A DNA stretch of 20,396 bases, from assembly GCA_016748015.1 (NCBI GenBank), contig JAAOMT010000329.1, positions 1 through 20,396 of the forward strand, read 5' to 3'. The DNA is from Geosiphon pyriformis uo1. Taxonomy: Eukaryota; Fungi; Glomeromycota. Below the pieces are notes generated by a model. The model was not told the DNA's origin. It ran no database searches and was given only the letters and a program-made list of their open reading frames with translations. Made by a program: the position numbers and the translations under genes. Every line of letters starts with the position of its first letter. Within the stretch, counting starts at the first letter, position 1. This document shows positions 1 through 20,396 of this stretch, in pieces.

Positions 1-28
1 AAAAAAGAAAGAAAGAGAGAAAAAAAAA

Positions 29-754
29 AAAAAAGAAAAGAAGAGAGAAAGGAAGAAAGGGGGGACGAAAAAAGGGAAGGGAAAGAATAAAGAAAAGGAA
101 GCGATAAAGAAAGGAAGAGAAGGAAGAGAAGCGATAAAGGATGGGAAGGAATGGAAGCATTAAAGAAAAGAAAGGAAAGCAATAAAGGAAGGAAGAGCTG
201 TTTTTATATAAATTTTTTTAAATTATTACGCTATTCGTTATAAACATAGCGCTTATAACAGCAGCTCATCTTAACCAAAAAAGAATTTATAATATCGTGT
301 TGTTTTGATCATTTTTTTTTGACTGATTACAGGATCTTTAATTATTATTATTAATCACTAATCAAGATCTATCTCACACTAAAGGTGCTTAGTTCACAAA
401 ACTGCATGGGCGTAAAGCACAAACTCGGAGCCCTTAAAATTTTCCTGGGTGAGGAATTTTTTTGTCATCTCCCTGCCATATCCCTGTTATCATCATTATT
501 GTTTTGAATCTTAATTATAGAACTCATGTGTCAATGTTTGTAAGTATGGAGGGCATTATAGTAAGGAATACTATAGGCAGTGCTTCTAAAGGTGGCTTGT
601 GTTAAGGTTTTTTTTCCTCTAAACAAAATAGAAACTGATAATATCTGAAAATTCTGGCAATTTCTATTGTATGGTAAAGAGGAGTGGGTTTTCTATCAAA
701 CCTTTTTTAAAAGAGAATACGACATAATTTACCGAAATAATTTAGGTTATTTGT
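29..754 (+). repeat. Left arm of long inverted repeat IR1 (possible terminal inverted repeat of a DNA transposon); may extend beyond the window edge
   Basis: Reverse complement of about 3149-3894. For example GAAAAGAAGAGAGAAAGGAAGAAAGGGGGGACG near 35 matches 3857-3889, and CATGGGCGTAAAGCACAAACTC and GGAGTGGGTTTTCTATCAAAC are shared. Only scattered substitutions in the core; identity falls at the inner end. The outer ~200 bp is a polypurine tract. Confidence 0.95.
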
Positions 755-2239
755 AAAAATAGATAGAAAAATGTTTTGTGACCATTACTTTAAAGTCTTT
801 ACTAAAAGGAGGAAAAGTGGGAATTCTCTCAAGAACTAGAAAAGAAATTTTTTAAAAATAATTTATAACTCGTAATGTTTGTCTCCATCGTTGAATGACT
901 TGAAAATTTTATTATGCCTTTTTTTTATCTACTCATTCTATTATATTTATATATTTTATTATCATGCAAATTTTAAAAATTTCCCGAAACCAAAACAAGT
1001 GATAAAATTTAAAAAATGATGGTTTGTTACTAAAAACCACGTCAGATGCTTGAAAATAAAATATAAGTTTCAATGATTTTTAAACTTTCTAATTAGTACA
1101 GTAATTTTACCAATATAAAACTGTTAAGATTCTTAATTAATCAAATTTTACTAGTTTGTGTAAAGCATCAAATGCCAAGAAATTGAAAAAACATAAAACT
1201 TGACTAATTTTATAAATATAAAAAATGTCTGATTTTATGAGTTAGTTTTAGTTAAAAAATAAAAACTTGTACAATGAAAAAAACAAAAAATTTGGACTAA
1301 TTTTGGCTTTATAAACAATTATGTAGTATACAATAAATTATATTCAAGTAAATTTGACAAATACTTTATAATTTTTTGTTTCGTAATATTAAAAAAAATG
1401 AAAATGCTTTGAATTATAAAATAATTAATAAATTTATTAAAAATTTTAAAAAAAATAAAAACAGAATTAACATAATGTTTTTAATTTTTAGTTGTTTTGT
1501 GAACAATACAGTGTGAGTTTTGTACAATAATATTCTTGAATTTATTAGGTAAAATTTTTAATATTGATATCATAGTTATTAACAATAAAAAACAGTACTA
1601 TTTATTAATGCCAAAAATTGAGATTAGTAAACTTTTAAATACTTGGAAATTATGCTTTCAACTGAAATTTATGCAGTTTTTTGTAAATAAATTAAAGCAA
1701 AAAATAATTTTGGCTATTTGTTGCTTATTGTAGACTACAAAAACACAAAATAGCTTTATATCAAGACAGATTAAAATAATACATTAATAAATAGCAAAGT
1801 AAATAGTCATTATATAATAATAATAGAAATAATAAGAAAATTTTAACAAAGAAAAAATTTAAATACATAAAATATTTGATTAAAATATAATAAATTTCAA
1901 AATTACAGTATGAAAAATCTGAAAATAGAAGAATTATTTATAATTATTTATAAAAAATAATATAGCTATTATAATTTTATGTCTTATATAATATTTTTAA
2001 AATTTAATAAAATTATTAATTCTTTTTAATAATTGATTATTTAATAATTCAATATAATTTAACAAATACAAATTATAAAAAAAGGCATTTAATTTTTTAT
2101 TTTTAAATGTTTGGATCCAAAAAAAGATAATTAATAGAAATATTAAAATGTAAATTGATTTTTTAATGTCAAATAAATATATTTTACAGATTCAAAATTA
2201 TTTCTTATATAGCTATCAAAAAAACAAATAAAATAAATA

Positions 2240-2350
2240 AATAACTAAGTCAATAATTTGGTTAATAATTAAGATCACGATAATTGAATCAATAACTAAA
2301 TTAATAATTAAGTCATTAGTTAAGTCAATAATTAAGTTAATAATTAATTT
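2240..2350 (+). repeat. Degenerate 12-bp tandem repeat (AATAATTAAGTC-like), about 8 copies
   Basis: AATAACTAAGTC AATAATTTGGTT AATAATTAAGAT ... AATAACTAAATT AATAATTAAGTC ATTAGTTAAGTC AATAATTAAGTT. Confidence 0.75.
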
Positions 2351-2839
2351 AAACATAAAATAACAAAGAAGTTTCAATCACAATAATGCTAAAAACCGGC
2401 AAAAAAATAAGATATAATATTAAAATACTTGATTAAAAACAAGTTTGATTTGCTAAAAAGATTTTTATTACTGTCATTTATTATTTAGACTTAAATTTTT
2501 AATTAAAAACAAGTTTATTAATATATTAAAATATATTTATAGTTTAAATATAATGACCAATTTTTTTTGAATAAAACAATAAAATTACAAATATATCAAA
2601 ATTTAGTAATTTAATATTAATCTTAGTAAAATTGAAAACAAATTTTATTAATAGTTAATTGGCTAAAATAAATAATCTGTTATTAAAATATGATCTTATT
2701 ATAGAATTTATTTATTATATTTAATTTTAAAAAACAATTTTTAACAGAATTATTTAATCTATCTTTAAATTTAAATAATGTATATACAGATTAATTTTAG
2801 ATAAAAAAAGTTTAGACAATATTTAAGAAATAAAAAAAA

Positions 2840-3010
2840 TTGGAATCTAAAAGTTTTATGTATTTTTGGTGTAAAATTTGCATCAAATACTTGAAAAATA
2901 TATAAATATCAAAACAGATTTTGCTTGTTTTGGTTAATATAAGTTGTCAATATGAAATTTTCATCGAATTAAACTGAAAATCTTTACAAATGGCTCTAAT
3001 TTAAAATAAT
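2840..3010 (+). pseudogene. Possible relic of a hAT-family transposase C-terminal dimerisation region
   Basis: Frame reads LESKSFMYFWCKICIKYLKNI*ISKQILLVLVNISCQ...LN*KSLQMAL. The spacing resembles the hAT consensus FW-x5-YP-x4/5-A-x3-L-x2-P-x-S/T-x2-C if TTG codons derive from CCG by C>T decay. An LDP tripeptide (TTGGATCCA, 2111-2119) lies upstream. Weak, by-eye similarity. Confidence 0.3.
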
Positions 3011-3148
3011 ATGTTGTGTTAAGTTATGGCTTTTTTTGAAACATCAACAAAGATTTAAACATTATATTTAAACATATTATATTTTTATTTTGGTTAAGTT
3101 TAAAACAATTGTAATTGCTTTTTTATGTATACTTGAAATATTTTGGTG

Positions 3149-3894
3149 ACAAAAAAACTAAATTATTTCAGTAAATTATGACATATTTTCTTTTACAAAA
3201 AAAGTTTGATAGAAAACCCACTCCACTTTACCATACAATAGAAATTGCCAGAATTTTCAGATATTATCAGTTTCTAATTTGTTTAGAGGAAAAAAAACCT
3301 TAATACAAGCCACCTTTAGAAGCACTGCCTATAGTATTCCTTACTATAATGCCCTCCATACTTACAAACATTGACACATGAGTTCTATAATTAAGATTCA
3401 AAACAATAATGATGATAACAGGGATATGGCAGGGAGATAACAAAAAAAATTCCTCACCCAGGAAAATTTTAAGGGCTCTGAGTTTGTGCTTTACGCCCAT
3501 GCAGTTTTGTGAACTAAGCACCTTTAGCATGAGATAGATCTTGATTAGTGATTAATAATAATAATTAAAGATCCTGTAATCAGTCAAAAAAAAATGATCA
3601 AAACAACACGATATTATAAATTCTTTTTTGGTTAAGATGAGCTGCTGTTGTAAGGGCTATGTTTATAACGAATAGCGTAATAATTTAAAAAAAATTATAT
3701 AAAAACAGCTCTTCCTTCCTTTATTGCTTTCCTTTCTTTTCTTTAATGCTTCCATTCCTTCCCTTCCTTTATCGCTTCTCTTCCTTCTCTTCCTTCTCTT
3801 CCTTCTCTTCCTTTCTTTATCGCTTCCTTTTCTTTATTCTTTCCCTTCCCTTTTTTCGTCCCCCCTTTCTTCCTTTCTCTCTTCTTTTCTTTTT
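3149..3894 (-). repeat. Right arm of long inverted repeat IR1
   Basis: Reverse complement of 29-754. Carries extra copies of the CTTCTCTTC unit in its polypyrimidine tract. Confidence 0.95.
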
Positions 3895-4486
3895 CGTTCT
3901 CCCTTCCTGTCCTTATCTCTCTCTTCGTTCCTATATAAGGTGAGTTTCACTGGGTATTGTACTTGTTTAAAAGTAAAACGTTAAAAAATAAAAAAAAATA
4001 AAAATAAAAAAAAAGATTTTTTCGGAAGATAATTGTGGATCACCTCTATAATTATCTTGGACTTGTCGCGTGCACATTTTTTTTCTTGAATAATTACAAA
4101 TACAAACTTGATCATGTAACAATACTCATATATACATGTTTCTTTTTTATAGATGACTTATTTACAACAAAGTCCTTCGTTCTTCCTTCCTGTCCTTCCT
4201 TTCTCTCTCTCTCTTCGTTCCTATGTAACTTTTTTAAGGTGGGTTTTGCTGGGTATTGTACTTGTTTCAAAGTTAAAACGTTAAAAAATAAAAAATAAAA
4301 TAAAAACAATTTTTCGGAAGGAATTTGTGGCGATTCTTTAAGATAATTGTGGATTACCTCTATAATTATCTTGGACTTGTCGCGTGCACATTTTTCTTAA
4401 ATGATCGCAAATACAAACTTGATCATGTGATAATACTCATATATACATGTCTTTTTTTTATAGATGACTGATTTACGATAATGTCT
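3893..4486 (+). repeat. Direct tandem duplication of about 285/310 bp (units 3893-4175 and 4176-4486)
   Basis: Both units start TTCGTTCT(C/T)CCTTCCTGTCCTT. They share CTGGGTATTGTACTTGTTT, CCTCTATAATTATCTTGGACTTGTCGCGTGCACATTTTT and CAAATACAAACTTGATCATGT. Confidence 0.92.
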
Positions 4487-5458
4487 TTGAAAACGATAAA
4501 GGTAATTATAAAAAGTTTTTAGCATTGCTTTATTTATGTAATACTTTTCATGTACAATATTTATAAAACTTGTAATTTAATAATAACTAATAAAAAAGCT
4601 CTAAATAAATCTTCATTTTACTCATAAATAAAATTACCATTGAGATTGTGTTGAAACAGTTTATACGTTGATCTTTAATGACATTTTTAGACTTGATAAA
4701 TTTGTCAAAATATTTTGAAACTATAATATTTTACATAAGAAACTTAATAACCATTGGCTAAGACTAAATGAGGTGTAATTTATTCTATACATGACAATTG
4801 ACACACAGATTGTTTAAAATAGTATTCGCATAAACTATTATGAATCTTCCAATTATAACGACATGGATGATGCAAACTCAACTTCTTCGTCAATTCCAAT
4901 TGCTGATGCATTCAGAATTAGGAAATTTATCCCAACCAGCAATGCAATCCACAAACGCCATATTTTTATGGATTTGATTGAGGTGATTTATATTAAAACC
5001 AGTTTCTGAGAGTTAATATATAAAAAGTCTGTGTGATAAAAGACTTTCATAAATTTAATTTAGAGCCTAATCTTAATATTTGTAAAAAGCACTAATTATA
5101 AAATTATTTTCATGCAACACTTTCAATATATTTTAAAGTTTATAGAATCAGCCCACATGGGGTAGCAACTTTTAATTTGTGATTGCGTAATCACATTGTT
5201 ATGGGCACAAAAACCAGCTCCTTATTATTATTACCTAATTCTTTCACTGTGTAAAAGTAATTTTCATTGTCAAAACCTTTAATTTTTATTTACATGTTTT
5301 ATAGAGTATTTCTGGAATTTAAACATTTAGAATTCATCATTTTTTTCAATTTCAGAGATAATACTTAATTCATTTTAAATTTTTTTTTAAAAGAGTTCAA
5401 TAAATCTTTTTCCAATAAAAAGGGCGCCAAAAAATTAAGAGACCTTTTATTCTATAAC

Positions 5459-5512
5459 AATAGTAACAGTAATAATAATAATAATAATAATAATAGTGAT
5501 AATAATAATAAT
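5459..5512. repeat. (AAT)n microsatellite, imperfect
   Basis: Directly visible trinucleotide run. Confidence 0.9.
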
Positions 5513-7119
5513 GAGTTTCCTACTAACTTGAAAATAGTTACTTTTATTTAGCTTTTTTTCAAAACCTTTGTAAAAATGTATTTTTAGATTAAAAGTATCT
5601 TTTATAGTGGCCTAAACTATTTCATTATTTAATAGGATAAATAAAAGTTATGTACGATTAACGCATTTTATATTGTCTTATTGGTTTAAGATATAAAATA
5701 ATGATTTATATTCAAATTGGGAATTTAATATTTTTAACTATTAATTTATGCTATTAGACTATTAAATGTCTGTGACATGAATGTCATGGATTTTTTATTT
5801 CCGAAACCAACTTCACTGTCCGTGTTATTTTAACCGATACTTTATAATTTACAATTCACCTAGCAATATTAGCAATGGAGTATTTTTTTTCGAAAGAGAA
5901 ATTTCCAGAGAAAAATAAGGAAAATAAGAATAAAAACAGCTTTACCATAATCGCTTTTGGTTTACAAAAGACCAAATTCCCAATCTTTTGCGTTTCGTCT
6001 ACAAGATTAAGGTTATAACTGCGGGAATATTATTCTTAAGGAATTATCAAGAACTTTTTCATTTACAAGCTGCAACGCATTGCCCTTACGCCCAATGTTT
6101 TGATTTTATTGTAAATTCACACAGCATCGTTTTTATTTCAATTGAAGGAAAATACGTTTATTATAAAATATGAATTCATAATTATTAATTTTTAAATATT
6201 TAAAACTTTAAGCTACAAGAAAAGAATACAAGGTTGTATTAACAATTAATTTTTTAGCCAAAAATAACCAGACAACGTAATAGAATCACAATCATTTATC
6301 ATAAATCATTTACAAAAAAAGAAACCATGGGGAACTTTACTGTTTTTAGAATAATTAAAATTTTATTTTCAAGAATCATAAAGAAAAAATACATGAGGAG
6401 CTTTTCTTCATTTCCAAAATAGAATTTTAACTCAGATCACAATTCTAAATCGGTAAGACAACCGATTGACAGATGTCGGATTGTTTGACATGCCGCGCCG
6501 TTTGAGGTTACCGCAAAATTTTAATTAGCACTTGATTTTGGGATCTCCACACATATTGACAAAAATTTCCGATTTGTCATGAGAAAATGCATTTTGATAT
6601 ATAAAAGTGGAATTCTGTCGAACGCTTCCATTTCATGCATTCATCTGTTTAGAAAAATCTTTTGATGATAAAAGTTTCCTCACAACTCTTTCTTGTCAAA
6701 TTCCGTGGTAATCAAAGAAACGCTAAATTTTTGAAAACAAAGACTGTGACTTTTTGTTGATTACTGCAGACTAGTCCCATTCTAACTATAAGTAATAATG
6801 ATTATATGACAAAAATTTCTTTTGATAGATACATGAGAAAATATTCGTCTTATTTTCATTTGTTGCTCTAGATTATCCCATTTTGGATTAAATAGTAATG
6901 TGATCCATTTCGATGTTGCTTTTAAATGGCCTAGAATGAAATAAAGGTTTAAAAATATTTGATTCACGATTATGGTAAAATCTTTAACTTTATTTCGATT
7001 GGAAAAATTTTAATTCATTTGTGAGAGTTTAAAAAGGAAATCTTGAATTCATGCCATAATTTAATGACACATAAGAAATAAATTTAAAGTCTTTAATATC
7101 TTTTTAATAAAAATTATTT

Positions 7120-7126
7120 ATCATCA

Positions 7127-7173
<47 letters not shown>

Positions 7174-7191
7174 GTTGTTGTTGTTGTTGTT
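7120..7191. repeat. Compound microsatellite (ATC)n(ATT)n(GTT)n
   Basis: Directly visible trinucleotide runs. Confidence 0.95.
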
Positions 7192-7684
7192 TTAGATGTA
7201 TAAGAAATCCCAAGATGCAAAAGTCTTTTAAAAATTTCAAAATGAAATAAGGAAGGATTGCTTGACATATCGGGCCAAAACAGCCAATTTTAAACATTGA
7301 GCTTGATATAACACCGTTCTCATTTTGCCGTCAATATGAAGTTAATCAAACAGAAAAAAAAACTTTTATTTTGAATAGCAAAATTAAAAAGTGATACAAA
7401 AAGAATATCATCATTTACTAACTCTAAATCAATCCTTCTATCATCTCAAAAACCTTCATTAATCTATTGGGTATTAATTAATATTCTGAGCGTTATCACA
7501 TACTTTAGCAGCTAATATTTCAAATCAAAGCTGAATTCTAAATTCAATATCAATCTTAAACTTTAACAAAGCCTGATTCACAATTTCCGAAACACACCGT
7601 AAACATACGAACATCATAAAAGCAAATTTAAATAATGATAATTCAGGAAACAGGTACGAATGAACAGAACATGAACTTCAATAT

Positions 7685-8118
7685 CTATATATGCTTTATG
7701 CGTATGCGTTTTATGTGTGTGGATGAAATGTATTTACCACTGTTATTTCCGTTGTCATTACCGTTGGATCAACCGCGATGGAAGCTACTTATATATAATA
7801 TAAGGATTTCTCTTCAGGTTGTTGTTGCCATTGCTATTAACACTGGACCAACTGCGATTGAATTTACCATTGTTGTTTCCATTCCGCGATTATTGTTCCC
7901 ATTATTATTTTCGTTATCGCTTCCAAGTTTACCATTTCCATTATCACTTCCACGTTTTTTGAGCGTAATTCTCTTAGCTGCGTGCCTGACAAAAGGATCT
8001 ATCTGCCAGTCGTTGCTGCCGTAGCTATTATCGTTAGACCAACCGCGATTGAAGTGATTGTCTTGTCAACGATGTAAGAGTCGTTATGAATGATGCTAGT
8101 TCTTAAAGAAAAACCTTT
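7685..8118 (-). pseudogene. Decayed Asn/Gly-rich repeat protein gene with dibasic KR sites (possible Kex2-processed repeat-peptide precursor)
   Basis: Minus-strand fragments in different frames: HFNRGWSNDNSYGSNDWQIDP; YAQKRGSDNGNGKLGSDNENNNGNNNRG; GNNNGKFNRSWSSVNSNGNNNLKRNP; FHRG*SNGNDNGNNSGK. Three copies of TTC(A/C)ATCGC(G/A)GTTG(G/A)TC lie at about 8053, 7862 and 7783. Frameshifts and stops are present. A TATATAA box lies upstream at about 8169-8175. Confidence 0.6.
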
Positions 8119-8858
8119 CAAGTATTTGAAAAATAAGAGAGTCTATTTAATGGCTTAAGAGAGTTTGAGTTATATAATGGAAGGGATAGAGGGTAAAGTG
8201 AAGGAATGAAGAATGCGCGTTAGAAAAGATGAAACGTTAAAAATAAATGAGATGCTTTAAAATCAAAGCGTTTCAAGTATCTTATAAAGAGAATGAGGAA
8301 TCAAAAGTGTTCAGTATCTTATGAAAATGTTCATAATCAAATAACTATAAATCAATAAAAAAATAAGGAGAGGATATATTGTCTTTTTGATTTTTAAAGT
8401 CTCAAGATGCCACAAAAAATAAACAAATAACCCAACAAACATTAAAAAATTGTGAAACATTTTTAGACAAAATGACATCATTTATTGGTCAAGAAATGTG
8501 CGATTTTTTAGTTTATTCACGGATTCTCTCATCGATGATATGTGCATAATCTGGTGACAGGTCAAATTTGGATTTTCTAAAAGCTTATATATTTACATAT
8601 GATTAGTCATATGTGTTCGGGTATTAAATAAACTAATTAATAAATAGTTCAACAAAGAATGTTACACCTCAGCCAATTTGTATAATTCTCTTTTTTATGA
8701 TTTAAAGATCGGATATCGGATGTTTTCTTTGCATTTTAAAAGTAAAAATTTTTTTTAGCAATCAAATTATTAAAAAAAACACATCTCTGGAAATTGAAAA
8801 CCAAATTTACCTTACCATTTTCTCCATACAAACATCAAAGAAATAGTTGTTGTTAAAC

Positions 8859-9161
8859 ATGAATCAAAATAATCTTAAAGCAAGATATACTCAATCTACA
8901 GCTCCCCAAATTGATAGATGCCCTGATTTATGTCGAATTAATCGTGAGGTCATTAACCAATTACCAAACCAACTAATGGTGCCCAATAATCAGCAACCAG
9001 CCCCTATCAACAACCCCGCTCAAAACCCACCACCAGTACATAATAATCCTGGTGAAAATATACCAACAATTCTCGATGCGCAGAATATCGATTTTACAGT
9101 AAAAGAAGAATTCCTCGAACCAACCTTTATCTATTGCTACAGACTTACGAATCCAAAATAA
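8859..9161 (+). CDS. Hypothetical 100-aa Pro/Asn/Gln-rich protein (orphan)
   Basis: ATG in AAACATG context at 8859 and open to TAA at 9161. Locally elevated GC and natural-looking low-complexity composition (NNQQPAPINNPAQNPPPVHNNP) against a very AT-rich background. No family recognised. Confidence 0.55.
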   Translation: MNQNNLKARYTQSTAPQIDRCPDLCRINREVINQLPNQLMVPNNQQPAPINNPAQNPPPVHNNPGENIPTILDAQNIDFTVKEEFLEPTFIYCYRLTNPK

Positions 9162-9299
9162 TTATCTATAAACAATTTATATTTGACTTATGAAGCCAAC
9201 TAAACAACCAAGTCAAATAACTCAATCATTTATACATACTAATTTTATGAGAAATTTTAAATGATAGACTGATCACTATTCGACTCCTTTTTCGCGTTT

Positions 9300-10137
9300 T
9301 CTTGTGACTTTAGATGTTGAGAAAACAACATATACCCTCCTCATTTTTTTATCAATTTATAGTTACTTGATGAAGAACATTTGTAATTTCTCATTCTCTT
9401 TTATAGAAAAACTAATTTTAAAGTAACTCGTTCATTTTCAATTTCTCATCTGTTCCAGTACGCTTTCCTCATTCCTTCCCTCTACCCTCTCTCTCTCTCT
9501 CCCTCATTAAATGACTAAAACTCTCTTAAATTGATAGATAGACCCACTTATTTTCCTGTACTTGTAAGGCTTTCCTTTTAGAATTAGTACATATTCATTC
9601 TAGTCTTACATTGCTGGCAAGACCACCACATTTTCACTCACACGCATACAACACCTAAAGCATATATGAATAATGAAGTTTATGTTCTGTTCCGTTCCGT
9701 TCTGTTCTGTTCTGTTCTGTTCTATTCTGTTCATTTGTGCCTGTTTCCCGAATTATCATTATTTAAATATGCTTTGAAAATGTTCGTGTGTTTAGGTGTG
9801 ATTCGGAAACTGTTACTCAGGCTCTGTCATAGATTGAGATTGGTATTAAATTTAGAATTTAAAATCCCACTTTGATTTGAAATCCTAGCTGTTAAAGTAT
9901 GTGTAACGCTTAGAATACTAATAATTATAATATTTCTTTTTTACTTTTTAACATTTAAATAAAAAATTTAATATTTTTCTTTTGAATTCAACGTTATAAT
10001 TATATTATTATTATATCAAGTTCAATGCTTATGAAATTTAAAGTTTTTTTAAAATCAATATACCAAACAATTTTTCAAAGACTTTGTTTCTTATGACAAT
10101 AATAAAAAGAAAATTGCCATGAAGTTCAAAGATTTCC
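9300..10137 (-). repeat. Right arm of inverted duplication IR2; lacks the ~330-bp Asn/Gly repeat block
   Basis: See left arm. At about 9625-9630 the alignment jumps from the equivalent of ~8055 to ~7730. Confidence 0.88.
9684..9732. repeat. (GTTCT)n pentanucleotide microsatellite
   Basis: About 10 units. The homologous position in the other IR2 arm (about 7662-7670) has only about 2 units. Confidence 0.9.
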
Positions 10138-11791
10138 ATGATTATTTACTTAAATTTACTCGATCATTTAATCACCAACATTTAGACTGGTACCACTTGA
10201 TTGCCTCTTCAAGTGATTGTTTGATTGTTGGAAAAAAAGCTGTGAAACACAACATTTCACGCCTTGTAATACATTTGACCCAAGTAACTTGAATTTAATT
10301 ACCTAAAACATAATTCTAATTTCGGGCAAATTTTTTTTTGAAAGAGTCACTTGCCAAATATTTCAAGTAACTTTCCTAAATAAGACTTGAGATCCATGAT
10401 AAATTTCCCCTTCATAGAAAAACTGCTCCACGTCAAAATTTCGTGCGATATTTTGGTCTTGGACGAACTGGCCGTTTCCTCTGTATTTAATGTTTAGTTG
10501 TGTTTGAGAACAGTTTCTGTTTTGAACTTTCGTCAGTATTGGCGTAATAATTATTAGGTTTTTCAAAAATCCAAGTGATTTTAAATGTTCACAAATTCTG
10601 CGATATGAAATGTCTAACCCTCTGTATCTAATTTAGTAGGATAGAAACACAGAAAATTTTTTATGAAAATATTGACCTACTTTTCTTAATACATGTGCAG
10701 CAACAATCATTGACAACTTTTTGACATTTTATCGTGTAGTACAGTTGAAACAGGTAGGCTAGGGAGTTTACTTAATTTAGAGATAGAACATTCACCCTCA
10801 CTCCAGATTGGATTAACATTCCTTAACCAAAATAGAATCATTTCTAATGTAAACTATGCATGATGCTATAACTTAATTCCCCACTTTATATATAGTGGGA
10901 ATGAAATACATCACATGGATTGGGGGTACAAAATTAAAAAATTTCATGTGGTGACTTTTACCTAATTTTTTGTCATACACTGTATAAACCTTAACTTTTT
11001 TTGTACTATCGACTATTACTCTCAGGTTCTATATTTAAAAAAGAAAAATTATCCACAACAATTTTTCATTGAAAACATTTCCCATTTTCTGCAAAGGTTA
11101 GCATGATTAGACCCTTTTGATTTTGGCTTTTTTATCCATTAATTCATTGTCAATAAAGTACCGAGCGATATTATAGATGCTTAGCTTAGTATACAATGGT
11201 TTACATGCAACTTTCCATTCTTTTTAATATTTTAAAAATTAGAGCATATACGACATTAATGATAAAAATTTATAAATTCTCTTAATTTAAAATATTTTTC
11301 ATTCAGAGTTTTCTGTGAAATGTTTTAAATATAAATTGAGTTTTCATTATTTAGATATTTACAGTTCAAATCCTAACAAAAATCATCCCTGCTTTCTAAA
11401 ATGAATCTCAGTTATAAAATATTAGACTACTGCAATTTTTATAAATTAAAATAATCCGAGTAATTATTTTTATTAATAGTTAATTTCAAAATATAAATTA
11501 ATTTATATTTATTAACTTAATTTATTTACTTATAATCTCAAAAACTTAATTTTATATTCTTAGAAAACAAAAAATTATGATAAAAACCATTCAAATAATG
11601 AAAAAATTATAATTCTAAAATAATATATATATGTAATTAAGTTAATCAAATATATTTAATTATGTGTTAAATTATTTTTTTAAATAATAATAGATAAATA
11701 AATAATTTTTTAACAAAAGTACAATTATAAAAATAACTTTTTTAATTCATATTTGTTGGAAAAAGGTATTTTGATAAACAAATAGTACAAC

Positions 11792-11806
11792 TATTATTAT
11801 TATTAC

Positions 11807-11863
<57 letters not shown>

Positions 11864-11913
11864 CATTATTATTACTGTTACTACTACTATTACTATTACT
11901 ATTACTATTACTA
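11792..11913. repeat. Long (TAT)n/(TAC)n/(TACTAT)n microsatellite
   Basis: Directly visible. It explains the poly-Asn and poly-Ile ORFs in the track. Confidence 0.97.
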
Positions 11914-12691
11914 TTTTTATTAATAATATATTTGATAATAATTTCAAAATATTCAAAGTTCATCTTTTTTTTATAAAAACTTAAATCAACAAATCGAAAA
12001 ATAGACAAACTAAATAAAAAGAAAATTTTGTTGTAATCACGCATTATTAATTCTTCAGATTTGTATAAAATTATATTCAAATTTTGAAAAACCATATTTT
12101 TTAAAAATTGATTTTTTAAAATTTTCTAATTAATAAAAACAAATTCACTTTTCTTATAAAATAAAGTTCTAAAACTGTTTTTAAAAATTAAAATTCGAGC
12201 CATAAAAATAAATGAATCAATTTAAGTCAAAATTAATTTTTACAACTACGAGTAATTTAATCTTTGATTAATCAAATTTCTTTTATCATTTCATAGAGGA
12301 GTATAAATTTACATTTTAAAGATTTAAGAAAGTGATCGAAAATTATTTCCACCGATTCATTTTATTGGTACTGGTTCATTAAATAAACGAAAATGATAAT
12401 TTAAATGACAATTTAAAAAGCATGAAATAATTAATAGCAGTGAAACCTGTTCAACAAAAATTTCTTCTTTTAAAACGATATTCATTTATTTAGGATCATT
12501 TGACACAAGATTTTTAACTAAAGTGACCTCAAAGAAGCAGGAAAATCATCTTTATTTGGTTTCTCTACATGAATATTCTCTTTTTTTTGAACTACACTGC
12601 TAAAGGCATCCTAAATTTCATAATATAAATGAAAGAAATATAGCTTTAGAGTTAATAAATACGATCTCAACAATTGTGAATTCAAGAATTT

Positions 12692-13283
12692 CTAGTTTAC
12701 CCTGAGAATATTCTTCGTTTCTTGTACCGGCTGTATCTTATTTGGGTTAAGATCAAGTGGACGGGGATCGGAAAGTTCGGGGATGGCAACTGCGACGTCT
12801 TCATCGATCATTGCGGCTAGAAGGTATTTTGTTGAAAATTATGGTTTTGGAAGAGGAAAACTTGGTTGCAAGGAGAAAAAACGACTCCATTTTCTTTGAG
12901 TAAATTGATTTAAAATGAAAAGAGAATAATTACCGGAGCGAGATCCCAAATTGAATGCAGAAACACCTACATTGTTGGGTTTAGATTCCTCGTCTATAAA
13001 AAAATTGAAATTCATAAAATTTTTCATGAATAATTAATCAAAAGCAAACCGATCACATTTTCCCCTCTCAACCCAAATCTATAATGAAATATCGATAATC
13101 AATCTCACTTGTTTTGTTATCGGGCGTAACGCCAACGCCCATTCGCTCCATTGCTTTAATATCAGGGTTATCTTCTGGTAAAGGATTGGCTTCTTTATAT
13201 CCAGCGCTACCTTTTACCGGAAAGGTTTTGTCACTGCCGGAAGGATTTGGAAATTTTTCATGGTCGACTTGTGGTCCAGACAT
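12692..13283 (-). CDS. Hypothetical 119-aa hydrophilic protein, 3 exons (13283-13109, 12993-12934, 12816-12692)
   Basis: Introns GTGAGA...TATAG and GTAATT...TCTAG join in frame (175+60+125 = 360 nt): MSGPQVDHEKFPNPSGSDKTFPVKGSAGYKEANPLPEDNPDIKAMERMGVGVTPDNKTNEESKPNNVGVSAFNLGSRSAAMIDEDVAVAIPELSDPRPLDLNPNKIQPVQETKNILRVN*. Exons are GC-richer than introns. Confidence 0.8.
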
Positions 13284-14315
13284 TTTTTGATTAAGTAATT
13301 CTTTTAAGGCGGTAAGTGTCCAATATATAATCTAATTTTCAAGAGAAAAAGAGTAATGAGTGAATGTATATATGTATTGGGGGTTTTGTGACTTGCGAGT
13401 TGCATAAATTATAGTTTACCAAAATTACGTAGTGACAGTGTCATAAAAGGGTCATTGTCGATCATTAGTAAATGATGGATTTAAATCGTGATGTTCAATG
13501 ACGGCTTTTAAAACTATCAGATAATCTCAAATGTTCTTTTAACTAAAAGCATTTTAATTAATTTATAACAAAGGTTTAACCAGTAATCCGAAAAAGATTT
13601 AAAATTTCTTGGGAATCTAATATCTTTTTATTTTTAGTTTGATTCGATAAGCTAGAGGAAAATTTCTCAAGTTTGATTTCGGCCATCGGTTTTTCAAACA
13701 TTGATTATTCATTCAAGAAACCTAATTTTTAGGGCTTGTTTCATAACATAAATGGTGTTTTATATCTTTAAAGTTTTTTACGCAAGTTAAAAATATAACG
13801 TCAAAATAAAAATTTTCAAGGAAATTAATTAATGATTTTAGAATTTGCTCACTTCATTTATTCCTTGACAGTGTCCATTCTTTGAACAATTTATCTTTGT
13901 GGACAAATTTGGGGACACAATATTTTTCAAGAAAATTTTTAGAAAAGAATGTTCCTACTTGAAAATTTAATAGTACACTTTATCAGGGCGAAACTTACAA
14001 ATTGATTAGGTGTTTTTTCACAGTTAGCCGATCAATATAACGTATCAAAATTTTAAGATTCACTAATTTTGATTTCGAACTAATATATTTAGAATTCAGT
14101 AAAACAATTATAAGATTTAAATCCCTAAAATTCCAACTTGAGAATTATACAATGAAAATACGTAGCTTGAATTCGGTGATATGAAAATTTTGTTCACATA
14201 TTTCAAATAAAGCTCGATAGAGTTGGATTTACTTAATCTTAGAAGCTTTGTCAACCCTTTAAAACAAGTAGGGAATGTGAGAATTTGCCTAAAATATACT
14301 TTGCCCCATTAAAAA

Positions 14316-15391
14316 TTACCTCAGATTAAAAATATAATTAACATCAAACGGTTTAACTTTTCTCAAACAAAGATGTTTTTTATAATTAGTAAGAGACTTT
14401 CTTGGACTGTTTGACAAGTAATGTGATGAAGTATGTGGTGCATCCTCAATTCTATTAGACAAAATGTCCTAAGGTTTAAAAAGCAATACATGAAACCATT
14501 AATTCAAGATCAATTTGATAATGGGAACAATAAAAAAATAACCGTCTAAAAAGATTCACCATATCCAATCTCGCATCAAGAAATTCTAAAAATTCTTCAG
14601 CACTTGTTGCCTGGACAAGTCCACTTAAGAATAGCTTAAGGGCTTTTCTTCTCTTCTCAATAAATTGGAGCTTGAAGCGGCCTAATTAACTCAAGATTGG
14701 AAAGAAAATTTTGAAATCCACACCACCTTGAGGTTTAAAATTGTATATATTCAATATTGAGAAGTAAAGCAACACTAACCAACATATTTTTTTTCAGGCA
14801 AAGTTGGTATCTGTCTTTTGGTGTTTTGCTGAAATTTTTGAAACGACTTTCTGATATCAGAGTATCGTCTGGTTACAAGTGTTCTATACATTTTATCAGT
14901 AAAAGGTGACCAAACCTAAATCGAAAGTTTTTTTTTATACTTAGCTTCAAACTTGTTCAAAATTATCAAAGTGTGATATTTTTAATACAAACATGTATCG
15001 TTATATCATACTCTGTATACTGATTTCGTCCCAAAATTCTACTAAGTTTGATTTTTGGGTTAGTTACAGAGACCTTTGCAAGTTCAAAGCAAAAAGAATA
15101 GTTCAATTGGAAAGTCAGCTATTAGAAAATATTAGTATATAATTAGAGTAAAATGTCATTTTTTGTTTTTTACCTTCGTGATAATGCATTTTATTCTCTG
15201 AAGTTTAGGAGATGATAAACTCAGGGTCGTTTTTCCATTAAAATTCGAAATCAGCGCTTTTTAAAAAACGGTGGACACTTTAAACCCATAGAAATATCCT
15301 AATCCTGTGCCCAAAAATACCACCATCTCACAATACCATTCCGTTCAGGGTCGAAAAATCTATCCAAATTTTTCAAAATTCCCAAAATCAT
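14316..15391 (-). CDS. PX (Phox homology) domain protein, sorting-nexin-like, multi-exon (core exons 15118-14993, 14915-14780, 14681-14560, 14468-14316; 5' exons and last exon uncertain)
   Basis: Spliced translation: ...KVSVTNPKIKLSRILGRNQYTEYDITIH|VWSPFTDKMYRTLVTRRYSDIRKSFQKFQQNTKRQIPTLPEKKYV|GRFKLQFIEKRRKALKLFLSGLVQATSAEEFLEFLDARLDM|DILSNR... It has the PX hallmarks YTxYxI, RRYSD, the PxLPxK loop and FIExRRxxLxxFL. GT-AG introns of 77, 98 and 91 nt keep frame. The ATG at 15391 is tentative. Confidence 0.85.
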
Positions 15392-15602
15392 GATTATAAT
15401 TATTTGTACTTGATGGATATAAAACTTTTTGAAGAAGTTTCTGCTGCGTCAATTATATTACTGTGACTAGAAAGGTGGAAGATGTAAAGTTGGGAAAAAC
15501 AAAAATTGGATTTATTCTATTATCGAATGACAGTTAAGTGTATTTATTTTTTACAATAGTGATTATATATGAATACATACACATTCGGAGTGTTTAGGAA
15601 AG

Positions 15603-15635
15603 TGACGTCATGCTGCGATATCATCAATGAGTCAT
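15603..15635. promoter_or_regulatory. Adjacent bZIP-type sites: CRE (TGACGTCA, 15603-15610) and Gcn4/AP-1 (ATGAGTCAT, 15627-15635)
   Basis: Perfect consensus matches about 210-245 bp upstream of the tentative PX start. A TATATA lies near 15564 and a further TGAGTCA at 15779-15785. Confidence 0.4.
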
Positions 15636-16407
15636 TTCAATAACGGGTTTGCCAGGTATTTTGTTTTACAAGAAACTTTTCAAAGAAGCAAAATGAAATT
15701 TTAAGTTTATGAAAAAATTTCTCACAAGCATTTTATAAAACTTTGTGTTTTGATTTAAAATTGCTTTTGAAAATTCTTTGAGTCATATGATTTTTACAAA
15801 AGCCATAGCAATTAATGATCAAGTTCAAGAGCTGATATATGAAATTTTTATTAGATTAATATAAAATTCCAAAATCTTCTAATGTCTGAATTTAAATTAA
15901 AAAAAAATGAAGTTTGTCATTAACTTACTGAGACGAAGAGATAAATTTAATAAATTTAATATACCAAAAGTATTCAAGACCCGATCACTGCTTTGAGTGA
16001 TTGCAGTAAATTGGTGATTTGGAAGAAATACATGAAAATCTTGGAAAGCCACAATTACATGGCGCAATTTTAGTGATTAAAAAATGATAATCCAAAAGCT
16101 CAATGAAAAATCACAATTTAAATTTTTTTTTTATTGATCGTTATAAAAATAAAAGTTTTAAACTAATATAATAGAATAATACATTACAACAAGCTTAGAA
16201 ATTCATACTATTAATCATTATCTGTTTACAAACTCAAAAAAAAAACTTGTATCGAAATTAAATGAACCCAAATCAATGAGGTTATATACAAAATCTTTTA
16301 CCAACTAAAAATTCTGAGAAATATTGTATCTATAAATTAAAAATATAGACAAAGTCGATAAAAACTTTCCCGGGTTATCAAAATTTTTCCGCTTAATAAA
16401 AATTTTC

Positions 16408-18038
16408 CTACCTCAAATTTATAACAAAACAACCAAACCCAATTTCCTCATTGAACTCGCATTTTACACCCGGTAAGGAGAGTTCCAAATGTTTGCAAAT
16501 TATTGTTGGGTGTTTCAAGCTAAGGTTCCAGATTATGGATGGATCTAACTCAATCTTGAGAATTTTAGTTATTCCTGTTGAGGTTTCGTCTGGAGTGGCC
16601 ATTTCGAAAATATTGATGAGAACCTCTTTTCGAAAATTTTTAATTCCACATTTTATTGCAGTTTCAATAGCTAATATAAAACTTGCCATTGAAATTGCAA
16701 TTTGTAAATGAGCGGCTATGAGTTGAGGATATTCGATTTCAGAGGGAATTTCGAAGAAAGCTAGTTCTTCTTTCAATTCTTCGAAAGTTACACTGTTACC
16801 CACCATGATTGAAGATGGTGACCAAGTTATTTTTCCTGTGAAAAAATACTCTTTAATATAATGAAAAGCGTGGGAGTTTCGATCAAAGAAACGGTTATTC
16901 ATCAAGGAACCACATTTGGTTTTGCTAAATTCTTTCCCTAGTAAAGTTTTGGGGTATTTAGCCAGAATTGATCGAGATATTGCATGCTGTATATTGTGAA
17001 GAGAGAGAGAAATAGAGTCTAAAGTATGAAAATAATAAAGAATATATGGAAAAATTGGAAATTACCTTTTCCCCACCAACATTGAATATTATTTGCTCTT
17101 CATCCTTCAAACTGTTGGATATGACTTCAAGACCCTGAGCTTTCTTTTGAATTTCTTGAGACTGTGTTTATCATATAATAGGGGGTTTTGAAAAATTTGA
17201 AAATGATAAAAATCTTTGAAAGAATTTAATTAATTAGCCAATTTTCAGGTTACATACCAATGGTTGAAGTCTTGCCAGCCGTTTAATCAGATTTGCATCA
17301 TAATCGGGAAAGAATAGAAAGATACATACTCCGATATCCTGACTAAATTCGCATGATGAGTATTCAAAGATACTTTCGAGATGTTCTCGAATTTTGCTTT
17401 GAAATCGAGTAGCCAAGTTATATAAAATATTTGAATCAATATCTACAATAAGCGGTTCAAATTGTCCACATATGTTCTTCTCGGGTCCTTTGAATTCGTA
17501 CAGTTGAAATTGGAGTAGATCCTTATATTGAGACATTCCCCTTATTATTTCTCTCTCTAGAACTCTGAAAAATTTTCCCAGAACTGTTCCTAGCTTAATA
17601 TGAGAATTTAATTTAGGGGAATCGATAAAGGGTATTTGAAAATATAACAGTTCTCGCTGAAGTTCTTTTAGGTCTATAACTTCGTTATCACATATTGCAT
17701 TTGGTGACCATAATATTTTTCCTGTTCGATAAAATTCCATAATATAATGAAAAGCTTTGCCATTCCTTTTGAAAAAAAATTCCGGGTTTTCGGCTCCAGT
17801 TAAGGTGTCGTTTTGAACATTTAGAAAGAATGAAACAAGACGTGTATCAGGGTAGGCAGTCAAAGTAGTATAATAAGTTTCATACTAGGAAACTTTAATA
17901 ATTTGAAAATAATCCTTTCATCTCTAAAAGAAGTGGTTTGCAGCAAAAAAAAAAAACATTTACCTTGACCCCACCAATATCTAGTATAACTGTCTGCCCA
18001 CAATCTAAAAACATAGAAATTGACTTTTTATCAGCCAT
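16408..18038 (-). CDS. Tandem double BTB/POZ (T1/KCTD-type) domain protein, about 458 aa; exons 18038-17964, 17884-17258, 17161-17066, 16986-16408 (possible extra exon 16329-16305)
   Basis: MADKKSISMFLDCGQTVILDIGGVK|YETYYTTLTAYPDTRL...FFFKRNGKAFHYIMEFYRTGKILW...RLARLQPL|SQEIQ...EQIIFNVGGEK|HAISRSILAKYPKTLLG...FFDRNSHAFHYIKEYFFTGKITW. KCTD BTB motifs (LNVGG, TL..YP.T.L, FFDR...F..I.EYYRTG, EL.YFQI) occur twice. GT-AG introns of 79, 96 and 79 nt are all phase 0. The second unit has no in-frame ATG of its own before its BTB start. Confidence 0.85.
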
Positions 18039-18312
18039 TTAACATTAACAATTGGTAGAATTATTTTTCGTTTCTATCTGAAGAAGCAGCGGAGTTAAAA
18101 AAGATATCAAGTAGCTTGGCATCCGATGCATGACAAGCCATTGTAATTAACTTTTTTGGCAATGAAGAAGGTGATCAATCATCAACATTAAAAATAATCC
18201 TGTTTCTCGATTCAGATTGACTTTGCATATTTCTCTTCTCATTATCATTTCCTGGGAAAACTAAAAAGAAGAGAAATTTAACAAAAGTTATACTTTTGAG
18301 CAAGTTACGAAA
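18039..18312. promoter_or_regulatory. Putative bidirectional promoter of the two tandem-BTB genes
   Basis: Only 274 bp separate two divergent ATGs, so both promoters and 5' UTRs must fit here or overlap. No specific motif identified. Confidence 0.55.
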
Positions 18313-19959
18313 ATGGAAAATCCTAAAAATCACGATAATCCTTTAAACTTGATTAAACCAGAAGAAATAATTGTGATAAATGTTGGTGGGATTAAAGTAA
18401 ATTTTATAATTTCCTTCATCTACCTTTGATGCTATGACACGAAATTTTTATTTTCTGCTAATCATCAAAATTTCTCAAGTATGAAACTTATCCTTCAACA
18501 CTCACCGCTTATCCTGAAACACTTCTTGGTGCCATGCTTTTAAAAGGAAAGGAAAATGGTCGAAAAGAAAATCAGCTTTTTTTTAAACGAAATGGTCGTG
18601 CTTTTTATTTTATCATGGAATATTATCGTACCACAAAGTTTTTATGGTCACCAGATCGGCTTGTAGAAAATCAAACAGTATCTCAATATGAACTAGAAAG
18701 TGAACTACACTATTTTCAAATGCCTATCAACATTGAAAAGAGTGAGTACGCAAGCTCAAAGGAAAAGTTTAAAAAATCAATTGAAACGACTATAATTGAA
18801 GCAATGAAAGAATGGAATCATATTATTCAAATTGGTATTTTTATGACCGAAAAAACCACGGTGAACTATGATGGTAAAGTTATTCATCATGATATCGAGG
18901 AAACACAAATTCCTATTTTTCTATTGGCTAGCCTTTTTAAAGATGAGATTTGTGGACATATTGAAGAGATTTTCGAGGGCTGCCAATGTAAACAAACCTT
19001 TGGCGAGGGCCAAACAACGTTTTTGATATTTTTGAAATATGATACAAAAATTATGCGGAAACTTGCTAGAATGATGCCATATGTGAGTAAAAAAATTTAA
19101 TTGTTGTTAAGTCAAAATTCTGGTGTTTACTTTTTGAAAATTTCTTCAATAATACAACATGAATTGACAACAGGAGATAAATGATTCTAACTTCATTTCT
19201 CAAGGTGATTCGAGTAACGAGAAGAAACTCATAATTTTGAATGTGGGTGGTTTCAAGGTAAACGAATCAAACACGATAATCAAGATTTTCAAAACATTCT
19301 GATTATTGTTGGTTTGTTTCCTTTAGCATGAATTGTACCCTTCAACTTTCAGTCGGTTTAATAATAGCTTTCTTGGGGTAATGTTTTCTGATCGTAATAG
19401 TAAACTTTTACACCCAAGGAATGGAAATGAATTTTTCATCGATAGAAATGGCCAAGCCTTTCATTTCATTCTCGAGTATTATTTCACTGGAAGAATTACG
19501 TGGTCCCCTTCTACAATTGTTGCAGGAAGTACCATCACGAAGCAAGAGCTTGATGAAGAACTAGACTATTTTCAAATATTGAATCCAGTAATTGATCATG
19601 CTGAACATCTCACTGCACATTTAGAGCTTGGTGCTGCCTTGAAGCGTTTAGTTTCGGCTATAGAGGGTGTTATTACTTCAGGAATGGAACAATCTCGTGA
19701 TTTAATTCAAATTGATATCTTTCGTGACACTCCCCCGGAAGCAAATATTACTGGAATCCCCGAAAATTTTTATATTCCACTCGAACAAAAACTTTTATGG
19801 GACCTCACCTTCCATCATGCTGCAGCAATCCAATCTCATCTTGAGATTGTGTTTGAGGGATCTCATTGTGAATACGATTGCAGCGCTGAAACTTGCTACT
19901 TTAGGATGCTCCTTGTATATGATCATGAATTGATTACTCGTTATGCAGCACTGACTTAA
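18313..19959 (+). CDS. Tandem double BTB/POZ (T1/KCTD-type) domain protein, about 467 aa; exons 18313-18396, 18480-19082, 19174-19257, 19327-19959
   Basis: MENPKNHDNPLNLIKPEEIIVINVGGIK|YETYPSTLTAYPETLLGAML...LFFKRNGRAFYFIMEYYRT...KLARMMPY|EINDSNFISQGDSSNEKKLIILNVGGFK|HELYPSTFSRFNNSFLGVMF...EFFIDRNGQAFHFILEYYFTGRITW. Introns of 83, 91 and 69 nt (GTAAAT..AAG, GTGAGT..CAG, GTAAAC..TAG) are all phase 0. Confidence 0.88.
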
Positions 19960-20396
19960 TTTACAGTTGCCACAATTATTTAACGAAAATCAAATTAAAA
20001 GAATTGTATTTGTAGATTTTTCCTTGTAATTTTGTTTCAATATCATTTTATAACTGTGATATTACAATTAAGTTTATTAAGGATTTTTTGTTCAAAGTGC
20101 TGATGATTACGACCAAATTTTTGTTCTGAAATCAAAGATTGAAAACTTAAAAAGCCTTTTATCAGACTTTTGATTGAATAAAAAGCATTTTTCTTAAGCC
20201 CTGATGAAACAATTACCCTACTCAATTCTGACCAAAATTTACCTTAACAAAAATTAAATCTAATTTAAAATGAAGAAACCTTCATTGATCAATAATTAAG
20301 GTACTCGAAATGACCAATTCTAGGTAATATATAAAAATGTTTGGCTGCTATAAAAATGTATGTATATCTTAAAAATTTGCATTATTAAAAAAATTT

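Follow-up and report, generated by a model that had tools for sequence, protein, structure and literature searches.

The four BTB reading frames of the window, a stretch of 20,396 nucleotides that makes up a whole contig of Geosiphon pyriformis (Glomeromycota), very probably belong to two head-to-head genes of four exons each, with two KCTD-like units per encoded chain and a proposed ancestry of fusion followed by inverted duplication. Gene A (G9A89_000154) lies on the minus strand and encodes 458 aa, and gene B (G9A89_000155) lies on the plus strand and encodes 467 aa. We modeled both genes exon by exon and compared the exon translations, as substrings, with the deposited full-length proteins. 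The gene A model is identical, exon for exon, to GenBank KAG9298186.1 (G9A89_000154), and the gene B model to KAG9298187.1/KAG9285935.1 (G9A89_000155/_002355), all of which carry the label 'hypothetical protein'. The proposal of the first-pass annotation that four apparent BTB genes are two double-unit genes is therefore borne out, in that models derived from the sequence equal the deposited G. pyriformis proteins. The four frames are best read as two genes, the public annotation does so already, and the practical value of the reading is small. In essence, the locus is read correctly but is a fairly ordinary outcome of gene-family expansion, and nothing in it shows an unusual mechanism. Large family expansions are characteristic of Glomeromycota genomes, and BTB families count among them (PMC9453076).

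Gene models and splice sites

Gene A begins with exon 1 (17964..18038, minus strand), which carries the ATG and encodes 25 aa (residues 1-25) that include the first BTB strand of unit 1, ending in VILDIGGVK ahead of the donor GTAAAT. Exon 2 (17258..17884, minus strand) encodes the rest of unit 1, namely the BTB_2 core and the C-terminal domain, in 209 aa (residues 26-234) that end in RLARLQPL. Its last codon abuts the donor (TTG/GTATGT, with the donor G at 17257), and the unspliced frame would stop at 17236-17234, so that the inter-unit intron (17162..17257, minus strand; 96 nt, GTATGT..CAG, phase 0, 24% GC), if retained, leads to a stop after 7 codons. Exon 3 (17066..17161, minus strand) encodes 32 aa (residues 235-266), comprising a linker and the first BTB strand of unit 2 and ending in EEQIIFNVGGEK; it has no in-frame ATG, a TAA lies two codons upstream (TAA ACA CAG), and it closes with NVGGEK/GTAATT. 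Exon 4 (16408..16986, minus strand) opens with H and supplies the rest of unit 2 in 192 aa plus the stop. The three introns measure 79, 96, and 79 nt.

Gene B is laid out in the same way on the plus strand. Exon 1 (18313..18396) carries the ATG and encodes 28 aa (residues 1-28) with the first BTB strand of unit 1, ending in IIVINVGGIK before the donor GTAAAT, and exon 2 (18480..19082) encodes the rest of unit 1 in 201 aa ending in KLARMMPY. The exon 2 donor (TAT/GTGAGT) lies at 19083 and the unspliced stop at 19098-19100, and retention of the inter-unit intron (19083..19173; 91 nt, GTGAGT..CAG, phase 0, 24% GC) brings a stop after 5 codons. Exon 3 (19174..19257; 28 aa) supplies a linker and the first BTB strand of unit 2, ends in KKLIILNVGGFK, and again is without an in-frame ATG, with a TGA two codons upstream (TGA CAA CAG). 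Exon 4 (19327..19959) opens with H and encodes the rest of unit 2 in 210 aa plus the stop. Here, the introns are 83, 91, and 69 nt long.

In both genes the four-exon models use GT-AG introns, remain in phase, remove all stops, and leave a start codon in exon 1 only. The donors, acceptors, phases, and stops on which the first-pass annotation built its case were all located where it had placed them, including the joining of the units from phase 0 to phase 0 in either gene, the intron after GGxK in 4 of 4 units within one four-exon plan, and the distal units that lack an in-frame ATG and are preceded by an in-frame stop. ATGs near the distal units are out of frame only and run into stops. The GC content is 33-38% in exons (27% in exon 1 of gene B) and 24-29% in introns; the small exons of the second units keep the family motif IIxNVGGxK and have 35-36% GC, against 24% in the flanking introns. 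The inter-unit donors occupy an identical alignment column in the two genes, at which the terminal units and the single-unit relatives end. GT[AG][AT]GT hexamers number 25 in the window on both strands, and the chance that each of the two ORFs carries a phase-0 hexamer among its last 10 codons would be ~4e-5 if they were independent. As gene A and gene B are paralogues, the real point is that the donor has survived while the copies diverged to about 35% identity. With the junction peptide of gene B (residues 195-295) as the query, a word search returned no junction-spanning fragment, a blank that proves little. Judging from these features of the sequence, both genes are probably spliced in vivo as modeled.

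Neighboring genes are sometimes fused by gene predictors, and the joined models could be an artifact of annotation or of reading, the locus then holding four separate genes, or a divergent promoter that serves only the promoter-proximal units, with the distal units on transcripts of their own. Such an account would suit the in-frame stops 5-7 codons past both donors, which give proteins of family-typical length, and the single-unit state of every other family locus in the genome. We nevertheless consider it quite improbable, as the distal units have no in-frame ATG before the exon of the first BTB strand, that exon is conserved in both paralogues despite ~35% identity, the donor and acceptor positions and the phase are common to both genes, and independent tandem-unit proteins of the Gigasporaceae have a continuous ORF over the junction.

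Domain content of the units

Each unit joins a T1-type BTB_2 domain to an alpha/beta C-terminal domain of ~110 aa. All four large exons match Pfam BTB_2 (PF02214; profile length 94, gathering score 21.4 bits), alone scoring 19.3-37.3 bits, where the match begins only at about profile position 15-42. The spliced proteins reach 105.8 bits (gene B) and 96.9 bits (gene A), with E-values for the two proteins of 1.6e-30 and 9e-28, two BTB_2 stretches each, and coverage of profile positions 1-91 and 1-86 of 94. Because the match starts at position 1 once the exons are spliced and at ~15-42 in the large exons alone, every BTB domain receives its first strand from a small exon. The profile search on the spliced proteins thus finds two full-length domains above the gathering score in each, as the description of tandem-BTB proteins in the first-pass annotation had implied. 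The four units have diverged to about 30-37% identity and share 28 invariant columns in a four-unit alignment, which also contains the motifs that had been read as particular to first units (YETY..TLTAYP, FFKRNG) and to second units (the H start, FTG.ITWSPS, AHL).

Alternatively, a tandem duplication may have left the distal units behind as decaying pseudo-exons, with exons 1-2 alone giving functional, single-unit products. Unit 2 of gene A has lost the last helix that the other three units retain, and no replacement exon restoring it was found downstream in 16408-15800; moreover, every one of the four units sits on a long end branch (0.67-1.24 changes per site). Against decay, no frameshift or stop interrupts the reading frames of the distal units, which run for 192 and 210 codons; both units also preserve the invariant residues of the BTB core and, as parts of the spliced proteins, pass the Pfam threshold for BTB_2. 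For unit 2 of gene B, AlphaFold predicts a fold with a mean pLDDT of 87.9, and the end branch of this unit (0.67) is shorter than those of the other three. We therefore regard pseudo-exons as a very unlikely explanation and retain the reading of two genes with two units each.

Predicted structure and possible function

AlphaFold models full-length gene B at a pLDDT of 80.6 and a pTM of 0.43, with residues 227-243 below 50, and in this prediction a disordered stretch of about 17 residues links two well-folded units. The modeled unit BTB superposes on the BTB domains of KCTD16, KCTD17, and KCTD5 with Z 12.3-12.7, an rmsd of 2.3-2.7 Å, and 22-32% identity, the best alignment being to KCTD16 (Z 12.7, rmsd 2.4 Å, 94 residues), and Kv T1 domains give Z of about 11. 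The predicted BTB fold of the modeled unit is thus of the T1/KCTD type. A PDB profile search gave no sequence match between the C-terminal domain and any solved structure, the BTB part only being matched (query 4-126). The best full-length Foldseek matches are KCTD7, KCTD1, and KCTD5, over 219-253 columns at an rmsd of 8.6-15 Å.

Animal KCTD proteins (KCTD1, 5, 7, 16, and 17) comprise Cullin-3 adaptors and other BTB proteins that are oligomeric. Like a unit of gene A or gene B, they have an N-terminal BTB domain followed by a C-terminal domain of similar size. However, they carry one unit per chain where gene A and gene B carry two, and the C-terminal domain of the latter has no detectable sequence relation to KCTDs, with poor whole-chain superpositions (rmsd 7-15 Å). 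By analogy with KCTD proteins, the BTB domains would self-assemble, the C-terminal domains would bind partners, and the tethering of diverged units would either double the valency or hold two unit types at a 1:1 ratio in the oligomer. Such an oligomer could serve as a Cullin-3 substrate adaptor, and both the oligomeric state and the Cul3 binding that we suggest for the two proteins follow from this analogy. At least four cullin genes occur in the Geosiphon genome, which shows partner availability only. Were the inter-unit intron retained, a complete single-unit protein would result, so each gene might give rise to two isoforms. For work on fungal BTB oligomers and on a possible link with Cullin-3 ligases, a KCTD-like protein whose units are covalently paired would be a convenient starting point.

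The two genes start head to head, gene A at 18038 on the minus strand and gene B at 18313 on the plus strand, within 1 kb of each other, and the 274-bp spacer between the start codons (18039..18312) is a candidate shared promoter region, from which gene A and gene B may be co-regulated. It is hypothesized that co-expressed A and B chains assemble, in a fixed order of subunits, into one closed hetero-oligomer, such as a T1-like ring to which one A chain and one B chain contribute four different BTB domains, although we give this only a very slim chance. If true, the assembly would act as a Cullin-3 adaptor or scaffold and offer four distinct tails for partner binding; to our knowledge, no such design has been described for KCTD-type proteins. 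The suggestion of a sensor pair resembling paired NLR loci was set aside, as no feature supports it.

Relatives in Glomeromycota and other multi-BTB proteins

The Geosiphon genome holds about 30 other BTB_2 loci, which are single units and, like gene A and gene B, have an intron after GGxK; among 26 paralogous Geosiphon loci searched with 1.5-kb flanks, no other tandem-unit locus was found. Single-unit 'BTB/POZ proteins' of about 235 aa (222-250 aa) are common across Glomeromycota, and a profile of the four units matches them end to end (positions 1-206 of 208). They include Ambispora leptoticha CAG8680239.1, Rhizophagus irregularis PKY52501.1, and Gigaspora margarita KAF0451431.1, which share their family with the units of gene A and gene B but have one unit each, in contrast to the two that are joined by a phase-0 intron in the Geosiphon genes.

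Tandem proteins do occur in the Gigasporaceae. They were found by an exhaustive profile search and had been missed by a single-exon word search, which spanned 0.55-1.75 times the query length. Dentiscutata erythropus CAG8539493.1, Racocetra fulgida CAG8584631.1, and Gigaspora margarita KAF0460398.1 belong to the same family and, like gene A and gene B, have a chain of two BTB-plus-tail units. However, the Dentiscutata units are joined by an uninterrupted ORF and not by an intron. In a quick tree, the Gigasporaceae tandem units form a separate clade with single-unit proteins of the Gigasporaceae (98%), and in a careful tree they fall apart from the Geosiphon units. Judged by these placements, the Gigasporaceae tandem-unit gene is of independent origin, and the two-unit architecture arose a second time, in this family, by simple read-through.

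Several BTB domains per polypeptide, as in gene A and gene B, are also known from KCTD19, which combines three T1-type BTB domains in a single chain (PMC13361646), and from RhoBTB, in which two tandem BTB domains possibly form an intramolecular dimer (PMC1257465). Unlike the Geosiphon genes, which repeat whole BTB-plus-tail units, both of these proteins repeat BTB domains, and RhoBTB further differs in its long-form BTB domains and its GTPase domain. KCTD19-like proteins of Asterias and Branchiostoma give weak multi-stretch matches to the BTB part only (profile positions 1-55 only, E about 1e-16 to 1e-18). Orthology to KCTD19 was rejected, as the units cluster within the single-unit family of Glomeromycota and the animal matches comprise the BTB part only, and RhoBTB is likewise no orthologue. 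The first-pass annotation had presented the architecture as one not known to be described, but this novelty does not hold, since GenBank already lists these exact proteins, Dentiscutata, Racocetra, and Gigaspora have homologues with tandem units, and multi-BTB proteins have been published.

Order of duplication and the divergent arrangement

The four Geosiphon units form one clade (99/96), which in the tree has no members from outside Geosiphon. Within it, the two first units pair up (99/84), as do the two second units (98/93), so that a fusion before the inverted duplication is favored; forcing gene A unit 1 to group with gene A unit 2 costs 15.9 lnL (AU p = 0.048). The earlier claim that the internal duplication preceded an inverted whole-gene duplication is thus favored by the tree, with a borderline AU test. 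In the history that we propose, each unit would derive from a whole two-exon gene of the Glomeromycota-wide single-unit family. This gene would have been duplicated in tandem and its copies fused, with a phase-0 intron (now 96 and 91 nt) arising from the stop codon of the upstream copy, the spacer, and the start codon of the downstream copy. The fused gene would then have been copied in inverted orientation, after which the four units diverged. On this history, the locus would be a clean example of fusion from two tandem copies in which the spacer was turned into an intron.

The divergent pairing that the first-pass annotation had expected in relatives was absent at the one locus inspected, as the Dentiscutata tandem gene, unlike gene A and gene B, stands outside any divergent pair. 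It is flanked by an OPT transporter gene and by a gene with a faint HAUS-augmin3 Pfam match.

Gene structure and probable splicing of the divergent pair

The four BTB_2 open reading frames of this locus very probably belong to two genes, each of which encodes two KCTD-like units (a BTB_2 domain with a C-terminal tail) joined by splicing. The region is AT-rich eukaryotic DNA of about 30-35% GC, and when both strands are read it holds two divergent genes with a common four-exon plan, where unit 1 is made up of exons 1 and 2, and unit 2 of exons 3 and 4. Gene A lies on the minus strand (exons A1-A4 at 18038-17964, 17884-17258, 17161-17066 and 16986-16408), while gene B lies on the plus strand (exons B1-B4 at 18313-18396, 18480-19082, 19174-19257 and 19327-19959). 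The six introns are all of the GT-AG type, with lengths of 69-96 nt and a GC content of 24-29%; that of seven of the eight exons is 33-38%, and that of exon B1 27%. The inter-unit introns, between exons 2 and 3, measure 96 nt in gene A (donor GTATGT) and 91 nt in gene B (donor GTGAGT), and both finish with CAG and are phase 0 on either side. In-frame ATGs are absent from exons A3 and B3, a stop lies two codons ahead of each acceptor, and the closest upstream ATGs are in another frame and run into stops. The coordinates and motifs of the first-pass annotation all held on re-reading of the sequence.

The case for splicing is evolutionary and structural. GT[AG][AT]GT hexamers occur 25 times in the window, counting both strands, and the chance that two such donors would each lie in phase 0 within the last 10 codons of an open reading frame is about 4e-5, assuming independence. 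Since the genes are paralogues, the main argument is not this figure but the retention of the donor site through divergence to about 35% identity, with the inter-unit intron identical in phase and position in two old paralogues. In addition, a conserved exon would be untranslatable without the upstream unit, the BTB domains are complete only once spliced, and another lineage carries an independent fusion as a continuous reading frame. The junction peptide gave no match in a word search. Retention of the inter-unit intron would encode a complete single-unit protein with 7 (gene A) or 5 (gene B) extra residues, so that two isoforms per gene, one spliced and double-unit and the other intron-retained and single-unit, are possible.

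Domain content and identity with deposited proteins

All four large exons match Pfam BTB_2, with matches that begin only at about profile position 15-42. In contrast, each spliced protein contains two BTB_2 domains that cover profile positions 1-91 and 1-86 of 94, indicating that the small exons supply the first BTB strand (IIxNVGGxK). At about 30 BTB_2 loci of the Geosiphon genome, the six-frame match begins in nearly all cases at profile position 8-10 (3 in two loci), and this near-uniform start marks the intron after GGxK as a family trait. The unit profile is matched over its full length by single-unit relatives (for example, residues 26-236 of 237), and the terminal unit of gene B stops at the same alignment column as the unit-1 exon donors. 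Each unit thus corresponds to a complete ancestral gene, with the inter-unit intron in the place of a former stop codon, spacer and start codon. Unit 2 of gene A ends in ..CFVINLR (16408-16440, minus strand) and lacks the terminal helix YD..LI.RLA present in the other three units; no exon restoring it was found downstream to 15800 on the minus strand.

When a single large exon was used for a word search, all proteins recovered were single-unit ones of 222-245 aa from the Glomeromycota Ambispora gerdemannii and Geosiphon pyriformis. Because such a search is blind to proteins twice the query length, an alignment of the four large exons was put to an exhaustive profile search, where the best two proteins were P0004 (467 aa, E = 1e-188) and P0005 (458 aa, E = 2e-184), with two matched stretches each. 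By substring check, P0004 consists of exactly exons B1-B4 and P0005 of exactly exons A1-A4, each set in order and complete. Both are 'hypothetical proteins' of Geosiphon pyriformis in GenBank: P0004 is KAG9298187.1/KAG9285935.1 (G9A89_000155/_002355), and P0005 is KAG9298186.1 (G9A89_000154), encoded on the window's contig. The first-pass interpretation of the four frames as two double-unit genes was right, and we used these deposited records, rather than self-joined exons, for all full-length protein analyses. Within the Geosiphon assembly (128 Mb, 792 contigs), window positions 17860-20396 are 100% identical to positions 1-2537 of contig C421 (165,839 bp), and this overlap of contig ends explains the double deposition of gene B.

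Probable order of duplications, and relatives

None of 26 other paralogous Geosiphon loci has a second adjoining unit within 1.5-kb flanks. A careful maximum-likelihood tree built from 48 units places the four units of genes A and B in one clade (support 99/96) that contains no Ambispora proteins; within it, the two unit 1s group together (99/84), as do the two unit 2s (98/93). The end branches of the four units are long, at 0.67-1.24 changes per site. A tree constrained to group units 1 and 2 of gene A is worse by 15.9 log-likelihood units, a borderline rejection (AU p = 0.048). Together with the common intron positions and phases, these results favour the order proposed in the first-pass annotation, in which tandem duplication and fusion of units would have been followed by an inverted duplication of the fused gene. 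Divergent single-unit BTB_2 loci also occur 3 kb apart (C633:262050-262259, minus; 265302-265478, plus) and 9 kb apart (C787:1587244, minus; 1596323, plus) in the Geosiphon genome, with further single-unit loci clustered on C700 and C727.

Tandem-unit proteins are also found in Dentiscutata erythropus, Racocetra fulgida and Gigaspora margarita. These Gigasporaceae units group with Gigasporaceae single-unit proteins (98%, quick tree) and apart from the Geosiphon units (careful tree), and in Dentiscutata a single unbroken reading frame runs through both units, whereas genes A and B have an intron. The tandem-unit architecture thus arose at least twice. The Dentiscutata gene (CAJVPY010001861.1) has as neighbours a gene for an OPT transporter and one with a faint Pfam match to HAUS-augmin3, with no divergent partner at this locus; among the data examined, the divergent pair was found in Geosiphon only. 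The deposited Dentiscutata model CAG8539493.1 (at 5001-6577) appears to take a late acceptor in unit 2 and so to miss the 11 residues YETFQSTLTAQ, which come directly after an earlier TCATAG acceptor and agree with the family consensus.

The first-pass claim of a novel architecture is unsupported. It is well known that BTB families have expanded in Glomeromycota (PMC9453076), multi-BTB proteins include RhoBTB with two BTB domains (PMC1257465) and KCTD19 with three of T1 type (PMC13361646), and the profile search also gave many multi-BTB_2 proteins with up to eight domains (P0008). Genes A and B differ from KCTD19 and RhoBTB in repeating whole BTB-plus-tail units, an architecture that public protein sets already contain for at least four Glomeromycota species; no published description of it was found in the literature.

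Predicted structure and possible mode of action

A model of a single gene B unit (55 homologues; mean pLDDT 87.9, pTM 0.67) places a BTB domain ahead of a long helix and a small alpha/beta domain. The BTB domain resembles those of KCTD16, KCTD17, KCTD5 and KCTD1 (Z 12.2-12.7, rmsd 2.3-2.7 Å) and Kv T1 domains (Z about 11). The best whole-chain Foldseek matches are KCTD7 complexed with Cul3, KCTD1 and KCTD5, with poor superposition, and no solved structure matches the tail in sequence. The full gene B protein (pLDDT 80.6, pTM 0.43), with pLDDT <50 at residues 227-243 around the exon 2/exon 3 junction, is predicted to be two units that fold independently and are connected by a flexible tether, without confident intramolecular packing. 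Unit 1 is represented in only 5 of the 58 alignment rows, and this shallow coverage accounts in part for its lower model confidence.

In KCTD proteins, the BTB domains oligomerise and the tails bind partners (PMC5664961, PMC13361646); by analogy, the products of genes A and B would be expected to do the same. Holding two diverged units in one chain would double valency or set a fixed ratio between the unit types. The Geosiphon genome contains cullin genes. The proposal that the two products build a four-subunit, sensor-like complex is unsupported.

Other features of the window

Positions 1001-3000 and 11001-12000 are very AT-rich (15-17% GC). A 12-nt repeat lies at 2240-2347, and a (TATTAT)n array at 11792-11922 reads as a poly-Asn frame on the minus strand (11742-12095). 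CT-rich repeats, with 48-nt and 9-nt periods at 3709-3834, yield Leu/Ser/Pro/Phe-rich frames at 3709-4298 and 7635-8024 that have the look of repeats rather than of genes.
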